A program made the position numbers and the translations under genes. The notes under the pieces are model-generated. The model was not told the origin of the DNA. It made no database searches and saw nothing but the letters and a program-made list of their open reading frames with translations. From Candidatus Nomurabacteria bacterium RIFCSPHIGHO2_12_FULL_42_19 (GTDB taxonomy: Bacteria > Patescibacteriota > Minisyncoccia > Phycocordibacterales > UBA9973): 60,303 bases of DNA. Shown in pieces: positions 1 to 60,303 of this stretch (position 1 is its first letter; every line of letters starts with the position of its first letter). The stretch covers positions 3,923 through 64,225 of the forward strand of contig MFUM01000002.1 in NCBI GenBank assembly GCA_001786955.1. Reading direction: 5' to 3'.

Positions 1-73
1 GCGTTGCGGAGACAGTGAAGAGTCTCCGCGAGTTTGTAGGCATTTGACCACGGTTTCAAGAAACAGTTTCCAT

Positions 74-114
74 GCCGGTGCGCTCCTCACGGGAGCCCGC
101 CGGCACCCTTTTTT
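74..114 (+). terminator. Rho-independent terminator of a GC-rich gene lying left of the window
   Basis: 13-bp stem GCCGGTGCGCTCC/GGAGCCCGCCGGC (1 mismatch, 1 G-U), 5-nt loop, followed by ACCC and a T6 run. Confidence 0.6.
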
Positions 115-151
115 ATCTATATAAATAAAGCCTTATTTTTCATATAAATCA

Positions 152-180
152 TTGACATTTTGAGATAAGTGTGATATACT
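152..180 (+). promoter_or_regulatory. Sigma70-type promoter TTGACA-N17-TATACT for the GC-rich lipoprotein gene
   Basis: TTGACA at 152..157, TATACT at 175..180 preceded by TGa; lies in an AT-rich patch between GC-rich blocks. Confidence 0.6.
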
Positions 181-233
181 ATATGCGAGTTTGTGTGTGC
201 GCGTTCATGGTGAACGAGGCGCATTTGAAAGGG

Positions 234-1025
234 ATGAAGATGCAGAAAATCGTGCGACTGATGATGGTGTTGGCAGTTCTCGGGTTGGTGGCCGCGTGCG
301 CCACCGAGACGTCGACCAAGCCGCAGGAGCAGACCGCGCCGACTGCGCAAACGGCTCCCGCTCCCGAAGCGCCCGCAGCCAAGCCGAGCGGCTCGACCGA
401 GGCGGACTTCATCCGCGCCGGCATCGAGGCCGAGCTCCGCATGCGCGAGCTCGAGAAGAAGCTCACGCCGGACGAGAAGCGCCGCAATTACGACATCCGC
501 AAGGCCGTGCTCGACGTCGCGGTGACCGATTACACCGGCGCGAACAAGGAATTGCCCGAATGGGTGCGCGCCGCTTACGACGCCTACGAGACCGAGGACT
601 ACACCAAGGGCCACGTCGCCTTCCAGCGCTCATTCGGGTGGGGAACGGGCACGTTCCAAGGCAAGCCGTTCTATTGGTTTGCCTTCACGAACACCGACGC
701 CTGGATGCAGTTCGGTTTCTCGGTGAAGCTCGATGGCAACACCAAGAAGGTGGCGCTGAGTCGGAAGGACGGATTTGGCCACGAGTGGGAGGTGGAATTG
801 AATTCGGATCCCACGAAGGGCTACGGTGTCCCCGCAGCGACCTGGATGGGAGTCACGAACGATTGGATCGAACGTGACTGCACCAAGCCGAGGGGTGAAG
901 CCTGCGACATCGGCAGTGCGCTCGACCGCGCCGTCGCCGAGATGAACTCGGCGCTTGGGCTCAAGATGACAGTGAAGGGGAAGTTCCCGTGGGAACCTCT
1001 CCTTATACCTTACGTCGAGAAGTAA
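234..1025 (+). CDS. GC-rich predicted lipoprotein, function unknown (foreign composition)
   Basis: ORF 171..1025. Internal ATG 234 (or 240, with AAAGGG 6 nt upstream) gives MKMQKIVRLMMVLAVLGLVAAC, a signal peptide plus lipobox Cys. Followed by a Pro/Ala/Thr-rich linker. GC-rich third codon positions. Confidence 0.7.
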   Translation: MKMQKIVRLMMVLAVLGLVAACATETSTKPQEQTAPTAQTAPAPEAPAAKPSGSTEADFIRAGIEAELRMRELEKKLTPDEKRRNYDIRKAVLDVAVTDYTGANKELPEWVRAAYDAYETEDYTKGHVAFQRSFGWGTGTFQGKPFYWFAFTNTDAWMQFGFSVKLDGNTKKVALSRKDGFGHEWEVELNSDPTKGYGVPAATWMGVTNDWIERDCTKPRGEACDIGSALDRAVAEMNSALGLKMTVKGKFPWEPLLIPYVEK

Positions 1026-1083
1026 GACCCGCGCCCGGCGGTTCCGAGGCAAGGTGTGATGGACACCATAACCATCAAAAAAA

Positions 1084-1120
1084 CCAGCAACGCTCGAAAG
1101 GAGTACGTTCGCTGGTTTTT
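1084..1120. terminator. Bidirectional hairpin terminator between the lipoprotein gene and rmuC
   Basis: A-run, stem CCAGCAACG/CGTTCGCTGG (one bulge), then a T5 run. Confidence 0.55.
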
Positions 1121-1170
1121 AAGTTTCAACTAATCTTCAATTTTCGCCTGCCCGACTAAACAAACTATTT

Positions 1171-2214
1171 TCAGTCGTTCGGGCGGGGCTTTTCTACTTC
1201 CAACAGAGAGAGTTCCGGCGAAGCTCCGGCGATGCGGAGCACGTCTTTATCAATTTTTTTGAGTTCTTTATTTGAAGAATTGTAATGGTTTACCACGGTG
1301 CCAAGCGCATTGCCAAGCTTGTTGTGGTATTCATCATAAGATTTTAAATGCTTGCCCAGGTCTTCCACTTTTTTGATTATTTCCTTGGCCGATTCTTCTA
1401 TTTTAAGCGCCTTGAGTCCCTGCAGGACGGTCTGCAAGTAAGCGAGAAAAGAAGTGGGACTCGTAATGATGACCTTATATTTCCCGGCGGCGCGCTGAAT
1501 TAAATTCTCTGCATTTTCATCAGAGCCGACTTTATTAGTGAGCAGGTCGTAATAAATTGCTTCGTGGGGGATAAACATAAAAGCAAAATCTGTCGTGCCT
1601 TTTGTGGGTTGGATATATTTTGCTGTCTCGGTAATTCTATTTTTTAAATCTCCCACAAACACTGCCTCCAGCTTCTTTTTTTCTACAACATCTCGTTCCT
1701 CCACCATTTTGTTATAATTTTCTAATGAAAATTTTGAATCAATTGGAATGATTTTATCTTTTACAAAGACTACCGCGTCCACAATAGTTCCATCTGGAAA
1801 AGGGTATTGCATTTGGTAGCTTCCCGGAGGCAAAACATTTTTCAAAACTGTTTCCAGATAATACTCTCCCAGGATTCCACGCTGTTTCGGATTTTTCAGA
1901 ATGTTTTCCAAGCTCTGCAACTGGTCGGCGAAAGAAATCACCTGCTTGTTAGTTTCATCCAAGCGGGTCAGGCGCTCCGTCACGTCACGGATTATCTTAT
2001 TTGATTCGCTGGAATGAAATTTTAAACTTTCGTTGACCTGCTTGTGCGACTCGCCGATTTTAGTGTCTACCGTTCTGGAAAGCTCATTGATCTGTGTCAA
2101 AATAAGATTTAAGCCCGTATCATCTTTTTTTTCTTCTTTTTTTCTGCCAAACACAAAATAGGCAATAACTCCTCCCACCACAACCGCCAGTATAATCAAT
2201 AAAGTATTTTGCAT
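1171..2214 (-). CDS. rmuC: DNA recombination protein RmuC
   Basis: N-terminal TM helix, long coiled coil, then a conserved RmuC nuclease-like core (GILGEYYLE..., DAVVFV..IPIDSKF, FMFIPHEAIY). Confidence 0.85.
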   Translation of the reverse strand: MQNTLLIILAVVVGGVIAYFVFGRKKEEKKDDTGLNLILTQINELSRTVDTKIGESHKQVNESLKFHSSESNKIIRDVTERLTRLDETNKQVISFADQLQSLENILKNPKQRGILGEYYLETVLKNVLPPGSYQMQYPFPDGTIVDAVVFVKDKIIPIDSKFSLENYNKMVEERDVVEKKKLEAVFVGDLKNRITETAKYIQPTKGTTDFAFMFIPHEAIYYDLLTNKVGSDENAENLIQRAAGKYKVIITSPTSFLAYLQTVLQGLKALKIEESAKEIIKKVEDLGKHLKSYDEYHNKLGNALGTVVNHYNSSNKELKKIDKDVLRIAGASPELSLLEVEKPRPND

Positions 2215-2220
2215 ATACTT

Positions 2221-2229
2221 ATTTTAACA
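2221..2229 (-). promoter_or_regulatory. Extended -10 (TGtTAAAAT) 6 nt upstream of the rmuC ATG (leaderless type)
   Basis: Reverse complement of 2221..2229 reads TGTTAAAAT; the spacer aagtat precedes the ATG at 2214. Confidence 0.55.
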
Positions 2230-2268
2230 TAAAATGTAAAACTTGTGACATGTCGTATTTGTCTTTTG

Positions 2269-2277
2269 TGCTACAAT
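2269..2277 (+). promoter_or_regulatory. Extended -10 (TGcTACAAT) 6 nt upstream of ATG 2284
   Basis: TGCTACAAT, then aaccat, then ATG. Confidence 0.45.
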
Positions 2278-2283
2278 AACCAT

Positions 2284-2547
2284 ATGAAAGAAGGAGGCCG
2301 CGAGCGGCCGGATGAAGCTAAAGAAGCATTATTCGTTAAATTGGCAAAAGAGCTGGAAGTTAAACCCGCGTCGTTTTTAGCGGCTGACCCCGATTTACGC
2401 AGATCGTTAACAATTGCAAAACTTATCATAATTCGTCTTTTTCCTCCTATTCCTCTAGAACTAGAAGCCAAAATGCGTAGAATTTGGTTTGCCGGTCTTG
2501 ATGCGGGAGTATTGAAACCCGAAGACGAGAAAGATATATTTAGCTAA
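2284..2547 (+). CDS. Hypothetical small protein (87 aa)
   Basis: ORF 2245..2547. ATG 2284 is chosen because it sits at the recurrent -10 plus 6 nt distance. No recognisable domain. Confidence 0.4.
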   Translation: MKEGGRERPDEAKEALFVKLAKELEVKPASFLAADPDLRRSLTIAKLIIIRLFPPIPLELEAKMRRIWFAGLDAGVLKPEDEKDIFS

Positions 2548-2553
2548 TTTCCT

Positions 2554-2602
2554 AAAAAATTAGAAAGCACCGGTAGGAACGTGGTGTTTCTCTGTCCGGT
2601 GC
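2554..2602 (-). terminator. Terminator of the GC-rich 83-aa ORF
   Basis: On the minus strand: GCACCGG, 22 nt, CCGGTGC, then TTTCTAATTTTTT. A second GC hairpin GGCGGGGGC/GCCCCCGCC lies at 2623..2649. Confidence 0.5.
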
Positions 2603-2665
2603 GATTCGCACTGTCTTCTTTAGGCGGGGGCGCGCGCGATGCCCCCGCCGGGTTTGCCCCCATGT

Positions 2666-2917
2666 TCATGTAATCCAGAACACGAAGGGGAGGTCTGTGT
2701 CCTGTCGGGCTGTCCTGCCCTGCAGAGCAACGGTAGCTGCCAGGGTAGTCTGGAGCGTATTGTCGGCGAACTTGAGGTTTTCGGGTACTACGAACGACCC
2801 GACAAACTTCGTTCGCGAGGGTTCGTCTTCGAACATGAAAACGCGCCCTTTGGTCACTTTCCCGTTCGAGAGGACCTCGAACGAGATTTTCTGTCCGGCT
2901 TCGAATTTCCAATTCAT
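2666..2917 (-). CDS. GC-rich hypothetical protein (83 aa), function unknown
   Basis: GGAGG at 2925..2929, exactly 7 nt before the ATG. GC-rich third positions. The other ORFs overlapping this block lack start signals. Confidence 0.6.
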   Translation of the reverse strand: MNWKFEAGQKISFEVLSNGKVTKGRVFMFEDEPSRTKFVGSFVVPENLKFADNTLQTTLAATVALQGRTARQDTDLPFVFWIT

Positions 2918-2964
2918 GGGGATGCCTCCATCGGGCTTGAAAGCCCGAAAAACTGTTCACTTTT

Positions 2965-2992
2965 AGTATGTATCAAAAACCCGCCCTGTCAA
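2965..2992 (-). promoter_or_regulatory. Sigma70-type promoter TTGACA-N16-CATACT for the 83-aa GC-rich ORF
   Basis: The minus strand reads TTGACA (2992..2987), 16 nt, CATACT (2970..2965). Confidence 0.55.
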
Positions 2993-3029
2993 CAGGTTTA
3001 TTTCCCCAAGTGATGCTTCAGGGTATAAA

Positions 3030-3061
3030 CCCCCACACCTATTTATAAATAGGTGTGGGGG
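3030..3061 (-). terminator. 32-nt perfect palindrome downstream of the exonuclease gene
   Basis: CCCCCACACCTATTTATAAATAGGTGTGGGGG, followed on the minus strand by TTTATA. Confidence 0.55.
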
Positions 3062-3070
3062 TAAATCCAG

Positions 3071-3787
3071 TCATTTTTTTAAATGATGTTTGAGGGTGTA
3101 TACCCAGTCCTCCTCCATTCCTCCGCTTTCAAGTTTCTGCGTCAGCAGCCACTCCAGATATCCGCGGTCGGTCGCGAGCACGTCCTCTATCTTCTTACCA
3201 TTATGTTTTCCGAAACTAAAGGAATGCAGAAGGGAAGGGTGTGAAGAAATCTCTATCATTTTTTTTATGACTTCGTTTTCGTCCAGATTTTCCTCTTTCA
3301 TCATTTTCTTTTTTAATCTTTCAAAAAGTTTTTCCAATACCAATACGTCTCCCATAGCATCGTGAGCGGTCGCATCTATCTCTATTTCAAGTAAATAACG
3401 CAAATATTGCAGATTGTATCTTTCTATTTTTCCCTCCGGATCCAAATATCGTGCAATTCGGAGCGTGCAGATAAAATTATCAGGTATAATATCTTCCTTT
3501 TTAATTATCATCAAATCAAAAAGCGCGTTATGGGCAACGACGATATTTTTCTTGTCTTCAAAAAATTTTTTAATCTTCGGCAAGTCACCACTCTCTTTAA
3601 AAGATTTCTTATCTTCCACCATTTTGTTTGTAATATGGTGCACAGCCGAAGCTTCCGGAGGGATTTTAGTCGGAGGTTTGTAAAGGCCCACAAAACTTTC
3701 ATTGTCATGTTTATAGGCAATTTGAATCAAAAAATCATTTTCCGTATTACCCGTGGTTTCCGTATCAAAAAATATCAACTTAGGCAT
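3071..3787 (-). CDS. DEDDh 3'-5' exonuclease (DnaQ/ExoX-like) with a DUF3820-like C-terminal domain
   Basis: Exo motifs FFDTETTG, HNALFD, HDAMGD. C-terminus FGKHNGKKIEDV..RGYLEWLL. Confidence 0.85.
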   Translation of the reverse strand: MPKLIFFDTETTGNTENDFLIQIAYKHDNESFVGLYKPPTKIPPEASAVHHITNKMVEDKKSFKESGDLPKIKKFFEDKKNIVVAHNALFDLMIIKKEDIIPDNFICTLRIARYLDPEGKIERYNLQYLRYLLEIEIDATAHDAMGDVLVLEKLFERLKKKMMKEENLDENEVIKKMIEISSHPSLLHSFSFGKHNGKKIEDVLATDRGYLEWLLTQKLESGGMEEDWVYTLKHHLKK

Positions 3788-3793
3788 AGTGCT

Positions 3794-3802
3794 ATTTTAA
3801 CA
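3794..3802 (-). promoter_or_regulatory. Extended -10 (TGtTAAAAT) 6 nt upstream of the exonuclease ATG
   Basis: Reverse complement reads TGTTAAAAT, then agcact, then the ATG at 3787. Confidence 0.55.
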
Positions 3803-3834
3803 CATTTTTGATATAATTATCACCGGAGAATTGC

Positions 3835-3913
3835 TTTTAGAAAGTCCGCATAATTTTCTGTTGAAAATTTGCTCAGGACTCAGCTCGTCGGCTTCCGTAG
3901 CCTTTCCAAAAAC
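3835..3913 (+). repeat. Repeat family F copy 1 (leader element upstream of yqeY)
   Basis: About 51 of 59 core positions identical to 14306..14380. Lies downstream of TGaTATAAT (3809..3817). Confidence 0.7.
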
Positions 3914-3937
3914 AATTTTCCGGCTCATAATAACATT

Positions 3938-4387
3938 ATGCTTCACGAACAAATAAAAAACGGAATAAAAGAGGCGATGATGGCGAAAGACAGTGTCCGA
4001 CTTGAAACGTATCGGGGGATGCTCGCTTCCTTTACCAACGAACTTGTTTCTAAAAACAGGAAGCCAAACGAAATGCTTGCGGATGAAGAAGCATTAGTTG
4101 TTATAACCAGGCTTTCTAAGCAAAGAAAAGATTCAATAGAACAATTCAGAAAAGGCAATCGCGAAGATTTGGTGAAAGAAGAACAGGCGCAGCTTGCTAT
4201 TTTGGAAACTTACTTGCCGAAATTGATGGACAAGAGCGAGATAGAGAAAATCGCGCTCCTAAAAAAAGACCAGCTTGGCATTTCCGACGGCACCGAAAAA
4301 GGCGCACTGATGTCCGCTTTGATGAAGGATCTGAGAGGCAAGGCAGACGGGGCTGTGGTAAAAGAAGTCGTGGATTCTCTCTTTTAA
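3938..4387 (+). CDS. yqeY: GatB/YqeY domain protein
   Basis: MLHEQIKNGIKEAMMAKDSVRLETYRGMLA... is typical of YqeY at about 149 aa; the ORF track start 3869 is an upstream extension. Confidence 0.8.
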   Translation: MLHEQIKNGIKEAMMAKDSVRLETYRGMLASFTNELVSKNRKPNEMLADEEALVVITRLSKQRKDSIEQFRKGNREDLVKEEQAQLAILETYLPKLMDKSEIEKIALLKKDQLGISDGTEKGALMSALMKDLRGKADGAVVKEVVDSLF

Positions 4388-4393
4388 TTATTT

Positions 4394-4996
4394 ATGAATA
4401 CAGTCAATCTTCTAATCCGCTTAGTGGAACACCATCAGGTTTTAGTATATTTCTTGATTTTTGTAGGCATAATTTTTGAGGGCGAGTTTATTTTATTATG
4501 CACCGGGATTCTGATGTATTTGGGTGCCCTGAACTTTTACTTTACTTTTATTTTTGTCCTGATGGGAGGCTTGTCTAAAACTTTTTTGGGTTACTATATA
4601 GGCAGTTTTATTTACAACAAATGGAATCATATAAAATTTTTCAAATATATTGAAAAACGTGTTTTTAATATAATGCCTCATTTTGAGCAGAAGCCTTTCT
4701 GGTCTATTTTTGTTTCAAAATTTATCATGATGAATCATATGGTCATTGTCTATGCCGGTTATAAAAAGATAGATTTTAAAAAATATCTGAAAGCGGAAAT
4801 TTTAGCTACGGCAATCTGGGCGCCGCTTTTATTATCGCTCGGTTATGTTTTCAGTTATACTGCGCTACAGGTTAGCCGGGAGATTTGGAGGTTTTCAATG
4901 GTGGTTCTGGTCTTGTTTATAATGTTTATTCTTTTTGACAAGTTGGTATCTTGGCTTTATGAGTTGTTTGAAGAATTTTATAATGACAACAATTAA
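4394..4996 (+). CDS. DedA/VTT-family membrane protein
   Basis: Multi-TM protein; FEGE...G motif region and C-terminal ...AIWAPLLLSLGYVF resemble the DedA family. Confidence 0.6.
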   Translation: MNTVNLLIRLVEHHQVLVYFLIFVGIIFEGEFILLCTGILMYLGALNFYFTFIFVLMGGLSKTFLGYYIGSFIYNKWNHIKFFKYIEKRVFNIMPHFEQKPFWSIFVSKFIMMNHMVIVYAGYKKIDFKKYLKAEILATAIWAPLLLSLGYVFSYTALQVSREIWRFSMVVLVLFIMFILFDKLVSWLYELFEEFYNDNN

Positions 4997-5891
4997 AAAA
5001 TTAAATCAAAAATTAATTACGCACGATGGCTCTTTCCACACGGATGATATTTTTGCGGCGGCTACGCTCTCCATTTATCTTGAAAAGAAAGGAGAAACTT
5101 TTGAAATTATTCGCACAAGGAATGAGGAAATCATCAAAAACGGCGATTATGTTTTTGACGTGGGAGGATTTTATGACGAAGAAAAGAACAGATTTGACCA
5201 TCATCAAGTTAACGGTGCGGGCAAGCGTGACAATGGCATTGAATACGCTTCTTTTGGCTTGGTGTGGAAAAAATTCGGGGGAGAATTGTGTAACGGGGAA
5301 ACGGAAGCTGAGTTAATTGACCAAAAGTTGGTTCAACCTATAGATGCTGGAGATAATGGTGTTAATTTAGTTGAATTAAAAAGAGAAGTAATACCCTATT
5401 TTATACAATATGCTTTCAATGCCTTCCGTCCGGGATGGAAAGATGTCAGTGAAAAGGCTCTATTTGTTGGATTTTTAGAGTGTGTGCAAATGGCCAAAAA
5501 CATTTTAACCAGAGAAATAGGGCGAGCCCGAGATATTACAGAAGCTCAAAAAATTATTTTTACAATTTACAGAAATGCTGAGAATAAAAAAATTATCGTT
5601 TTGGATAAAAAATATCCATGGGAAGAACTAATGCAAAATTATCCCGAACCAATTTTTGTGGTTTATCCTAGAATTGACAATTCGTGGGGGGTTGAAGGAG
5701 TGGCGGCAAGTAAATTTTCCGTTGAAAAGAGAAAAAAATTTCCAGATACCTGGGCGGGACTTAGAAATGGAGAGTTACAGGAAATCTCCAAAGTTCCCGA
5801 TGCCTTATTCTGCCATCGCGGACTTTTTATGGCTGTTGCTAAATCAAAAGAAGGCGCTGTCAAACTGGCGCAAATTGCGCTAGAATCTTAA
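4983..5891 (+). CDS. MYG1/UPF0160 family metal-dependent hydrolase
   Basis: ITHDGSFHTDDIFA, DVGG..D....RFDHHQ. Start ATG 4983 overlaps the end of the DedA gene. Confidence 0.8.
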   Translation: MTTIKKLNQKLITHDGSFHTDDIFAAATLSIYLEKKGETFEIIRTRNEEIIKNGDYVFDVGGFYDEEKNRFDHHQVNGAGKRDNGIEYASFGLVWKKFGGELCNGETEAELIDQKLVQPIDAGDNGVNLVELKREVIPYFIQYAFNAFRPGWKDVSEKALFVGFLECVQMAKNILTREIGRARDITEAQKIIFTIYRNAENKKIIVLDKKYPWEELMQNYPEPIFVVYPRIDNSWGVEGVAASKFSVEKRKKFPDTWAGLRNGELQEISKVPDALFCHRGLFMAVAKSKEGAVKLAQIALES

Positions 5892-5893
5892 AT

Positions 5894-6889
5894 ATGGCAT
5901 TTATTGACGAAATAAAAATCTACGCCGAAGCCGGACGGGGCGGAGATGGTGTCGTGCGTTGGCGGCAGGAAAAATTCGTGCCCAAAGGCGGGCCGGCAGG
6001 CGGAGACGGAGGACGCGGCGGAAATTTTTACATTCTGGCGGTGCGCGACGTGCATATACTTTCAAAATATAAGGCAAAAAAAAGTTTTTCTGCCGGGCGC
6101 GGGGAAAATGGCGCCAATAAAAGTCTTCATGGGAAAAATGGCGAAGATTTTGTTTTGGAATTACCCATCGGTTCTATCATTACCAATTTTGAAACAGATG
6201 AAAAATGGCAATTGACTCGCGAAGGAGAAAAAATTTTGCTTTTAAAAGGCGGATACGGCGGTTTTGGAAATGAACACTTTAAAAGTTCTATCAATACGAC
6301 TCCGAAAGAATGGCGGCCCGGGGAAGAAGGCGAAAAAGGAAATTTTAAAATAGAGCTCGAACTTTTTGCCGATATCGGATTAATCGGACTTCCGAATGCC
6401 GGTAAAACTTCTCTTTTGAATACTCTTACAAATGCGGAAGCAAAAGTTGGGGATTATGCTTTCACTACACTTGATCCGAATCTGGGAGATTTTTATGGCT
6501 ACATTATTGCCGATATTCCGGGAGTTATTGAAGGAGCCTCGGAAGGCAAAGGACTTGGCGTGAAATTTCTGCGTCATATCAAGCGCACCAAAATGCTGGC
6601 CCATCTCGTATCTTTTGAAAACTCCAATATGCTGAAAAGTTACAAAGAAATTCGTAAAGAACTTGAAAAATACGATAAAAAATTAAACTTGGGCGAAGAG
6701 GGGCTTTCTTCTAAAGATGAAATAATAATTTTGACAAAAAGTGATGTAATGGACGATCAGAAGATTATTGCAAAAAAAGCGGCAGAGCTTAAAAAATTGA
6801 AGAAAAAAGTTTTCACTTTAACTTTATTTGATGATAAAATGGTAAAAAAGTTTAAGGATGAACTGGTAAAAATTTTAAAGAAAAAATAA
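5894..6889 (+). CDS. obg: GTPase Obg
   Basis: Gly-rich Obg fold GGDGGRGG; G-domain GLPNAGKTS, DIPG, TKSD. Confidence 0.95.
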   Translation: MAFIDEIKIYAEAGRGGDGVVRWRQEKFVPKGGPAGGDGGRGGNFYILAVRDVHILSKYKAKKSFSAGRGENGANKSLHGKNGEDFVLELPIGSIITNFETDEKWQLTREGEKILLLKGGYGGFGNEHFKSSINTTPKEWRPGEEGEKGNFKIELELFADIGLIGLPNAGKTSLLNTLTNAEAKVGDYAFTTLDPNLGDFYGYIIADIPGVIEGASEGKGLGVKFLRHIKRTKMLAHLVSFENSNMLKSYKEIRKELEKYDKKLNLGEEGLSSKDEIIILTKSDVMDDQKIIAKKAAELKKLKKKVFTLTLFDDKMVKKFKDELVKILKKK

Positions 6890-6892
6890 ATT

Positions 6893-8368
6893 ATGCCTGA
6901 TATTATGGAAAAAAAGTATTACCCGACAATTGGTCTTGAAATACACGCGGAATTAAAGACAAACACCAAGATGTTTTGCGCGTGCAAGAATGACCCGGAT
7001 GAGGAAAAACCGAATGTAAATATTTGCCCGGTCTGCATGGCGCATCCGGGAGCATTGCCGGTGCCGAATAAAAAAGCCATTGAAAATGTCATAAAAGTTG
7101 GCTTGGCATTAGGCGGCCAAATTGCCGATTTCACGGAGTTTGATCGCAAGAATTATTTTTATCCGGATATTCCGAAAGGCTACCAGATTTCCCAATATAA
7201 ATATCCGATAGTTTCCGGCGGAAAATTGCTGGGAACAGATATTACTCGTGTGCATTTGGAAGAGGATACAGGAACAAATAAACACATAGATAGCCCCCAG
7301 GTCGGACCTGTGGGCTCCCACAGGTCCGACCTGGGGGCGAATGGGTATTCGCTGATAGATTTCAATCGTGCCGGAGTGCCGCTGATGGAGCTGGTAACAG
7401 AACCGGCAATTCACAGCGCCAAAGAAGCCAGTGATTTTGCCCGTGAACTGCAACTTCTTTTGTGTTATCTTGATGTATCGGAAGCGAATATGGAGAAAGG
7501 AGAAATGAGGGTAGAAGCGAATATTTCCGTTTCACCGGATCCGAAAATTCTTGGCACGAAAGTAGAAGTAAAAAATTTAAATTCTTTCAGAAGCGTCGAG
7601 CGTGCCATCAAATACGAGCTTAATAGAATGACAAAGCTTTTAGAGGAAGGATTGGGAAATGAAATAGTGCAGGAGACTCGTGGCTGGGATGAAAGCAAAA
7701 GTGAAACTTTTTCCCAAAGAAAAAAAGAGGGGAGCGCGGATTACCGCTATTTTCCCGACCCTGATTTGCCGAAAATGAAATTGCATGAAGCATTTGATTT
7801 GGAAAAAATAAAAAAAGAATTGCCGGAACTGCCGGGGGCAAAGCGAGAGAGGTATAGAAAAGATTTTGGAATAAAAGATGAGGATATAGAAGTATATATA
7901 AATGGTTTGGAACTTGCCAAATGGTTTGAAGATGTGGCAAAAATCTTGGCCCAAAAAGATAGTATAAAGATTCTTTCTAACTACGTTACCTCAGATTATC
8001 TTGGATTCAAAAAGAATAACTCAGACATAAAATTACCAAGCTCTAAAAATTTTGTTGAACTTATAAATTTAGTTACAGAAAACAAAATCTCTTCTCGCGC
8101 CGCAAAAGATATTTTGGCAATGATTGTGATAAAAGATGAATCGCCGTTAAAAATCGCGACAGAAAAAGGTTTACTGCAAAGTAGTGACCCGGAAGCATTA
8201 AAAAAAATCGCGCAAAAAATTATTGATGCCAATCCGAAAACCGTAGCGGATTATAAGGGCGGAAAAGAACAGGCCCTTATGTCTCTCGTGGGAGTTATAA
8301 TGAAGGAAACCAAAGGCTCGGCGAATCCATCGGTTGCCAAGCAATTATTAATAGATTTATTGAAATGA
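6893..8368 (+). CDS. gatB: Asp/Glu-tRNA amidotransferase subunit B, carrying an in-frame palindromic insert
   Basis: IGLEIHAEL, CPVC, HLEEDTG, NRAGVPLMELVTEP, and a C-terminal YqeY-like domain. Confidence 0.95.
   Translation: MPDIMEKKYYPTIGLEIHAELKTNTKMFCACKNDPDEEKPNVNICPVCMAHPGALPVPNKKAIENVIKVGLALGGQIADFTEFDRKNYFYPDIPKGYQISQYKYPIVSGGKLLGTDITRVHLEEDTGTNKHIDSPQVGPVGSHRSDLGANGYSLIDFNRAGVPLMELVTEPAIHSAKEASDFARELQLLLCYLDVSEANMEKGEMRVEANISVSPDPKILGTKVEVKNLNSFRSVERAIKYELNRMTKLLEEGLGNEIVQETRGWDESKSETFSQRKKEGSADYRYFPDPDLPKMKLHEAFDLEKIKKELPELPGAKRERYRKDFGIKDEDIEVYINGLELAKWFEDVAKILAQKDSIKILSNYVTSDYLGFKKNNSDIKLPSSKNFVELINLVTENKISSRAAKDILAMIVIKDESPLKIATEKGLLQSSDPEALKKIAQKIIDANPKTVADYKGGKEQALMSLVGVIMKETKGSANPSVAKQLLIDLLK
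7294..7337. repeat. 44-nt perfect palindrome inside gatB
   Basis: CCCCCAGGTCGGACCTGTGGG-ct-CCCACAGGTCCGACCTGGGGG: 21-bp arms, about three quarters G+C, translated as SPQVGPVGSHRSDLGA. Confidence 0.9.
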
Positions 8369-9369
8369 ATAAAGATAAATTAATTGAAACGGTTGCCCGC
8401 CTTGTATCTCCGCCCAAAGGCATTCTTGCCATCGACGAAAGCTTGAGTACCTGCAACAAGCGTTTTGAAAAACTCGGCGTGCCGACGACCGAGGAAAAGC
8501 GCAGGGAATACCGCGAACTCCTGATAACAGCGCCGGAAATGGAGAAATATATTTCCGGTTATATTCTTTTTGACGAAACCATCAGGCAATCCGCAAAAGA
8601 CGGCAAAAGTTTTACTTCTATACTGCAGGCGAAAGGAATAGATATCGGCATAAAAGTTGACCAAGGCTTGATTGATTTCTCGTCGCATCCGGGAGAAAAA
8701 ATTACGCAAGGATTAGAAGGGCTTTCAAGCAGACTCAAGGAATATAAGAATATGGGCGCTACTTTTGCCAAGTGGCGCGTGGTTTATAGCATCGGAGAAA
8801 ATACTCCTTCCGGGGATTGTATGAAAGAAAATGCGGTTATTTTGGTAAAATACGCTCTCATCTGCCAGGAACTGGATATTGTCCCGATTATTGAACCGGA
8901 AGTTTTAATAGATGGCGACCATACAATAGAAAAGTGTTATGAAATTACAGCAGGCAATTTTGACGTGCTTTTTTCCGAATTACGGGATTCAAATGTTTTT
9001 ATTTCCGGCATTGTTTTAAAAACCAGCATGGTGCTCTCCGGGAAAGATGCCGAAGACAAATCTTCTTCCGCTGAAAAAGTCGCGCAGATGACATTACGGT
9101 GCCTGAAGGAACATGTGCCGGAGCATATCGGAGGAATAGTTTTTCTTTCCGGCGGACAAGGCGACGAAGAAGCGGCAATGAATTTGAATACTATGCACCA
9201 GATGGGTTCTCTTCCATGGCCGCTCTCATTTTCTTACGGTCGGGCGATTCAAAATCCCGCTTTTCAGAGTTGGGCGAAGAGTCCTGCTGATATTTCCGGC
9301 GCGCAAGCCCTTCTTCTTGCCGCGGCAAAAAATAACAGCCAGGCTTCAATAGGACAATATAAAAAATAA
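8365..9369 (+). CDS. fba: Class I fructose-bisphosphate aldolase
   Basis: GILAIDES..T..KRFE, IEPEVL, VLKTSMV (Schiff-base Lys region), FSYGRA. Confidence 0.85.
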   Translation: MNKDKLIETVARLVSPPKGILAIDESLSTCNKRFEKLGVPTTEEKRREYRELLITAPEMEKYISGYILFDETIRQSAKDGKSFTSILQAKGIDIGIKVDQGLIDFSSHPGEKITQGLEGLSSRLKEYKNMGATFAKWRVVYSIGENTPSGDCMKENAVILVKYALICQELDIVPIIEPEVLIDGDHTIEKCYEITAGNFDVLFSELRDSNVFISGIVLKTSMVLSGKDAEDKSSSAEKVAQMTLRCLKEHVPEHIGGIVFLSGGQGDEEAAMNLNTMHQMGSLPWPLSFSYGRAIQNPAFQSWAKSPADISGAQALLLAAAKNNSQASIGQYKK

Positions 9370-9370
9370 C

Positions 9371-9688
9371 ATGTTCTGGGTCATACCTTTAATTTTTCTA
9401 ATCCTGTTTGAAATTGTGGCGGATATATTCGCCAAAGAATATTCGCTCAGGGACAATTGGTACTTTTGGGGCGGGGCGCTGCTGGCCTATGTGCTGGCCA
9501 ATATGTTCTGGCTTTGGGCTATTAAAAGCGGTTCGGGCCTGGCGAGAGGTGCGATAATTTTTTCCGTATCTTCAGCCGTTTTGGCAATTATTATCGGTCT
9601 TTACTTTTACGGTGAACAGACTAATAAATTTCAATTTATGGGAATGATATTGGGAGTCCTCGCCTTAATTTTAATTTTTTGGGAATAA
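9371..9688 (+). CDS. Small (105 aa) SMR/DMT-superfamily-like membrane protein
   Basis: Four predicted TM helices with a membrane-embedded Glu in TM1 (LFEIVAD). Confidence 0.5.
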   Translation: MFWVIPLIFLILFEIVADIFAKEYSLRDNWYFWGGALLAYVLANMFWLWAIKSGSGLARGAIIFSVSSAVLAIIIGLYFYGEQTNKFQFMGMILGVLALILIFWE

Positions 9689-9727
9689 AAGTATTCTAAT
9701 ATTCTATAGAATTATAGAATAAATAAA
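9688..9727 (+). promoter_or_regulatory. Operator/promoter module copy A (ATTCTA-ATTCTA-TAGAAT-TAGAAT)
   Basis: Half-sites at 9693, 9701, 9707 and 9715. 35 of 40 positions identical to 9968..10007. The last TAGAAT is placed like a -10. Confidence 0.6.
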
Positions 9728-10002
9728 TTATAAAAAAAACAGATAGACAATTAGAAAGAATAATAAAAGGATTCGCGAATCACAGACGACTGCAGGTTCT
9801 TGAGCTTTTGTATAAAGAACCAGAATTGTCGGTTCAGGAAATTTCTGATAAACTAAAAACAGAATTCAAGAATATTTCTGCTCACATTACTAAAATGGCT
9901 ATTGCTGGGTTGTTGATGAAGAGAAATGAGGGCAATATTGTCCGACACAAACTTACAAATCGTGGTAAAAGTATTCTAAAATTCGTTAGAATTGTAGAAT
10001 AG
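9727..10002 (+). CDS. ArsR/SmtB-like winged-helix regulator, with no canonical start codon for the full-length protein
   Basis: Homology (ERIIKGFANHRRLQVLELL...SVQEIS...NISAHITKM..AGLL) begins right after the in-frame stop at 9724..9726. The first ATG/GTG/TTG is TTG 9808 (ORF track), which would delete helix 1. ATT 9727 lies 6 nt after TAGAAT. Confidence 0.5.
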   Translation: MIKKTDRQLERIIKGFANHRRLQVLELLYKEPELSVQEISDKLKTEFKNISAHITKMAIAGLLMKRNEGNIVRHKLTNRGKSILKFVRIVE

Positions 10003-10007
10003 ATAAA
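9968..10007 (+). promoter_or_regulatory. Operator/promoter module copy B, overlapping the 3' end of the ArsR-like gene
   Basis: ATTCTA 9973, ATTCGT 9981, TAGAAT 9987, TAGAAT 9995, with the same spacing as copy A; upstream of the FAD-oxidase gene. Confidence 0.6.
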
Positions 10008-10021
10008 AATGAAAAATAAAA

Positions 10022-11935
10022 ATGAAAGAAGAGATACAAAAATTTTTTAAAGGGGATACGGACGACAGCGAGGAGACGTTGGTAAAATATTCGCATGATG
10101 CGAGCCTGCTGGAAGTCAGGCCGGAGATTGTGCTTTTTCCGAAAGATTCGGAAGACGTCCAAAATTTGGTAAAATGGGCGGGAGAAAATAAAAATAAATA
10201 TCCCAACCTATCTATCACTCCAAGATGCGCGGGTACGGATATGTCCGGTGGGGCCATTGGGGAATCCATAATTTTAGATTTTAGCCGGTATATGAATAAA
10301 CTGATTGGCGGGCCGTTGCCGATTGATAATCCGCGGGGTTTCCAGATTCCCCATCCTTATCCTAAGCGGAAAAATACGGCTATTCAAAAATTCAAAAATT
10401 ATCCTCTGGTTCCTTCCTATCTTACAACCCAACCCGGGATGTTTTATCGGGATTTTGAAAAAATAACTTTGGAAAAAGGATTGATTTTGCCTTGTTATAC
10501 GGCATCCAAGAGCTTGAATGCGGTGGGGGGGATGTATGGCAATAATTCTGCCGGCGAACGGACTTTGAAATACGGCAAGATAGAGGATTATGTTTTGTCT
10601 GCCAAGGTAGTTTTTGCTGATGGGAATGAATATATTGTAAAGCCATTGACGCAGGATGAATTAAATAAAAAAATTACGCAAGGCGATTTTGAGGGAAACG
10701 TTTATAAAAATATTTTTGAATTGATAAAAGATAATGAAGAAGAAATAAAACAGGCAAAACCGGATGTGCATAAAAATTCCGCAGGATATTATATTTGGAA
10801 TGTAATAAATAATCAGATTGTAAAGAATTCAGAATGGCGTAAGTCCCACCCCGTAATCGGGGAAGGGTCAAGCCAGAGGAATTTTTTACAATCTGATGAA
10901 TTTTTTGACCTTAATAAATTACTTGTTGGTTCGCAGGGGACATTGGGCATTGTCACGGAAATAACTTTCAAGCTGATACCGGATAATAAACACTCGAAAT
11001 TGGTAGTAATTTTCATGAAAGATACGGAAATGCTTGGTCGCCTGGTGGATGAAATTTTAATGCTCAACCCTGAAACGCTTGAAACTTACGACGACAAAAC
11101 GATGAAGCTGGCTGTCAGATTTTTTCCGGATTTTTTGAAAAATAAAGGATTTTTAGGAATGGCTAAATTTATGTGGAGTTTCTTGCCGGAATTTTGGATG
11201 ATGATTACCGGCGGTTTCCCGAAACTGATTCTTCTGGCTGAATTTGCCGGAGATGACGAGGCTGAAGTACATAAGAAATGCGAGGCGCTCAAATCAAAGT
11301 TGAAAATTTTTAATCCCGACGTAAAGTCGGGATCCCGACTAAAAGCGTCGGGGTTAAAAGTCCATATTACCAGAAACGAAACAGAAGCAAATAAATATTG
11401 GGATATCAGAAGAGAAAGCTTCGCGTTATTGCGTAAGCACGTCCAAGGCATGCGCACCGCTCCTTTCATAGATGATATTATCGTTCGTCCGGAATTTTTA
11501 CCTAAATTTCTTCCGGAGCTGAATAATATTTTAAGCAAATACGATTTGACCTATACCTTGGCAGGACATGCCGGCGACGGCAATTTTCACATTATCCCGC
11601 TGATGGATTTCAAGCGTCCCGATACGGCAAAAATAATAATAGAGCTTGGGGAATCCGTGTATGACCTGGTAATAAAATATCACGGCTCAATTACCGCCGA
11701 ACACAATGACGGCCTGATCCGCACGCCCTATTTGCGCAAAATGTATGGAGATAGAATTGTTTTAATTTTTGAAGAGATCAAGAAAATTTTTGACTCCAAA
11801 AACATTTTCAATCCCGGGAAAAAAGTTCCAATTCTAATTCTTAATAAAAGTGGTCCCACCAACGGCGGGGCAGGCACTAAGGAATACATAGCAACACATA
11901 TTGCGGTGGAACATGATGCCAGTCATCATGTTTAG
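10022..11935 (+). CDS. FAD-linked oxidase (GlcD / D-lactate dehydrogenase family) carrying two repeat-element inserts
   Basis: FAD-binding PCMH region PRCAGTDMSGG; C-terminal GHAGDGNFH and GSITAEHNDG. Confidence 0.8.
   Translation: MKEEIQKFFKGDTDDSEETLVKYSHDASLLEVRPEIVLFPKDSEDVQNLVKWAGENKNKYPNLSITPRCAGTDMSGGAIGESIILDFSRYMNKLIGGPLPIDNPRGFQIPHPYPKRKNTAIQKFKNYPLVPSYLTTQPGMFYRDFEKITLEKGLILPCYTASKSLNAVGGMYGNNSAGERTLKYGKIEDYVLSAKVVFADGNEYIVKPLTQDELNKKITQGDFEGNVYKNIFELIKDNEEEIKQAKPDVHKNSAGYYIWNVINNQIVKNSEWRKSHPVIGEGSSQRNFLQSDEFFDLNKLLVGSQGTLGIVTEITFKLIPDNKHSKLVVIFMKDTEMLGRLVDEILMLNPETLETYDDKTMKLAVRFFPDFLKNKGFLGMAKFMWSFLPEFWMMITGGFPKLILLAEFAGDDEAEVHKKCEALKSKLKIFNPDVKSGSRLKASGLKVHITRNETEANKYWDIRRESFALLRKHVQGMRTAPFIDDIIVRPEFLPKFLPELNNILSKYDLTYTLAGHAGDGNFHIIPLMDFKRPDTAKIIIELGESVYDLVIKYHGSITAEHNDGLIRTPYLRKMYGDRIVLIFEEIKKIFDSKNIFNPGKKVPILILNKSGPTNGGAGTKEYIATHIAVEHDASHHV
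10812..10897. repeat. Repeat family C copy 1 (TIR-bearing element inside the FAD oxidase gene)
   Basis: 19-bp TIRs ATCAGATTGTAAAGAATTC / GAATTTTTTACAATCTGAT (1 mismatch) flank the core GGCGTAAGTCCCACCCCG..GGGGAAGGGT.AAGCC, which is shared with 28021..28101. Confidence 0.85.
11315..11361. repeat. Repeat family A copy 1 (double hairpin inside the FAD oxidase gene)
   Basis: CCCGACgtaaaGTCGGG-at-CCCGACtaaaagcGTCGGG-gTTAAAAGT; matches 21282..21328. Confidence 0.85.
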
Positions 11936-11971
11936 GGTTGCTTTTTAAGAATTTTTCTATATACTATCTTT

Positions 11972-12670
11972 ATGTTTGTAATCAAAGCTAAAAAACGGGA
12001 TACGGGAATGAAATCGGAGGGACTCAGAAAAGCAGGGGAAATCCCGGCTGTTTTTTACGGAGCAGGCAAAAACACGACCTCCATTTCAGTTCCCACTATT
12101 CAATTTAAAAAAGTTTGGCGGGAAGTCGGGGAATCTTCAACAGTCAAAATTGAAGTAGGAGAAAAAAATATTGATGTGCTTATCCATGAAGTGCAGGTTG
12201 ACCCGGTAACCGACGAACCGATACACGTGGATTTTTTGGCAATAGATATGAAAAAGAAAATACGCGTTAAAGTGTCGCTTGTTTTTGAGGGCGTATCCAA
12301 TGCCGTCAAAAGCGGAATTGGGAATCTCGTCAAAGTTCTTCATGAAATTGAAATAGAAGCGCTGCCGGCCGACCTGCCGCATAATCTTATCGTTGATATC
12401 TCCAAGCTGGAAACATTGAAAGACCAGGTTTTTATTTCCGATATAAAACTTCCGGCCGGGATTGTCGTTATCAACAGTCCTACCGATGTCGTGGCTTCTA
12501 TCGTCGAACAAGTGGAAGAAAAAGAAGAAGTTGTGGTGCCGGTTGACCTGTCTGCGATAGAAGTGGAAAAGAAAGGCAAGAAAGAAGAAGAGGGGGCAGA
12601 GGGAGCAGAAGCAATTGCACCCGCAAAAGAACCTGTCCGCGCAGGCGGGGAAAAGACAGAAAAAAAGTAA
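11972..12670 (+). CDS. rplY: 50S ribosomal protein L25/Ctc
   Basis: L25 N-domain (GEIPAVFYG) plus Ctc C-domain and an acidic/Lys tail. TATACT at 11960..11965 lies 6 nt upstream. Confidence 0.9.
   Translation: MFVIKAKKRDTGMKSEGLRKAGEIPAVFYGAGKNTTSISVPTIQFKKVWREVGESSTVKIEVGEKNIDVLIHEVQVDPVTDEPIHVDFLAIDMKKKIRVKVSLVFEGVSNAVKSGIGNLVKVLHEIEIEALPADLPHNLIVDISKLETLKDQVFISDIKLPAGIVVINSPTDVVASIVEQVEEKEEVVVPVDLSAIEVEKKGKKEEEGAEGAEAIAPAKEPVRAGGEKTEKK
12631..12656. repeat. Repeat family E copy 1 (in the rplY tail)
   Basis: ACCTGTCCGCGCAGGCGGGGAAAAGA; differs from 58792..58816 only by one extra G. Encodes PVRAGG. Confidence 0.8.
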
Positions 12671-12688
12671 AATTCTTAATTTAATTTA

Positions 12689-12697
12689 TGCTATAAT
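12689..12697 (+). promoter_or_regulatory. Extended -10 (TGcTATAAT) 7 nt upstream of ATG 12705
   Basis: TGCTATAATAAAAACTATGGG is nearly identical to the block at 50981..50999. Confidence 0.6.
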
Positions 12698-12704
12698 AAA
12701 AACT

Positions 12705-14039
12705 ATGGGAAGAAAAACCATAGTTTTTATAGTATTCATATTTGTTTTTTCATCATTTTTCGCGCAAAAAGCAAATGCTGAGTTTGATTGCTTGACATTA
12801 ACCATCACCTCCAACCAGGCACAAAAAGACTATTGCCGCAGCGAATTGAGCCAGATTGAAGCTCAGCTGACAGATTTGTTAAATAAACAGAAAGAACAGC
12901 AAAAACAGACCGGAACGCTCAAGGGAGATGTTGACTATTTAACCAGCCAGATTAACGCTTTAAAGGCAAAAATAAAAGCCCGAGCGCTAATTATTGCCCA
13001 GTTGAAAATAGATATCAGGGAGAAAGCAAACACGATTGAATCTCTTTCGGAAAAAATTGACCGTGAACATGAATCCCTGGCCCAGCTTATCAGAAATACG
13101 AATGAATTTGACGATCAAACCATCGTAAATTTAATTCTTTCTGACGAAAGTGTTTCCAATTTTTACAGCGATCTGGAATCTTATGCTTCCATCAAGCAGG
13201 CGATTAAAGCTTCGGTGGATGTCATCCGAGGAGTGAAAACTCAAACTGAAACTGCAAAACAAGATCTTGAAAAAAAACAAAATGCCGAGACCGACGCGAA
13301 AGTCGAGCTTGAAGCTGCCCAGAAAAAAGTAGCTAAATCCGAAGCCGAAAAAAAACAGCTTCTGGCTATTTCTAAAGAAAAAGAACAAGCATATCAAAAA
13401 TTGGCTGCCGAGAAAAAATCTCGTGCGGATAAAATTCGCGCCGCTTTGTTCCAGCTCCGCGACACCAAGGCTATTCCTTTCGGCACGGCATTGGAATATG
13501 CAAAAGAAGCGCAGAACAGAACCGGCGTCCGTCCAGCATTTTTGCTTGCCATCATAACTCAGGAAACAAATTTAGGCGCAAATATCGGCACTTGCAACCG
13601 CCCGGAAGATCCTCCGTCAAAGAATTGGAAAGCAGTCATGAAGCCGGACCGTGACTTGATGCCTTTTGAAAGAATTACTTCCGCTTTGGGATTCAATCCG
13701 TATTCCATGCCAGTATCGTGTCCTTGGAATGGCGGCTGGGGAGGAGCGATGGGTCCTTCTCAATTTATTCCTTCTACTTGGGAACTTTATGCCAAGAAAG
13801 TTGCAAGTGCCCTGGGCATTGGCGGAATGCCGAATCCATGGGAACCAGAGCATGCTTTTATGGCATCGGCTATTTATCTGGGAGAACTGGGAGCGGACAA
13901 TGGAGGCTATACGGCAGAACGCACTGCGGCGCTTAAATATTATGCCGGCAGCAATTGGAAATTGAAAAAGAATGCATTTTATGGCGACGGTGTTATGAAA
14001 AAAGCCAATAGCATTCAAGCCGATATAGATTTGCTTTAA
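12705..14039 (+). CDS. Secreted coiled-coil protein with a C-terminal lytic transglycosylase (SLT_2/MltB-like) domain
   Basis: Signal peptide MGRKTIVFIVFIFVFSSFFAQKANA, about 230 aa of coiled coil, then ITQETN...GAMGPSQFIPSTW. Confidence 0.65.
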   Translation: MGRKTIVFIVFIFVFSSFFAQKANAEFDCLTLTITSNQAQKDYCRSELSQIEAQLTDLLNKQKEQQKQTGTLKGDVDYLTSQINALKAKIKARALIIAQLKIDIREKANTIESLSEKIDREHESLAQLIRNTNEFDDQTIVNLILSDESVSNFYSDLESYASIKQAIKASVDVIRGVKTQTETAKQDLEKKQNAETDAKVELEAAQKKVAKSEAEKKQLLAISKEKEQAYQKLAAEKKSRADKIRAALFQLRDTKAIPFGTALEYAKEAQNRTGVRPAFLLAIITQETNLGANIGTCNRPEDPPSKNWKAVMKPDRDLMPFERITSALGFNPYSMPVSCPWNGGWGGAMGPSQFIPSTWELYAKKVASALGIGGMPNPWEPEHAFMASAIYLGELGADNGGYTAERTAALKYYAGSNWKLKKNAFYGDGVMKKANSIQADIDLL

Positions 14040-14068
14040 AGCTAAAATTATGATAATATTTTTTGACA

Positions 14069-14287
14069 ATGAAAAAAGATATACATCCGAAATACAATAT
14101 AAAGACCAAAGCAACCTGCGCCTGCGGGGCGGTTTTTGAAGTTGGCTCTACTGTGCCTGAAATCAAAATGGAAATCTGCAGCCAATGCCACCCTTTTTAT
14201 ACGGGTAATGAAAAAATTATGGATACTGCCGGACGCGTGGAGAGATTCAATAAGCGTAGAGCTGCTACGGCAAAAGTTAAGAAGTAA
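14069..14287 (+). CDS. rpmE: 50S ribosomal protein L31
   Basis: MKKDIHPKY...[10 protein letters not shown]. Confidence 0.95.
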
Positions 14288-14305
14288 GTCCATTTTGAAT
14301 GTACT

Positions 14306-14380
14306 TTTTAGAGCACGAATATTTTTCTGCTGAAAAATTTCTCAAGACTCGGCTCGTCAGCCTCCGTAGCCTCCAAAAAG
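14306..14380 (+). repeat. Repeat family F copy 2 (between rpmE and prfA)
   Basis: Aligns with 3835..3913 (TTTTCTGyTGAAAA.TTT.CTCArGACTCrGCTCGTCrGCyTCCGTAGCC..TCCAAAAA). Confidence 0.7.
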
Positions 14381-14406
14381 CATATTCAAAATTACCCTAA
14401 AATTAT

Positions 14407-15219
14407 ATGGATTGGCAAGAGTGGAAAAAAAATAAAGAAAATTCAGGGATAAAAGAATCGGGAACAGAGGAATTCCCGAATGAAATAGTGTTGGAAGTGC
14501 GGGCGGGCGCCGGCGGAGACGAAGCCTCGCTTTTCGCCTGGGAACTTGCGCATATGTATGAAAAATTTGCCGAAGCACAAGACTGGCTTTGGAAAGTTAA
14601 TTATGAATCAAAAAGCGATTTGAACGGCTACAAAGAAGCGAGTTTTGAAATAAAAGGAAAGGATGTTTTTAAAAAAATGCGTTACGAAACCGGCGTGCAC
14701 CGGGTGCAGAGAATTCCGGCAACCGAAAAAAACGGCCGGGTGCATACTTCCACTGCTTCGGTGGCTGTGCTTCCAATCAGAAAAAAAATAACTTTCCAAA
14801 TAAATCCAGCTGATTTTGAAATGGAATATTCTCGTTCCGGCGGAAAAGGCGGACAGAATGTAAACAAAGTTGAGACAGCAGTGCGCATCATCCATAAGCC
14901 GACGGGACTTGATGTTCGTTCCACTAACGAGCGAAGCCAATTAACAAACAGAGAAAAAGCGATGATGATTTTAACGGCAAAACTTCAGCAGCTGGAAGAA
15001 GAAAAAGAAGCCAGCAAGCATGCCGGTATCCGGAAGAATCAAATCGGCACCGGCGACCGCTCGGAAAAAATTCGTACTTATAATTTTCCGCAGGACCGCG
15101 TGACCGACCACCGCATCAAAAAATCCTGGCACAACCTGCCGAAAATAATGGAAGGGGATATCGGAAACATCATTGCCGACATAGAATCCGGCGCGGTGGG
15201 AGACGAAAGCGAAGAGTAA
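14407..15219 (+). CDS. prfA: Peptide chain release factor 1 lacking N-terminal domain 1
   Basis: PAT tripeptide (RIPATEKNGRVHTS) and GGQ (SGGKGGQNVNK). The protein starts about 15 aa before the LEVRAGAGGDEA block. Only 120 nt separate it from rpmE. Confidence 0.85.
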   Translation: MDWQEWKKNKENSGIKESGTEEFPNEIVLEVRAGAGGDEASLFAWELAHMYEKFAEAQDWLWKVNYESKSDLNGYKEASFEIKGKDVFKKMRYETGVHRVQRIPATEKNGRVHTSTASVAVLPIRKKITFQINPADFEMEYSRSGGKGGQNVNKVETAVRIIHKPTGLDVRSTNERSQLTNREKAMMILTAKLQQLEEEKEASKHAGIRKNQIGTGDRSEKIRTYNFPQDRVTDHRIKKSWHNLPKIMEGDIGNIIADIESGAVGDESEE

Positions 15220-15249
15220 AAACTGAAAATAAAACATTATAATTTTTTC

Positions 15250-15594
15250 ATGAATATAAAAATAATAAATAAAAAAATAACAGAGCCAGAACTTCATAAA
15301 ATTGCTGAAGATTTTTATGGCGAAATGGTAAAGGGAGTTGTAGATGTTGAGCGTGAAATTCTTGCTATGGGCGGAGAATATCATATGGATGCAAATGTTG
15401 TGCTTATTGAGAACGGCTCCAAACAGCAAGATATTTGGGGTTTTAATTGGTATTTTGATAAAAATGTAGATGAACGAATTGAATATGTCTCACTCATAAA
15501 TATTCGACCAAAACAAAACAATCGGACAATGGAAGTGCAGGATATATCTTTGCGTGATAGAATAAAATCAATAATATTAAAATATTTAGCATGA
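15250..15594 (+). CDS. Hypothetical protein (114 aa; DUF5674-like, from memory only)
   Basis: Clean ORF. TATAAT at 15238..15243 lies 6 nt upstream. 4-nt ATGA overlap with the next ORF. Confidence 0.5.
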   Translation: MNIKIINKKITEPELHKIAEDFYGEMVKGVVDVEREILAMGGEYHMDANVVLIENGSKQQDIWGFNWYFDKNVDERIEYVSLINIRPKQNNRTMEVQDISLRDRIKSIILKYLA

Positions 15595-15884
15595 ATACAT
15601 CTCGTACACCACTTTTTTATATGGCAAATTTAGGTAGCGAAGTTTCTCGCGCCCTTTTGGAATACCAAAAAGAAGATTTTAAAAAGATGCATAATTCAAT
15701 CATTAGAGCTAAAGATATAATAGTAAAAATTGAAGAATTTCCCGAGATGAAAGGCAGAACTGGCGAACTTGAGATATTGAAATCAATTATTGAAGATTTG
15801 AATCAGAAAAAATTTGAACTAAATAAAGATCAACTTCTTAGTTATTTTTCTCCGTTTGCTACTCGTTTAATGTCTTTGAAATAA
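15591..15884 (+). CDS. Hypothetical helical protein (97 aa)
   Basis: Translationally coupled (ATGA overlap) to the preceding ORF. Confidence 0.45.
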   Translation: MNTSRTPLFYMANLGSEVSRALLEYQKEDFKKMHNSIIRAKDIIVKIEEFPEMKGRTGELEILKSIIEDLNQKKFELNKDQLLSYFSPFATRLMSLK

Positions 15885-16020
15885 AACTAATAGGTGGTGG
15901 ATTGCTTTTCGTTTTTGATATGATATAATTTTCAGGTAGGGTCTCATTTAGCGAAAAAGAGTTTCTACGTTTTATTAAGTAGTTTTTTGTCTCTTTTAGG
16001 AAAAAGAGAAGAAGTAATAT

Positions 16021-16341
16021 ATGGCTACAAAGCTATATGTAGGGGGACTCCCTTACAGCACCCAAGAAGACGCTCTTAAAGAGCTCTTCGCGCAGGCCGG
16101 AAACGTTGTTTCCGCTGTGATTATTATGGACAAAATGTCCGGTCGTTCAAAAGGTTTTGGGTTCGTAGAAATGTCATCTCAGGATGAGGCTCAAAAGGCT
16201 ATCTCTATGTTCAATGACCAAGAATTTGAAGGACGTAAACTTACTGTCAACGAAGCTCGCCCAATGGAAGCTAGACCGCCAAGAAGCGGAGGCAATGACC
16301 GAGGCGGATACGGCAGCGGAGGCGGACGAAGAGAATATTAA
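16021..16341 (+). CDS. RRM-type RNA-binding protein with a Gly/Arg-rich tail
   Basis: RNP2 LYVGGL, RNP1 KGFGFVEM, tail RSGGNDRGGYGSGGGRR. Confidence 0.9.
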   Translation: MATKLYVGGLPYSTQEDALKELFAQAGNVVSAVIIMDKMSGRSKGFGFVEMSSQDEAQKAISMFNDQEFEGRKLTVNEARPMEARPPRSGGNDRGGYGSGGGRREY

Positions 16342-16365
16342 TTTAATCTTTGATAAGAGAATTAA

Positions 16366-16391
16366 CAAAAAACCACCTTAGGTGGTTTTTT
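16366..16391 (+). terminator. Terminator after the RRM gene
   Basis: AAAAAACCACCttaGGTGGTTTTTT. Confidence 0.75.
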
Positions 16392-16422
16392 GTTTGATTT
16401 GTGTTATATTTATTTAAGTTTT

Positions 16423-16494
16423 GAGCGTGTAGTTCAGTGGTAGAACGCTGTCCTGATAAGACAGAGGCCGATGGTTCGATCCCATCCACGCTCA
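16423..16494 (+). tRNA. tRNA-Ile (anticodon GAU)
   Basis: Cloverleaf GAGCGTG/CACGCTC acceptor, anticodon stem CTGTC/GACAG with loop CTGATAA, T-arm GATGG-TTCGATC-CCATC; no encoded CCA. Confidence 0.9.
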
Positions 16495-16495
16495 C

Positions 16496-16777
16496 GTGGA
16501 AGAAAATAAGCAAAATTTTAATAATGGCTTACCCCGCCAAGGCGGGGGTCCTTGGTGGAAACCGGCAGTCGAGCTGGTTAGCCAGGTTTCAACGTGGATT
16601 GTACTGCCCATTATATTGGCGCTCATTTTTGGCAAAATGCTTGATGCGCGTTTTGGAACAAAACCAATTATATTTCTTTCACTTGCCGGACTTGGGTTTT
16701 TAGTTACATGTTTTGGAATATTTCGAATTATAAAAGATTATATAAAAAAATTGCAAGATATAGAAAAAAAGAAATAA
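16496..16777 (+). CDS. atpZ: AtpZ/AtpI-like small membrane protein heading the atp operon
   Basis: Two TM helices, positioned directly upstream of atpB, GTG start. Contains the 16-nt hairpin CCCCGCCAAGGCGGGG (16532..16547). Confidence 0.5.
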   Translation: MEENKQNFNNGLPRQGGGPWWKPAVELVSQVSTWIVLPIILALIFGKMLDARFGTKPIIFLSLAGLGFLVTCFGIFRIIKDYIKKLQDIEKKK

Positions 16778-16780
16778 TTT

Positions 16781-17849
<1,069 letters not shown>

Positions 17850-17864
17850 GCAAAACTTACATAA

Positions 17865-17982
17865 CATAATTTTTAGGTACGGATTTTTTGGTCGCACCAA
17901 GAGGACTTACGCGACATGATTTAGCAAAATCAAAAATCCTGAAGCTCTCGCGCTGTCGCGCTTGAGACCCCTAAAAATTATG
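17865..17982. repeat. Structured inverted-repeat element filling the atpE-atpF spacer
   Basis: Outer arms CATAATTTTTAGG / CCTAAAAATTATG, inner GGATTTTT/AAAAATCC, GTCGC..GCGAC and CGCG..CGCG stems. Confidence 0.7.
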
Positions 17983-18003
17983 CTATGAAAGTTTTTCAGA
18001 GCA

Positions 18004-18468
18004 ATGGAATCAATTATTTCCACATTTCACATAGATTGGAAAATTATTATCGCTCAGGCGGTCAACTTCGGAGTTGTTTTCATAGTTTTATATATTTTTG
18101 CCCTAAAGCCGCTTTCCAAGTTGATGGCGGAACGAAGTGAAAAAATAGCGAAAGGAGTTGATGACGCCAAAACAAACGCAGCTCTTCTGGAAAAAACCCG
18201 CACGGAATATGAAGAAGCGCTTTCCAAAGCCCGCATTGAAGCGAACAAAATTTTTCAGGAAGGCAGAAAAGAAGCGGAAGATAAAAAAGCCTTAATGCTG
18301 GAAGATGCAAAAAAGGAAGTGGCGGGAGTCATAGAAAACGGCAAGAAAATCCTGGAAGCGGAGAAAGTAAAGATGGTAGGAGAGACCAAAAAAGAAATTG
18401 TAATCCTCGCAATGCAGGCAACTGAAAAATTGATTAGTAGCAAGCAAGATTTAAATAGTTTAAAATGA
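18004..18468 (+). CDS. atpF: F0F1 ATP synthase subunit b
   Basis: N-terminal TM helix plus a long charged helix; operon position. Confidence 0.9.
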   Translation: MESIISTFHIDWKIIIAQAVNFGVVFIVLYIFALKPLSKLMAERSEKIAKGVDDAKTNAALLEKTRTEYEEALSKARIEANKIFQEGRKEAEDKKALMLEDAKKEVAGVIENGKKILEAEKVKMVGETKKEIVILAMQATEKLISSKQDLNSLK

Positions 18469-18863
18469 CAGCAATTACCAATAATCAAATAGCCCAGGCA
18501 ATCAGTTTATTTTTACGGGAAGAAAAACCCGAAACAGTTAAAAGTATTATTAATTTTTTAGTTCGCAAAAGATTGATTTCACAATCGAAAGATATATTGG
18601 AAAAATTAGAAAAAATAATTAATTTTAATAAGAGAGTAGTGAAAGTAAAAGTATCAAGTTCAAAAAAAATAAACGAAGAATTAAAAAAAGATCTGGAACA
18701 TTTTCTTAAAAAACGCTATGAAGCCAGGGAAATTGTTTTTAACGAACATCTGGATGAAAAGTTGTTGGGTGGATTCAAAATAGAAATAAATGACGAAGTT
18801 ATTGATTTGACGATAAAGAATAAAATTAGAAAATTACAAGAGCATTTAATAAAGGGCGTATGA
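18465..18863 (+). CDS. atpH: F0F1 ATP synthase subunit delta (short form, 132 aa)
   Basis: Operon position between atpF and atpA; OSCP-like C-terminus [17 protein letters not shown]. Confidence 0.65.
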
Positions 18864-20380
18864 CCACAAACCACATTATAGAAAATTTAAAAAGAGAGAT
18901 AGAAAATTTTTCCGCTCAGATAAAAATCGAGAAGATTGGTAGAGTATTGGAAGTTTTTGACGGTATCGCGAAAGTTTCCGGGCTTTCTGATATTAAATCT
19001 TCCGAAATGGTGATTTTCCCGGGCGGGGAGACAGGCGTTGCTCTCAATTTGGAAGAAGATGCGGTTGGCGTGATTATTCTCGGCGATTTTTCCAAAATTA
19101 AAGAAGGCGATGAAGTGAAAGCTACCGGGAAAATTCTTGAAGTCCCGGTTTCCAATAATATTTTGGGACGGGTAGTCAATGCTATCGGCGTTCCGATTGA
19201 CGGTAAAGGCGCCATTAAAGCGGAAAAAACTTATCCGATTGAAAAAGTCGCTCCGGGTGTTATTACCCGCCTATCTGTAGACAAACCGGTCTCAACGGGC
19301 ATTAAAGTTATTGATAGCATTATTCCTATCGGCCGCGGACAGCGTGAGCTTATTATTGGCGATCGCCAGACCGGCAAAACCGCGATTGTCATTGACACGA
19401 TTCTCAACCAGAAAGGCCAGGATATGATATGCGTCTATGTGTCAATTGGCCAAAAAGATTCCAAATTGCGAAAGCTTCAAGCTCGTCTCGAACAAGGCAA
19501 TAGCATGGATTATACGGTTATCGTATCGGCAGGCGCATCCGAAGCCGCTTCGCTTTCATATATTGCGCCCTATACCGGAGTATCTATTGCGGAATATTTT
19601 ATGGACCAGGGGAAAGACGTGCTGATTATTTATGACGATCTTTCCAAACACGCTGTCGCCTATCGTGAAATTTCACTTCTCTTGCGCCGTCCGCCGGGCC
19701 GCGAGGCATATCCGGGAGACGTGTTTTATCTGCATTCCCGCCTGCTGGAGCGCGCCTGCCGGAGAAATGAAAAATATGGCGGAGGTTCTATCACAGCCTT
19801 GCCTATCATAGAAACGCAAGCCGGCGATGTGTCCGCATACATTCCGACGAATGTTATTTCCATTACCGACGGGCAAATTTTCCTGGAAACCGATCTTTTT
19901 TATAAAGGCATCCGTCCCGCGGTCAATGTTGGCCTTTCTGTTTCCCGCGTCGGTTCCAGCGCGCAAATCAAAGCGATGAAGAAAGTGGCCGGAACGCTGA
20001 AGCTTGACCTGGCGCAGTTCCGCGAATTGGAAGCCTTTGCCCAGTTCGGTTCCGACCTTGACGAGACGACCAAGCGCCAGCTGGAACGCGGCAAAAGAGC
20101 GGTGGAAGTGCTGAAACAGCTTCAATACGCGCCGGTCAAAATTGAACACCAAGTCGTCACTCTCTATGCCCTGACGAAAGGCTTTATGGATGATGTGGCA
20201 ATTGAAAAAATAAAAGAATTTGAACAAGATCTTATGGAATACAGCGAAGCTAGTGCCAAAACTTTCTACAAGGAAATTAAAGAAAATAAAATGTGGACCG
20301 ACAAAGGCGAGGAAGAATTGAAGAAAGTGATAGGAGATTTTAAAAAATCTTATGTCAAACAGCAAAGCGATAAAAAATAG
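18860..20380 (+). CDS. atpA: F0F1 ATP synthase subunit alpha
   Basis: GDRQTGKT Walker [29 protein letters not shown]. Confidence 0.97.
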
Positions 20381-21275
20381 AATAAAATCGGTAAAAAATA
20401 CGAAGAAAATCACCAAAGCGATGGAGCTTGTTTCCGCTTCCAAAATGAAGCGCGCGGTGGCATCAACTTTGGCTTCGCGTTTATATGCCGAGTATTCCTG
20501 GGAGATTCTCACATCTATTGCTAAAAATACAGAAGACATAAAACATCCGCTTTTTAATGAACGAGAAAAAAAGGATAATAAAAAAAATATTTTATTTATA
20601 CTGATTACATCCAATCGCGGACTTTGTGGCGCTTATAATGCTCAAATTATTAAAAAGGCTATTTTATTGCTAAAGCTCGATGAAGAAAATATTAATATAG
20701 ATTTTATGGCTATAGGCAAAAAGGGAGATACGGCAATGCGCCGCGTAGGCAAAAATATTATTGCCAGCTTCACTGATTTGCCGGACAATATATCCATCTC
20801 TAACATTCTTCCCATATCAAAATTAGCCATAGACGAATACAGTGCTTTTCATTACGACAAAGTTTTGGTTGCTTATACGGATTTTATTTCTGCCCTTACC
20901 CAAAAGCCAAATATAAAACAAATTCTGCCTATTTCTAAATCCAGCTTGAAAGAATTTTTAAACGATGTAGCCGGAGGTAGAAAGGAAACAGAAGACAAAA
21001 CTAATATTGAACAGAAAACAGATTATTTATTTGAAGGAAATCAAGATGAGTTGATTGGTTCTCTGGCTGAAAAAATTACCAGAATGCAAATTTATCAGAT
21101 GCTTCTTGAGTCCAATGCTTCGGAACAATCTTCCCGCATGGTGGCAATGAAAAATGCCAGCGAGGCTTCGGGAGAGATGATTGACGATTTGACTTTGGTA
21201 TTTAACAAAGCGAGACAGGCGAATATTACCAGAGAAATATCGGAAATTAGTGCGGGGATGGCGAGTGTTAGCTGA
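20352..21275 (+). CDS. atpG: F0F1 ATP synthase subunit gamma
   Basis: [26 protein letters not shown] ... ITREISEI. Confidence 0.93.
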
Positions 21276-21281
21276 GTTAGC

Positions 21282-21328
21282 CCCGACGTAAAGTCGGGGA
21301 GCCGACTGGAACGTCGGCTTTAAAAGTT
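21282..21328. repeat. Repeat family A copy 2 (atpG-atpD spacer)
   Basis: CCCGACgtaaaGTCGGG-ga-GCCGACtggaacGTCGGC-tTTAAAAGT. Confidence 0.85.
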
Positions 21329-21360
21329 ATAAACTTTATAAAGTTAAAAGTAATTATTAA

Positions 21361-22725
<1,365 letters not shown>

Positions 22726-22791
22726 ACCTCACCCCGTCTGCTTAATGCATCCACCCCTCTCCTTGGCAAGGAGAGGGGCAAGGGGTGAGGT
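22726..22791. repeat. Repeat family B copy 1 (atpD-atpC spacer)
   Basis: ACCTCACCCC...CCCCTCTCCTTGGCAAGGAGAGGGG...GGGGTGAGGT nested palindrome. Confidence 0.85.
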
Positions 22792-22799
22792 AATCACAC

Positions 22800-23249
22800 A
22801 TGACAAATAAACAATTAAAACTGAAAATAGTCACACCAGAGCGCTTAGTGCTAGAAGAAATGGTTGACCAGGTCAGCTTACCGACCATTTTAGGCGAAAT
22901 TACGATTTTGCCGGACCATATTCCTTTAATTACAGGACTGGCGTCCGGAGATGTTGTTGCCTATGCAAATGGCGAACATGTCCCGATGGCTGTAGTGGGC
23001 GGATTTGTGGAAATTAAAAAAGGCGAAGCCGGGCATACAGAAGTCGCTGTCTTAGCCGACTTTGCCGAGCATCTCGCGGAAATTTCGGACGAGAAAATTG
23101 AGGAGGCCAAAGCCCGTGCCGAAGAATTGAAAAAGTTAATGGAAAACAAAGAACATGTTGACTTTGAGCACTTTGAAGCCGAACTAGAACGCTCATTAAC
23201 TAGAGTTAGGATAGCAGATAAGTGGAGATTAAAAAAATACAGAAAATGA
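22800..23249 (+). CDS. atpC: F0F1 ATP synthase subunit epsilon
   Basis: LKLKIVTPE...; beta-sandwich plus C-terminal helices; operon position. Confidence 0.9.
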   Translation: MTNKQLKLKIVTPERLVLEEMVDQVSLPTILGEITILPDHIPLITGLASGDVVAYANGEHVPMAVVGGFVEIKKGEAGHTEVAVLADFAEHLAEISDEKIEEAKARAEELKKLMENKEHVDFEHFEAELERSLTRVRIADKWRLKKYRK

Positions 23250-23324
23250 AAAATTGCCGACTCGCCTCGCTGAAGTTATGGCGAAGCGGGCAAATGGAGG
23301 ACGAGAAAGTATAGAAAATAAAAA

Positions 23325-24047
23325 ATGTCTAAATTTTATGTTGTTGCGACTCCGATAGGGAACTTGGGGGACATTACGCTCCGGGCTATTGAGACGCTCA
23401 AAAGCGTTGATTTGATATTATGTGAGGATACGCGGGTCACGAAAAAACTTTTAGATAAATACGATATACATAAACCGACGATGAGTTATCCATCCGACGA
23501 TATCGTCGGAAAAAACTACAGACAGAGCAAGCTTGCCCAGAGCCCCAAGCTCAATAAAATTTTTGAATTATTGGAAGAAGGAAAAGATTTGGCCTTGGTG
23601 TCGGACGCAGGCACGCCGGGAATCTCCGACCCGGGAGCAATGCTTGTTTCTCAAATAAAAACTCATTTCAGCCATGACGTAAATGGGGAAGTTAAAGTTA
23701 TTCCGATTCCGGGAGCTTCGGCGGTTATTACCGCGTTGTCTGCGTCAGGATTACCTATTCACGAGTTTACATTTTTAGGTTTTCTGCCGCACAAAAAAGG
23801 CAGGGAAACGTTATTTAAAGAAATTACGCAGGCTAAAAGGACGATGATATTTTACGAGTCTCCGCACAGGATTTTAAAAACCTTGGAATCGCTCCAGAAA
23901 TTTTGCCCTGATAAGAAAGTCTGCATTGCGCGCGAACTGACGAAAATTTATGAAGAATTTAAAATTGGAACTCCGGCAGAAATTTTGGAATATTTTAATA
24001 AAAATAAAGATAAACAAAGAGGAGAGTTTACGGTAATAGTTGCCTAA
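23325..24047 (+). CDS. rsmI: 16S rRNA (cytidine1402-2'-O)-methyltransferase
   Basis: YVVATPIGNLGDITLRA, LVSDAGTPGISDPG, FLGFLP, YESPHR. Confidence 0.92.
   Translation: MSKFYVVATPIGNLGDITLRAIETLKSVDLILCEDTRVTKKLLDKYDIHKPTMSYPSDDIVGKNYRQSKLAQSPKLNKIFELLEEGKDLALVSDAGTPGISDPGAMLVSQIKTHFSHDVNGEVKVIPIPGASAVITALSASGLPIHEFTFLGFLPHKKGRETLFKEITQAKRTMIFYESPHRILKTLESLQKFCPDKKVCIARELTKIYEEFKIGTPAEILEYFNKNKDKQRGEFTVIVA
23493..23510. repeat. 18-nt perfect palindrome inside rsmI
   Basis: TCCGACGATATCGTCGGA (encodes SDDIVG). A second palindrome GCAAGCTTGC lies at 23526..23535. Confidence 0.7.
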
Positions 24048-24086
24048 AAAAGTGCAGGGCGGTCTCGTGGTTAGCGAGCCGCCCTG
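24046..24086 (-). terminator. Terminator of the GC-rich HicB-like ORF, abutting the rsmI stop
   Basis: On the minus strand: CAGGGCGG, 16 nt, CCGCCCTG, then CACTTTTTT. Confidence 0.7.
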
Positions 24087-24109
24087 TGTGTGATGCAGGA
24101 CACGATACC

Positions 24110-24337
24110 CTACTTGTCGTTGTGGTGGTCTCGTTCCATACGGAGACCACCAAAGCTGTTTGGGATTTTGACCTCTTCGAGTCCCCAGTCGAGGACCCGA
24201 CAGGCCAGCTTTCCCATCGCCTGTGCTTGCTGGACGGCTTCAGCATCAGTTCTTGCCGTCGGCAAGAGTGTTGGTAGCCTTTCGGTTGCCGCCAACTCTC
24301 TGCCTGTCTCCAAACAGAATGCTACGTATGTAGCCAT
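24110..24337 (-). CDS. GC-rich small protein, HicB/DUF1902-like antitoxin fold (tentative)
   Basis: GGGAGG at 24345..24350, 7 nt before the ATG. MATYVAFCLETG...LPTLLPTARTDAEAVQQAQAM fits the beta-strand plus LP..A.T.EEA pattern of HicB N-domains. No HicA partner seen. Confidence 0.5.
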   Translation of the reverse strand: MATYVAFCLETGRELAATERLPTLLPTARTDAEAVQQAQAMGKLACRVLDWGLEEVKIPNSFGGLRMERDHHNDK

Positions 24338-24382
24338 TTAGGAACCTCCCTTCACTTGGTAATATAAACTATCCTAAAAATT

Positions 24383-26329
24383 TTACAATAGGTCCTCCGG
24401 GTCAACGAATACGTCAAAGTTGGGCGGAAGAGCGGCGAGTTTCTGGAGCAGGTTTTCATCTATGGACGAGCCGGCGGAAATTTCCGGCAAGGACCACTTT
24501 TTCGGGTCTATCTTTATCAGCGCATTGGTGGCATATTTGCCTTTGAGCCGCGCGATAAATCCGCTGAAAATTTCAGGATTGTATTCTTTAAAAATTTCTT
24601 CCAATACTTTTTTTGCTTTTATTGTTTGTTCTTTATCGCCTAAATGCGTAATTTTTATGAAACGCTTGAATGGCGGATAATCTAGATTTCTTCTGTCTTC
24701 TAATTCTTCCCGCACGAAAGACAATAAATTTTCCATTTTAATTGCCATAATTGCCGGGTCATTTTCTTTCTTAGTTTGAATAATAAGTTTTTCGGTTGTG
24801 CTGCCAATTACCGAAAGCATGATTTGAATGATTTTTTCACTCATTTTAAAATTCGGTATGTTCCAAAGCGAATCAAAAGAAGCGATAATTGATAACGAAA
24901 CTTTGTTTTTTAAATAGAAAAATGCCATTTCGGTGCCTATCAATATCGATCCGGGATTTTCTTCAAACTCCCTGATTATTTTTTCTGCGCCCTTGGCTGT
25001 TTTCGCAGAATCTTTATCTAATTTAAAAACCTCAACTTTTGTAAAATTTTCTTTAATAGATTCATATACAGTATCGGTGCCTATACCAAGAGGCACCAGA
25101 TTCCAGCTTCCGCAAGCGGCGCAGACGATTTCTCCATTCAAATCTGTTTCGCACCGGTTGCAGACAAATATCCTTTTTTTGCCCTGATGAGACGAATAAA
25201 GAACCAAAGGCGACCCGCATTTTTCACAGTCCACTATCTCGCCGCAGTCTTTGCATATAGTCATCGTCGCCAATCCTTTCCTCAATGAGAAAATAAAAAC
25301 ATTTTTCTTTTTGGTTGTCGTATTTTTAATTTCTTCCAGGCTTTTATCTTCCAAGATTTTAAATTTTTTCTCTTTATTTAAAATTTCTATTTCTCCGTCA
25401 AAATTAATTCTAAAAGAAAGCGGATGCATTGGATTTAATCCGTCCGTTTCTTGTCTCGCAATACTCTCATAACGAAGTAATGAATCGCCCAAGATGAATT
25501 TCGCATTGATTTTTGCCGCAAAAAGCTCTATAAAAAATCTCAAATCAAAATGAGGTTTTGCAATCATTTTATAAGCATTAGAACTTTCATGTTCCGCTAT
25601 GACGGTTCCGATATCATATCGTGGAATAGATAAAAATGGCGCAGTTCCGAGTATCAGCACCGGGTGAGCGAGAGTTATTATTTGCTCGATTTTTTTAATA
25701 ATTTTTTTTGAACTTGATCCCCCGTATATGGCAAAAGCGAATTTCTCGATTCCTTTAGAAAGAGATTCTTCAAAAATTCTTATATCGTATTCGGTTGGCA
25801 ATACTATGAAAACGGATTTTTTCAGGGCAAAAGATCCGCGAATTAAAGTTTTATAAGCCGAGATGCGGTCTTCAAGCGGCGCCTGGAAAATCAGCTTCTC
25901 GGGCTTTACCTCACCCCCGACCCCTCTCCTTGCCAAGGAGAGGGGTGCTGAAAGCGGGGTGAGGTTTGTATTCTTGAATTTAGCTATTTTGTCATAATTT
26001 TCCCGCAAGACAGTCGGAATTAAAGAAGTAATTCCGTCATTTTTGCCCGAAATAAAATATTTACTGGTTTCAATCGCCGAATCAAGATATTTTTTCAAAA
26101 AAATCGAACGTTCTTTTACTTCGCTTATTTTTTTCAAATTGAAAGACAAACCCTTTATGTTTGATTTTGCGAGAGCGACATCTTCCGAAGAGACAACTAA
26201 TCCTAAAATTTTTTTATTGCGCAAAGGGATAACCACGATACTTCCATTTGGAATATCCTGCGCGGTGAAATAAGTCAAGTCTTCTTTCCAAGCTCCCTTT
26301 TTAAGCGGGATTACCGTCACGATCTTCAT
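24383..26329 (-). CDS. priA: Primosomal protein N' (PriA helicase), carrying an in-frame repeat insert
   Basis: Cys-rich Zn insertion CKDCGEIVDCEKCGSPLV...CNRC...CAACGS; helicase lobes; C-terminal YPPF. Confidence 0.9.
   Translation of the reverse strand: MKIVTVIPLKKGAWKEDLTYFTAQDIPNGSIVVIPLRNKKILGLVVSSEDVALAKSNIKGLSFNLKKISEVKERSIFLKKYLDSAIETSKYFISGKNDGITSLIPTVLRENYDKIAKFKNTNLTPLSAPLSLARRGVGGEVKPEKLIFQAPLEDRISAYKTLIRGSFALKKSVFIVLPTEYDIRIFEESLSKGIEKFAFAIYGGSSSKKIIKKIEQIITLAHPVLILGTAPFLSIPRYDIGTVIAEHESSNAYKMIAKPHFDLRFFIELFAAKINAKFILGDSLLRYESIARQETDGLNPMHPLSFRINFDGEIEILNKEKKFKILEDKSLEEIKNTTTKKKNVFIFSLRKGLATMTICKDCGEIVDCEKCGSPLVLYSSHQGKKRIFVCNRCETDLNGEIVCAACGSWNLVPLGIGTDTVYESIKENFTKVEVFKLDKDSAKTAKGAEKIIREFEENPGSILIGTEMAFFYLKNKVSLSIIASFDSLWNIPNFKMSEKIIQIMLSVIGSTTEKLIIQTKKENDPAIMAIKMENLLSFVREELEDRRNLDYPPFKRFIKITHLGDKEQTIKAKKVLEEIFKEYNPEIFSGFIARLKGKYATNALIKIDPKKWSLPEISAGSSIDENLLQKLAALPPNFDVFVDPEDLL
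25908..25965. repeat. Repeat family B copy 2 (inside priA)
   Basis: ACCTCACCCCcgaCCCCTCTCCTTGCCAAGGAGAGGGGtgctgaaagcGGGGTGAGGT, translated as TPLSAPLSLARRGVGGEV. Confidence 0.85.
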
Positions 26330-26335
26330 ACTTCT

Positions 26336-26344
26336 ATTTTAACA
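26336..26344 (-). promoter_or_regulatory. Extended -10 (TGtTAAAAT) 6 nt upstream of the priA ATG
   Basis: Reverse complement reads TGTTAAAAT, then agaagt, then the ATG at 26329. Confidence 0.55.
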
Positions 26345-26350
26345 CAGATG

Positions 26351-26359
26351 TGTTATATT
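26351..26359 (+). promoter_or_regulatory. Extended -10 (TGtTATATT) 6 nt upstream of the mreB ATG
   Basis: TGTTATATT, then actttt, then ATG 26366. Confidence 0.55.
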
Positions 26360-26365
26360 ACTTTT

Positions 26366-27379
26366 ATGGGTATTTTTTCCAAAAAACTGGGCATAGATCT
26401 GGGCACCGCCAATACTCTGGTATTTTTACCGGGTAAAGGGGTGGTCCTGAATGAACCTTCGGTAGTGGCGGTTTCCGAGCAGGATAACAAGATTTTGGCA
26501 ATAGGTTTTGAGGCCAAAGATATGATTGGCAAAACCCCCGGCAATATTATTACTTACTGCCCAATGAAGGACGGAGTGATAGCGGACTATCGCGTGACCG
26601 AAGCGATGCTCCGTTATTTTATAAGCAAAGCGATGGGAAAATTCAACTTATTCAAGCCGGACGTGATGATTTCCGTGCCGGCCGGCGTCACGTCTACTGA
26701 AAGGCGGGCTGTCGTGGAAGCGGCCATCCGCGCCGGCGCCAGAAACGCGTATGTAGTCAAAGAACCGATTTTGGCGGCGATTGGCGCGGGCATTCCCATT
26801 CATGAATCGAAAGGTTATATGGTGGTTGATATCGGCGGAGGCACGACGGACGTGGCGGTCATATCTCTCGGCGGAATTGTAGCTTCCACTTCGGTGAAAT
26901 GCGCCGGGAACAAAATAGATCAGGCGATAGCCGATTATATTAAAAAAACTTTCAATTTGGCAATCGGCGATCGGACCGCCGAAGAAGTAAAAATCAAAAT
27001 CGGCGCGGCTGTGCTGCTGGAAGAAGAGCTTCGCGTGACAATCAAAGGCAGGGATTTTATCCAGGGATTGCCCCGAAGCGCCCAAGTGGGAACCAATGAA
27101 ATAGTCAAAGCGATAGATGCGGAATTGAGGCAAATCATCAAAGCAATCAAGAATGTCCTGCAGGAAACTCCTCCCGAGCTTGCTTCCGATATTATAGATC
27201 ACGGGATTATTATGACCGGCGGTTCGTCTCTATTGCGGAATTTTACCGACTTGGTTTATAGAAAAACGGGAGTCAGGGCAACTACGGCGGAAGATCCTCT
27301 TTTTTGCGTAGTTAAAGGCACGGGTATCGCTCTGGAGCACCTGGACGTTTATAAAAAAACAGTCCTAAGCAAAAAGTAG
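26366..27379 (+). CDS. mreB: Rod shape-determining protein MreB
   Basis: LGIDLGTANTLVF, DIGGGTTDVAVISLGG, GIIMTGGSS. Start refined from 26348 to ATG 26366. Confidence 0.93.
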   Translation: MGIFSKKLGIDLGTANTLVFLPGKGVVLNEPSVVAVSEQDNKILAIGFEAKDMIGKTPGNIITYCPMKDGVIADYRVTEAMLRYFISKAMGKFNLFKPDVMISVPAGVTSTERRAVVEAAIRAGARNAYVVKEPILAAIGAGIPIHESKGYMVVDIGGGTTDVAVISLGGIVASTSVKCAGNKIDQAIADYIKKTFNLAIGDRTAEEVKIKIGAAVLLEEELRVTIKGRDFIQGLPRSAQVGTNEIVKAIDAELRQIIKAIKNVLQETPPELASDIIDHGIIMTGGSSLLRNFTDLVYRKTGVRATTAEDPLFCVVKGTGIALEHLDVYKKTVLSKK

Positions 27380-27442
27380 AAAATTTTTAACAAGGACGAT
27401 CTTTGGGGAAATTTCTTAAGGACCGTCCTTAGGAAAAAATTT

Positions 27443-28207
27443 ATGATTTCACAACATTTAGACAAAAATAACCTGCATCATGCATATTTGATAGAAGGTG
27501 CGCGTGGCGAGATTGTTCCAGAAATCGTAAAATTCCTGAAAAGTTTGGGCATAAATACCGTTGGCAATCCTGATTTTTGCCATATCGTAATTGATAATTT
27601 TAAAATTGATGAGGCATTTGACCTGCGCGCCATGTCTTCAAATAAAAGTTTCTCTTCTGTTAAAAAAGTATTTGTAATTTGCGTCAATAGTTTTTCTCTG
27701 GATGCCCAGAATGTCCTGCTTAAGATGTTTGAGGAGCCGATACAAAATACTCATTTTTTCCTGATTGTTCCGGATGCCAATGCTCTTTTAAAAACTCTCG
27801 TTTCCAGATTTTATTTAATTAAGCCGAAAGCGGAAGCGGGCGATGAATTAGAAGCGAAAAAATTTCTTGCCATGCCTTTAAAAAACAGAATTGATTTTAT
27901 TAAAGAATTATTGATTGAACCGGAAGAAAAAGATGAAGAGGGGAATGAAATTATCGCTTTAGATTCCACTCGTTCTAAAGCATTAAAATTTTTAAATGCG
28001 TTGGAGGGTGCTTTACATCGCAAGTTCCTGAAAAATTCTGCCGGCTTTACCCTTCCCCTTCGGGGTGGGACTTACGCCGCTCAGAATTTTTCAGGAACTT
28101 GCTTTGAGCATTTCTTCAAAGTCCGAGAATTTCTGCGTATGCCCGGTTCGTCCACGAAAAGCCTGATGGAATCAGTGGCATTAATTATACCTATTTTTAA
28201 AAATTAA
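27443..28207 (+). CDS. holB: DNA polymerase III delta'-like clamp-loader subunit, carrying an in-frame repeat insert
   Basis: LHHAYLIEG, KVFVI, LLKMFEEP, TLVSRF (SRC-like motif). Confidence 0.65.
   Translation: MISQHLDKNNLHHAYLIEGARGEIVPEIVKFLKSLGINTVGNPDFCHIVIDNFKIDEAFDLRAMSSNKSFSSVKKVFVICVNSFSLDAQNVLLKMFEEPIQNTHFFLIVPDANALLKTLVSRFYLIKPKAEAGDELEAKKFLAMPLKNRIDFIKELLIEPEEKDEEGNEIIALDSTRSKALKFLNALEGALHRKFLKNSAGFTLPLRGGTYAAQNFSGTCFEHFFKVREFLRMPGSSTKSLMESVALIIPIFKN
28021..28101. repeat. Repeat family C copy 2 (81-nt element with perfect 20-bp TIRs inside holB)
   Basis: CAAGTTCCTGAAAAATTCTG ... CAGAATTTTTCAGGAACTTG. The core is the reverse complement of the core at 10835..10876. Confidence 0.9.
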
Positions 28208-28211
28208 TTTT

Positions 28212-28220
28212 TGCTATACT
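28212..28220 (+). promoter_or_regulatory. Extended -10 (TGcTATACT) 6 nt upstream of the frr ATG
   Basis: TGCTATACT, then agagtt, then ATG 28227. Confidence 0.55.
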
Positions 28221-28226
28221 AGAGTT

Positions 28227-28778
28227 ATGCAATATAATTTTTCTAATTTTAAGAACGAGCTTAGGAAGGTGGAAGAATTTTTGGGCAAAGAATACAATCA
28301 GCTGAATATCGGGCGGGCATCGCCGATGGTGCTGGACGGCGTTTCGGTGGAATCATACGGTTCTTTTGTTCCGCTGAAGAATGTGGCTTCTGTGTCTATT
28401 GAAGATCCAAAGACTCTCCGAATAGCTCCTTGGGATAAAAGTCAGATAAAAAACATCGAAAAAGCTATTGCCGGGGCGAATTTGGGATTATCCGCCGCAA
28501 CTGACGATTTGGGCATAAGAGTTATTTTTCCGCAATTAACTACCGAAACGAGGCAGACTCTGGTAAAAGTCCTGAAAGAAAAATTGGAAGAAAGCAGAAT
28601 TACCGTGCGTCGTGAGCGCGAAAAACTTTTGGAAGATATAGAAACAAAAGAAACAGAAGGCAAAATGACCGAAGATGAAAGATTCAGGGCCAAAGAAGAA
28701 TTGCAGAAAATTATTAATGAAACCAACGGCAGCCTAGAAGTGATTTTTGAGAAAAAAGAGAAAGAAGTAATGGGATAA
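28227..28778 (+). CDS. frr: Ribosome recycling factor
   Basis: LNIGRASPMVLD, IRVIFPQLTTETR, VRRERE. Confidence 0.93.
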   Translation: MQYNFSNFKNELRKVEEFLGKEYNQLNIGRASPMVLDGVSVESYGSFVPLKNVASVSIEDPKTLRIAPWDKSQIKNIEKAIAGANLGLSAATDDLGIRVIFPQLTTETRQTLVKVLKEKLEESRITVRREREKLLEDIETKETEGKMTEDERFRAKEELQKIINETNGSLEVIFEKKEKEVMG

Positions 28779-28787
28779 GAAATAAAT

Positions 28788-29909
28788 ATGAGCGTCGTTA
28801 TTTTTATTGTAATTTTATTGGTTCTAGTCCTGGTCCATGAATTTGGGCATTTTTTTACCGCGAAAAGATTTGGCATCCGGGTGGATGAATTTGGTTTTGG
28901 TTTTCCGCCCAAATTATTCGGTTTTAAAAAAGGGGAGACGGAATATAGTTTTAATTTATTGCCTTTGGGGGGGTTTGTGAAAATTTTTGGAGAGAATTTT
29001 GAAGAGGCTGATTTTTTGGAAGTCGGATTCTTGGACAGGGAAAAGACTCCTGAACAAATTGAATTATCGAAAAGGAGTCTGGTCAATAAACCGAAATGGC
29101 AGCAAGCCTTGGTGCTTTTCGCCGGAGTTTTCGCTAATTTTCTATTAGCCTGGCTTCTTTTTTCCGTTGGTTTTATGTCCGGATTTCCTACTTCAGTCGG
29201 TAGCGAGATGGCCGGCTATAAGCTTCAAGATGTGAATCTGGTGCTTGTTTCTGTCGTGCCGGATTCTCCCGCATATATAGGGGGATTGAAATCTGGAGAC
29301 AGGATAGTTAATTTAGGGAGTGGTAAAGAAATATTATCGGAGATAAATCCTGAAAGTTTGAAATCTTTTGTAGTTTCTCACGCCGATAATGAAATTACGG
29401 TTGGGTATATCCATGGCAAAGGGCGGGAAGTAAATTTCACAAAAATAACTCCCAAAAATAATTCAATAGGCATATCCATGGACATGATAGGAACGGCTAA
29501 ATTACCTTTTTTTACCGCATTTTTAGAGGGAATGAGACTGACTTGGTTTGTGGCCAAAGGTACCGCTGTGGGGCTTTATACGCTTATTATAGACAGCATA
29601 CAGGGCAAAGGCAGCTTCACTTCTGTCGCGGGCCCCATTGGCATGGTGGGTATCGTCGGAGATGCCTATGAGTTTGGCTTTGTCTATCTTCTGTCTTTTG
29701 CCGCGCTTATTTCAATTAATCTGGCAATAATAAATTTAATTCCATTTCCCGCGCTTGACGGCGGACGGCTGCTCTTTTTATTGATTGAAAAAATAAAAGG
29801 CTCGCGCATGAATCCGAAGGTCGCTAATACCGCCAATATGGTCGGCTTCAGCCTTTTGATTTTTTTTATGCTCGTCATAACTTATCATGATGTAATCAAA
29901 TTACTCTAA
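28788..29909 (+). CDS. rseP: RIP metalloprotease RseP (M50 site-2 protease with PDZ)
   Basis: HEFGHF, PDZ (GLKSGDRIV), NLIPFPALDGG. Confidence 0.9.
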   Translation: MSVVIFIVILLVLVLVHEFGHFFTAKRFGIRVDEFGFGFPPKLFGFKKGETEYSFNLLPLGGFVKIFGENFEEADFLEVGFLDREKTPEQIELSKRSLVNKPKWQQALVLFAGVFANFLLAWLLFSVGFMSGFPTSVGSEMAGYKLQDVNLVLVSVVPDSPAYIGGLKSGDRIVNLGSGKEILSEINPESLKSFVVSHADNEITVGYIHGKGREVNFTKITPKNNSIGISMDMIGTAKLPFFTAFLEGMRLTWFVAKGTAVGLYTLIIDSIQGKGSFTSVAGPIGMVGIVGDAYEFGFVYLLSFAALISINLAIINLIPFPALDGGRLLFLLIEKIKGSRMNPKVANTANMVGFSLLIFFMLVITYHDVIKLL

Positions 29910-29911
29910 AT

Positions 29912-30658
29912 ATGGGAAAAATAAAATTAATTCACGAAGTTCGAGCCGTTAAGAATAAAAGACAGCTTGCAGATATAATTAAGGCGCAAAGAATAAGTGA
30001 GAAAGTGCTCCAAAATATCGTGGCAAAATTACAGACAGGGATTAGAGAAATTGAAATTGCCAATTTTATTAAAAAATCTTTTGTCCGATATGGCGCGCCG
30101 GTATTGTCATTTCCGCCGATAGTCGCTTTCGGCAAGAATACAGCCAATATTCATCATGAACCCGGTAAAACAAAGCTCAAAAAAGGTGATATCGTGATGT
30201 TTGATTTTGGCTGCGCGGTCAATCATTACTGCTCCGATATGACCCGCACTTATTTCTGGGGTGAACCGACGACAAAACAGAAAAAAGTTTATAATGATGT
30301 TTTACGGGCGATGAAACTTGCTATAAATAAAATAAAAAAAGGTGAACGAAAGGCAAATGTTATTGATAAATCGGCACGGAATTTTTTAGGTAAAAAATAT
30401 AAAAATAATTTTAAACACGGGTTGGGACATGGCGTCGGCACCGTTATTCACGAGTGGCCAAATTTCAAGCCCAAAAGCGAAGACATTATTCCTGCTGGAT
30501 GCGTGATGACTATAGAGCCCGGGCTCTATTTCAAAGGCAAAAGAAACACACAGGGCGGGGTGCGCATAGAAGATATGGTTTTAATCACTAAAAATGGTTG
30601 TGTTAATCTAACCAAAGTTTCTAAAGACTTAAAAAACGCTATATTAAGACCTGAGTAA
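29912..30658 (+). CDS. M24 family metallopeptidase (catalytic pita-bread domain only)
   Basis: DFGC..NHYCSDMTRT, HGLGHGVG..IHE, TIEPGLY, RIEDMV. Confidence 0.8.
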   Translation: MGKIKLIHEVRAVKNKRQLADIIKAQRISEKVLQNIVAKLQTGIREIEIANFIKKSFVRYGAPVLSFPPIVAFGKNTANIHHEPGKTKLKKGDIVMFDFGCAVNHYCSDMTRTYFWGEPTTKQKKVYNDVLRAMKLAINKIKKGERKANVIDKSARNFLGKKYKNNFKHGLGHGVGTVIHEWPNFKPKSEDIIPAGCVMTIEPGLYFKGKRNTQGGVRIEDMVLITKNGCVNLTKVSKDLKNAILRPE

Positions 30659-30755
30659 ATTTTTGCAAATAATTTAAGGTTATCCCCACTTTTTTTTGAC
30701 TTTCTAACTATATCCTTATAATATAAAGGTGTGTTAAGAATAATTTTCTGTAAAA

Positions 30756-33161
30756 ATGATTAAAAATAATCAAAAAATTAGCGTGGCAATATTGTGCGGC
30801 GGTCCCTCGCTAGAGCGGGGAATTTCACTCAACTCCGCGCGTAGCGTGATGGACCATCTGGGCAGCCTGGGCGTTAATATCGTGCCTATTTATTTCAATG
30901 AACAGAAAAAACCTTATAAAATATCCACTGCGCAACTTTATTCCAACACTCCGAGCGATTTTGATTTCAAATTAAAAAAAACAGGCAAAGAACTTACAGA
31001 ATCAAATCTCATTAATATCTTAAGAGGCGTTAGCATTGTTTTCCCCTGCATTCATGGAACATTTGGTGAAGATGGCGAAATTCAGAATCTTCTCGAAAAA
31101 TATAACATTCCTTTTATCGGTTCTGCGTCTAAATCATGCAAAATGGCTTTTGATAAGCATAAAGCCAATGAGTATATCCGTTCATTGGGATTTTATGCTC
31201 CAAATTCCATTGTTTTAAAAATTACCGATAGTAAGAAAACTATTACTCAAAAAATAAATAAATTTTGGAAAGGGGAAAAAATCAAGAGAGCGATAGTCAA
31301 GCCGGCCTCCGGTGGTTCCAGTATCGGAGTTTTTTCCGTGGAAAAGACAAAAGATGCTATTAAGAGCGTTGAGATATTGTTTAGCAAGAGAATGGACACA
31401 CGCGTGGTAATGGAACGTTTTGCGGAAGGCAAGGAATTCACGGTTATCATTTTGCAAAATAGATTTAATATGCCGGTTGCTATTTTGCCTACCGAGATAG
31501 AAGTGGAATATGACAAAAACCAATTTTTTGATTTCCGAAAGAAATATTTGCCGACACGTCAAGTAGCCTATCATTGTCCGCCGAGATTTTCCAATGAAAT
31601 AATTGAAAAAATCCAGATTGAGTCCGAACAATTGTTTTCTCTTTTCGGCATGCGGGATTTTGCCCGCTTTGACGGCTTTTTGATGCCGGATGGGAATATT
31701 TGGTTTTCGGATTTTAACCCGATTTCCGGCATGGAGCAAAATAGTTTTCTTTTCCAACAATCTTCCCGAATTGGTTTTTCTCACCAAGACCTTCTCCGTT
31801 ATATTGTAAATAATGCATTTTTACGCCGTAGTATGAATAAAGAGATTGAAAATCCACTGGCCGATAAAAAAAGAAAACCATTAGCCGTTCTTTTTGGAGG
31901 AGAAACAGCCGAAAAGCCGACTTCATTAATGAGCGGGACAAATGTCTGGCTTAAATTGCGCGGCTCCGAAATTTATAAGCCGTATCCGTATTTACTCGGT
32001 CAAGATAAAGAAGTTTGGAAACTACCTTATTCTTATATTTTAAATCATACAGTAGAGGAAATCATAAAAAACGCGATGAAGGCGAAAAAAGATTCCGTCC
32101 GGCTGGCTTTTCTGGTGGGAAAAGTTAAATTAAGGCTTGCTTTAGAAAAGGGAGACGCAACCGAAGAATTTTTTATGCCGAAAAAGCTTTATTTAAATGA
32201 TTTAATAAAAGAACACCCATTCATTTTTTTAGGTTTGCATGGCGGCATCGGCGAGAATGGCACGATTCAAAAAATATTATCTGATAAAAAAATTAAATAT
32301 AATGGTTCCGATAGCAATGTTTCTAAATTATGCATGGATAAATGGAGAACCAGCGAGATTATAAAAAATGCAGATATTATCGGCGTGTCTGTGGCTCCGC
32401 ACATTCTTTTATCCGTCAAGGATTTTTCAAAGAATTTGAATGATAAGTTTATAGGTGAATATTGGAATATGCTCTTGAAAAAATTAGGCTCACGGACGAT
32501 TATTGCAAAACCGAGAGGGGACGGATGTTCAGCTGGTGTCGTCCGGCTTTTTAATGAAAAAAACCTGTCTATCTATATTTCTTTGATTAAAAATGGAATT
32601 TTTGTCGCCAAGGCGGGAACTTTTACCAATCAGGCAGGCATTATACATATGCCGGAATGCCTGACAGATATAATTTTTGAATCTTTTATAGAAACAGATA
32701 AATTAAAAACTTCCGGCGGAGAAATTTCTTATACCCGCAAAAGTGGATATATAGAAATGACTGTGGGAGTTGTAGAAAAAAAATATAACGGCAAGACGAA
32801 AATTAAAGCACTTTCACCGTCCATTACTGTTGCTGAGCAGTCCATACTGAGTGTTGAGGAAAAGTTTCAAGGCGGGACAGGTATCAATATCACGCCTCCG
32901 CCAAAAGATATTATTTCCGCAAAAAACCTCAAAAAAGTTAAAAGCTTAATTGAAAAAGTCGCGGAAATTATCGGCATTCGCGGTTACGCCCGCATAGACA
33001 TTTTTGTGGAAGTCAAAACAGGGAACATTATAGTAATAGAAATTAATACTCTCCCGGGCCTGACCCCTTCTACTGTAATTTTTCACCAGGCATTGGCTGA
33101 AAATCCGCCGATTTATCCGCTGGAATTACTAGAAAAAATTATTAAAAATAACGGGTATTAA
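30756..33161 (+). CDS. ddl: Tandem double D-alanine--D-alanine ligase-family (ATP-grasp) protein, 801 aa
   Basis: First unit: VAILCGGPSLERGISLNSA, IHGTFGEDGEIQ. Second unit: AVLFGGETAEKPTSLMSG, LHGGIGENGTIQ, ARIDIFV..IEINTLPGLT. Confidence 0.8.
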   Translation: MIKNNQKISVAILCGGPSLERGISLNSARSVMDHLGSLGVNIVPIYFNEQKKPYKISTAQLYSNTPSDFDFKLKKTGKELTESNLINILRGVSIVFPCIHGTFGEDGEIQNLLEKYNIPFIGSASKSCKMAFDKHKANEYIRSLGFYAPNSIVLKITDSKKTITQKINKFWKGEKIKRAIVKPASGGSSIGVFSVEKTKDAIKSVEILFSKRMDTRVVMERFAEGKEFTVIILQNRFNMPVAILPTEIEVEYDKNQFFDFRKKYLPTRQVAYHCPPRFSNEIIEKIQIESEQLFSLFGMRDFARFDGFLMPDGNIWFSDFNPISGMEQNSFLFQQSSRIGFSHQDLLRYIVNNAFLRRSMNKEIENPLADKKRKPLAVLFGGETAEKPTSLMSGTNVWLKLRGSEIYKPYPYLLGQDKEVWKLPYSYILNHTVEEIIKNAMKAKKDSVRLAFLVGKVKLRLALEKGDATEEFFMPKKLYLNDLIKEHPFIFLGLHGGIGENGTIQKILSDKKIKYNGSDSNVSKLCMDKWRTSEIIKNADIIGVSVAPHILLSVKDFSKNLNDKFIGEYWNMLLKKLGSRTIIAKPRGDGCSAGVVRLFNEKNLSIYISLIKNGIFVAKAGTFTNQAGIIHMPECLTDIIFESFIETDKLKTSGGEISYTRKSGYIEMTVGVVEKKYNGKTKIKALSPSITVAEQSILSVEEKFQGGTGINITPPPKDIISAKNLKKVKSLIEKVAEIIGIRGYARIDIFVEVKTGNIIVIEINTLPGLTPSTVIFHQALAENPPIYPLELLEKIIKNNGY

Positions 33162-33196
33162 TTGCTTTTTTAAGCCTTTTGTATTAATCTATATAC

Positions 33197-33355
33197 ATGT
33201 CACAAGATAGACTTATAAAACTTGCCTGCGGAACCTGCAAACGGATAAATTACTGGTCTAGTAAAAACAAGAAACTGGTTACCAAGAAAATAGAACTCAA
33301 AAAATTCTGCAAATGGTGCCGAAAGCAGACCAAGCATAAGGAAATTAAAAAATAG
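33197..33355 (+). CDS. rpmG: 50S ribosomal protein L33 (52 aa; below the ORF-track cutoff)
   Basis: Manual translation MSQDRLIKLACGTCKRINYWSSKNKKLVTKKIELKKFCKWCRKQTKHKEIKK, with the CxxC...CxxC L33 pattern. Confidence 0.85.
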   Translation: MSQDRLIKLACGTCKRINYWSSKNKKLVTKKIELKKFCKWCRKQTKHKEIKK

Positions 33356-33411
33356 AAATTAGTTTCTAGTTTCTAGGTTCTAGTGTATAATCAACTCGTT
33401 ATTTAAAATAC

Positions 33412-33482
33412 GGGCGATTAGTTAAGTGGCATAACTTCGGTCTCCAAAACCGATGTCGGGGGTCCGATTCCCTCATCGCCCG
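33412..33482 (+). tRNA. tRNA-Trp (anticodon CCA)
   Basis: Acceptor GGGCGAT/ATCGCCC, anticodon stem TCGGT/ACCGA with loop CTCCAAA, T-arm GGGGG-TCCGATT-CCCTC. Confidence 0.85.
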
Positions 33483-33565
33483 CACTTAAAATTATACAAA
33501 CCAATCCTTTAATAATCTTTGGTTCCCTTTCTTTTTAATGAAAAAGTAGTATACTTACAAATATT

Positions 33566-34267
33566 ATGGGTATATTTATATTTTTTGGTGCAATAGCTTG
33601 TTTTGTTTTTGTATACTTTAAATTTCTATACTCTAAAATCAATCCATATATTACTTGGGGAGGGATCGTTGGTTTGATATTATTGTTTAGTGCTTTTTCG
33701 TTTGCCTGGATTAGCGCCATAGAAGAAAAACTCAGGTTAGATAAAATGACATTTGAAAACTTCCAATCTTGTTCATTGTGTGAACAAAATGAAGATAGTT
33801 TATTTAGTTGTGGAATGAAAAATGTATGCTCTGGCGCTAATCCTTTAGAGTGTTTTAGGGAGTTTGATAGGCAAAGTGAAGAATTATTAGAAATAAATGA
33901 GCAGAGTTTAAAAGCTGCCGGACTTTCAGATAGTGAGATTATTCAACAAAAAGAAAAAATTATCCGTAACAGAAAAATCGAATATACTGCTAGAATTTGC
34001 GGATTTAAATCTCCTGAATATCATTATGAAGAAAATTCACTAGTTTTAAGTACTGAGCCTAAAATAAAATACACACCGAACTTTTTTAGCGTATTTGTAC
34101 AGGACTACACTTTATCAAGGGGAATTGATATATTTTTTGCCTTAGCCTATTTTCCACCCCTACTTATCGTTGTAGTACTTCTTCCTATTGAGGGCGCATT
34201 CATCGGTTGGATAATAAGTAAAATGATAAGGAGAAAAAATAGTTTTAGATCTCAAGATCTAAAGTAG
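33566..34267 (+). CDS. Hypothetical membrane protein (233 aa) with a Cys-rich central segment
   Basis: Two N-terminal and one or two C-terminal TM helices; no recognisable domain. Confidence 0.55.
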   Translation: MGIFIFFGAIACFVFVYFKFLYSKINPYITWGGIVGLILLFSAFSFAWISAIEEKLRLDKMTFENFQSCSLCEQNEDSLFSCGMKNVCSGANPLECFREFDRQSEELLEINEQSLKAAGLSDSEIIQQKEKIIRNRKIEYTARICGFKSPEYHYEENSLVLSTEPKIKYTPNFFSVFVQDYTLSRGIDIFFALAYFPPLLIVVVLLPIEGAFIGWIISKMIRRKNSFRSQDLK

Positions 34268-34421
34268 CTGTTATTTTTTAAGACCTTATATTTATTAGTT
34301 TAATTTACAAGATCAAAACCCTGGAAAACACTATTCCACTTAAGAATCATTGTTTGTATAGTGTTTCAGTCCAGGATTTGAAAGTCCGCATATATTACAT
34401 CTTTAATTTATTACTAATAAA

Positions 34422-34430
34422 TGATATAAT
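34422..34430 (+). promoter_or_regulatory. Extended -10 (TGaTATAAT) 6 nt upstream of ATG 34437
   Basis: TGATATAAT, then aaaaac, then ATG. Confidence 0.55.
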
Positions 34431-34436
34431 AAAAAC

Positions 34437-34838
34437 ATGGGTGTTGAAGATTTTAAACTTACACCAATAAAAACAGATGCAGGACAAAAGATTTCTGCCT
34501 TACCGCAGCGCGGCGCGGAGACGCTGGCGCCGGAACTTCCTGAGTTTATGAAAAATCCTTTCTATCAAAGATTTCGCGAGGTTATGGCTCAGGCAGGTTC
34601 AAATCCGGTACTTTTAGGCAGGACCGTAAGAGAGAAATTTACCAATCCAGCTGAATGGTCAGAAGCACATACATTTGTTCAAACCGTGATATCGGAGCTA
34701 GAAAAATACAAAACTTCTGAAGTATATATGGCAAGACAGACTGGTCCAGCGATTATTCCACTCGATCAAGCTGCAAACAAAATTGAGGAACTTAAAAGAA
34801 TAGAAAGAAGTCTAGGTAGTTTATTGTCCGGAAATTAG
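34437..34838 (+). CDS. Hypothetical soluble protein (133 aa)
   Basis: Clean ORF with a leaderless-type promoter; abuts the next ORF (TAG followed directly by ATG). Confidence 0.55.
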   Translation: MGVEDFKLTPIKTDAGQKISALPQRGAETLAPELPEFMKNPFYQRFREVMAQAGSNPVLLGRTVREKFTNPAEWSEAHTFVQTVISELEKYKTSEVYMARQTGPAIIPLDQAANKIEELKRIERSLGSLLSGN

Positions 34839-35111
34839 ATGGAAGAAAGAGTCAAAAACCTCGAAAAAGAAATTAAACTCATAAAGGAGAGGAATTTGAG
34901 AGTGGAAGCGGATAAGGCCTGGGAGACAAGCTATTTCAGAATATTTTTGATTTCGGCGGTTATTTATGTGTTGGCAGTTTTTGTTTTATATTTTATTGGT
35001 TCAGGAAATTATTTCTTAAATGCCCTTGTGCCGGCTATCGGTTATTTTCTTTCCGTGCAATCTTTACCGTTTATCAAAAAATGGTGGATTAAATCTTTTA
35101 ATAAAAACTAA
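34839..35111 (+). CDS. Hypothetical small membrane protein (coiled coil plus 2 TM)
   Basis: ORF contiguous with the previous gene. Confidence 0.5.
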   Translation: MEERVKNLEKEIKLIKERNLRVEADKAWETSYFRIFLISAVIYVLAVFVLYFIGSGNYFLNALVPAIGYFLSVQSLPFIKKWWIKSFNKN

Positions 35112-35449
35112 TTATCTTTCTCAAATATTTGCAGGACCCAGCTTACGATTGCCAGCACGATGCCGAATAGGAATGCCGACCAGAAACTATCTACTATAAA
35201 ACCGGGCACAATGTAGCTCGCGAGAAGGACAAGAAGCGCGTTAATAACTAAAACAAAAAGCCCAAGCGTCATAATGGTAAGAGGCAAAGTCAGAAATATG
35301 AGTATCGGGCGCAAAATGGCGTTAATGGCGCCCAAGACCACTGCCAGAACCAGCGCCGCGAACAGGCCGCTCACATGCACTCCGGGCAAAAGATAAGCGG
35401 TTATTAATATGGCGAGAGCCGAAACAACAAAATGTATTATTGTTTTCAT
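35108..35449 (-). CDS. Phage-holin-IV/DUF360 (YvlD-like) family membrane protein
   Basis: ILITAYLLPGV.V....AL.LA.VLG..NA.LRP...LTLP.T..TLGLF..V.NA. Confidence 0.75.
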   Translation of the reverse strand: MKTIIHFVVSALAILITAYLLPGVHVSGLFAALVLAVVLGAINAILRPILIFLTLPLTIMTLGLFVLVINALLVLLASYIVPGFIVDSFWSAFLFGIVLAIVSWVLQIFEKDN

Positions 35450-36282
35450 AATTCTTTTATTATACCAGCTTTTGACGCGTCAAGCCATTTTATCTCTTTG
35501 TCGCGCTTGAACCAGGTCATCTGGCGCTTGGCGTATTTCAAGGTTTCTTTTATTACTTTTTCCGGAGTCGGATTGTCATATTCAAAGCCGAATTCTTTCA
35601 GGCGCTTGCTGGACACGCCGGATTTTTTTAATTTTTTAATTTCATTTAATAATCCATCCTGAAACATTTTCCGAACTCTCTGCTCTATTTTCTTTTTTAA
35701 CTTGTTATGCGGTAAATATAAGCCAATTTTTGTAAATTTATACATAGGTTTAACTTCTGTAATTTTAGGAACTTTACCAAGAGCTTTTGCTATTTCAATC
35801 GCCCTGATTAATCTGACTTTGTTGTTTTTATCTATATTCTTCGCGCGGCTAGAGTCTAATTTTTTTAATACTAAGAATAATGCTATCGCAGATTTTTTAG
35901 TAAGTTCTCTGCGTAATTTTATATTCGGCGGGACTTCGGGAAAAACACTTCCTTTGGTTATAGTGTCAATATAAAATCCCGCGCCGCCGCAAATAACCGG
36001 GATTTTACCTCTTTTGATAATTTCTTTTATTTTTTCTTCGGCCAGTATTTTATAATCTACTACGGTAAATTTCTTTTTAGGATTTACTACATTCAGCAAG
36101 TGATGCGGAATTCTCTTCATTTCTTTCTTGCTGATTTTGCCTGTGCCAATATCAAGACCTTTATAGACCTGCCTGGAATCTGCGGAAATTATCTCACCAT
36201 TTACTTTTTTGGCAATTTTTACCGCCAGATTGCTTTTTCCGGTCGCCGTCTGGCCCAAGATGACAATTATCTTTTTTCTCAT
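35446..36282 (-). CDS. miaA: tRNA dimethylallyltransferase
   Basis: ILGQTATGKS P-loop, SADSRQVYKGLDIGTGK. Confidence 0.9.
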   Translation of the reverse strand: MRKKIIVILGQTATGKSNLAVKIAKKVNGEIISADSRQVYKGLDIGTGKISKKEMKRIPHHLLNVVNPKKKFTVVDYKILAEEKIKEIIKRGKIPVICGGAGFYIDTITKGSVFPEVPPNIKLRRELTKKSAIALFLVLKKLDSSRAKNIDKNNKVRLIRAIEIAKALGKVPKITEVKPMYKFTKIGLYLPHNKLKKKIEQRVRKMFQDGLLNEIKKLKKSGVSSKRLKEFGFEYDNPTPEKVIKETLKYAKRQMTWFKRDKEIKWLDASKAGIIKEL

Positions 36283-37787
36283 TTTAAAATTTTAATATCC
36301 GCGCCGATAGAATTTAAACGTTCAGCTATTTCTTCATAGCCGCGGTTAATCATATAAACATTGCGGAGAATGGAAGTGCCGGGAGCGGCAAGCATTGAAA
36401 TAAAAATTACCATTGACGGACGTAAAGCCGGTGGGCAGACTACCTGCGCGGGCTTGAGCGGCGTTCCGCCTTGAATATAAACTCGGTGAGGGTCAGCAAG
36501 GGTGATGTTTGCTCCCAAGCGGTTAAGTTCGGTAAAATATATCGCGCGATTCTCATAAACCCAATCATGAATCATTGTTTGTCCAGTAGCACGGATGGCG
36601 ATAGGCACAAAGAAAGGAAGGTTATCTATGTTTATTCCCGGGTAAGGATTGGAATGAATTTTATCCGATAATGCTTGCAACTTGCTTGGAAAGATTTCAA
36701 TATCGGCAAGTTTAGTACGTCCGTTATATGAATAATAATTTTTCAAAATTTTATATTTTAAATTCATCCTCTTTAATTTTTCAAGTTCCAGGGCGAGAAA
36801 ATCAATCGGACACCTTGTAATAGTGAGTTTTGAATCAGTGACGATACAGGCCGAGATAAACATCATGGATTCAATAGGGTCTTCACTATTCCAATACTCA
36901 ATGTTTTTATTTATTTCTTTTATTCCGTGAATAGTGAGCGTTGAAGTACCGATGCCATCAATTTTTACCCCGAGAGTTTCCAAAAAGAAACATATTTCCT
37001 GAACCATATAGTTTGCGCTTGCGAAGGAGATAACGGTCTTACCTGGAATCAATGCCGCCGCGGAGAGAACATTCTCGCAGGCTGTATCGCCGGATTCATA
37101 CATTACAATATTTGCCGGTTTCAATTTTTTGGAGCTTATTTCGTAATCTTTAGATACTGTTTTTATTTTTATTCCCAACTCCTCAAGCGCATAGGTATGG
37201 GCGGCAATGGTACGCCTGCCTAAAGTGCACCCCTGTGCATGAGGCAGAGAAAAAGAGGAAAGCATATGAATAAGCGGACCTATCAGCATTACCACAGAGC
37301 GGGTTTTGATAGCGGATTCAATATTTATACTTCTCAAATTAAAATTTTTTGGCGGAGTGATTACTACGGTATTTGGGCCTTGCCGCACGACCTTCACGCC
37401 GATACTCTCCAGAATTTCAATTACTCTATTTACTTCTTCAATACGAGCGATACCGTGCAAAGTTGTTGTTCCTCTGTTTAAAAGGGAAGCGCATAAAAGC
37501 CCGACGGAGCCATTCTTGGAAAAATTGGTCTTAATGGTTCCATGCAACTTCTTTCCGCCGTTCACTTCAAAGTCAATGGAATCATTTATGGAAACTATCT
37601 TATGACCCAAAACATTGCTTATTTTTGTTAAAAGTTCGGTAGTGAAATTCTGCTCACCCTTTTCCATTCTGGGTATTGAGCTCTGGGAAGTATTGAGCAT
37701 TTTGGCAAAGTCTTCTTGGGTCATTCCTCTTTGTTCACGAAGGCTTTTAATAAAAATCCCTATTTGTTTCTGTTGGGTGTTTTTCAT
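36279..37787 (-). CDS. murA: XRE-HTH fused to UDP-N-acetylglucosamine 1-carboxyvinyltransferase (MurA-like)
   Basis: N-terminus IKSLREQRGMTQEDFAKMLNTSQSSIPRMEKG (XRE HTH). The rest is the EPT fold, with FEVNGGKKLHGTI, KNGSVGLL and the catalytic-loop Cys in PHAQGCTLGRRTI. Confidence 0.8.
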   Translation of the reverse strand: MKNTQQKQIGIFIKSLREQRGMTQEDFAKMLNTSQSSIPRMEKGEQNFTTELLTKISNVLGHKIVSINDSIDFEVNGGKKLHGTIKTNFSKNGSVGLLCASLLNRGTTTLHGIARIEEVNRVIEILESIGVKVVRQGPNTVVITPPKNFNLRSINIESAIKTRSVVMLIGPLIHMLSSFSLPHAQGCTLGRRTIAAHTYALEELGIKIKTVSKDYEISSKKLKPANIVMYESGDTACENVLSAAALIPGKTVISFASANYMVQEICFFLETLGVKIDGIGTSTLTIHGIKEINKNIEYWNSEDPIESMMFISACIVTDSKLTITRCPIDFLALELEKLKRMNLKYKILKNYYSYNGRTKLADIEIFPSKLQALSDKIHSNPYPGINIDNLPFFVPIAIRATGQTMIHDWVYENRAIYFTELNRLGANITLADPHRVYIQGGTPLKPAQVVCPPALRPSMVIFISMLAAPGTSILRNVYMINRGYEEIAERLNSIGADIKILK

Positions 37788-37876
37788 GTATTAAATTATA
37801 TCTCATATATGATATAATGCAAGTTATCTTGTGGATAAATTGATTTTCACCAGCAATTAAAGTATTATTCCAATAT

Positions 37877-37960
37877 GCCCAGGTGGCGGAATTGGTAGAC
37901 GCGATAGACTCAAAATCTATTGATGGCAACATCATGAGAGTTCGATTCTCTCCCTGGGCA
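37877..37960 (+). tRNA. tRNA-Leu (anticodon CAA)
   Basis: Acceptor GCCCAGG/CCTGGGC, anticodon stem ATAGA/TCTAT with loop CTCAAAA, long variable arm, T-arm GAGAG-TTCGATT-CTCTC. Confidence 0.9.
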
Positions 37961-38017
37961 CAGAACATTTTTTCACTTGATATGAACACGAGTATAGATT
38001 TTTATTTTTTAGAAGTG

Positions 38018-38026
38018 TGCTAAAAT
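38018..38026 (+). promoter_or_regulatory. Extended -10 (TGcTAAAAT) 6 nt upstream of the parB ATG
   Basis: TGCTAAAAT, then aaaagc, then ATG 38033. Confidence 0.55.
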
Positions 38027-38032
38027 AAAAGC

Positions 38033-39010
38033 ATGTCCAATACTTATTCCAACTCAATTTTTTGGATTGACACCGATAAAATAAAACCAAACCCTCTTCA
38101 GCCAAGGCGGGATTTCGACGAGGCGCGATTGCAGGATTTGGCCGACTCTATAAAGCAGTATGGAGTGCTCCAGCCGCTTACCGTTTCCCGGGTAGAAGTG
38201 GAAAAAGAAGGAGGCGGGCTTGTGACGGAATATGAATTAATCGCCGGAGAACGAAGACTCAGGGCTGCCAAGCTTGCCCTGGTCTTGCAAGTGCCGGTTA
38301 TCATCCGCACCGGAGACACGGCCATAATGAAGCTGGAGCTTGCCATTATTGAAAATCTACAGCGGGAAGATTTGAATGCCGTTGACCGCGCGCGGGCTTT
38401 TTTCCGGTTAGTCAGCGAATTTAAATTCACCCATAATGAAATTGCGAAAAAAATGGGCAGAAGCAGGGAATATGTTTCCAATTCTTTACGTATTTTAACC
38501 CTGCCGGAAGAAATTTTGAATGCTTTATCCGAAGGAAAAATAACCGAAGGGCATACCCGGCCGATTCTAATGCTTGCCGACCATCCGGAAGAACAGCTGG
38601 TTTTGTTTAAAGAAATTTTATATAAGAAAATTACCGTGCGCGAAGCGGAAAGATTAGCCAGAAAAATCGCCTATGACCGTGTGCGCAAGAAAGAGTTCAT
38701 GCCGGACCCGGAGATTACCGAGCTGGAAGAAGAGTTTCAAGAAAAATTGGGCACCCGGGTGCATATAGACAGGAAAGAATTAGGCGGGCAGATTAAGATT
38801 GATTTTTTTTCCACCGAAGACCTGCGGACGATTTTGGATTTAATACATAAGTCAGGAATTGAAAAAAAGCCGACTGAGATGCTTGAGAAGCACATTTCTC
38901 AAAATAATTCGGAAACAGAACAGGCAGCGGAAGCGATTGACGACCGGACAAAAGAAGAAACCCAAAAAGATGACACTGATTTATACAATATCTCTAATTT
39001 TAGCGTTTAG
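38033..39010 (+). CDS. parB: ParB/Spo0J chromosome partitioning protein (no parA adjacent)
   Basis: NPLQPRRDF, GVLQPLTV, LIAGERRLRAAKLA, HTH EIAKKMGRSREYVSNSLR. Confidence 0.9.
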   Translation: MSNTYSNSIFWIDTDKIKPNPLQPRRDFDEARLQDLADSIKQYGVLQPLTVSRVEVEKEGGGLVTEYELIAGERRLRAAKLALVLQVPVIIRTGDTAIMKLELAIIENLQREDLNAVDRARAFFRLVSEFKFTHNEIAKKMGRSREYVSNSLRILTLPEEILNALSEGKITEGHTRPILMLADHPEEQLVLFKEILYKKITVREAERLARKIAYDRVRKKEFMPDPEITELEEEFQEKLGTRVHIDRKELGGQIKIDFFSTEDLRTILDLIHKSGIEKKPTEMLEKHISQNNSETEQAAEAIDDRTKEETQKDDTDLYNISNFSV

Positions 39011-40476
39011 GAACGGCCGAAGGATTTAAGTTTTGCTAAAAGACTATTCTTTTCCAAATATGATCTTATATGTTTTTTAGCAATGGATGTTTTGACATAT
39101 TCAAGCCATTTACTGGATGGTCGTGAATTCTTTTTGGTTATTATTTCCACGATATCTCCGTTCTTTAATTTTGAAAAAATCGGCAACATTTTGCTGTTTA
39201 TTTTAGCTCCAAAAGTATGGTCTCCGATATCGGAATGTATGGAATAGGCAAAATCAAGCGGAGTTGAATCCTCGGGTAAATCGATGACATCTCCCTTGGG
39301 GGTAAAAATAAAAATACGGTCATTGAAGAAATCCATTTTCAAGTGGTCAATAAATTTTTTCGGATCGCCGGGGGTATAGTTTAATTCTTTCAATTCCTCA
39401 ATCCACTTGAATTTATTTTTATCATCTTTGATTTTTTTATTGCCTTGCTCTTTGTAAGCAAAATGCGCAGCAATGCCATAAGCCGCTTCCGCGTGCATTT
39501 CTTTTGTTTTTATTTGAATTTCCGCAACTCTTCCCAATCCCGTAAAAATAGTCGTGTGAATAGAACGGTAACCGTTCGGCTTCGGAACGGCGATATAATC
39601 CTTAATTCTGCCCGGCAGGGGATTCCAGATAGAATGCACCAGTCCTAAAACCCTATAGCATTCTTCTACAGTGTCAACGACGACACGAAGCGCCACGATA
39701 TCATAAATTTTTTCTATGTCCATGTCATATTTTAAAAGCTTTTTATACAAGCTATATTTATGCTTTATCCGGTAATCAATTTCAACGAATTTTATTTTAT
39801 TTTTCTTTAATTCTTTTTCAAGTTCCATCCGGACCTCGGTAAGATTTTTCTGATAACTGTCTTTTTTTTCCTTGATTATTTCCTCCACTTGCGCGTATTC
39901 TTCCGGGTAAGCGTAAGGAAAAGCTGCGTCTTCTATCTCGCCTTTAAGTTTTCCCATACCGAGACGATTAGCCAGTGGCGCGTAGACTTCAATCGATTCA
40001 ACAGCTATCCTATCCCTTTTGTCTTCACGCAAAAATTCCAAAGTGCGCAAATTATGCAGTCGGTCGGCAAATTTTATAATAACTACCCGCAAATCATTCG
40101 CCATCGCAATAAAAAATTTCCGCAGGCTTTCCACATGCCTTTCGTGCCCCCGATATTTCAAAGTTCCAAGCTTGGTTACTCCCCTTATTAAAAACAAGAT
40201 GTCGTCGCCAAATTCTTTTTTTATTTCTTCCCCCGTTATTTTTGTGTCTTCTAAGACGTCGTGCAACAATCCGGCGGCAATAGTTTTCGCGTCCATTCCA
40301 AGCTGAGCTAGGATTTTTGCGGTTTCAAAGACATGGATGAAATATGGGTCTCCATTCATCCTTTTTTGTTCGGCATGCGCTTTCTCCGCAAAATTATAGG
40401 CTTTATTTGTAAGTTCTTCCTCTTTTTTGCTTATACCACCCGCTATGTTACTTATTATCTCCTGAACATTTGGCAT
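39007..40476 (-). CDS. rel: RelA/SpoT-homologue (p)ppGpp synthetase/hydrolase (HD, synthetase and TGS domains, no ACT)
   Basis: HD motif LLHDVLEDT; synthetase RIKDYIAVPKPNGYRSIHT; TGS IFTPKGDVIDLPEDSTPLDFAYSIH. Confidence 0.9.
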   Translation of the reverse strand: MPNVQEIISNIAGGISKKEEELTNKAYNFAEKAHAEQKRMNGDPYFIHVFETAKILAQLGMDAKTIAAGLLHDVLEDTKITGEEIKKEFGDDILFLIRGVTKLGTLKYRGHERHVESLRKFFIAMANDLRVVIIKFADRLHNLRTLEFLREDKRDRIAVESIEVYAPLANRLGMGKLKGEIEDAAFPYAYPEEYAQVEEIIKEKKDSYQKNLTEVRMELEKELKKNKIKFVEIDYRIKHKYSLYKKLLKYDMDIEKIYDIVALRVVVDTVEECYRVLGLVHSIWNPLPGRIKDYIAVPKPNGYRSIHTTIFTGLGRVAEIQIKTKEMHAEAAYGIAAHFAYKEQGNKKIKDDKNKFKWIEELKELNYTPGDPKKFIDHLKMDFFNDRIFIFTPKGDVIDLPEDSTPLDFAYSIHSDIGDHTFGAKINSKMLPIFSKLKNGDIVEIITKKNSRPSSKWLEYVKTSIAKKHIRSYLEKNSLLAKLKSFGRS

Positions 40477-40482
40477 TAGAGG

Positions 40483-40491
40483 ATTATAGCA
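40483..40491 (-). promoter_or_regulatory. Extended -10 (TGcTATAAT) 6 nt upstream of the rel ATG
   Basis: Reverse complement reads TGCTATAAT, then cctcta, then the ATG at 40476. Confidence 0.55.
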
Positions 40492-40518
40492 TTTATATAA
40501 AACTTGGAAAAACGTAAT

Positions 40519-42765
40519 TTACGTTTCTATTTTTGGTATTTTATGAGGATTATGCATCAGGCAGACTTTGTTTGAACAGCGTTCAGGGATGGTTTTGGTG
40601 CCTTCCATCATCAAACTTCCGCATTTTTCGCATGTTCTACCTGTTGGTTTTGCCTTAATCGCAAATTTGCAATCCGGATAATTTGAACAAGAATAGAATA
40701 TTCCGAATCTTCCCCGGCGTTCCGAAATATCTCCTTTTTTACAGACGGGGCAAACAACTCCGGTTCTTTTCCGGGCTTCTTCGGCTTCGTCTTTTTTTAT
40801 AAATTTGCATTTCGGATAGCGTGAACAAGAAATAAAAGTTCCGGTGCCGTCGCGTCTTTCTTTGATAACAAGTTTACCACCCATATCTTTTTTTCTTTTC
40901 CCCCCAGCCAACGCTAAAGCTACGGCGGGCGCGGCGCACTCCGGGCAGTCTTCACCGGTTTCTTCCGGACCTTTTAATTCCGTTCCGTCGAGCATCAATG
41001 CGCCGTCGCATTCCGGATATTTGGAGCAGGAATAAAATTTGCCCCCGCGGGAAAGCTTGATAATCATTGGACTGCCGCATTTCGGGCATTTAATATTTTC
41101 TGGAGCATCACCTAAATTTGTCGCTTTTTCCAATTTTTCTTTAGATTTCACGTCTTTGGAAAATGGCAGATAAAAATCTTTCAAGGTTTTTTCATATTCG
41201 CGCTCCCCCCGGGAAATTTCATCCAGCTCGTCTTCCATTTCGGCGGTAAATGTATCGGAAATATAATTAGTAAAATGTTTTTCTAAAAAGTCGGATACCA
41301 CTTCACCTGTGTCGGTTGGGAATAATGTCTTGCCGTTTTTATTCACATACCCTCGTTCTTCGATTGTTCGCATTATGGATGCGTAAGTTGACGGTCGACC
41401 AATGCCTCTCTGTTCAAGTTCCTTGATTAGTCCCGCTTCGCTATAACGGCCCGGCGGTTCGGTGAATTTTTCTTCACTACTTAAGTTTAATAATTTTAAT
41501 TTTTCCCCAACACTGCATTTGGGTAATTCAACATCTTCACCCCGTGCGCCAGTCTCCACTTTTAGCCATCCGGGGAAAAGCAACCGAGAGCCAGTCGCCG
41601 CAAAATCAGGCAATTCACTATGTCCTTCCACGATTGCTGTAATTTTTGTTTTAAGTAATTTCGCATCCGACATTTGCGATGACACGGCGCGTTCCCAAAT
41701 AAGATGGTAGAGCCTGTCTTGGTCATTGTTGCCCGTGTGAAGTTTATCTATATGTGTCGGGCGAATAGCTTCATGCGCCTCCTGCGCATTTTTTGACTTG
41801 GTTTTATAAATCTTGGCTTCGGCGTAGTTATCCCCGTACTCTTTTTTTATAAATGAAATAATTTGGCTTTGGGCAATAGTTGAAAGATTCGTGCTGTCGG
41901 TTCGCATATAAGTAATGTGCCCGGCTTCATAAAGTTTTTGGGCTATTTGCATCGTGCGTGAAGGAGAATATCCAAGACGTGAACTGGCTGTTTGTTGTAG
42001 CGTAGAAGTGGTGAAAGGGGCGCGAGGTGAACGTTTCTGTTCGGATTCTTTTACGTCTTTCACTAGCCAGTTTCCTTTTTTACCGAGTTCAAGTATTTTT
42101 TCCACCAATTTTTCATTTCTGGGCTCTTCGGAACATTCCAAAGTAATTTTTTCTTTCCTTTTCGTATCAAACATTCCCAATATCCGCCAAAATTTTTCGG
42201 GAATAAAAGCTCGAATCTCTCGCTCTCGCTCCATTATAATGCGGAGTGCGGGGGATTGAACGCGGCCAGCCGAGAGTCCATATCGGACTTTTTTCCAAAT
42301 AAGACCTGATAAATCATAACCTACAAGCCTGTCTAGCACTCTGCGGGCCTCTTGGGCCTTGCGGAGAGCCGTGTCAATCTTTCTCGGATTTTTTAGCGCC
42401 TCTTCCACCGCTTCTTTGGTAATTTCATGAAAAGTGACTCTTTTTATTGGCGCCTTTATTTTTTTGTCTTCATTAAGCAATGTTTCTATGTGCCAGGCGA
42501 TAGCCTCTCCCTCGCGGTCTGGATCTGTCGCCAGGAGTATTTCTTTTGCTTTTTCTGCCAGTCCCCGGAGTTCATGCACGATTTTTTCCTTGCCTTTGGA
42601 AATTTCGTAATGTGGAACAAAACCTGCTTCTATGTCTATAGCTTTCTTGTTTGATTTTGGCAAATCGCGGATATGCCCGACAGATGCGCGCACGGTGTAT
42701 TCGCCTTCAAGATACTTCTCGATAGTTTTTGCTTTTGACGGCGATTCAACAATTAAAAGTTTCAT
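40519..42765 (-). CDS. topA: DNA topoisomerase I with C-terminal C4 zinc fingers
   Basis: Toprim LLIVESPSKAKTI; active-site region ITYMRTDS; several CPxC...C..YP.C fingers. Confidence 0.95.
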   Translation of the reverse strand: MKLLIVESPSKAKTIEKYLEGEYTVRASVGHIRDLPKSNKKAIDIEAGFVPHYEISKGKEKIVHELRGLAEKAKEILLATDPDREGEAIAWHIETLLNEDKKIKAPIKRVTFHEITKEAVEEALKNPRKIDTALRKAQEARRVLDRLVGYDLSGLIWKKVRYGLSAGRVQSPALRIIMEREREIRAFIPEKFWRILGMFDTKRKEKITLECSEEPRNEKLVEKILELGKKGNWLVKDVKESEQKRSPRAPFTTSTLQQTASSRLGYSPSRTMQIAQKLYEAGHITYMRTDSTNLSTIAQSQIISFIKKEYGDNYAEAKIYKTKSKNAQEAHEAIRPTHIDKLHTGNNDQDRLYHLIWERAVSSQMSDAKLLKTKITAIVEGHSELPDFAATGSRLLFPGWLKVETGARGEDVELPKCSVGEKLKLLNLSSEEKFTEPPGRYSEAGLIKELEQRGIGRPSTYASIMRTIEERGYVNKNGKTLFPTDTGEVVSDFLEKHFTNYISDTFTAEMEDELDEISRGEREYEKTLKDFYLPFSKDVKSKEKLEKATNLGDAPENIKCPKCGSPMIIKLSRGGKFYSCSKYPECDGALMLDGTELKGPEETGEDCPECAAPAVALALAGGKRKKDMGGKLVIKERRDGTGTFISCSRYPKCKFIKKDEAEEARKRTGVVCPVCKKGDISERRGRFGIFYSCSNYPDCKFAIKAKPTGRTCEKCGSLMMEGTKTIPERCSNKVCLMHNPHKIPKIET

Positions 42766-42812
42766 TAATCATCAGTATTACACGAAATAGTTTTTCAATG
42801 CAACTTTTCAAT

Positions 42813-43676
42813 TTAAAAACTCACGCGAATTTCTCCCATTTCTTCCTTGATCAGTCCCTTGATTTCCATGACCGACAGGAGCGCGTTGGCGGTTGGCGTA
42901 GGCATTTTTATCGCGCGGATTAAATCGTCCCGGGAAGTCGGGTTACGCAGTATTTCCATAACTATTTTTTCTTCAGGCAATAAATCAAAAAATAATTTTG
43001 CCTGTTTTTTCTCGTCTTTATCCAATTCAAAACCCAATGCTTCCAAAACATCTTCCGCGCAAGTGACAGGCGTGGCGCCCTGGTGGAGCAATCTATTTGT
43101 GCCTTTTGAATTCGGAGAGAAAATTGACCCGGGCACAACCAATAAGTCTCTGTTATATTCCGTCGTCAGGCGGGCAGTAATAAGAGTACCGGACCTTTCT
43201 TCGGCTTCTATAATCAGGGTTGCTTTAGAAATACCGGCCATCAGCCTGTTTCTTTTTCCAAAACCCCAGAGAGTTGCTTTGAATTCAGGCTCGAATTCCG
43301 ATATCAGGCAGCCGCCGTTTTTAATAATTTCTTCCGCCAATTTGGCGTTTGTTTTCGGATACATTGCTTCGCGCGATAATCCTGAACCCGGGAAGACTAG
43401 AACTTTTAATCCTACCGACAAAGCTTTTTTGTGGGCGATAGCGTCAATACCCATCGCCAGGCCGGAAACTATCACTATCGGATAACTTTTGAGCCCCGCG
43501 ATTATTTTTTCACAAGCTTCTCGTCCATAGGAAGTGAATTTGCGCGAACCGACAATGCAAAGATAAATTAAATTTTCCGGAGGCAATTCTCCTATAATCC
43601 ATAGGTCTTCGGGCGGTTGAGGAATTTCCAAAAGCGCTTTTGGAAATTTATTTTTTGGTAGTTTTTTGATTTCCAT
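42813..43676 (-). CDS. dprA: DNA processing protein DprA
   Basis: IVGSRK.T.YG, VSGLAMGIDAIAHK, and a C-terminal winged helix. Confidence 0.9.
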   Translation of the reverse strand: MEIKKLPKNKFPKALLEIPQPPEDLWIIGELPPENLIYLCIVGSRKFTSYGREACEKIIAGLKSYPIVIVSGLAMGIDAIAHKKALSVGLKVLVFPGSGLSREAMYPKTNAKLAEEIIKNGGCLISEFEPEFKATLWGFGKRNRLMAGISKATLIIEAEERSGTLITARLTTEYNRDLLVVPGSIFSPNSKGTNRLLHQGATPVTCAEDVLEALGFELDKDEKKQAKLFFDLLPEEKIVMEILRNPTSRDDLIRAIKMPTPTANALLSVMEIKGLIKEEMGEIRVSF

Positions 43677-43691
43677 GATATAATCATACCA
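43676..43691. promoter_or_regulatory. Interlocked divergent leaderless-type promoters of serS and dprA within a 14-nt spacer
   Basis: Plus strand: TGaTATAAT (43676..43684), 6 nt, ATG 43691. Minus strand: TGgTATGAT (43691..43683), 6 nt, ATG 43676. Confidence 0.55.
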
Positions 43692-44956
43692 TGCTAGACA
43701 TCAAATTCATTCGCGAAAACAAAGATATCGTGCAGGCCGGCGCGAAAAAAAAGCATATCAATATAGACATTGACGCTCTTATTGCTATTGACGACGAACG
43801 CCTAAAACAGCTTAAAGAAGTAGAAGAACTCCGCAGTGAGGTCAACAAGGTATCGAATGACATCGCGCGCGACCAAGACACTAAATTAAAAATTCAGCTT
43901 ATTGAAGAAATGCGCGCAGTCAAAGAAGAGATTAGGAAAAAAGAAGAAAAACTAAAAACGACGACCGAAGAATGGCAGAAAGCAATGCTGCAGGTTCCCA
44001 ATGTGCCGGATATTTCCGTGCCCGAAGGCAATAGTGACGCCGATAATAAGGAAATAAAAGTCTGGGGTGAAAAACCTGTTTTTGATTTTGAACTAAAAGA
44101 CCAAATAAACCTCATGAGCAAGCTTGATTTAGCGGATTTTGAACGTGGCACAAAGGTCTCCGGTTTTCGGGGTTATTTTTTAAAAAACGAAGGAGCACTC
44201 CTGGCTTTTGCTCTTTGGCAATTCTTTTTGGATAATTTAGTGAGAAAAGGATTTATACCGATGATTGTGCCGTCCTTAGTGAGAAAGCAAGCCCTGGTAG
44301 GTACAGGGTATATTCCGGGCGGAGAAGATGATTTATATAAAAATCAAGATGGAGACTATTTTGCCGGTACAGGGGAAGTTGCCACCATGTCTTATTACAG
44401 TAATGAAGTCATCGACAAAACAAAATTACCGGTAAAATTCGTTTCTTTTTCTACTTGTTTCCGTCGAGAAGCGGGTTCGCACGGAAAAGATATGAAAGGA
44501 TTCTTCCGGGTGCATGAATTCTATAAACTAGAACAAGTAGTATTGTGTGAAGCCAGCCATGAAGAAAGCGTTAAATTCCATGAAGAAATTACTAAAAATG
44601 TGGAAGATTTGCTTCAATCACTCAACCTTCCTTATCATATAGTGGCCAATTGTGGAGGGGATTTAGGGTTAGGTCAAGTGAAAAAATATGATATTGAGGT
44701 TTGGGTGCCTTCACAAAACAGATACCGAGAGACACATTCCGCATCCTATTTCCACGATTTTCAAACCAGGCGTTTGAATATTAAATATAAAGACGCTGAC
44801 GGAAAATTAAAATATACCCACTCTTTAAATAACACAGCCATAGCCACTCCAAGAATTATTGAAGCTATCTTGGAAAACAATCAGCAGGCTGACGGTTCCG
44901 TGAAAATCCCGGAAGTTCTGCGTAAATATATGGGCGGGAAAGAATCAATAAAATAA
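43691..44956 (+). CDS. serS: Seryl-tRNA synthetase
   Basis: N-terminal coiled coil; class II motifs FRREAGS, GFFRVHEF, TAIATPR. Confidence 0.95.
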   Translation: MLDIKFIRENKDIVQAGAKKKHINIDIDALIAIDDERLKQLKEVEELRSEVNKVSNDIARDQDTKLKIQLIEEMRAVKEEIRKKEEKLKTTTEEWQKAMLQVPNVPDISVPEGNSDADNKEIKVWGEKPVFDFELKDQINLMSKLDLADFERGTKVSGFRGYFLKNEGALLAFALWQFFLDNLVRKGFIPMIVPSLVRKQALVGTGYIPGGEDDLYKNQDGDYFAGTGEVATMSYYSNEVIDKTKLPVKFVSFSTCFRREAGSHGKDMKGFFRVHEFYKLEQVVLCEASHEESVKFHEEITKNVEDLLQSLNLPYHIVANCGGDLGLGQVKKYDIEVWVPSQNRYRETHSASYFHDFQTRRLNIKYKDADGKLKYTHSLNNTAIATPRIIEAILENNQQADGSVKIPEVLRKYMGGKESIK

Positions 44957-44960
44957 GATT

Positions 44961-45857
44961 ATGAATAGAAATGTTTTAAATTCTCCGCGCCTTTTGGAAT
45001 TAAAAAGACACAGGCAAAAGGCTGTTTGGGGTAAAATTTTTATTTTTTTGCTCGGACTTTTGGCAATTCTTGCTTTATTGGCTTATCTTTCCCACCTTGA
45101 CAGTTTGAATATCAGTGAAGTGCAGATTGTCGGCAATAAAGTCGTAGACGCCGGAACAATCAAAGAAGTAGTCGAACAGCAGATTGCAGGGGAATATCTA
45201 TGGTTTTTTTCCAGGACAAATATTTTATATTATCCTGGGGATAATATAAAAAACGAATTATGGAATAAGTTCAAAAGACTCAAAGACATAAGCCTGTCGA
45301 TTAAAAATAATAAAATTCTGGAAGTATTTCTAACCGAACGGGTAGCGAAGTTCATGTGGTGCGGCGCCGTTCTGCTACAAACAGAAACAGAGAATCCAAA
45401 ATGCTATTTTTTGGATGAAGACGGCTATATTTTCGATGAAGCGCCATATTTCTCCGGCGAAGTTTATTTTAAATTTTATGGTTCGGCAGATATAAATATT
45501 GACAATCCCTTAGGGCATAGCCTAACGGGCGAGCCATTCGGGTCTTATTTTTTTAAGCAAAATTTCAAACGGTTGGTTTCATTCAAAGATATTCTTATCG
45601 GCATCGGGTTGAAGCCGGTGGCGACATATATAACAGATGATGGAAACATAGAAATATTCCTTTCTAAGGGGGTTTTCTCGGCAACAGAACCAAAAATAAT
45701 CCTCAAGACGGATTCTGATTTCCAGAACGTCGCGGAAAATCTGGAAGCGGCATTAACCACCGAGCCTCTGCAATCGCAATTTAAAAATAAATATTCTTCT
45801 CTTCAATATATTGATTTACGGTTTGGAAATAAAGTTTATGATAAATTCTCCCCCTAA
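44961..45857 (+). CDS. ftsQ: FtsQ/DivIB-type cell division protein (TM plus POTRA)
   Basis: Single N-terminal TM helix, then a POTRA-like segment ISEVQIVGNKVVDAGTIKE. Confidence 0.6.
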   Translation: MNRNVLNSPRLLELKRHRQKAVWGKIFIFLLGLLAILALLAYLSHLDSLNISEVQIVGNKVVDAGTIKEVVEQQIAGEYLWFFSRTNILYYPGDNIKNELWNKFKRLKDISLSIKNNKILEVFLTERVAKFMWCGAVLLQTETENPKCYFLDEDGYIFDEAPYFSGEVYFKFYGSADINIDNPLGHSLTGEPFGSYFFKQNFKRLVSFKDILIGIGLKPVATYITDDGNIEIFLSKGVFSATEPKIILKTDSDFQNVAENLEAALTTEPLQSQFKNKYSSLQYIDLRFGNKVYDKFSP

Positions 45858-47007
45858 TTTCTGGCAAAAACTCAAAAAACCAATTTTTTGCCTGGCGCCA
45901 ATGGCAGATGTCACCGATTGCGCTTTTCGTCAAATAATCGCTAAATACTCATGTCACGGCGGAGTAGGCGGCGGGCCGGATGTATTCTATACCGAGTTTG
46001 TTTCCGCTGACGGACTAGCGCACCCAGAAGCAAGAGAAAAACTTTTAATTGATTTAAAATATTCTGAAAACGAACGGCCGATTGTCGCGCAAATCTTTGG
46101 CGGGAAACCGGAAAATATCAGAATCGCTTCGGCCTTGTGCAAAAAGCTCGGTTTTGACGGCATAGATATAAATATGGGCTGTCCGGATAAAACGATAGAG
46201 AAACAATGTGCCGGCGCGGCGATGATGAAAAACCCAAAAATGGCACGGAAGATAATCCGCGCGGCCAAGGAGGGCGCGGGCGGACTGCCTGTGTCGGTCA
46301 AAACCCGCATCGGATATAATCACAACGAAATTGGCAGTGCGTCTTCCGGGTGGATTCGCGAACTTCTCTCTGAGGATATAGCGGCATTGATTATCCATTT
46401 ACGCACCCGTAAAGAAATGTCCGATGTTCCGGCGCATTGGAATTTAATGAAAAGAATAGTGGAGATTCGCGATGAGATGGGAAAAGAAACTTTAATTTTA
46501 GGCAATGGGGATGTTTTGGATTTAGAAGATGCGAAACAAAAAATAAAAGAAACCAGTTGCGATGGAATTATGCTGGGCAGAGCTATTTTTGGCAATCCGT
46601 GGCTGTTTGCCAATTTGGCTTGCATAAAGCGCAACTGCCAAATTGAGCATCCCGCTTCAGATTCGCTAGTAAAAAAATCACAAATTTTAAGTAAATTTAA
46701 AAAAATATTTTCTCTCGCAACACAGAGCCGGAATAGTGCCGAGCGAAGCGAGTGTGTTGCCTTTAGCAAAAAAAGCGAATCTGGGGCTGGGATAAGTATT
46801 CAGGAAAAATTACTTATCATGATAGAGCACACCAAGCTTTTTGAGAAACTTTTGACTGGCCACAAAAATTTTGCAGTTATGAAAAAACATTATAAGGCAT
46901 ATGTGAATGGTTTTAATGGTGCAAAAGAATTTCGTATGAAATTAATGGAAGCAGAAAACGCTACCCAAGTGGAAGATATAACTAATGATTTTTTAAGAAA
47001 AATTTGA
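45838..47007 (+). CDS. dus: tRNA-dihydrouridine synthase carrying a ~47-aa structured insert
   Basis: LAPMADVTD, VAQIFG, IDINMGCP, VSVKTRIG. The ORF track start 45811 is an alternative. Confidence 0.85.
   Translation: MINSPPNFWQKLKKPIFCLAPMADVTDCAFRQIIAKYSCHGGVGGGPDVFYTEFVSADGLAHPEAREKLLIDLKYSENERPIVAQIFGGKPENIRIASALCKKLGFDGIDINMGCPDKTIEKQCAGAAMMKNPKMARKIIRAAKEGAGGLPVSVKTRIGYNHNEIGSASSGWIRELLSEDIAALIIHLRTRKEMSDVPAHWNLMKRIVEIRDEMGKETLILGNGDVLDLEDAKQKIKETSCDGIMLGRAIFGNPWLFANLACIKRNCQIEHPASDSLVKKSQILSKFKKIFSLATQSRNSAERSECVAFSKKSESGAGISIQEKLLIMIEHTKLFEKLLTGHKNFAVMKKHYKAYVNGFNGAKEFRMKLMEAENATQVEDITNDFLRKI
46651..46791. repeat. 141-nt nested inverted-repeat insert inside dus
   Basis: Outer arms CCCGCTTCAGATTCGCT / AGCGAATCTGGGGCTGGG (16 of 17 pairs allowing G-U); inner arms GCAACACA / TGTGTTGC. 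Confidence 0.7.
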
Positions 47008-47013
47008 TATAGT
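47005..47013 (+). promoter_or_regulatory. Extended -10 (TGaTATAGT) 6 nt upstream of the dnaX ATG, overlapping the dus stop
   Basis: TGATATAGT, then tattcc, then ATG 47020. Confidence 0.5.
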
Positions 47014-47019
47014 TATTCC

Positions 47020-48057
47020 ATGCACGACTTAGCTTTATATCGCAAATACCGGCCGAAAAGCTTCAAGGAAGTCCTGGGGCAGGACCATATTGTGAAGGTC
47101 TTAGAGAGTTCGGTAGAGACCAATAAAGTTTCGCATGCGTATCTTTTCGTCGGTTCGCGGGGGACAGGCAAGACGACCGTTGCCAGGATTTTTGCCGCCG
47201 ATATCGGCGTATCAGTCAATGATCTCTACGAGATAGACGCCGCTTCCAACCGGGGGATTGAGGACATAAAAGAATTAAGAGACGGCGTACGGGTATCACC
47301 CTTTGATTCAAAATATAAAGTTTACATAATAGACGAGGTGCATATGCTCTCCAAGGATGCCTGGGGAGCGCTGCTTAAAACCCTGGAAGAGCCGCCGAAG
47401 CATGTGATTTTCATTTTGGCAACTACAGAATTTCATAAAGTGCCGGAAACGATAATCTCCCGCTGCCAGGTTTTTACTTTCAAAAAAGCTTCCGACACGG
47501 TATGCAAGAAGATGGTGCTGGATGTGGCTAAAAAAGAAGGTTTTGATTTGGATGCCGGTTCGGCTGAACTTCTGGCTATTTTAGCAAATGGGTCATTTCG
47601 CGACGCGCTGGGCGAACTTCAAAAAGTTTTGAATTTTAGCAAAAGCAAGAAAATCAAAAGGGAAGATGTGGAAAAAATAACCGGGGCGCCGAAAACGACC
47701 CTGGTAAACGATTTCATTTCTGCTATTGCCGAGAAAAATCTGGAAAAAGGAATTGGAGTTGTGCGAAAAGCAGCCGAGGCGAATCTGGATATGAAATTAT
47801 ATTTCAAACTCATTATTCAAAAATTTCGCATCGCGATAGTTTTGCGTTATGCGCCGAAATTGCAAAATGAAATGGCCGAGGATTTGAGCGAGACGGATTT
47901 GGAATTCTTACAGGGTTTAGTAAAAAAAGATAAGGATGGACTACTTCGCTCGGGAGCACTCGCTGTTCTTCTTGAAGCGTATCAAAATATGGATAACGCA
48001 TTTATCGCCGAGTTGCCGCTGGAATTGGCGCTGGTGAAGATAATAAGCAAAGAATAA
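47020..48057 (+). CDS. dnaX: DNA polymerase III gamma/tau subunit (short, gamma-like)
   Basis: GSRGTGKTT, YIIDEVHML, IISRCQ. Confidence 0.9.
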   Translation: MHDLALYRKYRPKSFKEVLGQDHIVKVLESSVETNKVSHAYLFVGSRGTGKTTVARIFAADIGVSVNDLYEIDAASNRGIEDIKELRDGVRVSPFDSKYKVYIIDEVHMLSKDAWGALLKTLEEPPKHVIFILATTEFHKVPETIISRCQVFTFKKASDTVCKKMVLDVAKKEGFDLDAGSAELLAILANGSFRDALGELQKVLNFSKSKKIKREDVEKITGAPKTTLVNDFISAIAEKNLEKGIGVVRKAAEANLDMKLYFKLIIQKFRIAIVLRYAPKLQNEMAEDLSETDLEFLQGLVKKDKDGLLRSGALAVLLEAYQNMDNAFIAELPLELALVKIISKE

Positions 48058-48066
48058 CTACTATAT

Positions 48067-48507
48067 ATGAGCAACCAGGATGTAACCACCCATAAATTCG
48101 TGGCAGTTTTAAACAAAAAAGCCGAACTGGGCAAGGTTGTAAATGCCCTTGCGCACATGTCTGTCGGCCTTGGCGCGAGCGCGATTCCGGAAGAGAAAGA
48201 ATTAATGGGATTTATTGATTACATTGATAAAGATGGAAATCATCATAATAATTTATCAAAAAATAGTTATGTAATTCTTCGGGCAGATAATTCAAATCAA
48301 ATAAGAACCGCTAGAAAAGCCGCACTGGAGAAAGGGATTCGTGTAGTAGACTTTACCAGCACTATGCAAGAGGGAACATATATAGACCAAATTAACCGAA
48401 CTAAAGAAATTCCAGAAGCGGAGCTTGAATATTACGGCATTTGCATGTTCGGCCCGATTGCGGAAATAAGCGAACTAACCCGAAAGTTTCAGTTGTGGAA
48501 GATTTAG
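48067..48507 (+). CDS. DUF2000-like protein
   Basis: HKFVAVLNKKAELGKVVNALAHMSVGLG resembles the DUF2000 family (recalled from memory, not searched). Confidence 0.45.
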   Translation: MSNQDVTTHKFVAVLNKKAELGKVVNALAHMSVGLGASAIPEEKELMGFIDYIDKDGNHHNNLSKNSYVILRADNSNQIRTARKAALEKGIRVVDFTSTMQEGTYIDQINRTKEIPEAELEYYGICMFGPIAEISELTRKFQLWKI

Positions 48508-49376
48508 GAACCTAATTTGAGAACTACCAAGCCCAGAATCATAATGATGGTTCCTATTATTGCTTCTAGTTTTGGACGGTCTTTCAGGAAGAAATAACCA
48601 AACAAGAAAACAAAAAATACCTGCGTTCTAAAAACAGAAGAAACAAGACCTGGATTTCCATTCGCCAAAGCAAAAAATCCCACGATATTGCTTGCAGAAA
48701 AAATCACAGCCAATAATAAAATTAATTTCCCATTAGTTATAATTTCTTGGATGACTATTTTCTTTTTTTTCAACATCCACGGTAAAAGTCCTAAAATAAT
48801 TATTAAATCTTCAACTAAAACAACAAATAGAAAATTTTGCGAAAAGGTGTGGTTAATGGCAATTTTATCAAAAATGGAAACAACGCTACCAATAAAGATT
48901 GAGACCATCATTAAAAAGGCCAGTTTGTTTTGGTAAAGAACTTTAAATGGTTTCAACAATCCTTCACGAGCTGAACTAACATTAAGAATATAAATTCCTA
49001 AAAGAGTAATGCCGCTTCCTAAAAAAGCATAAAGTGACACTTTCTCCGAAAGAATTATTATTGATAATATTAAGGTAAAAATGGGACCAATAGAAATAAG
49101 AGGATAAATCTCCGAGAGTAAGGAGTTTTTAATCGTTTTCCAAAAAATGATTTTTGATGCCGTATAAAATATTGCTGATCCAAATACCCCAATAAAAAAC
49201 ATATAATCCAGAGTAGGTATGCCGTTTTTCCAAGCAAACATAAAAACAAATGGAGTTGACGCCGTAATTATAACCCAATAAAAAATTACCGGGTCCATGT
49301 TTTTTATAGTGTGTTTACTTATAACAACATAAATACCCGTAAGTAAAGACATTAAAAGTGCCGCATAAAACCACAT
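48504..49376 (-). CDS. EamA/DMT family transporter
   Basis: 10-TM protein with duplicated EamA-like halves. TGgTATAAT lies 6 nt upstream (49383..49391). Confidence 0.75.
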   Translation of the reverse strand: MWFYAALLMSLLTGIYVVISKHTIKNMDPVIFYWVIITASTPFVFMFAWKNGIPTLDYMFFIGVFGSAIFYTASKIIFWKTIKNSLLSEIYPLISIGPIFTLILSIIILSEKVSLYAFLGSGITLLGIYILNVSSAREGLLKPFKVLYQNKLAFLMMVSIFIGSVVSIFDKIAINHTFSQNFLFVVLVEDLIIILGLLPWMLKKKKIVIQEIITNGKLILLLAVIFSASNIVGFFALANGNPGLVSSVFRTQVFFVFLFGYFFLKDRPKLEAIIGTIIMILGLVVLKLGS

Positions 49377-49415
49377 TCCGCTATTATACCAATTTTATTT
49401 ATTAAGGAGTAGAGA

Positions 49416-49910
49416 TTATTTATTTTTTATGTTTTTTACCTGACGATGACCTTGGATTATGTGCCTGAAAAGTCCGTCCAAAGGGGATATGGTACTAATT
49501 AGAGTAAGATGAAGTAAGGTTTTCTTGTCTAAAGATTGCTTTTCTTTTAACTCTGTATAAGTTTTGCCTTGAGGAAAACCTATTTTATCAATATCAGTTT
49601 CAGAAATTTTATATTCCATATCATGTGCACCTCTATTTCTTAATTTATTTAATGCATTTATAGAATCCCATAAACTATTATCCATAACGTTTAATGCTTT
49701 TACCATAATTAACTTCTGACTAAATGTAAAATTATTATCTAATAAGATATCTCCTCTCGGAATTTCTAATGAAATTATCTGATCTATGTAATATTCTGCA
49801 AGTAATAATGCTTTTAGTATCATGAGAATCGGATCAAGTTTTGGATTTACAACTTTCATGAAACGAATGAATCCTGTATCTTCTTTTTTGTTTCTGTTTT
49901 TTTTCTTCAT
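49416..49910 (-). CDS. HEPN-like (DUF4145-type) protein with an Rx4H motif
   Basis: ALNKLRNRGAHD contains R-x4-H. Start moved from 49958 to ATG 49910, because the extension overlaps tRNA-Gln. Confidence 0.5.
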   Translation of the reverse strand: MKKKNRNKKEDTGFIRFMKVVNPKLDPILMILKALLLAEYYIDQIISLEIPRGDILLDNNFTFSQKLIMVKALNVMDNSLWDSINALNKLRNRGAHDMEYKISETDIDKIGFPQGKTYTELKEKQSLDKKTLLHLTLISTISPLDGLFRHIIQGHRQVKNIKNK

Positions 49911-49927
49911 AAATTTTAAATTACGAG

Positions 49928-49998
49928 CTGGGAGACTTGGAATCGAACCAAGATTCACGGCTTCAAAGGCCGCTGTCCTACCGTTAGACGATCTCCCA
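49928..49998 (-). tRNA. tRNA-Gln (anticodon UUG)
   Basis: Acceptor TGGGAGA/TCTCCCA, anticodon stem GCGGC/GCCGT with loop CTTTGAA, T-arm CTTGG-TTCGATT-CCAAG. Confidence 0.85.
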
Positions 49999-50086
49999 AT
50001 TTATTGTATCTGACTCCCAAAATCCTAAAAACACTTAATTTATAGCATAAATTTTCATAAAAATCTAGATTTTGGTATACTTTAAT

Positions 50087-50566
50087 ATGCTTATGAAAAT
50101 AAAAATAATTATAGCGGTAGGCGTATTGGTAATAGGGATAGGGTACTTTGCTTTTTATTTTAAAAACCCGGTTCCCGCCGGCAAGATGCCTGCGCAGAAT
50201 TTGGACCAAAATTTACAGAAAATAACATATAACAATGCAACGACTGATTTAATTATTGTTGAGCTTCCGTTCCCAGGAGCGGTTACAGGGAAAGAATTCA
50301 GCGTAATAGGTAAAGCCCGCGGGAATTGGTTTTTTGAGGCATCTTTTCCTATTACGCTTCTGGATAAAAACGGCAATATGTTGGTAGAAACTTATGCTAC
50401 CGCACAGGGAGAATGGATGACGACCGACTTTGTGCCTTTTAAAAGTGAAGTCAAAGCACCGATAGATTATATCGGTCCGGCTACTTTAATACTCAAAAAG
50501 GACAACCCTTCTGATATGCGAGAATTTGATGCATCTATTTCATTCCCAATAACTATTGAATATTAA
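50087..50566 (+). CDS. Gmad2 immunoglobulin-like domain protein with an N-terminal TM anchor
   Basis: GNWFFEASFPITLLDKNGN...GEWMTTDFVPF. TGgTATACT lies 5 nt upstream. Confidence 0.7.
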   Translation: MLMKIKIIIAVGVLVIGIGYFAFYFKNPVPAGKMPAQNLDQNLQKITYNNATTDLIIVELPFPGAVTGKEFSVIGKARGNWFFEASFPITLLDKNGNMLVETYATAQGEWMTTDFVPFKSEVKAPIDYIGPATLILKKDNPSDMREFDASISFPITIEY

Positions 50567-50585
50567 AGTAAATGATACTTATTTT

Positions 50586-50930
50586 ATGCCGCAAATAACT
50601 TACGAAGATTTTACAAAGGTGGATATACGGGTTGGGAAAATTGTTGAAATTTCAGATTTTCCCGAAGCCCACAAGCCTGCCTATAAGCTCAAAATTGATT
50701 TTGGCCCGGAAATAGGGGTGAAAAATTCCAGTGTGCAGGCGGTCGGAGCACACACCAAAGAAGAACTTCTGAATTCTTTCGTCTGCTGCGTGGTGAATTT
50801 CTCTCCGAAAAAAGTCGGACCCTTCCTTTCCGAAGTTTTGACTTTGGGTTTCAGGAATAATTTGGGAGGCGGCTGGATCCTGATTGAGCCGAAAACCGAT
50901 TCGGTGGATTTGGGCAGCAAATTGGCGTAA
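50586..50930 (+). CDS. tRNA-binding (CsaA/EMAP-like OB-fold) protein
   Basis: FTKVDIRVGKIVEI.DFPEA.KPAYKLKIDFG. Confidence 0.8.
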   Translation: MPQITYEDFTKVDIRVGKIVEISDFPEAHKPAYKLKIDFGPEIGVKNSSVQAVGAHTKEELLNSFVCCVVNFSPKKVGPFLSEVLTLGFRNNLGGGWILIEPKTDSVDLGSKLA

Positions 50931-50936
50931 AAAAAT

Positions 50937-50968
50937 ATACGTATTCGTATACGTATATAAATACGTAT
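50937..50968. promoter_or_regulatory. Three ATACGTAT palindromic boxes at 12-nt spacing (putative operator array)
   Basis: Boxes at 50937..50944, 50949..50956 and 50961..50968, directly upstream of TGcTATAAT (50981..50989). Confidence 0.6.
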
Positions 50969-50980
50969 AGATAAAATTTT

Positions 50981-50989
50981 TGCTATAAT
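50981..50989 (+). promoter_or_regulatory. Extended -10 (TGcTATAAT) 6 nt upstream of ATG 50996
   Basis: TGCTATAAT, then aaaact, then ATG. Confidence 0.6.
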
Positions 50990-50995
50990 AAAACT

Positions 50996-51421
50996 ATGGG
51001 GGAACAATTAGGAAAACCAAATAATATACCAACAGAAATTCAAAAAGTTCCAGAAAAGATTCTTAGAGAAGACGCCTTGGCAGATTTGTTGCAAAGACGT
51101 AAAGCAGAGCTGCGTAAAACAGAACCACAAATAGCCGAGGAATTGTCAAAAATTTTGGGATATAAGGTCGGCAAAACTTCGGTGACACAATGGAGCCATA
51201 GATATGACCCGCATTTCCCCGAGGAGAGCAAACTTCAGGCTATCGCAGAAGTTTATGAACTTTCTTTATCGGAAGTAGAGCTAGCCAGACAAGAAGGTTT
51301 AACTGCCAGGGGAAAATTGACCGACTCCAGGAAAAGTCCAAAGGTCCAAAAACCTGATCGCGAAAATGATGTCTATGGTGGTGGCAGTATGAGCCGCGCC
51401 CATCGCGCAGGACGCTCCTAA
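50996..51421 (+). CDS. HTH (XRE-like) DNA-binding protein with a basic disordered tail
   Basis: RKTEPQIAEELSKILGYKVGKTSVTQWS is helix-turn-helix-like. Confidence 0.55.
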   Translation: MGEQLGKPNNIPTEIQKVPEKILREDALADLLQRRKAELRKTEPQIAEELSKILGYKVGKTSVTQWSHRYDPHFPEESKLQAIAEVYELSLSEVELARQEGLTARGKLTDSRKSPKVQKPDRENDVYGGGSMSRAHRAGRS

Positions 51422-51452
51422 TGTGCTATTATTCTCATATAAATACGAGAAC

Positions 51453-51863
51453 ATGGAGATTGATGAATCAATATTCAATAAAATGAAAAGTTCCGCTCCG
51501 ATAATCCTTCGGATAGGATTGTCTCTGGTATTTTTGTGGTTCGGCTCGCAGCAGCTGCTTCACACAAGTATGTGGGTGGGGCTAATTCCGGAGTGGGTTT
51601 TATCCCTGTCTCAACTCAGCGCCGCGACTTGGGTTCTTTTCAACGGCGCATTTGAAATTGTATTCGGTTTTTGCCTGCTGGCAGGATATTTTACCCGAAT
51701 AACCGCACTTCTGCTGGCATTTCACTTGCTTGGCATCATATTTACTGTTGGCTATAACGACATTGGCGTGCGCGATTTCGGGCTTTCAATGGCGGTAATT
51801 TCCGTATTTCTCTATGGGAACGATTCCTGGTGCCTGGATAGATTTTTGGCAAAAAAGAGTTAA
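51453..51863 (+). CDS. DoxX family membrane protein
   Basis: RIGLSLVFLWFGSQQL plus four TM helices. The ORF track start GTG 51423 is an alternative. Confidence 0.65.
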   Translation: MEIDESIFNKMKSSAPIILRIGLSLVFLWFGSQQLLHTSMWVGLIPEWVLSLSQLSAATWVLFNGAFEIVFGFCLLAGYFTRITALLLAFHLLGIIFTVGYNDIGVRDFGLSMAVISVFLYGNDSWCLDRFLAKKS

Positions 51864-51879
51864 TGTGATATAAAGTGGT

Positions 51880-53367
51880 ATGTCCAAAACAAATAAACAA
51901 AAAAATTATATGTCTAAAAACTTGGGCCAGGGACTGACTTTTGACGATATATTGCTCGTGCCGGATTATAGCGAGGTTCTACCCAAAAATGTAATAACCA
52001 AAACAAAGCTAACAAAAAACATAAATCTTCATATCCCATTCATGTCCGCGGCCATGGATACGGTTACCGAATCCAAAATGGCGATAGCTATGGCGGAGCA
52101 GGGAGGCATCGGCATTATCCATAAAAATCTTTCAATTGCCGACCAGGCGCGGGAAGTGGAAAAAGTCAAAAGATATGAAGCAGGCCGGATTACCAATCCG
52201 GTCACGCTTCCTATTGATGCGACGGTAGGCGACGTATTTGCTATACAAAAAAAATATCATTTCGGCGGATTTCCGGTCCTGGATAAAAACGGCTTTTTGG
52301 CAGGGATTATCACCAACCGCGACCTTCGCTTCCAAAAAGACGAATCTACCCCGATAAAAAAAATAATGACTACCAAATTGATAACCGGCGGGCCAGATAC
52401 AAGCATAGAAGAGGCGAATAATTTATTCAACAAGCATGCTATAGAAAAACTTCCATTAGTCGATAAAAATAATAAATTAGTCGGGCTGATTACTTATCGG
52501 GATATAGCTAAGTCAAAAGAATACCCGAACGCAACCAAAGATAAATTAGGCCGGCTCTGCGTTGGAGCGGCTGTCGGCACGGGAGCCGACGCTCTTCTGC
52601 AAGTGGAAGCATTGGTCAAAGCCGATGTTGATGTAATTTGCGTAGATACCGCTCATGGACATTCAAAAGGCGTACTTGATGTAGTCCAAAAAATCCGCAG
52701 GTCATATCCGAAACTTGATATTATTGCCGGTAATGTTGCGACAGAAGAAGCGGCATTGGCATTAATAAAAGCCGGGGCAAATGCCGTCAAGGTCGGCATT
52801 GGTCCGGGTTCAATCTGCACGACACGCATCGTTTCCGGCGTCGGTGTGCCGCAGCTTTCGGCTATTTCTGCAGTTTATCAAGCATGCAAGAAATTTAATA
52901 TTCCGGTCATCGCCGACGGAGGCGTCAAGCATAGCGGCGACGCAGTCAAGGCTTTGGCTTTCGGCGCCGATGTAATCATGTCCGGGTCTATGTTTGCCGG
53001 CACGGACGAATCCCCGGGAGACACTATCGCAATAAATGACCAAAAATTCAAGAAATACCGAGGCATGGGCTCGCTCGGCGCAATGCAAAGAGGCTCCAAA
53101 GACCGTTATTTCCAGGATGACCAATATGATTTGACGAAACTGGTTCCGGAGGGCGTTTCCGGACATGTTTCTTATAAAGGCGCGCTGTCCGAAATCATCC
53201 ATCAATATGTCGGAGGGCTTCGCGCGGGTATGGGCTATCTGGGAGCGGAAAATATTTCAAAACTGCGGAATGCTTCCTATTACACCATTACCTCAGCCGG
53301 ATTAAACGAAAGCCACGTCCATGATATTTTTATGGTCAGTCCGGCGCCGAATTACAAAAAAAGATGA
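51880..53367 (+). CDS. guaB: IMP dehydrogenase
   Basis: [10 protein letters not shown], tandem CBS domains, catalytic [19 protein letters not shown]. Confidence 0.95.
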
Positions 53368-54767
53368 CAAGAAAGAACGTAAGAAAAAATAAATCTAAAA
53401 TTACTCCTATTATCGGCTTGCAATGGGGAGATGAGGGAAAAGGAAAGGGCGTTGCCCGCATTGCGTCTAATTTATCCAAGAATGATTTGATTGTCAGGTT
53501 CCAGGGCGGAAACAATGCCGGGCATACCATCTGGCATGCCGGCAAGTGTTATGTGTTTAAATTAATTCCGTCGGGAATTTTCGGCCAGGCGCAAATACAT
53601 TTGGGCGCCGGTATGGTCATTAACCCGGGAGCATTTTTACAGGAAACCGGAACAATACCGAAATATGTTTCTTTTTTGGACAGGATGTCTGTTTCTCCGC
53701 ATGCCATTTTGACAATGCCCACGCATATTCTGCTTGATTCAATTTCCGAAAAACAAAAAGGCGGGAAGAAAATAGGTTCTACCGGCAGGGGAATCTCGCC
53801 CTCTTATACCGACCTTACTTTGCGAAGGGCGCTCCGGGTCGGGGATATTTTCCAAAATGATTTCAAAAAAAGATACGCCGCGCTCAGCCGAGAGCATAAA
53901 AAAACTCTGCTGAATGTTTTTAAATACAAAGCCAAAGATAAAGAATTGAGAGAATCCGAGAAGAATTTTTTCCAGGGCGTTGAATTTTTGCGCTCGCTTC
54001 GTGTCATCCAATCGGCGGAAATCGTGGAGGCTGCGCTCTCCGGCGGGCATAAGGTCATTGCCGAAGGAGCGCAAGGGACACTGCTGGATGTCCGTTTCGG
54101 GAATTACCCTTTCGTGACTTCCTCGCACACTATAGCGAGCGGAGTCGGCACCGGGCTCGGCCTCCCGCCTTCCCTTATTGGGCCTTCCATCGGCGTTTTA
54201 AAGGCCTATACGACCAAGGTTGGAGAGGGGCCTTTCCCGACGGAGCTCGGCGGAATAAAATCCGCCATTTGGTGCCGGGATGAAAAATCCGCTTATGAAA
54301 AAGAAAAATTCCCGGAACCCGATTTAAACAGCCAAGATGAATTCGAGCAGGGCGTTGCGCTGCGAAAGGCGGGTAGCGAATTCGGCGCCGTGACCGGACG
54401 CTTGCGCCGGACCGGCTGGCTGGATATCCCGCTGGTAAAATACGCGATAAAAATAAACAATTCGGCGGAACTGATATTGACCAAGTTGGATGTATTGAAC
54501 GGCTTTAAGAAAATAAAAATTTGCACGCATTATTTTATCAACGGCCACCGAACACAAAAAACTCCATTTGATCTATCCCGGGCAAAAATAAAATGCGTCT
54601 ATAAAAATTTTCCTGTTTGGAAAGAAGAGTTGTCCGACTATGGTAAAAAATTGCCGAAAGAAGCTCTAAACTATGTAAAATTCCTGGAAAAAGAGCTTGG
54701 TGCCAAGATTATATATGTCGGCACCGGCCCGGAAGAGCATCATGTCGTGGAACGTTATTGGAGATAG
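53364..54767 (+). CDS. purA: Adenylosuccinate synthetase
   Basis: GLQWGDEGKGK, GGNNAGHT, STGRGI, TGRLRRTGWLD. Confidence 0.93.
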   Translation: MTRKNVRKNKSKITPIIGLQWGDEGKGKGVARIASNLSKNDLIVRFQGGNNAGHTIWHAGKCYVFKLIPSGIFGQAQIHLGAGMVINPGAFLQETGTIPKYVSFLDRMSVSPHAILTMPTHILLDSISEKQKGGKKIGSTGRGISPSYTDLTLRRALRVGDIFQNDFKKRYAALSREHKKTLLNVFKYKAKDKELRESEKNFFQGVEFLRSLRVIQSAEIVEAALSGGHKVIAEGAQGTLLDVRFGNYPFVTSSHTIASGVGTGLGLPPSLIGPSIGVLKAYTTKVGEGPFPTELGGIKSAIWCRDEKSAYEKEKFPEPDLNSQDEFEQGVALRKAGSEFGAVTGRLRRTGWLDIPLVKYAIKINNSAELILTKLDVLNGFKKIKICTHYFINGHRTQKTPFDLSRAKIKCVYKNFPVWKEELSDYGKKLPKEALNYVKFLEKELGAKIIYVGTGPEEHHVVERYWR

Positions 54768-55288
54768 GACTCCAAATTTTGTCCGGTGTAAAGGATTGTT
54801 TTTAAATTAGGGTATTTTTTAAAATCCAGGTCTTTAAAATTTTCCGCCTTATCATCAATGAAAAACACCTTTTCGTCCTTGTGTTTGGTGCAGATTTTTT
54901 CCACCATTTTCTTTTTACTTTCCTGCACCACAATAATTTCGGAAAATAATGAAGCGACGCCGGTCCTTTTAATTTTATCTAGCTGAAATTCAGTATCACC
55001 GTAACTGATTATGTAACAGTTTGATTTTCCTAACTTTTTTATCTCTTTGAGTAATTCCTCATTATTGAAAGTCTCTATTTCACGCATCATTTCTTCGTAG
55101 TAATCTTCCTTAAGAGAAAAATGAGCTAATAATTTTTTCATTGAAAAAAGCTCCCCACGTACCTTTTGGTAATACTCATCTATGTCATGAGTTGATATTC
55201 CGGCTTTTTTCAACCTGGGGTACATATGTTCATACCGACGTCTACCGGTTTGAAACAAAACATCATCAAAATCAAAAATGTATTTCAT
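54755..55288 (-). CDS. HAD-superfamily hydrolase
   Basis: N-terminal DxD motif in FDFDDVLF; FIDDK near the C-terminus. Confidence 0.7.
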   Translation of the reverse strand: MKYIFDFDDVLFQTGRRRYEHMYPRLKKAGISTHDIDEYYQKVRGELFSMKKLLAHFSLKEDYYEEMMREIETFNNEELLKEIKKLGKSNCYIISYGDTEFQLDKIKRTGVASLFSEIIVVQESKKKMVEKICTKHKDEKVFFIDDKAENFKDLDFKKYPNLKTILYTGQNLESYLQ

Positions 55289-55306
55289 ATTGTTCCGTTG
55301 AAAATT

Positions 55307-56281
55307 TTAATTAATAATTTTTTTCAGGCAATTGGCTAATTTTTCCGAATCGTGACGAATAAAACCCCGCAAATTCGGGGATTTGTCTCCTATTATGGCC
55401 TGAGGCATGACATGAGACAGTAAAGCGTCCCTGATGACGCGGTTATCCTTGAAATCATCTTCCACCAGCACGCCGTCGCCTTCTGATAATTTATAGCGCT
55501 CTATCTGTTCAGCAGACGGTTTTTCATTATTAACCAAAATAATATCAATTAATTTCCCGAGATATTTTTCCACGTTGTTCACATAACTGCTGACTTTCCA
55601 ATGAGTAGTATGGCCTAATTTATTGGTAAGGTTAACCGGCAATATAATTTTTGCCTTGCTTTCTATGATCGCTTCCTTAAAACCGCTCACGATGAGGTTG
55701 GGAACAATTGAACAATAATAATTCCCAGGGCCGAGGATAATGTAATCCGCTTTTAATATCGCTTTTTCCGCGTTTTCATTCAGCCTCACGTCATTTTTAT
55801 AAAAAATATCTTTTATGCCGGCATCCTGCAAGTTGGCATCCTGAATTTTATTTTCGCCTTCCAATATCTTTCCATCTGACAGCGTTATGGATAATTCCGC
55901 CTTATTACCCGTTATAGGTATGACATTTCCATTGACTTTCAGAATCTCCGACGCAATTTCCACTCCTTTTCCAAAATCACCGGTGACTTTTTCCAAAGCC
56001 GCCAAAAATATATTGCCGAAATTATGCCCTTTTAAAGTTCCTTCGTTAAACCGGTAATTCATAAGCTTGCGCACGATATCGCTGTGCTCGCTTAAAGCGA
56101 CTAGGCACTGCCTGACATCTCCGGGAGGTAATACACCTAGTTCGTCTCTCAATACTCCCGTGGATCCGCCGTTATCTGACATAGAAACCAGCGCGGTCAA
56201 AGAAACATCCGGAAGATTTTTCAACCCAGAAAGCACGGTATAGCTGCCTGTCCCTCCGCCAATTGTAACAATATTTTTCAT
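55307..56281 (-). CDS. yvcK: YvcK/CofD-family gluconeogenesis factor
   Basis: TIGGGTGSYTVLSGLK, SDNGGSTGVLRDE, PPGDVRQCL. Start refined to ATG 56281 (TGcTATACT at 56296..56288 lies 6 nt upstream); the ORF track uses TTG 56287. Confidence 0.85.
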   Translation of the reverse strand: MKNIVTIGGGTGSYTVLSGLKNLPDVSLTALVSMSDNGGSTGVLRDELGVLPPGDVRQCLVALSEHSDIVRKLMNYRFNEGTLKGHNFGNIFLAALEKVTGDFGKGVEIASEILKVNGNVIPITGNKAELSITLSDGKILEGENKIQDANLQDAGIKDIFYKNDVRLNENAEKAILKADYIILGPGNYYCSIVPNLIVSGFKEAIIESKAKIILPVNLTNKLGHTTHWKVSSYVNNVEKYLGKLIDIILVNNEKPSAEQIERYKLSEGDGVLVEDDFKDNRVIRDALLSHVMPQAIIGDKSPNLRGFIRHDSEKLANCLKKIIN

Positions 56282-56355
56282 AATCAAAGTATAGCAAAAT
56301 TTTCAAATTTGTCTTTAGTTTTTATTTTATATAGAATAGTACAAGTAAAATATTT

Positions 56356-57171
56356 ATGTTATTAAAAAAGACGACAAAACAGGAAATATTGAGCATTTCT
56401 CATTATAATATTCTAAACGGCGGCGAAGGAAGGCTAAATGATATCCTGAAAGTAATAAAAGGGATTAATCCTGACATCTGTGGGCTTCTTGAGGCGGTAA
56501 AATGGCAAAATAAATCGGGACGTTTCCGAAAAATCGCGAACAATCTAGGGTATAAATTTGTCCATCTTGCTGTGGCAAACTCAAAATATAATATCGCCGT
56601 ATTTTCAAAATTACCGATTGGGGTTAAAGTCATCAAAAAAGGAATCAGGCACGTTGCTCTAGAGGCAACCGTGAAAAGCGGCCCATTTAAAAGATTGAGC
56701 ATTTTTTTTATTCATCTCTCCCCGGCATCGGAAGATGCCCGGCTTCTGGAAATAAAAGAACTGCTGAAACACGCCCAAAAATTATCTCAGGCTGTAATTA
56801 TGGGAGATTTAAATTCGTTGTCATGTCGCGACCCGTATAACCGGAGAAAAATTCTGAAAGCGTTCCAAAAAAATAGTGTCACGAAATACGGAACTCGTAA
56901 ACTGCGTTTTGATGTTATAAAAAAATTGAATTCGGCGGGGTTTAAAGACGCCATGTTTTATCTGAAGCGCTCTTTTGCCGCGTCTACTCCCACTCCGTCA
57001 AACAAAGACGTTAGCCACTCGGCCAGTGTCAGAATTGACTACGCTTTTCTTTCAAAAAACATCCTTAAATACTTAAAAGAGGCCAAGGTTTTCAAAAATC
57101 GCGCCGCCGACAAAGCATCCGACCATTATCCTATGTATATAAAGCTCATAAAAAACGAAAGGGGGTCGTGA
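56356..57171 (+). CDS. Endonuclease/exonuclease/phosphatase (EEP) family protein
   Basis: YNILNGG, GDLNS, SDHYP. The last codons run into the terminator stem of the convergent GC-rich gene. Confidence 0.75.
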   Translation: MLLKKTTKQEILSISHYNILNGGEGRLNDILKVIKGINPDICGLLEAVKWQNKSGRFRKIANNLGYKFVHLAVANSKYNIAVFSKLPIGVKVIKKGIRHVALEATVKSGPFKRLSIFFIHLSPASEDARLLEIKELLKHAQKLSQAVIMGDLNSLSCRDPYNRRKILKAFQKNSVTKYGTRKLRFDVIKKLNSAGFKDAMFYLKRSFAASTPTPSNKDVSHSASVRIDYAFLSKNILKYLKEAKVFKNRAADKASDHYPMYIKLIKNERGS

Positions 57172-57188
57172 CTTGCGTCCGTACCCCC
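57150..57188 (-). terminator. Terminator of the GC-rich kinase-like ORF
   Basis: On the minus strand: GGGGGT, 16 nt, ACCCCC, then TTTCGTTTTTT. Confidence 0.6.
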
Positions 57189-57199
57189 ATTCCTCTTGA

Positions 57200-58069
57200 T
57201 CACTTTCCGGCGAACAAGTCGCGGATGCGGCTCACTCGCTCCTCATCAGTAATTTTAAGAGGACAAAAATTACTGCTGAGGTCAAAAATCTGCGAGAAGT
57301 ATTTCATTCTCGCCCCGCTCTGCGGTGGCATGAACCGCAAGGCGAGTTCACGGATAGCGTCCGGGTCCTCCAAGTCGAGCTTGGCAAGCGCGACCTGGAT
57401 GTCCTGGTTGTCGGGAAGCGTCCGGAAGTAGCCTTGAACTTTCTGTCCGAACGCTTCTCCCATCACGCTTTCAACCGCCTTGAGGATGTCAGCTTCGCTG
57501 ACGCCGGCATCCTGAGCGAGAATGCTGAAACGAAGCCGTCGCAAGACGCCGAGCGGGTCGAATTTGCGGCGAAGTTCCTGTTCCACTACCTCCGCCTCGG
57601 TCGGGTTCGGGAAGTGTACAATGAACTCGTCCTCGTACTTCACGAGAGGAGGGAAAGTGTCCACGTAGTACACTCTCCCGTCCGGCCCCAGGCAGAAATT
57701 CGACAGGCGGGCATCAATGCCAACCTCCCGCCCTGTCTGGGACAAGATTCCTCTCATGGTAGAGACGAGGCTCCTTAGGGTTTCGGCTCCGGCCTCGTCC
57801 TTTCGGAAAACTTCGTCGAGATCCCTTCCCACGTAAGGAGAACACTGTATTGCCTTCCCCCCCCTTACGGCGAACGTGTACGGCTCCGCAAGCTGGACTC
57901 CGAGCTCCCGGAGTTTACTGCGGAAATATACACTGGTCTCGTTGACCCAGTGCGCGTTTTCCGAATTCACTTTCTCCGGGCAAATCTCCTTCTCAACAAT
58001 GACCCCACGGCCATTGTTAATGCAGGAGACCAGGGCGTACCTGGACTTTCTCTGCCATACAATGGCCAT
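57200..58069 (-). CDS. GC-rich protein with a protein-kinase-like (PKL) catalytic signature, function unknown
   Basis: GAAAGGA at 58077..58083, 7 nt before the ATG. IDARLSNFCL (D-x4-N) followed by YYVDTF (metal-binding Asp), as in small-molecule/atypical kinases. Confidence 0.55.
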   Translation of the reverse strand: MAIVWQRKSRYALVSCINNGRGVIVEKEICPEKVNSENAHWVNETSVYFRSKLRELGVQLAEPYTFAVRGGKAIQCSPYVGRDLDEVFRKDEAGAETLRSLVSTMRGILSQTGREVGIDARLSNFCLGPDGRVYYVDTFPPLVKYEDEFIVHFPNPTEAEVVEQELRRKFDPLGVLRRLRFSILAQDAGVSEADILKAVESVMGEAFGQKVQGYFRTLPDNQDIQVALAKLDLEDPDAIRELALRFMPPQSGARMKYFSQIFDLSSNFCPLKITDEERVSRIRDLFAGK

Positions 58070-58108
58070 GATAATATCCTTTCTGGGTGGAACAACATGT
58101 TCAAAAAG

Positions 58109-58136
58109 AGTATGGTCTAAATCTTTATTTTGTCAA
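58109..58136 (-). promoter_or_regulatory. Sigma70-type promoter TTGACA-N16-CATACT for the kinase-like ORF
   Basis: The minus strand reads TTGACA (58136..58131), 16 nt, CATACT (58114..58109). Confidence 0.55.
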
Positions 58137-58180
58137 TGAATATATTTGTTTTTAAGGCTAAAATATATTAATATGTCAAT

Positions 58181-60303
58181 ATGATTTCACGGATATATGT
58201 GACGCCTAAGGGAAAAGCCGATTTTATCAACTCTTACCTAATTTCGCATAAGTTTTCCAATGACAAAATCCTCAAAATAGCTCGGGTTTTGACTAACCCC
58301 ATCCTGGAGGAATTCTCCATAAATAAATTTCCCAAAGTCAGGCATTTTTATTTCGCTATTGAAATCGGCTTTTTGCCGGGGGTGACGGACAATGTCGCTC
58401 ATACCGTCCAGGAAACCATAATAGATTTGCTGCATATTAAAAAGAAATCTGATTTCGAAGTTTACACTTCAAAAATTTTTTTAATTTATAATTCAACCAA
58501 TCTGGATGACGCAAAAAAAAATGCTTTTTCGCTTCATAATCCCTTAATAGAAAGGGCGCGAATCGCAAGTTTTAAGGAAATAAAGAAAAAAAAAGGTTTG
58601 CCTTTGAAGGTCCCGAAAGTAATTCTAAGGAAAACCGCTTCAGTTATTGAAGTTCCACTTTCAAGCGCCGCGGATGAAGAGCTCCAAAAGATTGGAAAAG
58701 AAGGCATAATGGGCGAAAATGGTGTGCGCCGCGGGCCCTTGGCTCTTGATTTGGCGTCAATGAAAACAATCCGGGAATATTTTAGAAAATTACCTGTCCG
58801 CGCAGGCGGGAAAAGAAATCCAACCGATATCGAGCTTGAGTCGCTTGCGCAGACCTGGTCCGAGCATTGTAAACACACTATTTTTGCCAATCCGATTGAC
58901 GACATTCAGGACGGTTTATATAAAACATATATAAAAGGAGCAACAAATTTAATACGAAAGAAAAAAGGGAAAAATGATTTTTGTGTTTCTGTTTTCAAGG
59001 ATAATTCCGGCGGTATAGTTTTTGATAAAGATTATTTGATAACGCATAAAGTGGAAACACACAACGCTCCTTCTTCTTTGGACCCTTTCGGCGGGGCTAT
59101 TACAGGTATTGTCGGGGTAAATCGCGATGCTATCGGTTTCGGACTGGGCGCCAAGCCGATAGCGAATACTTACGGATTTTGTTTTGGCGAACCAAACGAT
59201 AAACGGCTGCTCTTCTTGGATAAAGAAAGAAAACAAAAAATGCTTTTACCGGAGCGGGTTATGCAGGGCGTAATAAAGGGTATAAATGTCGGGGGAAATT
59301 GCTCTGGTATTCCCACTATTTCCGGATTTATAAAATTTGATGACCGGTACAGAGGCAGGCCACTGGTATATGCCGGTACCGTGGGGTTAATTCCACGAAA
59401 AATAAAAAACAGGCTTTCGCATGAGAAAAAAGCTCAAGCTGGTGATTATATTGTAATGGTTGGTGGCAGAGTGGGGCTGGACGGAATCCATGGCGCGACG
59501 TTTTCTTCGGTCGCTATGGATTCCAATTCTCCGGCTACCGCGGTACAAATCGGGGACCCAATTACGCAAAAAAAATTAAGTGATGCAATAGTTAAAGAAG
59601 CGCGGGATATGAATTTATACAACAGCATTACCGACAACGGCGCAGGCGGTTTATCCTGTTCGGTGGCAGAAATGGCCAAAGAGTGCGGCGGCGCGGAAGT
59701 GGAACTTCAGAAAGTGCCGTTGAAATATCTGGGTCTTCGTCCTTGGGAAATTTGGATTTCCGAATCACAGGAACGCATGACGCTCTCGGTGCCAAAGGGT
59801 AAATGGAAGGCATTTCAAAAACTGATGGAGGCTCGGGGAGTGGAAGCAACGGTAATAGGAAAATTTATTAAAAGTCCTCGTTGTATCGTAAAATATCACG
59901 GCAAAAAAATTATGGACATTGATATGGAATTTCTGCATAACGGACTGCCGAAACATCATTTAGTTACATCTCCATTTATTCAAAACCACCCTGAACCCAA
60001 AATTGAAAATAAAAAATATTACACCAAAGATTTGGAAAATCTACTTGGTACTAAAAACGTTTCTGGATTTTCTTTTATTTCCCAACAATATGACCACGAG
60101 GTGCAGGCATCTTCCGTCTTAAAGCCTCTCTCCGGACGGGGCCAAACAAACACCGATGCGCAAGTTTTTAAACCGGTTTTGAGTTCCGATAAGGGAGTCG
60201 TATTGTCTTCCAGCACTTATCCTTCATATGGAGATATCAGCGCTTATCATATGGCTGCCTGCGCTATCGATACGGTAATCAGAAATGTAATATCGGCGGG
60301 CGG
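58181..60303 (+). CDS. purL: Phosphoribosylformylglycinamidine synthase PurL with an N-terminal extension; 3' end cut by the window
   Basis: Manual translation from ATG 58181 stays open to the window end: NPTDIELESLAQTWSEHCKHTIF, KVETHNAPSSLDPFGGAITG, GDPITQKK, ITDNGAGGLS. Absent from the ORF track because there is no stop. Confidence 0.9.
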   Translation, partial: MISRIYVTPKGKADFINSYLISHKFSNDKILKIARVLTNPILEEFSINKFPKVRHFYFAIEIGFLPGVTDNVAHTVQETIIDLLHIKKKSDFEVYTSKIFLIYNSTNLDDAKKNAFSLHNPLIERARIASFKEIKKKKGLPLKVPKVILRKTASVIEVPLSSAADEELQKIGKEGIMGENGVRRGPLALDLASMKTIREYFRKLPVRAGGKRNPTDIELESLAQTWSEHCKHTIFANPIDDIQDGLYKTYIKGATNLIRKKKGKNDFCVSVFKDNSGGIVFDKDYLITHKVETHNAPSSLDPFGGAITGIVGVNRDAIGFGLGAKPIANTYGFCFGEPNDKRLLFLDKERKQKMLLPERVMQGVIKGINVGGNCSGIPTISGFIKFDDRYRGRPLVYAGTVGLIPRKIKNRLSHEKKAQAGDYIVMVGGRVGLDGIHGATFSSVAMDSNSPATAVQIGDPITQKKLSDAIVKEARDMNLYNSITDNGAGGLSCSVAEMAKECGGAEVELQKVPLKYLGLRPWEIWISESQERMTLSVPKGKWKAFQKLMEARGVEATVIGKFIKSPRCIVKYHGKKIMDIDMEFLHNGLPKHHLVTSPFIQNHPEPKIENKKYYTKDLENLLGTKNVSGFSFISQQYDHEVQASSVLKPLSGRGQTNTDAQVFKPVLSSDKGVVLSSSTYPSYGDISAYHMAACAIDTVIRNVISAG
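58792..58816. repeat. Repeat family E copy 2 (inside purL)
   Basis: ACCTGTCCGCGCAGGCGGGAAAAGA, encoding PVRAGGK just before the conserved RNPTDIEL block. Confidence 0.8.

Follow-up and report, generated by a model that had tools for sequence, protein, structure and literature searches.

In-frame palindromic elements with a near-invariant core in housekeeping genes of Nomurabacteria: a repeat family probably analogous to Rickettsia palindromic elements

How does a long perfect palindrome come to lie within the intact reading frame of a replication gene, and what sort of element is it, if part of it recurs in reverse in another gene of the same contig? The question arises from a window of 60,303 nt, the whole stretch of DNA analysed here, which covers positions 3,923-64,225 (forward strand) of contig MFUM01000002.1 of Candidatus Nomurabacteria bacterium RIFCSPHIGHO2_12_FULL_42_19. 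A sequence-only reading of this window had proposed an 81-nt element with perfect 20-bp terminal inverted repeats (TIRs), sitting in frame in holB. The observation holds. Orthologues of this holB-like gene are Nomurabacteria/Paceibacterota proteins. Positions 28021-28040 (CAAGTTCCTGAAAAATTCTG) are fully complementary to 28082-28101, and the 81 nt form 27 codons of the open reading frame, translated as ..KFLKNSAGFTLPLRGGTYAAQNFSGT... A repeat finder extends the arms to 21 bp (28020-28040 and 28082-28102), 100% paired and separated by 41 nt, and a covariance model matches the copy at 28018-28104 (82 bits, E=1e-16).

The homologous copy claimed for the FAD-linked oxidase gene is likewise present. 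Here the reverse complement of the holB core is flanked by its own diverged 19-bp TIRs, 10812-10830 and 10879-10897, which pair at 18 of 19 positions; over their full extent of 27 nt the arms are 85% complementary (repeat finder). The covariance model finds this copy at 10810-10899 on the minus strand (96.8 bits, E=4e-20), and the 16-mer GGGTGGGACTTACGCC has exactly two occurrences in the window, where only 0.14 would be expected even with up to three mismatches. As had been stated, the two copies are oppositely oriented relative to their genes and their peptides differ, the oxidase copy being read as ..NQIVKNSEWRKSHPVIGEGSSQRNFLQSD... Features of both copies are collected in Table 1.

Table 1. 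Coordinates of the two element copies and their host genes (positions within the window)
Feature	Position	Strand	Remarks
Host gene 1, holB-like DNA polymerase III delta-prime, 254 aa	27443..28207	+	ORF; Pfam PF13177, E=6e-17
Complete hairpin element, holB copy	28020..28102	+	core forward, sense same as holB
Left outer arm AAGTTCCTG, holB copy, site-specific	28020..28029	+	
Family-shared inner unit, holB copy	28030..28092	+	alignment A4 columns 13-78, conserved at all gene sites
GC-rich core GGCTTTACCCTTCCCCTTCGGGGTGGGACTTACGCC, holB copy	28043..28078	+	encodes predicted disordered loop, residues ~200-213
Right outer arm, holB copy	28093..28102	+	inverted complement of left outer arm
Host gene 2, FAD-linked oxidase, 637 aa	10022..11935	+	ORF; Pfam PF01565 and PF02913
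Complete hairpin element, oxidase site 1 copy	10804..10905	-	core antisense to gene; arms 10804-10830 / 10879-10905
GC-rich core, oxidase copy, GGCTTGACCCTTCCCCGATTACGGGGTGGGACTTACGCC on minus strand	10836..10874	-	

Comparison of the two copies narrows the repeated unit. They have in common only the core, the linkers and an inner arm of ~9 bp (AAAAATTC / GAATTYTT). The TIRs are paired in both copies, as proposed; the outer half of each is specific to its gene site. Similarly, the repeated element is real, but the unit actually repeated measures only ~58-62 nt and not 81. It consists of a GC-rich mini-hairpin core, linkers and a 9-bp inner inverted repeat, AARAATTC/GAATTYTT; in the holB copy the order is inner arm GAAAAATTC, linker, core, linker, inner arm GAATTTTTC. 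Mobility by an EcoRI-like cut-and-ligate mechanism acting on GAATTC in the inner arms was considered and rejected, GAATTC not being conserved (GAATTT, AAATTC and GGTTTT variants occur).

Folding, suggested by the earlier reading as a check, gave rod-like hairpins far beyond chance for both copies. Predicted RNA folds reach -39 to -53 kcal/mol (z -8.6 to -9.3; -51 kcal/mol and z -8.6 for the holB copy) and DNA folds -23 to -33 kcal/mol (z -7.7 to -9.8), with none of 200 shuffles as stable in either case. Rfam 15 at the gathering threshold contains no match to the element and finds only four tRNAs in the window; a permissive Rfam scan returned miRNA-precursor-like noise only, at most 31 bits against thresholds of 44 to 100 bits. 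Other palindromes of the window, one in GatB (7293-7338) and the intergenic repeats 17852-17995 and 14292-14392, are not members of the family, for the covariance model gives them generic-hairpin scores or no match.

The sequence-only reading would have been refuted had the core had no further copies and had both segments been conserved in orthologous proteins of unrelated taxa. This condition is not fulfilled, because pattern scans for the core recovered 28 genuine copies in genome contigs and ~31 in metagenome contigs. The ~60 copies in total occupy at least 13 sites in 11 housekeeping genes, all in Nomurabacteria/Paceibacteria-type (Patescibacteria) genomes. No match to the core was found in the viral contigs scanned, and a 42-aa tandem of the element peptide, used as a protein query, returned no candidates. 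Besides holB and the oxidase, which has two sites, Pfam assignments identify the hosts as UvrA, LigA, UvrC (two sites), LeuRS, an RluA-type pseudouridine synthase, a methyltransferase and PheT. Copies are few (1-3 per genome by the strict pattern) and ~81-95 nt long.

All genuine high-identity copies lie in frame within long ORFs. All 42 copies examined are free of stop codons in the host frame, as against 9 and 26 of them in the two remaining forward frames. The encoded loop is rich in Gly, Pro, Ser and Thr. The core is oriented forward in ~88% of copies, and both orientations are found at three sites; forward sites all use one reading frame and encode one peptide. A purely neutral selfish model accounts neither for this bias in orientation nor for the use of one frame only. 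In the AlphaFold model of holB, residues 198-213 are a coil of low confidence (pLDDT below 50), with helix 176-199 before it and helix 212-232 after it. The core peptide would accordingly be a loop at the tip of a helical hairpin, a position compatible with the fold, as far as a predicted model of one host can tell.

Alignment of the copies reveals tiers that differ in constraint. The 39-nt GC-rich core is ~90% conserved, its columns being nearly invariant in 43 aligned copies, and core identity is practically the same within a site (0.86) and between sites (0.84). Third codon positions of the host genes, on the other hand, are saturated (identity 0.47). The outer arms, ~12 bp long and site-specific, show an identity of 0.56 within a site and a random-like 0.31 between sites, and are still ~90% Watson-Crick paired. 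These comparisons show that the inner unit is conserved far beyond neutral expectation, and that the outer arms are passed on vertically with the host gene and drift at an approximately neutral rate, yet stay complementary. Covariation in 29 copies is pronounced. In the arms, 80% of cells are paired against 64% in shuffles, and 247 double-sided changes were counted against 105, a number that none of 500 shuffles reached; sliding the partner column lowers the pairing to 37-52%. G.U makes up only ~1% of arm pairs. Mismatches are strand-asymmetric, A.C outnumbering G.U by 47:12 (46:13 on the mRNA strand), and the interpretation of the element as a selfish repeat leaves this asymmetry without explanation.

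Comparison with orthologues, which the earlier reading had also recommended, showed that species differ in the state of a given site, which may be empty, filled, decayed or flipped. The site in the oxidase is empty in about a third of orthologues, including the closest one (76% identity), and in comparison with these empty sites the entire site 1 hairpin is extra sequence. Many holB orthologues carry decayed or core-deleted remnants. The empty site of the holB orthologue in L069 reads AAGTTCATG; the left outer arm of our holB copy resembles it, and AAGTTCxTG of that arm is also found there. It is plausible, judging by this resemblance, that the holB outer arm is an inverted copy of the host flank. 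Some orthologues contain double or tandem inserts at one site. At both the holB and the oxidase sites, variation in presence and absence was seen between species only, not between strains.

Unrelated core types, A to D, are used at one site in different genomes. Different sites of one genome thus share their inner unit, which at a given site varies between genomes in type and orientation. Eleven oxidase orthologues have typed inserts at both sites, and in each of them the type is the same at the two. In L070 the two type-B copies do not differ at all over ~58 nt (100% identity), and the arms around them are unrelated to each other, though perfectly paired; the two type-A copies of L071 have unique substitutions in common; the outer arms of L070 and L071 are orthologous, despite their different core types. 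Overall core identity carries a weak same-genome signal for the type-A pairs of the pattern scans (n=5, p ~0.1). Manual reverse-complementing of the L003 palindrome in place yields the reversed peptide frame of our window. Since inserts occupy shared sites in many related species, most of them are inferred to be old and vertically inherited, the inner unit having been exchanged later. The two host proteins of the window are unchanged on 27 and 37 contigs, and no empty or flipped variants exist among their 90% clusters; in the absence of variants among such near-identical relatives, nothing shows current activity in this species. In the same comparison, the protein P0196 is possibly a recombinant or an assembly chimera.

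Several explanations compete for these observations. That the conserved peptide ..GLTLPGVPGGTHT.. is a protein module selected for its function in the hosts would agree with the one peptide and one reading frame of all forward sites, but it is scarcely credible, being effectively refuted by codon positions. Core deviations per site amount to 0.094, 0.012 and 0.091 at codon positions 1, 2 and 3; third positions being as conserved as first ones, constraint must work on nucleotides and not on the peptide. The arms deviate by ~0.51 at every codon position and the residues they encode vary freely, reversed copies encode an unrelated peptide, and in the holB model the peptide is merely a predicted disordered loop. 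The claim that this is a nucleotide-level element tolerating translation, rather than a protein feature, is thereby upheld, and it is also backed by the two core orientations, the 11 different host genes and the variable states of orthologous sites. Nucleotide constraint might also reflect a structured host signal, namely a DNA or RNA hairpin kept by purifying selection for protein binding, mRNA processing or stability, or translational pausing. Core conservation against saturated synonymous sites, compensatory change maintaining the stem, the strong forward bias, the strand-asymmetric mismatches and a host gene set skewed to DNA repair, replication and translation all speak for it. We still consider it unlikely, because the element is dispensable (as the empty oxidase sites and decayed holB remnants testify), different genomes have unrelated cores at one site, and both orientations occur at three sites. 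Moreover, the excess of A.C over G.U on the mRNA strand is opposite to what selection for an mRNA hairpin predicts, Rfam offers no match, and a role as intragenic terminators was rejected, terminator-like sites being no commoner than in shuffles.

The sequence-only reading had called the element MITE-like. A classical MITE, moved by cut and paste through a transposase that is encoded elsewhere and recognises the TIRs, would suit a small element with inverted repeats and no coding capacity of its own, variably present among related genomes, sometimes doubled or in tandem at one site; Y1-type transposases are indeed encoded in related genomes. In this respect the claim needs refinement, and we regard a classical MITE as quite unlikely. 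No target-site duplication, another check that had been proposed, was detected in filled versus empty oxidase sites or in the flanks of 29 copies; the palindrome fades into its flanks. The terminal ~12 bp differ at every site and cannot therefore constitute a common transposase-binding site. No transposase partner emerged: no IS matching the element ends was found in the ~0.5 Mb of related DNA examined, the window contains no Y1_Tnp gene, and the hairpins beside the Y1_Tnp (IS200/RAYT-like) gene near the L071 oxidase are unrelated to the element, as are those beside the homologous genes of L054 and L021, which show no link to it either. The low copy number fits a MITE poorly as well. Finally, a short segment between inverted repeats that keeps its frame in both orientations, occurs both ways round at three orthologous sites in different species and, when flipped in place in L003, gives the reversed peptide of the window, might be an inverton, switching reversibly between two protein isoforms within a population. 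This appears very improbable to us, given the invariance of the window's proteins among near-identical relatives at the level of contigs and 90% clusters, the mere 41-48 nt between the arms, the fact that no invertase was seen adjoining any copy and the lack of protein-level constraint on the encoded peptides.

The interpretation that we favour as probable, on the pattern of sequence variation and by analogy, is a family of small selfish palindromic repeats comparable to those of Rickettsia, whose inner unit would be copied between vertically inherited hairpin sites. Copies would persist in frame and free of stops in permissive surface loops, where they may be translated as a harmless loop. 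The inner unit would be repeatedly copied from one existing hairpin site to another, either through gene conversion or through template switching during replication. The near-palindromic inner arms would serve as the anchor, and their symmetry would permit either orientation. Arm complementarity might be kept by arm-to-arm templated correction of DNA (quasi-palindrome correction) or by selection for the hairpin, and loss of an element would correspond to deletion between the arms. Neither a mobilising enzyme nor an autonomous partner nor a target-site duplication was found, so mobility is inferred from distribution only. Alternatively, a host function could underlie the conservation of the type-A core in genomes that are deeply diverged. 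The literature searched contains no earlier report of such in-frame palindromes in CPR bacteria.

A bolder version can be offered only tentatively, and we hold it doubtful rather than excluded. In this version the inner unit, ~60 nt long, may home actively as a "hairpin-tip cassette", which would copy itself, either way round, into the tips of inherited palindromic "sockets" in essential genes, needing neither transposase-type TIR recognition nor target-site duplication. It might pass through single-stranded DNA, always of the same strand, at which the A.C/G.T asymmetry would hint, and new types A to D would move horizontally from genome to genome and displace the resident ones. If true, DNA mobility and concerted evolution would here take a form undescribed for any bacterial repeat.

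In-frame "protein-coding palindromes" have so far been seen as particular to Rickettsia and Wolbachia. That Patescibacteria possess an apparently independent family, different in structure, shows that the phenomenon recurs in reduced genomes. With core, inner arm and outer arm under visibly different regimes, the family is an unusually clean study system, in which the upkeep of perfect short palindromes, repeat homogenisation without a transposase and the origin of new loops in essential proteins (clamp loader, UvrA, UvrC, LigA, aminoacyl-tRNA synthetases) become testable. On the practical side, the inserts inflate and diversify CPR protein families and can mislead alignments and orthology calls, and the repeat may promote chimeric assemblies or recombination.

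Small GC-rich hairpin inserts in coding sequences of an AT-rich reduced genome are also represented by the GC-rich palindromic clusters and the translational-bypass elements ("byps") in genes of yeast mitochondria. A byp breaks the frame, and the ribosome skips it; every copy in our family, in contrast, is in frame and stop-free, which implies ordinary read-through translation. Intragenic MITEs of bacteria, such as the 107-bp form of Correia/NEMIS, ERIC and YPAL, are likewise small non-autonomous repeats with transcripts forming long stem-loops, but they have conserved TIRs and TA or other target-site duplications and are mostly intergenic (PMC2229807). Our elements lack such duplications, their terminal arm halves are site-specific, and almost every high-identity copy sits inside a gene. 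REP/BIME sequences with their RAYT (Y1) transposases are also short GC-rich imperfect palindromes without target-site duplication, and recognition of the hairpin on one DNA strand could fit the strand-asymmetric mismatches observed here (PMC3733652). REPs are, however, extragenic, 20-40 bp long, provided with GTAG/CGTC heads and flank their own RAYT gene (PMC3733652); our copies are intragenic and the Y1_Tnp genes of related genomes have other hairpins at their sides, so assignment to the REP/RAYT system fails.

The closest counterparts are Rickettsia palindromic elements, RPE-1 to RPE-10 (Ogata et al. 2000 Science, 2002 Genome Res; summarised in PMC2229807, PMC10969869, PMC3767692). RPEs are palindromic repeats forming a long hairpin, inserted in frame into conserved housekeeping genes with the ORF left intact, the hosts including DNA polymerase III, excinuclease and aminoacyl-tRNA synthetase genes. 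They are translated, tolerated at the protein surface, and reside in a reduced-genome host, without clear target-site duplication or known transposase; orthologues carry inserts at one locus, sometimes of different groups, and Wolbachia has related protein-coding palindromes (PMC2229807, PMC10969869, PMC3767692). The Nomurabacteria element has these features in common (hairpin, in-frame position, kinds of host gene, tolerance, no duplication, reduced genome). By host and length it does not belong to the RPE families proper, which are found in Rickettsiales and measure ~105-150 bp against 81-95 nt in Patescibacteria; its copy number is far lower. It also differs by its tiered anatomy, a nearly invariant GC-rich core set in neutrally drifting, covarying and site-specific arms, and by the homogenisation of its inner unit within a genome, along with flips of that unit in place; neither of these last two traits is described for RPEs in the sources cited. 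By hairpin, in-frame insertion, predicted loop position and nucleotide constraint alike, the element qualifies as a protein-coding palindromic repeat of the RPE-like kind.

The insert in holB is as the sequence-only reading had described it, in frame and bounded by perfect inverted repeats, which extend by one beyond the 20 bp then given; the reversed core with its own arms in the FAD-linked oxidase gene was likewise confirmed. A 16-mer common to both copies is present just twice in the window, where chance would give 0.14 occurrences even if three mismatches were tolerated. Folding, a check that this reading had proposed, gave rod-like hairpins for both copies on either strand (RNA z -8.6 to -9.3, DNA z -7.7 to -9.8), unmatched in 200 shuffles. 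On pairwise alignment the copies have in common only the core, short linkers and the inner arm (AAAAATTC / GAATTYTT); their outer arm halves differ in sequence, and complementarity within each pair is kept. A TTACGCC core variant and a C/G apical pair, shared by both, are absent from most holB orthologues. No match was found in Rfam, and the hairpins carry no terminator-like signal beyond chance.

Positions of the element and of other features (window coordinates unless a related locus, L, is named)
Feature	Position	Strand	Remark
holB copy, arms	28020-28040 / 28082-28102		21 bp, perfectly complementary
holB copy, GC-rich core	28043-28078		between the 21-bp arms
holB copy, host ORF	27443-28207		81 nt of insert = 27 codons
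Oxidase copy, core	10836-10874		reverse complement of holB core; inside ORF 10022-11935
Oxidase copy, arms	10812-10830 / 10879-10897		pairing at 18/19 positions
Oxidase site 2 loop	~10300-10430		GGPLPIDN...K-rich...NYPLVPSY
Double insert, oxidase site 1	L066 ~345-470		full type-A copy, then partial second copy (AAGAATTTTCCCGGCTTTA)
GatB palindrome	7293-7338		in ORF 6893-8368; GCCCCCAGGTCGGACCTGTGGG CT CCCACAGGTCCGACCTGGGGGC
Intergenic inverted repeat	17852-17995		26-nt arms 92% complementary; 92-nt structured spacer; -45.9 kcal/mol
Shorter homologue of this repeat	L042:10038-10147
Intergenic hairpin	14292-14392		22-nt arms
50-nt part of this hairpin, recurring	3854-3903		86% identity; upstream of another window gene
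26-nt part of this hairpin	L003:14248-14273
Y1_Tnp gene (PF01797, IS200/RAYT-like)	L071:14674-15318	-	also L054:8105-8608, L021:3-299

The hosts are a holB-like DNA polymerase III delta-prime (Pfam PF13177) and an FAD-linked oxidase (PF01565 + PF02913), the nearest relatives of both being proteins of Candidatus Nomurabacteria/Paceibacterota (Patescibacteria or CPR). In the AlphaFold model of holB, the core-encoded residues 198-213 form an unstructured loop (pLDDT below 50) capping a helix-loop-helix tip; the position is thus predicted to be permissive and at the surface.

Searching beyond the window, also proposed earlier, revealed a family. The core pattern GCTTKACCCTTCCC-N5-12-GGGYGGGAC was run against public genome, metagenome and viral contigs. 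Thirty matches were obtained in genome contigs, 28 of them genuine and all in Nomurabacteria/Paceibacteria-type genomes, one or two in each; metagenome contigs gave 34 and the viral contigs scanned none. Matches at four loci (L013, L019, L060, L061) were discarded as chance hits, recognizable by missing arms. All genuine copies from this high-identity scan lie in frame within long ORFs. Besides the oxidase, which hosts the element at two sites, and holB, with one, Pfam identified as hosts UvrA, NAD-dependent DNA ligase (LigA), UvrC (two sites), leucyl-tRNA synthetase (LeuRS), an RluA-type pseudouridine synthase, a SAM methyltransferase and PheRS-beta. These genes (loci L006-L064) lean to DNA replication and repair (holB, UvrA, UvrC twice, LigA) and to RNA or translation enzymes (LeuRS, PheT, the RluA-type synthase, a methyltransferase), without statistics; hosts of Rickettsia palindromic elements (RPEs) show a similar mix (PMC3767692). 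Forward copies, with the core oriented along the host gene, have the constant reading (K/E)N(F/S)SG(L/F)TLPG.PGGT(H/Y).xQN, and reversed copies SEW(R/C)(K/G)SHPV.GEGSSQ. The host frame is free of stops in 42 of 42 copies, against 9 and 26 for the other two forward frames, which, as far as sequence can tell, implies translation by read-through. A covariance model built from 43 copies recovered in the window only the two known copies (96.8 and 82 bits), the next-best matches being generic hairpins of at most 22 bits; in about 0.44 Mb of related loci it found five more, more diverged copies, three of them apparently intergenic.

Across 29 to 43 aligned copies, the 39-nt core is nearly invariant; the outer arms are different at each gene site and differ also among orthologues, yet always pair, four LigA copies having four different arm sequences. 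Under an explicit structure, 80% of arm cells pair (64% in shuffles), with only about 1% G.U, and double-sided changes number 247 against 105, a value reached in none of 500 shuffles. Sliding the partner column by one to three positions lowers pairing to 37-52%. The arms demonstrably covary. They are also site-specific, with outer-arm identity 0.56 at the same site and a random-like 0.31 between sites; for the core the values are 0.86 and 0.84. Between these genomes the host oxidase is saturated at its third codon positions (identity 0.47). Therefore, the arms drift under a pairing constraint at a roughly neutral rate, and conservation of the core is far above neutral.

Insert-free orthologues, with which a comparison had been suggested, do exist. 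At oxidase site 1, occupied in the window, no insert is present in about one third of 120 orthologues, among them the closest (76% identity); in the remainder, cores of four types (A-D) are found, in both orientations and at times as double inserts. A second loop, site 2, behaves in the same way. It is hypervariable across the 120 orthologues: other genomes have elements of type A, B or C there, or reversed elements, and the window a different, lysine-rich segment. Filled oxidase sites are about 27 codons longer at the DNA level. Among holB orthologues, many (63-79% identity) have the insert, others core-deleted or reversed remnants (e.g. proteins P0094 and P0053), and others are short. The net gain in holB is only about 18 codons, and its outermost left arm AAGTTCCTG resembles host sequence AAGTTCATG at the empty site of locus L069; these two facts raise the possibility that the right outer arm arose by inverted copying and displaced host codons. 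Both orientations occur in different species within similar arms at three sites (oxidase 1, LigA, LeuRS), and the reversed reading of the window is obtained when the L003 palindrome is manually reverse-complemented in place. Flips, deletions and double inserts do occur.

Double or tandem inserts at oxidase site 1 were seen in locus L066 and proteins P0135, P0137, P0152, P0200 and P0205. In P0137 a reversed type-B remnant adjoins a forward type-B copy; together with L066, this suggests repeated insertion into an already occupied site. P0196, a partial oxidase, essentially equals the window protein up to the insert site, where its element is type B and forward instead of type A and reversed; past this point identity drops to only about 85%. 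Either recombination took place at the element or the assembly is chimeric at the repeat.

The decisive observation is that copies of one genome have the inner unit (core, linkers and inner arms) in common. Where the inserts of an oxidase orthologue could be typed at both sites, the types agree (11 of 11 cases). In L070 the pair of type-B copies shows 100% identity over about 58 nt within unrelated, perfectly paired outer arms, and L071 has substitutions unique to its two type-A copies (GGCTTAACC, CCGGTTGGG); outer arms of L070 and L071 are clearly orthologous at both sites. The window's own pair, with its common core variant and apical pair, is a further case of such sharing. The inner unit is demonstrably genome-specific, and from this sharing within genomes we infer that it is exchanged between sites, the outer arms staying in place and being inherited with the gene.

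What maintains such an element? Comparison of codon positions refutes a protein-level module, selected for its peptide: departures from consensus per site amount to 0.094, 0.012 and 0.091 at positions 1, 2 and 3 of the core codons, and to about 0.51 at each position in the outer arms. Because of these values and the reversed copies, selection on the encoded peptide is ruled out on sequence grounds; the constraint is on nucleotides. A host-functional DNA or RNA signal would account for core conservation and is kept alive, but is weakened by the dispensability of the element, the interchangeable core types and an asymmetry of mismatches. In the 43-copy alignment (columns 1-21 / 70-90), A.C outnumbers G.U in the arms 47 to 12 on the core-forward strand, or 30 to 11 without one inherited column. 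In about 88% of copies this strand corresponds to the mRNA, the wobble-tolerant one being its complement. Selection on an mRNA hairpin would predict the reverse. The excess suggests that pairing is kept up in the DNA, or that the complementary strand has a role, and its cause remains unexplained.

The sequence-only reading had called the element MITE-like. A classical transposase-driven MITE fails, as the termini are not conserved and DNA comparison of filled and empty oxidase sites revealed none of the target-site duplications to be sought at the repeat ends. Y1_Tnp genes of some related Nomurabacteria genomes, considered as partners, have no sequence link to the element and are flanked by unrelated hairpins (in L071, ACATAGGAGTTTCCT / AGGAAACTCCTATGT); the window has no Y1_Tnp homologue. 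An inverton, switching orientation in place, is unsupported: both window proteins are unchanged on 27 and 37 contigs, and no flipped form occurs within their clusters. The finding is real, and its interpretation as a nucleotide-level element that tolerates translation was essentially right.

Other repeats were noted in the window. The GatB gene contains a second in-CDS palindrome, unrelated to the element, perfect over 22 bp and GC-rich; it forms a 48-nt in-frame insert encoding SPQVGPVGSHRSDLGA, lacking in the L003 orthologue and without copies in the other related loci examined. The intergenic inverted repeat contains GGACTTACGCGAC, the right half of the subtype-3 core; it may represent a small RNA or an intergenic relative of the element. 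The intergenic hairpin could be a leader or regulatory motif.

We propose that a long-armed hairpin repeat colonised permissive loops and that its central 58-62 nt have since been homogenised within each genome by copying among copies. Copying would proceed by gene conversion, or by template switching during replication, with the near-palindromic inner arms (AARAATTC) as anchor; being symmetrical, these would permit either orientation. Arm complementarity might be upheld by correction of one arm templated by the other, or because the hairpin is under selection, and loss would follow deletion between arms. Such cassette-in-socket dynamics are, to our knowledge, undescribed.

The closest described phenomenon is that of RPEs, palindromic repeats that lie in frame in conserved genes, are translated and tolerated, occupy the same locus in orthologues, sometimes with different RPE groups, and have no clear target-site duplication and no known transposase (PMC2229807, PMC10969869, PMC3767692). 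The Nomurabacteria family works alike, but belongs to a different phylum, is shorter, has a tiered core/arm anatomy, and its inner unit is homogenised within the genome and flips. No report of such elements in CPR/Patescibacteria was found in the literature searched. The element is best filed with 'protein-coding palindromes', as RPE-like but not an RPE.

Follow-up and report, generated by a model that had tools for sequence, protein, structure and literature searches.

An orphan protein-kinase-like gene and its conserved ExoIII-like phosphoesterase partner in ultra-small CPR bacteria

Hanks Ser/Thr kinases such as TTK/Mps1, Snf1, p38 and PrkC/PknB share a bilobal protein-kinase-like (PKL) fold, and a K or R two residues past the catalytic Asp is the eukaryotic-type (ePK) pattern, not that of APH, ChoK or RIO kinases. 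The APH/ChoK-type kinases (aminoglycoside kinases, NahK, AmgK and fructosamine-3-kinase) and the Kdo/WaaP kinases belong to the same superfamily and follow the same Lys...D-x4-N...D logic, and many bacterial PKL families are small-molecule kinases. End-healing enzymes, among them T4 Pnkp, the Clostridium enzyme CthPnkp, HD-Pnk and Trl1 (kinase-CPD), pair one kinase, of the P-loop type and usually fused, with interchangeable phosphoesterase folds. In Firmicutes a PKL kinase is tied to cell-wall precursor supply through the PrkC/PrpC-GlmR(YvcK)-GlmS system, in which B. subtilis GlmR is phosphorylated by PrkC at T304 and dephosphorylated by PrpC (PMC13046274).

The gene described here, KIN, has points of likeness with each of these systems. 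It lies in a 60,303-nt stretch of DNA (the window), convergent with a gene for an EEP-fold phosphoesterase (hereafter EEP) from whose stop codon its own is separated by 28 nt (Table 1). The initial annotation had proposed this reading frame together with its GC excess, ribosome-binding site, promoter-like hexamers and a hairpin overlapping the end of EEP, and all of these are present in the sequence. The start codon of KIN is backed by the N-termini of its homologues in the alignment. The promoter-like site sits in an AT-rich (GC 0.25) divergent intergenic region common to KIN and an FGAM synthase (purL-like) gene, and sites of this pattern are not enriched (2 found versus 1.9 expected in shuffles). 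The left arm of the terminator-like hairpin overlaps the final EEP codons (stop codon at 57169-57171), and on the minus strand the hairpin is followed by UUUCGUUUUUU, with the U-tract at 57150-57160. None of the RNA runs searched contained the KIN gene.

Table 1. Positions in the window of KIN, EEP, their sequence elements and two neighbouring genes
Feature	Positions	Strand	Basis
HAD-type hydrolase	54755..55288	-	context gene
YvcK/GlmR-type UDP-GlcNAc-binding protein	55307..56287	-	TIGR01826, 285 bits
EEP, EEP-fold (ExoIII/APE1/L1-EN-like) phosphoesterase, 271 aa, KIN partner	56356..57171	+	PF03372, fold, residues
Terminator-like hairpin of KIN	57161..57188	-	folding -24.9 kcal/mol, z -3.9
KIN, protein-kinase-like gene, 289 aa	57200..58069	-	ORF and translation
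Intragenic hairpin, 3' part of KIN ORF	57241..57281	-	16-nt arms, 94% complementary
Shine-Dalgarno-like GAAAGGA, 7 nt ahead of KIN ATG	58077..58083	-	read from sequence
Promoter-like TTGACA-16-CATACT	58136..58109	-	pattern match only

The AF2 model of KIN (pLDDT 94, pTM 0.91) is bilobal, as in the Hanks kinases. Searched against the PDB with Foldseek, it gave 727 matches at E<=1e-3, the best 50 of which are all protein kinases, with p38, ERK, CDK2, EphA3 and IRAK4 among the top matches; in the BFVD viral library the named matches among the best 50 are likewise protein kinases, with the two exceptions of a nidovirus pp1a polyprotein and a nucleotidyl-transferase-domain protein. Foldseek probability is 1.0 against hundreds of kinases in these two libraries, with TM-scores to protein kinases of only 0.3-0.45. 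At the sequence level a kinase match needed the broader family profile, A3, which recovered TTK (E 1.2e-4) and Snf1 (E 8e-4) from the PDB and aligned with TTK such that VvK falls on the beta3 Lys, GiDpkpsNF on HSDLKPANF and YvDf on DFG. The narrow profile, A1, gave chance matches only in the PDB, and neither an NCBIfam search nor a single-sequence PDB search of KIN returned anything useful.

These alignments place the catalytic residues. Residues 20-28 of the translation read GRGVIVEKE and residues 113-141 read GREVGIDARLSNFCLGPDGRVYYVDTFPP; K27 is the beta3 Lys, D119-A-R121-L-S-N124 the catalytic loop, with the ePK-type basic residue that sets it apart from the APH/ChoK-type and Kdo/WaaP kinases, and D137-T-F carries the DFG-like metal-binding Asp, followed after about 20 residues by the first C-lobe helix, as in Hanks kinases. 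All 37 close homologues have K27, D119, N124 and D137, and among 86 distant relatives the first three are at least 90% conserved and D137 is invariant; further invariant residues are H152, P154, P156, R168, K169, R177, R178, R180 and R240. The initial annotation had suggested that GRGVIVEKE could be the nucleotide-binding strand with its Lys, and had read the D-x4-N...D arrangement as catalytic within a protein-kinase-like fold. Both assignments agree with the alignments, and the kinase-like fold together with the four conserved residues leads us to conclude that the protein-kinase-like reading of KIN holds. KIN has no GxGxxG loop (the position reads KSRY in the family alignment), no recognisable APE motif and, unlike Hanks kinases, no PASTA or other sensor domain, and its helix 39-55 has no conserved Glu at the alphaC position, with a nearly invariant N43 there instead. 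Since many atypical kinases lack the alphaC Glu, this loss is compatible with activity. The C-lobe is unalignable with that of Hanks kinases by sequence and, because the TM-scores are low and sequence similarity ends at the DFG, the substrate-binding lobe of KIN is novel.

The KIN family is a rare orphan, with 325 cluster representatives among 1.84 billion, seen so far only in CPR/Patescibacteria where a taxon label exists and annotated only as "hypothetical protein". The only Pfam family it matches is DUF6206 (PF19709), which is hit by 62 of the 86 relatives around the catalytic loop and DFG region, with a best E-value among relatives of 2.7e-8. With 23 bits for the window KIN, confined to residues 101-146, and 28.4 bits for the best of the relatives checked, neither KIN nor its relatives reach the gathering threshold of 30.4 bits; we therefore regard the group as related to DUF6206 rather than as a member. 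A literature search for DUF6206 or PF19709 found no mention of it. Not one of the 86 members matches Pkinase (PF00069) or the Kdo/WaaP kinases (PF06293) at E<=1, the family has no Pfam or NCBIfam match to APH (PF01636), ChoK (PF01633) or fructosamine kinase (PF03881), and hhalign of KIN with a neighbouring NahK-like APH gave a probability of 7.8% over 20 columns. An aminoglycoside, Kdo or fructosamine kinase type, as had been suggested from the catalytic motif, is not what these searches return; sequence and fold matches point instead to eukaryotic-type Ser/Thr kinases.

A further departure from the Hanks kinases is the obligate partner. EEP matches PF03372 (E 6.5e-16), its catalytic residues N18, E46, H120, D151, N153, D228, D256 and H257 are all invariant, and the best Foldseek matches of its model are L1 endonuclease, ExoIII (TM 0.72), APE1 and the Neisseria 3'-phosphatase NExo; as an exodeoxyribonuclease III orthologue it falls far short, scoring 38.9 bits against TIGR00195, whose cut-off is 182.55. 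An EEP gene lies within 2 kb of KIN in 22 of the 27 lineages sampled, and of the remaining five, three end too early in sequence and only two lack an EEP gene despite having enough flank. A distant family member also carries an adjacent EEP gene. Relatives as close as 99% identity and as distant as about 25-30% carry the pair in the same arrangement, and pairwise identities of KIN and EEP correlate (rho 0.79), meaning that the two co-diverge. EEP has a pI of 10.2 and a net charge of about +32, and KIN a pI of 5.7; such opposite charges would be compatible with a complex of the two proteins.

The initial annotation had taken KIN for a cassette acquired horizontally and lying next to a native EEP gene, and the composition of KIN makes this a tempting misreading. 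GC is 0.56 and GC3 0.69, whereas the ORFs of the window have a median GC3 of 0.41 (sd 0.095) and only one of them besides KIN exceeds 0.6. Since it is the third codon position that deviates most, amino-acid composition as the sole cause is rejected. Of the marks of a cassette, atypical composition is thus present, but absence from relatives, an unrelated partner and mobility genes are not: KIN is paired and co-diverges with EEP as described above, the genes flanking it are FGAM synthase, YvcK, HAD and purA with no integrase or mobile element among them, and direct repeats that could mark the borders of a cassette were looked for on either side, with only short chance matches. In each of the 22 KIN-EEP pairs KIN also has the higher GC content. 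The excess belongs to the KIN family as a whole at this syntenic position, and a strong deviation at this gene is no marker of recent horizontal transfer. Both junctions at the ends of KIN are intact, being crossed by an independent ENA contig (L004) collinear with window positions 52362-58350 at 99.47% identity and gapless, and by a Logan contig from a groundwater run that spans 56300-58261 with zero differences. KIN and EEP form an old, conserved gene pair, known almost exclusively from ultra-small CPR/Patescibacteria, and KIN is no recent foreign insert.

The neighbourhood of the pair has a recurrent character. Genes of UDP-GlcNAc metabolism (GlmS, GlmM, the GlmU N-terminal domain and YvcK/GlmR, the last present in the window) adjoin it in at least seven lineages, and other recurrent neighbours are a PP2C phosphatase, a NahK-like APH sugar kinase (PDB 4ocu match, E 1.5e-19) and the regulator TrmB. 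In one lineage, L009, there is a single co-directional cluster TrmB-KIN-EEP-GlmU_N-GlmS-HAD-YvcK-GNAT, in which HAD adjoins YvcK as it does in the window. The PP2C, weakly Stp1/IreP-like, is fused to KIN in one lineage (P0067), overlaps its reading frame in two (L020 and L044, by stop-to-stop ORF coordinates) and adjoins it in L008; in the window lineage there is none within the 60 kb. The phosphoesterase is exchanged in places: L021 has a PHP gene, 3',5'-bisphosphate-nucleotidase/RNase-AM-like, instead of EEP, and the distant locus L048 has 2H and HD phosphoesterases in its stead, the 2H protein resembling RNA 2',3'-cyclic phosphodiesterase, with HIT and NUDIX genes nearby. Guanylate-kinase-like, NUDIX and purine genes occur near KIN in several loci, and in one distant relative there is a fused TIR domain, which matches PADLOC TIR models.

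We consider it quite probable that KIN works as an active PKL kinase and that its function is coupled to that of the EEP gene. Our more specific proposal, a leading but still tentative one, is that KIN is an active atypical regulatory Ser/Thr-type protein kinase working with the basic, ExoIII-like EEP. If so, KIN would be a catalytically competent cytoplasmic atypical phosphotransferase that uses ATP-Mg through K27, D119, N124 and D137, and with EEP it would act as an ancient two-gene module. Its target might be EEP itself and/or the enzymes of amino-sugar-nucleotide supply, by analogy with the action of PrkC/PrpC on GlmR in Firmicutes, and PP2C, where present, would reverse the phosphorylation. 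As in that system, PP2C lies next to or is fused with the kinase in some lineages, and kinase, PP2C, YvcK/GlmR, GlmS, GlmM and GlmU-like genes co-occur; however, KIN is no PrkC homologue in the family sense, and the likeness is one of gene neighbourhood only. The proposal draws on the kinase fold matches, the TTK and Snf1 profile matches and the catalytic residues, on the links to PP2C, on the NahK-like APH that already fills a sugar-kinase role in the module, and on the co-diverging EEP pairing, the adjoining UDP-GlcNAc genes, the opposite charges and the GlmR precedent. It is weakened by the low TM-scores and the end of sequence similarity at the DFG, by the missing GxGxxG loop, alphaC Glu, APE motif and Pkinase match, and by the invariant C-lobe Arg/Lys cluster, which would also suit a small anionic or nucleic-acid substrate. 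Moreover, the universal partner is a nuclease-like phosphoesterase and no known type of protein phosphatase, its replacement by PHP or 2H/HD proteins looks more like enzymes sharing a nucleotide or nucleic-acid substrate, and the window lineage has no PP2C nearby.

If KIN were instead a small-molecule kinase, acting on a sugar, amino sugar or sugar nucleotide that feeds or regulates UDP-GlcNAc, EEP could be the opposing or next-step phosphoesterase. The recurrence of GlmS, GlmM, GlmU N-terminal domain, YvcK, HAD, GNAT and the sugar-type regulator TrmB, their co-directional cluster in L009 and the suitability of the basic C-lobe residues for a phosphorylated ligand would all fit, but KIN has no similarity to the APH, ChoK, FN3K or Kdo families, in complete modules the NahK-like neighbour already serves as the anomeric GlcNAc kinase, a PP2C fusion is hard to explain, and a nuclease-like protein of charge +32 is unexpected for a sugar phosphatase; we judge this reading rather unlikely. 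Alternatively, KIN might phosphorylate the hydroxyl of a nucleic acid or nucleotide, such as a 5'-OH end or a nucleoside, with the partner removing a 3'-phosphate or 2',3'-cyclic phosphate or trimming the end; the two would then form an end-healing or nucleotide-salvage pair in which a PKL kinase takes the place of a P-loop kinase. Like the Pnkp-type enzymes, KIN is constantly accompanied by a 3'-end-type phosphoesterase of exchangeable fold, EEP is extremely basic with matches to nucleases and NExo, the PHP protein of L021 resembles 3',5'-nucleoside bisphosphate phosphatase/RNase RNM, and the 2H, HD, HIT and NUDIX genes of L048 and the guanylate-kinase-like, NUDIX and purine genes elsewhere are in keeping with it. 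Unlike those enzymes, KIN is a separate, often convergent gene, and we know of no described polynucleotide or nucleoside kinase of PKL fold. KIN is also acidic, PHP and 2H replacements were each observed only once, none of the genes seen next to the pair is a ligase or RtcB-like, and PP2C, NahK and the UDP-GlcNAc neighbourhood would go unaccounted for, all of which makes the idea doubtful to us. If true, it would amount to a new non-P-loop end-healing or nucleotide-salvage system in host-dependent CPR with interchangeable EEP, PHP and 2H/HD phosphoesterases.

A varying partner could also be an effector swapped between lineages, in a kinase-controlled stress or defence module where KIN is the sensor or regulator and EEP potentially toxic. 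The TIR fusion, the convergent genes with separate promoters and the juxtaposition of an acidic protein with a highly basic nuclease-like one, which recalls inhibitor-nuclease pairs, point this way, yet neither KIN nor EEP nor the PP2C-KIN fusion matched a PADLOC model. A patchy distribution and a location in islands are usual for defence systems, whereas this pair is vertically inherited in housekeeping surroundings, with no integrases or repeats, in most lineages, and such a role strikes us as improbable. A cassette with a resistance-type or small-molecule kinase, gained by recent horizontal transfer and placed next to a native EEP gene to which it is unrelated, would explain the GC and GC3 values and the gene's own promoter-like and terminator elements, but is contradicted by the co-diverging arrangement in relatives from 99% to about 25% identity, by the GC excess in every pair, and by the lack of flanking repeats and of APH-type similarity; we find it scarcely tenable.

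CPR/Patescibacteria genomes are tiny, so a pair kept across lineages at 25-30% protein identity likely matters for their biology. A kinase-fold protein locked to a nuclease-like one among UDP-GlcNAc (cell-wall precursor) genes offers a concrete, testable entry point into the ways in which host-dependent CPR control or salvage the building blocks of their envelope and nucleotides.

Two RNA-level features were also considered. The glmS ribozyme, which on cleavage yields 5'-OH and cyclic-phosphate ends, was considered as a link but dropped, since neither the window nor any of six loci, GlmS-bearing or related, was found to contain one, and an Rfam search of 56000-58600 at E<=1 gave no match. RNAalifold gave no consensus for the intragenic hairpin of KIN when lineages lacking it were included, and paired positions were therefore counted directly. 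Members of a subgroup with 66-75% identity also have the hairpin, which in L001 shows a compensatory change, and under the end-healing or salvage reading this conserved hairpin and the persistently GC-rich coding sequence could constitute a further regulatory layer.

A protein-kinase-like (PKL) signature had been read in the product of KIN, a GC-rich gene convergent with EEP, which encodes an Exo_endo_phos-type phosphoesterase, and this reading and its residue assignment prove correct. The ORF is genuine, both peptide motifs quoted for it are present, and the aligned N-termini of homologues back its ATG start. An AlphaFold2 model based on 37 homologues (pLDDT 94, pTM 0.91) runs from 3 N-terminal strands through a helix, 2 strands and the catalytic-loop region to an all-helical C-terminal half. 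Foldseek returned 727 PDB matches at E ≤ 1e-3, at probability 1.0 yet with TM-scores of merely 0.3-0.45, and the best 50 are protein kinases throughout (p38, ERK, CDK2, EphA3, IRAK4); in a viral structure library every named match in the top 50 is a protein kinase, apart from a nidovirus pp1a polyprotein and one nucleotidyl-transferase-domain protein. From sequence alone, a profile of 86 diverse relatives matches TTK/Mps1 (E 1.2e-4) and Snf1 (8e-4), aligning K27 with the beta3 Lys, D137 with the DFG Asp and D119...N124 with the HRD-type catalytic loop (consensus GiDpkpsNF vs HSDLKPANF). As is typical of eukaryotic-type kinases, a basic residue sits 2 positions past the catalytic Asp. K27, D119, N124 and D137 are invariant among the 37 homologues, and across the 86 relatives D137 again never varies, with conservation of at least 90% for each of the others. 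KIN, which belongs to an orphan family, thus has the look of a working PKL enzyme and is probably active. The classical GxGxxG loop, conserved alphaC Glu and APE motif of protein kinases are missing, and the C-lobe has invariant residues of its own (H152, P154, P156, R168, K169, R177, R178, R180, R240).

Fold and chemistry are both familiar; what is new is the family (uncharacterised, and scoring below the cut-off of the one Pfam family related to it), together with its obligate EEP partner and its persistent compositional anomaly. That sole Pfam match is DUF6206 (23 bits, cut-off 30.4, residues 101-146); neither NCBIfam nor a PDB search with the single sequence gave a match, and no mention of DUF6206/PF19709 was found in the literature searched. 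Of 1.84 billion cluster representatives searched exhaustively with an HMM, only 325 matched at E ≤ 1e-3, and word-indexed searches recovered 66-77 proteins, each unnamed or "hypothetical protein". Labelled sources are exclusively CPR/Patescibacteria (Paceibacterota, Magasanikbacteria, Kerfeldbacteria and one contig labelled Saccharibacteria), the remainder being unclassified "bacterium", and the runs containing sequence of the KIN region are groundwater and soil metagenomes.

The initial annotation took KIN for a horizontally acquired cassette beside a native EEP gene, which comparison across lineages does not support. KIN adjoins EEP in all contexts that were read first, spanning 99% to 31% identity, with varying outer neighbours. 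When 46 loci and the window were pooled into 27 lineages, each uniting KIN sequences of ≥90% identity, 22 had an EEP homologue ≤2 kb from KIN, convergent in 15 (18-84 nt intergenic) and co-directional in 7; 3 of the 5 others are truncated, leaving only L021 and L043 as lineages that lack EEP despite enough flanking sequence. The distant member P0114 likewise has KIN then EEP. Pairwise identities of the two proteins correlate over ten lineages (Spearman 0.79), KIN being better conserved (e.g. 74% vs 61%), and EEP homologues form a comparably small family in the word-indexed search, many on contigs of the same length as KIN contigs. Because adjacency is conserved, identities are correlated and neither flanking repeats nor mobility genes were found around KIN, EEP is its partner and the pair is ancient and co-inherited; a recent cassette is essentially excluded. 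Both KIN junctions are genuine, crossed by separate assemblies (a collinear, independently assembled ENA contig, gapless at 99.47% identity, and a Logan contig from a groundwater run with 0 differences).

The GC-richness itself stands (GC 0.56; GC1/2/3 = 0.60/0.39/0.69): across the 61 larger window ORFs the GC3 median is 0.41 (sd 0.095), with a single one besides KIN exceeding 0.6. KIN GC3 is above EEP GC3 in 22/22 pairs from the window and loci L001-L045 (mean +0.21), and KIN GC is above locus GC by >0.05 in 19 of 32 distinct loci. The excess reaches lineages of about 30% identity (L009, L018, L041) and is absent from some very AT-rich ones (L005, L006); amino-acid usage splits likewise, KIN being Arg-rich and EEP Lys-rich. 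These opposite biases persist over deep divergence, and since the genes co-diverge while keeping them, recent transfer does not explain the KIN GC excess, which is a family trait. The EEP gene is mostly GC-poorer than its own locus. An intragenic hairpin in KIN recurs in the 66-75% identity subgroup, at -26.7 kcal/mol (z -5.5) in L001, where pairing is retained via a double change, Asn to His plus Ile to Met. It is paired in 82% of cells vs at most 51% with partners slid, its covariation score was matched by 0/500 shuffles, and it is missing from AT-rich lineages.

As described initially, the ribosome-binding site GAAAGGA lies 7 nt upstream of the ATG, and a stable terminator hairpin with a U-tract (-24.9 kcal/mol, z -3.9) overlaps the final codons of EEP with its left arm. 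The promoter-like TTGACA-16-CATACT is also present, but such sites do not exceed the shuffled-sequence count, so it is a pattern rather than evidence. In soil metagenome run X5 the assembly graph forks at the terminator hairpin, with an alternative left flank at low depth, ATAATGGAAATAATTTAATATATAAAATAG, a sign that another strain, diverged on the EEP side, is present alongside. The other window ORF of high GC3 has no Pfam match, a lipoprotein-like N-terminus in appearance (MKMQKIVRLMMVLAVLGLVAAC) and TTGACA...TATACT-like hexamers upstream; it is a separate "GC-rich cassette" and could be a true foreign gene. Two overlapping ORFs in a further GC-rich stretch match nothing in Pfam or NCBIfam.

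Coordinates of KIN, its partner and other features in the window and in loci of KIN relatives
Feature	Sequence	Position	Strand	Detail
KIN ORF	window	57200..58069	-	289 aa
EEP ORF	window	56356..57171	+	271 aa
KIN promoter pattern	window	58136..58109		
KIN terminator hairpin	window	57161-57188		
Intragenic hairpin in KIN ORF	window	57241-57281	minus-strand mRNA	16 bp, 94% complementary, encodes SSNF..KIT
Assembly-graph fork, run X5	window	57156-57188		
ENA contig match	window	52362-58350		
Logan contig match	window	56300-58261		
GC-rich ORF	window	171-1025	+	GC 0.61, GC3 0.82
Hairpin and T-run downstream of it	window	near 1095-1120		
GC-rich stretch	window	2544-3013		GC about 0.53-0.55
ORF in stretch	window	2544..2960	-	
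ORF in stretch	window	2639..3013	+	
P0067 fusion	L023	8001-9773		
PHP gene	L021	8897-9799	-	
2H and HD genes	L048	5209-6498		
RVT_1 and bAvd-like genes	L006	9010-10382		Paceibacterota-like contig
rRNA pair and kinase-like gene	L011	2151-7014		Kerfeldbacteria contig

EEP has a complete catalytic set (N18, E46, H120, D151, N153, D228, D256, H257), and the closest structural matches of its model (pLDDT 95.5) are L1 endonuclease, E. coli ExoIII (TM 0.72), APE1, the Neisseria 3'-phosphatase NExo and Crc; EEP falls far under the ExoIII equivalog cut-off. The window EEP is a strongly basic, nuclease-like protein (predicted pI 10.2, net charge ~+32, 13.7% Lys; family median pI 9.7) and KIN is acidic (pI 5.7; family median 5.65), a predicted contrast that would fit binding of a polyanion (nucleic acid), a complex of KIN with EEP, or both. 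On visual inspection, no obvious N-terminal signal peptide stands out in either protein. Where EEP is missing, L021 has a convergent, overlapping gene whose PHP-type product is similar to 3',5'-nucleoside bisphosphate phosphatase/RNase RNM, and KIN in L043 neighbours GlpX and a pair of nucleotidyltransferases. A 2H gene (RNA 2',3'-cyclic phosphodiesterase-like) and an HD gene come after the kinase-like gene of the distant L048, where HIT and NUDIX are also close by.

The wider neighbourhood, with its amino-sugar-nucleotide genes, PP2C and NahK-like kinase, is non-random. Genes of UDP-GlcNAc supply recur in independent lineages (GlmS, GlmM, a GlmU N-terminal-type uridylyltransferase, YvcK/GlmR, HAD, GNAT), with EEP, YvcK and HAD consecutive in the window and a co-directional row TrmB-KIN-EEP-GlmU_N-GlmS-HAD-YvcK-GNAT in L009; a TrmB-type regulator is near KIN in 6 lineages. 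An APH-family kinase, near KIN in 5 lineages, aligns end to end with structures of N-acetylhexosamine 1-kinase (E 1.5e-19). A PP2C phosphatase neighbours KIN in L008, the two reading frames overlap in L020 and L044 (stop-to-stop ORF coordinates), and P0067 is a natural fusion of an N-terminal PP2C/SpoIIE-type domain to a C-terminal kinase-like domain; its gene has a convergent EEP gene and a NahK-like APH gene as neighbours.

We tentatively favor a regulatory Ser/Thr-type protein kinase, because the catalytic loop resembles that of eukaryotic-type protein kinases, only protein kinases are matched, the fusion to PP2C and the overlapping frames suggest coupled expression, and a NahK-like enzyme already fills the sugar-kinase role. 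There is also precedent in Firmicutes, where PrkC/PrpC influence UDP-GlcNAc supply by acting on GlmR (PMC13046274). EEP would then be the target or effector of the kinase. Against a protein kinase stand the novel substrate lobe of KIN, a universal partner that is not of protein-phosphatase type, and the occasional swapping of EEP for other nucleotide/RNA-end phosphoesterases, and on these three points we keep three rivals.

One is a small-molecule kinase, which we consider unlikely. KIN does not belong to the aminoglycoside, Kdo or fructosamine types first proposed: 0/86 members match the corresponding Pfam families even at E ≤ 1, and hhalign of KIN against a bona fide APH-family neighbour gave a probability of 7.8%. 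The swaps fit two enzymes with a common nucleotide or nucleic-acid substrate, as in a nucleic-acid or nucleotide-end kinase paired with a 3'-phosphoesterase, though this is less likely still. That KIN and EEP form a stress or defence sensor-effector pair is the least probable of the three, and we regard it as very unlikely.

Among distant relatives, P0185 (521 aa) carries, after its kinase-like domain, a TIR domain matching PADLOC TIR/ThsB-type models, which hints that some of them occur in defence-like architectures. On the L011 contig the kinase-like gene begins ~285 nt past a 23S-5S rRNA pair whose 23S match, at 3391 nt vs a 2925-position model, probably has an insertion inside. In L006, an RVT_1 reverse transcriptase beside a bAvd-like gene, a few kb from KIN-EEP, is the signature of a diversity-generating retroelement.
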